Shown: positions 1 to 10,511, counted from the first letter of the stretch. The stretch: DNA of 10,511 nt from Candidatus Pacearchaeota archaeon (GCA_018303825.1 JAGVXK010000006.1:1-10511), one strand, 5' to 3'. Made by a program: numbers and translations. The notes: generated by a model not told the origin, from the sequence alone.

Positions 1-50
1 AAATTATTAGATTACCAATGTTTAGAGCTAGTTTATTGAGCCCAATAAAC

Positions 51-58
51 TTTAAATA
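51..58 (+). promoter_or_regulatory. Archaeal TATA box (TTTAAATA) for the 80..2101 gene, probably leaderless transcript
   Basis: TTTAAATA preceded by an A-rich BRE-like stretch (CAATAAAC). 21 nt separate it from the ATG at 80, the same spacing as two other promoters in the window. Confidence 0.7.
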
Positions 59-79
59 TTATCTTTCTTATCAGGGAAC

Positions 80-2101
80 ATGAAAAAGAGAGGTATAATG
101 TCAGTTTTACTAGTTTTTGCCTTGATTTTGGTTTTAGCAATGCCTTTAATATCAGCATCTATAACTTTTGATAATCAAACATCAACTATTTACAATTTAG
201 GAGATGATTTTTCAATAACCGCAACCATAAGTCAGTCATCAACAACAAATTCCTTCTTTTCAACGAAGTTATCCTGCCCAAGCAATTCCAATGATGTTGA
301 AATCTTTCGAGCCCCATATAAAATACTTTCAGGTGAACAAAAAACACTGACAATAGAAGCAAAATTAGAGCAATCTTTGATAAGCAATCTAAAAGGTCAG
401 TGCATAATCAAGGGAGAATATTCTACTGACGTTGCAACTTCAAATCCCTTCGAGATAACAAATGAAGTAATTATCAGTTCAAACGTGAATGTAACAGAAT
501 TCAATCCCGGAGAAACAATAAGCATTGATGGGACAGCCATAAAGAAAAATAATGCTCCCTTAGAAGGATTTGTTCATGTAGCCCTTTCTGAACTGGGAAT
601 AGATATTGAACAGCCAGTCGCTTCAGGGGAATTTGCTATTACTTTTGATATCCCAAAGAATGCAAAAGCCAAATCATATATTTTAGGCTTGGAAGTCTAT
701 GAAAAAGATGAATTCAATGAAACAACCAATTCAGGAAGCTCATCCCTGACTTTTAATATAAATCAGATAGCAACTGAATTAGAGATAGCAACAAATCTAC
801 AGCAAATAAAGCCGGGGCAGGAATTAACTTATTCCATATCACTAGCAGACCAGTCCGGAGAAAATATCCCTGATAAAGATATCACTTTGATAATAACTAA
901 ACCAGACAAATCGATTGCAGAATCAAAGATATTGAAGTCAGGCGAGTCTGGCTCTTTTGCAACACAAGCTGATTCTACTGCAGGAATTTGGACATTAGAT
1001 GTTACCATAGAAAACTTAACTTCTCAGAGATTATTTGCAATAGAAGAACTTGCAAGCGCATCTTTCTCTTTAGTTAATGATACATTGTACATTCAAAACA
1101 ATGGAAATGTTCCATACAGGAAGACAATTGACATTCTGATAGGGGAAAATAAAACTCTTAAGCAGGATTTGGATATTCCTTTAGCTGGAGTCGCCCAGTT
1201 CAAACTCTCTGCTCCAGAAGGAGAGTATGAAATAAAAGTTAACACTGGAGAAACAACAGAATCACTGGGGAAAGCATATTTAACAGGAAGGGCAATAGAT
1301 GCTCAAAGTTTGAAGGAGATAGCAGGAAGCAGGTATGCAATAGGATTCTGGATTGCTTTGATTCTTGTTCTTGCCTGGATTGTCTTCAGATATTACAGAA
1401 AGACAAGAAGTCCAGCATATAAAGGAAGTTCCCCTGCAAGTTTTGCCTCTCCAATAAAGGTCTCTTCCAATGTTCCTTCAACTCAACCAACATCAGGTTC
1501 ATCAGGCAAATCAACTTCGCCAAATGCAGTCATTGCATCATCAATAAATCAAGGTGATAAGCAGGATTGTTTGGTTATTGCATTGAAGATCAGAAATTTA
1601 GAAACAATAAAAGAATCAAAATCAAATGCAATGGAATCAATCTCCCTTGCATTGGCAAAAGCCCGTGAATTGAAAGCTTCAGTTTATGAGCAGAACGAAT
1701 TCAGAATAATGGTAATTCCTAAATCAACTGCAAAGGAAGAGCTGGCATTAACAGGGGCAAAGCTAGTAAAGAGCATTGACTCTCTGCTAACCGAACATAA
1801 TAAGAAATATACTCAAAAGATAAGTTATGGAATTGGAGCTAATATAGGGGAGTTAATTGTTGAAAGAATCCAAGGCAAGTTCAAGTTCAGCCAAATAGGA
1901 AATACGATACAAACGGCAAGAAAGATTGCAGAGATTGCGAAGGAAGAAGCTCTTATCTCTGAAAAAATAAGAAATCAGGCGATGAAAGACATTAAAGTTG
2001 AAAGAAAAGGTGACTATTGGACCATTTCAATGATAAAAGACCATTCAGCTCATAGCGAATTCATTAACCGATTTATGAACAGGAACAAGCTTTCCGGATA
2101 G
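80..2101 (+). CDS. Single-pass membrane protein with Ig-like ectodomain and C-terminal adenylate/guanylate cyclase-like (class III) domain, likely catalytically degenerate
   Basis: 673-aa ORF. Signal peptide MKKRGIMSVLLVFALILVLAMPLISA; about 390 aa of beta-rich ectodomain; TM YAIGFWIALILVLAWIVF (about 1334-1387) followed by RYYRK; Ser/Pro linker. C-terminal motifs YGIGANIGEL (from 1826) and GNTIQTARKI...ALISE (from 1898) align by eye to cyclase motifs GIGIHTGEV and GDTVNLASRL...ILISE. Confidence 0.8.
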   Translation: MKKRGIMSVLLVFALILVLAMPLISASITFDNQTSTIYNLGDDFSITATISQSSTTNSFFSTKLSCPSNSNDVEIFRAPYKILSGEQKTLTIEAKLEQSLISNLKGQCIIKGEYSTDVATSNPFEITNEVIISSNVNVTEFNPGETISIDGTAIKKNNAPLEGFVHVALSELGIDIEQPVASGEFAITFDIPKNAKAKSYILGLEVYEKDEFNETTNSGSSSLTFNINQIATELEIATNLQQIKPGQELTYSISLADQSGENIPDKDITLIITKPDKSIAESKILKSGESGSFATQADSTAGIWTLDVTIENLTSQRLFAIEELASASFSLVNDTLYIQNNGNVPYRKTIDILIGENKTLKQDLDIPLAGVAQFKLSAPEGEYEIKVNTGETTESLGKAYLTGRAIDAQSLKEIAGSRYAIGFWIALILVLAWIVFRYYRKTRSPAYKGSSPASFASPIKVSSNVPSTQPTSGSSGKSTSPNAVIASSINQGDKQDCLVIALKIRNLETIKESKSNAMESISLALAKARELKASVYEQNEFRIMVIPKSTAKEELALTGAKLVKSIDSLLTEHNKKYTQKISYGIGANIGELIVERIQGKFKFSQIGNTIQTARKIAEIAKEEALISEKIRNQAMKDIKVERKGDYWTISMIKDHSAHSEFINRFMNRNKLSG

Positions 2102-2175
2102 GTTTGTTTTAGCATGAGTCTATAACATAAAACTACTCTAAATTTAATGACATAAACTAATAAGACCATATTAAG

Positions 2176-2235
2176 AATTATATTTTAACAATATAAAAAT
2201 TGATAAGATAATATTATAAATTATATTTCAACAAT
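2176..2235 (+). repeat. 17-bp imperfect direct repeat pair in an AT-rich intergenic region
   Basis: AATTATATTTTAACAAT (2176-2192) and AATTATATTTCAACAAT (2219-2235), 16/17 identical, 43-bp period. Confidence 0.5.
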
Positions 2236-2272
2236 TAACAGGTAATAAAGTAAAAACTACAATAAATAATTA

Positions 2273-2289
2273 TTTTTTTTCTCTTTTTT
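2273..2289 (+). terminator. Candidate archaeal oligo-T terminator for 80..2101
   Basis: T8-CTC-T6 tract on the + strand downstream of the gene. Oligo-T tracts terminate archaeal transcription, but this one lies about 170 nt past the stop. Confidence 0.35.
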
Positions 2290-2314
2290 GGATATAATCT
2301 TATTCTCTTATCTC

Positions 2315-2689
2315 TTATAACTTTCTCAGATTATCTTGATCTAAGAAATATGCGTCTCGTCCCGCAATATGTCCAACTATGCCTTTAATCATCCTGCCTA
2401 TTTCTTCCATAGCATTTCTGGGAAGTCCAAGCTCTCTTGCTTTTGACAATGCATAAGCCTTTAGGCATTGAGGGCAGCATATCTTTTCATTATTTTCCAA
2501 TTCCACGACGGCATTTCTCTCACTAAAAGACTCTATTTCAGATATTAAATCATCAGGAATGATGGCTCCTTTCAACAGAGCGTCCATCTTTTTGTCAAGA
2601 AGATAGCTTCTGAAACCCTGTCTTACTACATCAAACGAGAGTTCAAGTGCCTGAGAATCTTTTTGTATTGTCATGTTGAAGAAGTGCAA
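2315..2689 (-). CDS. Hypothetical protein with CCPQC motif (119-124 aa; start either TTG 2689 or ATG 2674)
   Basis: Helical, protein-like ORF with no competing ORF. In-frame TAA at 2704-2702 bounds it upstream. CxxC suggests metal or redox chemistry. No family recognised. Confidence 0.7.
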   Translation of the reverse strand: MHFFNMTIQKDSQALELSFDVVRQGFRSYLLDKKMDALLKGAIIPDDLISEIESFSERNAVVELENNEKICCPQCLKAYALSKARELGLPRNAMEEIGRMIKGIVGHIAGRDAYFLDQDNLRKL

Positions 2690-2802
2690 GATCCAGGAGG
2701 TTTATCCTGTTATTACTTGCAATAAATCGGAGAAGTAAAGACGCAACTGGCTAACTTAATTGTTCTTTTCATTCCATGATTAACCCAGCCACGCTGTTCC
2801 AT
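2685..2802 (-). promoter_or_regulatory. Structured 5' leader with two hairpins upstream of the 124-aa gene
   Basis: Hairpin 1: 2796-2779 (CAGC-G-UGGCUGGGUUAAU) pairs with 2760-2744 (AUUAAGUUAGCCAGUUG), 16 pairs including 3 G-U, one G-G mismatch, one bulge. Hairpin 2: UGCAAG (2721-2716)/CUUGCA (2690-2685) enclosing CAGGA/UCCUG with a 6-nt loop. Paired by hand, not by a folding program. Confidence 0.5.
2713..2802 (-). CDS. Candidate 29-aa leader peptide / small protein MEQRGWVNHGMKRTIKLASCVFTSPIYCK
   Basis: ATG at 2802 lies 21 nt after TATA box TATATAAA (2831-2824), matching the spacing of the genes at 80 and 2947. Ends in tandem TAA TAA. Below the ORF-track length cut-off. Confidence 0.45.
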   Translation of the reverse strand: MEQRGWVNHGMKRTIKLASCVFTSPIYCK

Positions 2803-2823
2803 AAAAAATTCAGGCTCTTTGGG

Positions 2824-2831
2824 TTTATATA
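2824..2831 (-). promoter_or_regulatory. Archaeal TATA box (TATATAAA) of the leftward transcript
   Basis: Minus strand reads CATAAAA-TATATAAA, a BRE-like A-run followed by TATA; predicted TSS near 2802. Confidence 0.6.
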
Positions 2832-2860
2832 TTTTATGCAAGATTTGGCTATGCGTAAAA

Positions 2861-2885
2861 CTTAGAATATCGACGATATTTTAAG
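2861..2885. promoter_or_regulatory. 25-bp palindrome, candidate dimeric transcription-factor operator
   Basis: CTTA-G-AATATCG-A-CGATATT-T-TAAG, 11 of 12 arm positions complementary, between two divergent TATA boxes. Confidence 0.55.
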
Positions 2886-2917
2886 ATGTTAACTTAACAG
2901 AAGCGAGATAAAAAAGA

Positions 2918-2925
2918 TTTATAAA
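2918..2925 (+). promoter_or_regulatory. Archaeal TATA box (TTTATAAA) for the 2947 gene, probably leaderless
   Basis: Preceded by GATAAAAAAGA (BRE-like); 21 nt to the ATG at 2947. Confidence 0.7.
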
Positions 2926-2946
2926 ATCAAATCTCTTAGATAAGGT

Positions 2947-3177
2947 ATGGCTTGGAAGACATATCTTGTAATGTATTTTGGCACAAAGGAAGTTGGCGTA
3001 GCGGAAATTGCAAGAAGAGTCGAAGACCTGGGATTCAAAACCACATTCGGAAGTGTTGATTTTGAATATATTTGGAACAAACAGCCGACAAAAGAGGAAG
3101 TTTTTTCTCTGGGAGATAAATTGGTAAAAGCCTTGAAAGATACTGGTGCTGTTTTCAATCTTGACACCCATGACTAA
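2947..3177 (+). CDS. Small hypothetical protein, predicted ferredoxin-like (beta-alpha-beta-beta-alpha-beta) fold
   Basis: 76 aa with a well-spaced promoter. Alternating strand/helix pattern: TYLVMYF / VAEIARRVEDLG / FKTT / VDFEYIW / KEEVFSLGDKLVKALK / AVFNLDT. Resembles small uncharacterised archaeal proteins as I recall them. Confidence 0.8.
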   Translation: MAWKTYLVMYFGTKEVGVAEIARRVEDLGFKTTFGSVDFEYIWNKQPTKEEVFSLGDKLVKALKDTGAVFNLDTHD

Positions 3178-3199
3178 TTTTAACAGTTATTTTGTATTA

Positions 3200-3280
3200 A
3201 TGTCTTGTCCATTAGACTCTGTAACTCAATTACTGATGGAGGAGATAGTCGCCAATCTTATTGCTAGTTTTAAGAAATAA
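3200..3280 (+). CDS. Possible 26-aa small ORF MSCPLDSVTQLLMEEIVANLIASFKK
   Basis: Starts 22 nt after the 76-aa stop and fills most of the gap to the convergent gene. Reads as an amphipathic helix. No RBS or TATA at the expected spacing. Confidence 0.2.
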   Translation: MSCPLDSVTQLLMEEIVANLIASFKK

Positions 3281-3291
3281 TTTATAATAAT

Positions 3292-3474
3292 TTAAAGAAT
3301 TCCAAGGACTTCATCCTCGCTTTCATCATCTTTGTCATCCAAGTCTTTTTTATTATCTTCAGAAAATTCTTTTTCTCTTTCTTTGCTTCCAAGGTGTTTT
3401 TCGCAGAATCTTTGACCGGTAGGTATCTTTTTCCCGCACACCTCGCAGAAGCTTAGTTCCATTACATAACCCAT
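3292..3474 (-). CDS. 60-aa Zn-finger/Zn-ribbon protein (CxxC-x10-CxxH) with acidic tail, DUF2116-like pattern
   Basis: CEVCGKKIPTGQRFCEKH followed by an Asp/Glu-rich tail. GGAG at 3484-3481 lies 6 nt before ATG 3474, which favours this start over 3486. Confidence 0.7.
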   Translation of the reverse strand: MGYVMELSFCEVCGKKIPTGQRFCEKHLGSKEREKEFSEDNKKDLDDKDDESEDEVLGIL

Positions 3475-3505
3475 TATTATCTCCATCCTTTATGGTATTT
3501 AAACA

Positions 3506-4693
3506 TTATTTAAAATCAATTGAAGCCATGTATTTTATCTCCTCTTTGAGTTTGTCTTTTCTATTGATTAGTTTATCTTTCCTTCTGTTTATAACATCAA
3601 TACCGGACATTATAGTTTCCAGTTCGTTTTTAATATTTTTTTGTTCTTCTCCTAAAGATTTAATCTTTTCCTCACTTTTCGTTGAAAATTGCTTATTCAA
3701 TTCAATTGACTGGTTTCTTAATACCTTTATAAGTTCCTTTTGATTTTCATCAACCAACAGCCTTTCAAATTCAAATTCTTTATCTTCTATTAAGGCTAAA
3801 GCAAAATTGTTGGAATATTTTTTAATAATCCAATGCATTTTCTCAATAGAGTGATATTTTTTGCCTAATTCTTTGAAATCTATATTCATTTTCAGCTCTC
3901 GGATTTTTCTTTCTATTTCTTTCTTTTCTATTTCTTTATTCTCTCTTTTTTTCATATCCATCTCATAATCTTTGCTTTTTTTGATGTCTTCAATTTGCTT
4001 TTCTATTTTTTCATGGTTATTTTCTATTTCAGAGCTTTTCCTTTTTTGCTCTTCTAACAACAATATTAAACTTTCTTCCTGTTTTTTCGAATCTTTTAAT
4101 TCTGAGAAAAGAATGTGCAAGGCATTTATCGATTCATATTCTTTGAAAAAAAACTCGTTTTCTCTTTCAATCAAGATTATTTCATCAGAAAATTCTTTTA
4201 TCATCATTTTAAGATTTTCCATCTCTTTTCCAATTAAAATTGTGCCTTTTTGAAATGGGGTAATTGAGGCTCGATAAAATTCATTTAGGTTTTCCACTAT
4301 TTTCTCTAAAATTATTTTTGTTTCGGTTTCACTACTTTCATTTTTTCCCTTATTTTCACTGATTTCTATTAATTTCGAATTTAATCTGAGCATCAGAGAA
4401 GCATACAGATTTGAATTTTCCTTAACAATTAGTTTTAAACGCTCTTCCTCTTTTCTTTTATTTAAATCAACATTTCTCAGAGCATTAATTCCTTTATCTA
4501 AATTTTCCCCTAATTCTTTTATCCTGCTGATTATCAAACTTTTAATTTCAGCCTCCTTTTTGCTTATTTTTTTTGTTTTTTCTTCCAAAAGCAGGGGAAT
4601 ATTATCAAAATTAATGGCTTTCGTAGGAGTTCCATTTTTAATTTCATTCTCCTCTTTAGTCATAATGCTTTTTATTTTATCTAACCATGACAT
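3506..4693 (-). CDS. 395-aa Lys/Glu-rich coiled-coil protein, function unknown
   Basis: Long heptad-like charged helices; no Walker motifs, TM or signal peptide. GGAG (4702-4699) lies 5 nt before ATG 4693 (MSWLDKIK). The track start at 4726 falls between the TATA-like box and the predicted TSS. Confidence 0.8.
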   Translation of the reverse strand: MSWLDKIKSIMTKEENEIKNGTPTKAINFDNIPLLLEEKTKKISKKEAEIKSLIISRIKELGENLDKGINALRNVDLNKRKEEERLKLIVKENSNLYASLMLRLNSKLIEISENKGKNESSETETKIILEKIVENLNEFYRASITPFQKGTILIGKEMENLKMMIKEFSDEIILIERENEFFFKEYESINALHILFSELKDSKKQEESLILLLEEQKRKSSEIENNHEKIEKQIEDIKKSKDYEMDMKKRENKEIEKKEIERKIRELKMNIDFKELGKKYHSIEKMHWIIKKYSNNFALALIEDKEFEFERLLVDENQKELIKVLRNQSIELNKQFSTKSEEKIKSLGEEQKNIKNELETIMSGIDVINRRKDKLINRKDKLKEEIKYMASIDFK

Positions 4694-4729
4694 ATTATCT
4701 CCAATAATAACAGGTATAAGAAGCATTGG

Positions 4730-4737
4730 TATATATG
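4730..4737 (-). promoter_or_regulatory. Candidate TATA box (CATATATA) for the coiled-coil / Zn-finger pair
   Basis: The 21-nt spacing rule puts the TSS at A4708, giving a 15-nt leader that contains GGAG. Imperfect TATA consensus. Confidence 0.4.
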
Positions 4738-4778
4738 TTCTATGCTTTTCAATTCTCTATTCATAAGAGTAGATTATA

Positions 4779-7700
4779 TTATTTATCATGACCAATCTTT
4801 TCCAGATTTTCAATTATTTTTTCATTTATTATTAAAATATCTTTTAAAGATGTTACATGTTCGTGTTTGACAAGAATATTTTTAGCCTTGACGTTTTTGA
4901 TTATCTTCTTATCTAATGAGATAATCCAACCATATATCTTATTCCCTTTCAGCATGACTTCCTTAATCTTTCCGATTTTAATTCCTGCCGAACTATAAAC
5001 TTTCATTCCAATTGTATCATTTAATCTATCAGAATTTCTTAATTTCATATGTGAAAATCGTCCGAATAATTCTTTTATTTTTTGGGTTATTTTTATTCGA
5101 AATACTGGTTTTTGAGTCCTATTTCTTGCAGAGTAACTGCTGTATTTTCTATAGTATGATAATATCTGATGGACTGATAATAAAACAAATATTGCCGCTA
5201 ATATTATAATCCAGGTCATATTTCCTGATTTTTCGCCGGCAGTACTATTAATTGCAAAACCAGAGATGTTTACATTTGCCTTAGACGTTGCGGCAAACAG
5301 CCAAATTAATCCTGCAGAACATAGACCAGTTATGCCCAATTCCACTGTTCTGCTGACCGGCATTTTGCCCCCTTCTTTCATATCAATTCTTCCCATTTTT
5401 CGTGATATGATATAAACAACCAATATTATTAAAATAACAATTATAATCATAAAGAGCAGGACAAAGTTAAATTTAGTAAAACTTTCTATTGATTGTTTGC
5501 CGCTTACTTCGAAGCTGGCCCGAGCTTCTGCTGTCTGATTGCCATAGTTTGCTTTAGTATATATGTAATATACCCCGTCCTCCATTTCTTTTGGCAGGAT
5601 AATTCTTTTCACTTGCTGAATTTTTGTATAAACTGCCACTGTTTCACCAACCTCTTTAGTTATCTTATTTCCATCTCCATCTTCCACCCAATAATTAAAT
5701 TTAACATCCTTGATTTCATCTGTACCTAAGTTGTAAAAAGTAAGTTCCGCAGTAACCTTCCCTCCAGGTTTCACGATCAATGACTCTTCATATACTTTTA
5801 TTAATATATCCATTATGTTAAATGGCCGGTTTATTATGTTCCCTGTTATTGTTGGGGAACTGGAAGACCCGCCCCCGCCTCCACCACCCCCGCCGCCTGA
5901 ACTTCCTTCGTTTCCAGAAGCAGCAGAAAGAGTTACAGAATCCGACGCAGTTGAATGCGGTTGTCCAGAATTAAGATATTCTGTATCCGCTCTCACTACA
6001 AAAGTTCCTGTAGTGTGCGCGGAAGGAACATTTATTGTAATTGTTTCGCTAATATTTTGGAATGGCTGTGTTTCTTTACTGAAAGATGTTTGAGGTTCTC
6101 CAGTATCTAAAACTCCATCATTATCACTATCTACCCAAATTATTGAAGTGGATTCAGTAGTAGCCTCACCTTCATCTTGAATCATTATATTACACACCAG
6201 ATTCGTCCCCACATTAGAGCTTGTTGGGCAGTCCAAATAAACTTTATATGGTCCACCTGTTGCTATTCTGAATTGTGTTGTTTTTGAATCACTTGTTCCA
6301 TTATATGTTGCAGTCATTTGGGCATAATATGTTCCTGTTGTAGGGCTTGCTTCAATCATCTGTATCCAGCTCCACACACCATTATTATTTGAAAAATCAT
6401 TCTTGTTTGCAGTATACCAAACTGTTAGATAATTTGGTTTCAAGATAGTCATATTAATTGTATCTGGTGCAACACTCCCATTTTTAGTTGCAAATGTAGC
6501 TTCTATTATTGCATTTTCATTTGGATATTTGGGAGATGCTGACACTAAAGAAGAGATTTCAAAATTAGTTGTTGCACCTCCGACAAAGAACGGAACTTTT
6601 AGATTAAGTGTGCTTCCTGTTAGCGTGCAGTTGAAATAATGAACTCCTGTTGATTGAACTTGAGAGATATCCCAATATGAATAAACTCCTCCGTTAGAAA
6701 TTATAGTGGTTGCATTTTCCACAAACGCTCCTGCTTTTTCTATTTGGCATTCTGCTGCAGATAATGTTTTAGCATTCCCAAGCAAATCTTTTGTTAGTAT
6801 CCATAATTCAGCTACACTTCCTTGTTCAGCATAAACACTTGACAGATAATCGACTAAGAAAGCATTAGTAGCATTTCCTTGATAAAACATATTATTCATA
6901 ATAAAAGTTATATTTGATTGCATATTGTTTAATTCGTTCATTACTTGAGTATTGTTTGTCCCTGTTCCATTTGTTATCCACTGCACATCATTAGAGATAT
7001 TGCTTATCGATGCCCGTAAATCAGGTATGTGCGTATTATTTAATACCCAAACCATATTCTGAATTTCTGTCGCATTTCCTAAAATGTTATTAAGTCTCAA
7101 GCACACTTCATTTTGTGAAGAGCAATTAAGATAGTTGATTAATTCTTGTGTGTTATTATAGATGTTCAAGCTTGTAGCATTTATTTCACTGACAAGGGCG
7201 TGTATATTTGCCAAGGTAGTGTTTAACCACCATCCAGAGCATGCCCCATCTTTCAAACAGTTCTCTAAACTTTCAGCAACACTCTGGTTATAGTAAGTAA
7301 GATTTCTAGAAGCATAATTCCATACATATTCTGCAATTTGATTATAATTCACTGTTGCAGTGGCTCCTATGCTCTGAGTGGAGATTAGTGTGAATCCGGT
7401 ATAATTAATTCCAGATATAGGGCAGGATGCACTCACATAAAATACACTTGGCGTATCAGGAGTTGTCCAAGAATAATTATACATTCCTGTTCCAAAGTTA
7501 GTCATCTCTTCATATACAGAGTTTCCATTAGCAAGGTTTCTTATCGTTATCCCCATACTTCCACTACAGTTTATAGAAATTCCTGTCTCAGATTTTACTA
7601 AAACACCAACGCTAGCCGTTGTTAAAACAGAGATTGGTGTGGACGCCAATAATTCAATTGTAGGAGGATATACTCTTCCAGAGGATATGTTTGTAACGGT

Positions 7701-10511
7701 GAATGACAGTATGTTATGTGCTTCTGTATTAGTTCCCAAAGAAGTATCTAATTTGGCACCATAAGTCCCTTCTGGGCTTGTTGAAGGCAATACAAAAGTT
7801 AAATTATACCTTCCAGTAGTTGTTTCTGTAGCTAACCCATTAAGCAGTGCAGTGCCATTTGGGTAGGTTACAGTGGTATTAACTGGAGCACTTATCAGAT
7901 TTCCCCCATTATCTGTTGTTATGGCGGAGATAATAACTGTATTTCCTGGATTGTAGTTAGAACCAACACTGCTATACAGCACTAATCCGCTCGTTCCGGT
8001 AGTTACTCCAGCTAATTCCAGAAGCCCTCCTTGAGCACCCATACGAGCATCATATCCTCCTTCAAATTCAATTGTTTTTCCAGGATCTTTAATACTTCCA
8101 GCAGAGGTATCGTTTCCCATATTTAAATCAATACAGAACGAGTATAAAATTCCATTTGAGGTTGTTAATTCTTCAGATAGATTATTTCTTGCTGTTTGGT
8201 ATTGCATAAAGTCATAAAGCTTTTGCATAGTATAAGCATTTGAAACAGTAAGTCCATTAGTTGCAGACAGGCTTCCCCCATAATAATAAACAGGATCAAT
8301 TTCATAACCGCCCATATTTTGCTTAAAGCTAATCGCTCCTGTCGCATAATTAATAGTATAATTATTTGTGCTTCCTTCAACTAATTTAGTTCCATTTGCA
8401 AACAATGCAAAATATTGGCACTGGTCAATTGGATAATTATCTAATTGTCCTATTGTTGTCCAACCGCTATGCACCTCGTCTCCATATGAAACCTTTGTAG
8501 GAGGAGTGTACTCAAGTTTATCCAATGCCAATACCTGTGCTTCTGAGAGAGATGAATAAATATTTGTAACTAACTGCTTGGTTTCAACAGTTCTGGCTGC
8601 AAATGTCTTTGCTTCTGTTGTAAATGATTTTCCATAGTTTTTTGTTAATACTCTATAAGGATTATAATCTGTAACTGTTTCTTCTACTGTTGATTTCTCA
8701 GCCTGCCAGGTAGGGATATACTTCTCGCTTAGTGTTCCAGAAGAATCTGTAGTTGCAGCAAAATAAATATCTCCAAATATGTTCATTGCCACGATTGTGG
8801 TATTTGCTAATGCTGCTCCAGAGCTGTCGGTTACTGTTGGCAAGAATCCATAAGATTCTTTAACTGCTGTTGTTCCATTCAATAAACTATTTGTTGCATT
8901 AAAATTCCACCCATATTTTCTATCCCACCGAGTATTAACTAAACTTATCCCTCTACCACTGCCACTTGCAACGACATCATAAGTATTGTACCCCAAAATA
9001 GAGTTTTGGACAACTAGCTCTGTGCCGGCAGGAGTTTCGATGCTCGTCATTATAGCCGAGCCGTTTTCCTGCTCTTTGTGATATATCTGAAGATTATTCA
9101 GGGCAGGTAGATTACAGCCAGAAACAATTCCGTAGCCTGCAACAGCAGAGGAGTTAACTCTATTGAATTTGACATCATCAAGCATAACATTGCTAGTATA
9201 GAAGAATTGTCCTCTTGTTGCCCTATCAAAAATTGTTTTCTTTATTGTTATGGATGAATTATCATCTGAGTAGCCTGTTCCAGAACCGCAATTTCCTCTG
9301 TAAATAAAGTTGCCCCAGTTAATTCCGACATCGGTTACATAGGAGTCATAAAGTGCCAATTCTCCTCCAGCAATATCTAATAAAATATCATTTGACTGAT
9401 TTGAAGTGAATTTTAAGCTTACACCTTCTTGAGGAATATCGTTGGATATCCCTCCGAATATCATATGCGCATTTTTATTTACTGTAAGCTCCGGCATATT
9501 TTCAGAAGTAAATGAAACTGATTCCGACTTGCTTTGAACATAAACATCCTGTGTTGTATTCCCAATTACGATTTGAGATAATATAATATAAATTCCAGAT
9601 GCAGGTTTTGCCATTGCGCATGTCCCTCTTACAGCTCTTCCATATTGATAAATATTTTCAAGTGTTATAGGATTCATCGAACTTCCAAAGCTTGAATTTC
9701 CAATTACAGTTATTGTATCAGTAGTTGAATTATAACTCATAGGATAATTCTCTGCATAGCCATAAGTAGTATCCGGAGCACACAAGTTAAGATTAAATTG
9801 CTTCATTGGAGAGAATGAAGAATTATAGGTTCCGTCGTTTGCCATGACCTTCCAATAGTATGTTCCAGATGATAAACCTCTCCAAAGATAAACTGTATCA
9901 GTTACATGGCTAAGGAAAGTACTGCCATCAACAGCATCACCATAAACATAATAACTCATATTTGTTCCAGGAAGAATTGCTGCCATTGTCCAAGCCAAAG
10001 CAACAGGCTCTGCATATATATTAGAATTATTCTCTGGAGATGTCTGAATAGGAATATCAGAAACAGGATTCATATAAAATACTCCTGGATCTGCAGTTTT
10101 ATATGTAGTTTTATCATAATAATTATCTTTTTTAGTGAATAAACTCAAGTTGTACCAACCATATGTAGTTGAGAAACTTGTAATAAGATCGCAAGTATAA
10201 GCATTTGCCCCAACTAATGTCATTCCTTCAGTGCAATTATAAGTGTTTGTACCACTCATATAAAATTGTATTTCCCCTGCTTCAAGTGATGTATTTAATC
10301 CAAGAGAAGTCCCGCAGTCATCATAAGTATCTGCTAAAAATCCAATTATGTCCTCTTGTGTATAATTCCTTCCATTAGTTTCATAATGGCGCTTTGGCGA
10401 AGAAATTGTAGCAGTTATATCTCCTATTATTGTAACATCATAAGTATCTGAAGCAGTTGCCTTATAGCACTGCGAACTTGAAAGAGTTTCAGCTTTCCAA
10501 TCTCTTAATCC
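4779..10511 (-). CDS. Giant membrane-anchored surface glycoprotein with C-terminal PRC-barrel domain (5'-partial, at least 1910 aa)
   Basis: Frame is open from the track's Met (10259) to the window edge, adding 84 codons (GLRDWKAETLSSSQCYKATASDTYD...EAGEIQFY). Fn3-like module about 9790-10055 (TYYWKVMANDG); beta-helix-like about 8925-9600; Ig-like modules; helical stalk about 6885-7226; Gly10 at 5868-5897; TMs at about 5405-5472, 5290-5340 and 5155-5219; PRC-barrel signature IGMKVYSSAGIKIGKIKEVML at about 4800-5024; roughly 45-50 N-x-S/T sequons by manual count. Confidence 0.88.
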   Translation of the reverse strand, partial: GLRDWKAETLSSSQCYKATASDTYDVTIIGDITATISSPKRHYETNGRNYTQEDIIGFLADTYDDCGTSLGLNTSLEAGEIQFYMSGTNTYNCTEGMTLVGANAYTCDLITSFSTTYGWYNLSLFTKKDNYYDKTTYKTADPGVFYMNPVSDIPIQTSPENNSNIYAEPVALAWTMAAILPGTNMSYYVYGDAVDGSTFLSHVTDTVYLWRGLSSGTYYWKVMANDGTYNSSFSPMKQFNLNLCAPDTTYGYAENYPMSYNSTTDTITVIGNSSFGSSMNPITLENIYQYGRAVRGTCAMAKPASGIYIILSQIVIGNTTQDVYVQSKSESVSFTSENMPELTVNKNAHMIFGGISNDIPQEGVSLKFTSNQSNDILLDIAGGELALYDSYVTDVGINWGNFIYRGNCGSGTGYSDDNSSITIKKTIFDRATRGQFFYTSNVMLDDVKFNRVNSSAVAGYGIVSGCNLPALNNLQIYHKEQENGSAIMTSIETPAGTELVVQNSILGYNTYDVVASGSGRGISLVNTRWDRKYGWNFNATNSLLNGTTAVKESYGFLPTVTDSSGAALANTTIVAMNIFGDIYFAATTDSSGTLSEKYIPTWQAEKSTVEETVTDYNPYRVLTKNYGKSFTTEAKTFAARTVETKQLVTNIYSSLSEAQVLALDKLEYTPPTKVSYGDEVHSGWTTIGQLDNYPIDQCQYFALFANGTKLVEGSTNNYTINYATGAISFKQNMGGYEIDPVYYYGGSLSATNGLTVSNAYTMQKLYDFMQYQTARNNLSEELTTSNGILYSFCIDLNMGNDTSAGSIKDPGKTIEFEGGYDARMGAQGGLLELAGVTTGTSGLVLYSSVGSNYNPGNTVIISAITTDNGGNLISAPVNTTVTYPNGTALLNGLATETTTGRYNLTFVLPSTSPEGTYGAKLDTSLGTNTEAHNILSFTVTNISSGRVYPPTIELLASTPISVLTTASVGVLVKSETGISINCSGSMGITIRNLANGNSVYEEMTNFGTGMYNYSWTTPDTPSVFYVSASCPISGINYTGFTLISTQSIGATATVNYNQIAEYVWNYASRNLTYYNQSVAESLENCLKDGACSGWWLNTTLANIHALVSEINATSLNIYNNTQELINYLNCSSQNEVCLRLNNILGNATEIQNMVWVLNNTHIPDLRASISNISNDVQWITNGTGTNNTQVMNELNNMQSNITFIMNNMFYQGNATNAFLVDYLSSVYAEQGSVAELWILTKDLLGNAKTLSAAECQIEKAGAFVENATTIISNGGVYSYWDISQVQSTGVHYFNCTLTGSTLNLKVPFFVGGATTNFEISSLVSASPKYPNENAIIEATFATKNGSVAPDTINMTILKPNYLTVWYTANKNDFSNNNGVWSWIQMIEASPTTGTYYAQMTATYNGTSDSKTTQFRIATGGPYKVYLDCPTSSNVGTNLVCNIMIQDEGEATTESTSIIWVDSDNDGVLDTGEPQTSFSKETQPFQNISETITINVPSAHTTGTFVVRADTEYLNSGQPHSTASDSVTLSAASGNEGSSGGGGGGGGGGSSSSPTITGNIINRPFNIMDILIKVYEESLIVKPGGKVTAELTFYNLGTDEIKDVKFNYWVEDGDGNKITKEVGETVAVYTKIQQVKRIILPKEMEDGVYYIYTKANYGNQTAEARASFEVSGKQSIESFTKFNFVLLFMIIIVILIILVVYIISRKMGRIDMKEGGKMPVSRTVELGITGLCSAGLIWLFAATSKANVNISGFAINSTAGEKSGNMTWIIILAAIFVLLSVHQILSYYRKYSSYSARNRTQKPVFRIKITQKIKELFGRFSHMKLRNSDRLNDTIGMKVYSSAGIKIGKIKEVMLKGNKIYGWIISLDKKIIKNVKAKNILVKHEHVTSLKDILIINEKIIENLEKIGHDK

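Follow-up and report, generated by a model that had tools for sequence, protein, structure and literature searches.

The window, by which we mean the whole stretch of DNA that was analysed (10,511 nt), belongs to an archaeal genome of 806 kb with 34.9% G+C; relatives of the locus lie in MAGs named Woesearchaeota, Nanoarchaeota and Pacearchaeota. On the minus strand, a gene for a 119-aa protein is preceded by a leader element of ~130 nt, found in at least 36 loci, which carries a short upstream ORF and two predicted hairpins. From upstream to downstream, the features are:

2824-2842, minus strand: promoter, with the TATA octamer TATATAAA at 2831-2824, preceded by the BRE-position stretch CTTGCATAAAA at 2842-2832 (direct reading)
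2713-2802, minus strand: putative leaderless upstream ORF of 29 codons plus TAA, MEQRGWVNHGMKRTIKLASCVFTSPIYCK (direct reading; equivalent in 36 of 43 loci)
2739-2800, minus strand: predicted hairpin 1, pairing the mRNA 5' end, from the G of the AUG, with small-ORF codons 18-21 (RNAfold)
2723-2745, minus strand: U-rich linker between the hairpins, mostly single-stranded, with the conserved TGCGTCTTTACTTCT at 2745-2731 (comparison)
2685-2721, minus strand: predicted hairpin 2, with an outer stem of TGCAAG (2721-2716) and CTTGCA (2690-2685), an inner stem of 2709-2705 and 2698-2694, and the small-ORF stop TAA (2715-2713) in the internal loop (RNAfold)
2675-2684, minus strand: spacer of 10 nt from the base of hairpin 2 to the main start, with neither a Shine-Dalgarno motif nor an ATG (direct reading)
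2315-2674, minus strand: main gene, encoding the 119-aa protein from ATG 2674 (homolog alignment)

The start of the main gene differs from the one first proposed. The first-pass annotation had a candidate TTG start at 2689, which would have put the start codon inside the 3' arm of hairpin 2; we reject this start, because in database entries and homologs the protein starts at the position matching ATG 2674, mostly with M-[TIV]-[LI]-K-K. This ATG lies ~10 nt beyond the arm. Only in some loci does a TTG within the 3' arm share the frame of the main ORF. The product has the invariant residues N54, C67, C70, G101 and H102 and the motifs CCxxCLKA[HY] and GH[ND]GYY[LM]D. No Pfam match was found for it, nor any PDB sequence match below E 0.09 or usable match in the ESM Atlas; its AlphaFold2 model (pLDDT 86) gave Foldseek E values >0.9 and a best VIA Z of 5.7, below the noise level stated for that tool. 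Small stand-alone relatives form 352 clusters at 50% identity, defining a family of small CxxC...GH proteins, and no fused forms occur among the best 150 of the 352 clusters, whose members measure 71-168 aa. The gene is present in 59 of the 401 genomes of its order, all from one family, with two or three paralogs in some genomes (G378, G206, G164, G387, G394, G406).

Convergent and tail-to-tail with the main gene lies a gene for a 673-aa membrane protein (80-2101, plus strand) with an MG2 domain and a C-terminal cyclase-like part. This arrangement recurs in at least 30 loci (L002, L004-L009, L011, L012, L015, L019-L027, L029-L031, L033-L036, L038-L040, L043 and L044; phmmer E 1e-17 to 1e-177). 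The two genes are a conserved pair, probably with linked functions, and the family of small proteins is tightly linked to this receptor-like membrane protein gene.

The promoter of the small ORF has the spacing of a leaderless gene. As had been noticed at the outset, the end of TATATAAA lies 21 nt before ATG 2802 on the minus strand, and direct reading finds the same 21 nt between TTTAAATA and TTTATAAA and the starts of the genes at 80 and 2947, respectively. A genome-wide count after TATATAAA/TATTTAAA gave 36 ATGs at offset 21 versus ~7 at other offsets, and 20 of the 36 open ORFs of at least 60 aa. Offset 21 is therefore the leaderless spacing of this organism, and ATG 2802 sits on it. From this we infer that the first base of the mRNA is the A of ATG 2802 or lies one or two bases from it. 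None of the RNA runs searched carried this DNA.

Some further elements lie around this promoter. CTTGCA, the hexamer of the hairpin 2 3' arm, also abuts the TATA box on its upstream side, at the BRE position (2832-2842, minus strand), in the window and in its two closest relatives, L005 and L006; elsewhere GCAAG or CGAAAG is found. A near-perfect palindrome (2861-2885, core AATATCG-A-CGATATT) lies between the divergent TATA boxes of the small ORF and of a leaderless 76-aa gene (2947-3177, plus strand); in a non-systematic look it was not seen upstream in L004-L006. The 76-aa gene is conserved only beside the closest relatives L004 and L006, and is therefore outside the conserved module.

We collected 43 distinct loci that encode homologs of the 119-aa protein. 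In 36 of them, spread over at least 10 genera of one DPANN family together with metagenome contigs, the leader follows the same plan: a strict TATA octamer, at exactly 21 nt in 34 of the 36, and then an ATG opening an ORF of 25-37 codons. The 29-codon ORF first reported from ATG 2802 exists in the window (2802-2713), and the suggested inspection of homologous upstream regions found an equivalent in 36/43 loci. No pair of small ORFs exceeds 84% identity in DNA. Conservation of the architecture across these sequences goes far beyond what chance would give. L010, a further locus, is interrupted by a contig end and retains the end of the small ORF and the hairpin. In its own genome the leader is single-copy. 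Among the 401 genomes, the pattern GCAAGTAA-N14-34-CTTGCA had 89 matches versus ~9 for a reversed control; as 1 of the 12 matches sampled was a true leader, located before a homolog, the pattern was judged too loose for mapping the distribution of the leader.

Loci that depart from the plan fall into two kinds: (i) In four distinct loci without the small ORF (L014/L028, L016, L042 and L045), the main ATG follows a TATA-like octamer at 17-21 nt, a distance that marks the main gene itself as leaderless there. (ii) L026 (1380-1455, genome G299) is a natural variant in which the promoter is kept and the small ORF and both hairpins are absent; its 5'-terminal codon is ATT, with 45 nt in frame into the main ATG. 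With L026 as the exception, ribosomes seem, throughout the family, to reach the main gene from a 5'-terminal AUG in every case, whether directly or by way of the small ORF.

The reading frame of the small ORF is under constraint. The frame set by the ATG is open in 36/36 loci, versus 0/36 and 1/36 for the +1 and +2 frames, and the ORF spans hold no stops in frame versus 87 and 118 off-frame (~1040 codons each). Comparison of the loci supports the original view of the small ORF as leaderless, and shows that it is maintained by selection. Its peptide is barely conserved: pairwise identity is 0.28-0.30 versus 0.24 for shuffled peptides, the main proteins of the same locus pairs are 30-50% identical, and differences at codon positions 1, 2 and 3 number 59, 56 and 72 in DNA-aligned pairs. 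An open frame combined with weak peptide identity and near-equal codon-position differences suggests that the frame, not the product, is conserved, with selection seeming to act on ribosomes that travel in frame to the stop. Internal ATGs have a related bias, with 50 in frame versus 12 and 12 out of frame where ~21 are expected per frame (an excess of ~6 sd and deficits of ~1.9 sd each); an in-frame internal ATG occurs in 33 of the 36 loci, mostly at codons 9-13, and is codon 11 (2772-2770) in the window. The excess could, however, reflect a conserved Trp-Met peptide motif. The stop is TAA in 35/36 small ORFs, versus 66% of the long ORFs of the genome and 50% of the main ORFs at the same loci. 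Fusion, frameshift or bypass joining the small and main ORFs is out, as their frame relation is 0, 1 or 2 depending on the locus.

A maintained ORF might instead have a functional micro-protein as its product, such as a partner with Cys residues for the CxxC protein, in a two-gene operon, with the hairpins merely setting mRNA stability or product ratio. Such a product would agree with the recurring C-terminal motif [TS]-C-[VL]-F-[IT]-S and with a Cys content of 6.1% in the small-ORF peptides versus 1.2% in the proteome. It would also agree with a closely related strain variant, a low-depth contig from a freshwater metagenome, whose last 20 small-ORF codons have two changes, both synonymous. 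Peptide identity hardly above the shuffled level and nearly equal differences among codon positions are not what a selected product would lead one to expect, and the RNA structure, described next, adds to these difficulties.

In the window, both hairpins stand out locally and not over the stretch that holds them. Hairpin 2 folds at -13.0 kcal/mol (z -3.86, RNAfold), and hairpin 1 gives -16.0 kcal/mol when folded as the sense strand (z -2.74) and -9.3 as the antisense (z -1.70); the earlier remark that its G-U pairs form only on the minus strand holds. The entire 172-nt stretch is no stabler than its shuffles (z -0.35), which for this one sequence is an outcome that the first-pass annotation had named as refuting. 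Averaged over the 36 loci, however, z is -1.66 when the whole leader is folded and -2.5 when the hairpin 2 region is (20 of 36 loci below -2), and the sense strand folds better than the antisense in 25/36 loci (p 0.005).

RNAalifold found no consensus structure on the MAFFT alignments A2 and A4, because the variable inner stems are not aligned, and alignment-free tests of cognate versus non-cognate duplexes were used in its place. The two halves of hairpin 1 pair at -14.1 kcal/mol when cognate and at -10.5 when not, and those of hairpin 2 at -11.2 and -7.2; in either case 0/5000 permutations were as low, although the loci are related and permutation and rank tests therefore overstate independence. 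That TGC AAG, the last two codons of the small ORF, is the 5' arm of hairpin 2 and CTTGCA (2690-2685) its 3' arm can be read directly, as the first-pass annotation did. This outer-stem sequence, TTGCAAG/CTTGCAA, is conserved, and in a sequence-only MAFFT alignment double-sided changes occur in 6/6 pairs, with 1/500 shuffles as good; examples are TGCGAG/CTCGCA, TTCAA/TTGAA and TGCAG/CTGCA. The inner stem is wholly different between loci, with pairing retained. Between the stop and the main ATG, the freshwater variant has 8 substitutions and 4 indels; when it is rebuilt from the difference table, hairpin 2 still forms (-11.3 kcal/mol, z -3.2). The comparisons indicate that both hairpins are real RNA structures with partner-specific complementarity.

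In hairpin 1, the 5' end, most often beginning at nt 1-4, pairs with the distal ORF. For 99 leaderless control genes from this genome, the pairing probability of nt 1-12 is 0.39; in the leaders, these 5' nt reach 0.64. An internal AUG left open in the loop of hairpin 1 was also considered and is not general (pairing probability 0.56 versus 0.59 ORF-wide).

For a micro-protein, these structures are awkward. The conserved segments of the peptide are the RNA pairing partners, the synonymous sites of the motif are fixed too, and where the penultimate Cys codon is replaced by one for Phe, Ser, Val or Leu, the 3' arm changes to compensate. A micro-protein would moreover leave the position of the stop in the hairpin base and an ATG-free gap before the main start, described below, unexplained. 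We consider it unlikely that the peptide is what is selected.

The same codons bear on whether cysteine is sensed. Two Cys codons in the window peptide (C20 and C28) had prompted speculation about a Cys, metal or redox signal, and a specific mechanism can be envisioned in which scarce charged tRNA-Cys would cause a stall, at Cys codons within or close to the hairpin 2 5' arm, that holds hairpin 2 open and yields more CxxC protein, for which there is experimental precedent in mycobacteria (bioRxiv 10.1101/834739). At least one Cys is found in 35/36 peptides and at least two in 23/36, and ~20/36 have a Cys codon among the last two positions, within the hairpin 2 5' arm. Adjacent Cys codons, the hallmark of the class, occur however in only 2/36 peptides (L008 and L011). 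The off-frames of the same DNA would give 4.5% and 2.6% Cys, TGC triplets arise largely from the TTGCA stem motif, and the Cys codon is lost whenever the stem covaries. Nor did Pfam and fold searches give the target protein a known link to cysteine metabolism. The evidence for the signal is thus weak, and a Cys-sensing attenuator appears highly improbable.

Attenuation of a more general kind fares no better. The alternative pairings S2:S3 and S1:S4 have mean z of -0.39 and -0.07, no better than shuffles, versus -1.75 and -1.17 for the native S3:S4 and S1:S2, which leaves the attenuation switch of the original proposal unsupported, since a true one would need mutually exclusive pairings, as in trp-type attenuators. 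Two other features of the trp type are absent: there is no T run after hairpin 2 on the sense strand and no conserved codon run. A scan of the whole window on both strands against Rfam gave 0 matches at E <= 1, in keeping with the earlier statement that no known riboswitch was recognised here.

The linker between the hairpins is conserved at the nucleotide level. Its motif TG[CT]GTNTTTA[CT]TTCT (core TTTAYTTCT) occurs in the window (2731-2745, minus strand) and in L004, L007, L009, L018, L020, L021, L032, L041 and L046. The synonymous sites of the motif do not vary among the 10 loci that have it in strict form (TCT in 10/10, ATT in 6/6 and TTT in 10/10), where genome usage of these codons is 28%, 41% and 66%. 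Such fixation implies nucleotide-level constraint and points to an RNA-level or DNA-level role for the linker, beyond every model considered here. An internal promoter within the leader was rejected: ATG 2674 has no TATA-like box at the leaderless spacing, and the conserved TTTACTTC of the linker would be a poor TATA, 56 nt upstream of the main start.

Perhaps the hairpins and linker form a protein-binding site to which the small ORF is secondary, bound by the 119-aa product (autoregulation) or by an Sm-like or other RNA-binding protein. Conservation of linker and outer stem would suit a binding site, as would the second CTTGCA that the window, L005 and L006 have immediately before the TATA box, and the fact that the leader was seen only with this gene family, in its own genome and among the 12 sampled pattern matches in relatives. 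The predicted model of the 119-aa protein, however, matches no known nucleic-acid-binding fold, and a binding site does not account for frame maintenance, the in-frame ATG bias or the fixed stop. Taken by itself we think this quite improbable, though a bound protein is compatible with the translational coupling proposed below, as a source of signal, and is only partly its rival.

The region between the two ORFs has a regular layout. Stop and main ATG are 38 nt apart in the window and 32-54 nt apart across the 36 loci. This gap is without ATG in 35/36, where shuffles predict 15.3 ± 2.9 loci with an ATG, and the sole exception is an ATG in frame with the main ORF. In the minimum-free-energy (MFE) folds with a clear hairpin 2, the hairpin has the small-ORF stop at or in its 5' base, and ~7-17 nt, mostly 8-14, separate its 3' base from the main AUG. 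No SD-like 5-mer precedes the main start in any of the 36 loci, and a 4-mer does so in 5/36; the lack of GGAG before either candidate start, already remarked upon, is borne out. Among the non-leaderless genes of this genome, 32% have Shine-Dalgarno 4-mers and 12% have 5-mers, and since the motifs are rare genome-wide, their absence at the main start is weakly diagnostic. Predicted pairing around the main AUG is middling, at 0.40-0.58.

We propose that the element is a cis-acting translational leader, in which ribosomes load at the 5'-terminal AUG and termination within hairpin 2 is coupled to initiation at the main AUG; we give this reading a probability of roughly one half. Transcription from the strong BRE/TATA promoter would start at about the A of ATG 2802, giving a leaderless mRNA whose 5'-terminal AUG receives the ribosome. 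Hairpin 1, by tying the 5' end to the distal small ORF, would limit or gate this loading. Structure at the 5' end is known to inhibit leaderless initiation in bacteria (PMC8459731). Ribosomes that do start would translate all 29 codons, opening hairpin 1 on the way until they meet hairpin 2, and one terminating at the TAA would hold hairpin 2 open ~38 nt from the main AUG. Once re-formed, hairpin 2 would have its base ~10 nt from this AUG, which would be the next AUG on the RNA and lacks a Shine-Dalgarno sequence. The main AUG could then be reached by either of two routes: a post-termination ribosome or small subunit may move on to it, or the transient unfolding of hairpin 2 may let a new ribosome bind. 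RNA unfolding and ribosome scanning are both established proposals for translational coupling (PMC12548453). The effect of small-ORF translation on the main gene would be enabling, not repressing, and any signal would presumably act on hairpin 1.

Several observations sit uneasily with this coupling. The idea that a terminating ribosome melts hairpin 2 beside a start without a Shine-Dalgarno sequence goes back to the first-pass annotation; it fits the stop position and the frame, but the start lies outside the arm, and as hairpin 2 does not include the main AUG, occlusion of the start is an assumption. The gap of 32-54 nt is also long by the standard of Haloferax volcanii, where termination-reinitiation needs a stop/start overlap or a very short gap (Huber et al. 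2019, 2023, as cited in PMC7531240 and PMC12548453). L026, for its part, has a leader without a small ORF. A broader form of the proposal, which we put forward tentatively and regard as rather unlikely, is that in these DPANN archaea the 5' end serves as the ribosome entry site for the downstream gene: ribosomes would load through a leaderless mini-ORF, terminate within a hairpin and then cross, over or along, ~35-40 nt of AUG-free RNA to the next AUG. If true, hairpin 1 would be a gate for some signal.

Control by upstream ORFs and leader peptides is well documented for both bacteria and eukaryotes. In the literature searched, we found no description of a conserved cis-regulatory upstream ORF in archaea, and a review of archaeal translation initiation mentions uORFs only via reference to eukaryotic work. 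The leader looks like a compact, comparatively well-supported candidate for a translation-driven control element, with frame maintenance, the frame-dependent ATG bias, the ATG-free gap, the position of the stop and the two covarying hairpins as independent signatures in the sequences. It raises the testable question of how an internal start without a Shine-Dalgarno sequence is reached in an archaeon that relies on leaderless mRNAs, which bears on the origin of 5'-end-dependent initiation and reinitiation.

The closest tested precedent is the mycobacterial class of polycysteine leaderless sORF attenuators (Canestrari et al., bioRxiv 10.1101/834739). Common to both are a leaderless short ORF as the first cistron (its start placed here by TATA spacing) and, in our proposal, a need for base-pairing in the leader and a ribosome position that decides downstream translation. 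The mycobacterial elements are bacterial, their consecutive Cys codons sense tRNA-Cys, and their duplex hides the Shine-Dalgarno of cysteine-metabolism genes; the present element is archaeal, with no Cys run, no Shine-Dalgarno to hide and a target of unassigned function, and it is the stop codon, not a stall site, that is fixed relative to the hairpin. In RNA-unfolding coupling, as in phage MS2 coat-lysis/replicase and f1 genes VII-IX (PMC12548453), the upstream ORF likewise enters a hairpin before the downstream start, and its translation opens that hairpin. The phage cases, however, involve full-length upstream genes and a downstream Shine-Dalgarno, whereas here a dedicated leaderless frame of 25-37 codons has a product that is barely conserved. 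Coupling in Haloferax volcanii, in the accounts cited above, is likewise archaeal, and a terminating ribosome is proposed there to start the next ORF at the next AUG; those pairs often have a Shine-Dalgarno, whereas the gap of 32-54 nt here is filled by a hairpin.

In layout only, with the stop at the base of hairpin 2 and the main AUG ~8-14 nt beyond it, the leader resembles sORF-dependent shunting. In the pararetrovirus shunt of the CaMV 35S RNA, a 5'-proximal short ORF ends at the base of a stable stem and initiation resumes just 3' of it; that process is eukaryotic and cap-dependent, with scanning 40S subunits and a much larger stem. If true, entry at the 5' end via a mini-ORF would give prokaryotes an equivalent of uORF reinitiation or shunting in eukaryotes.
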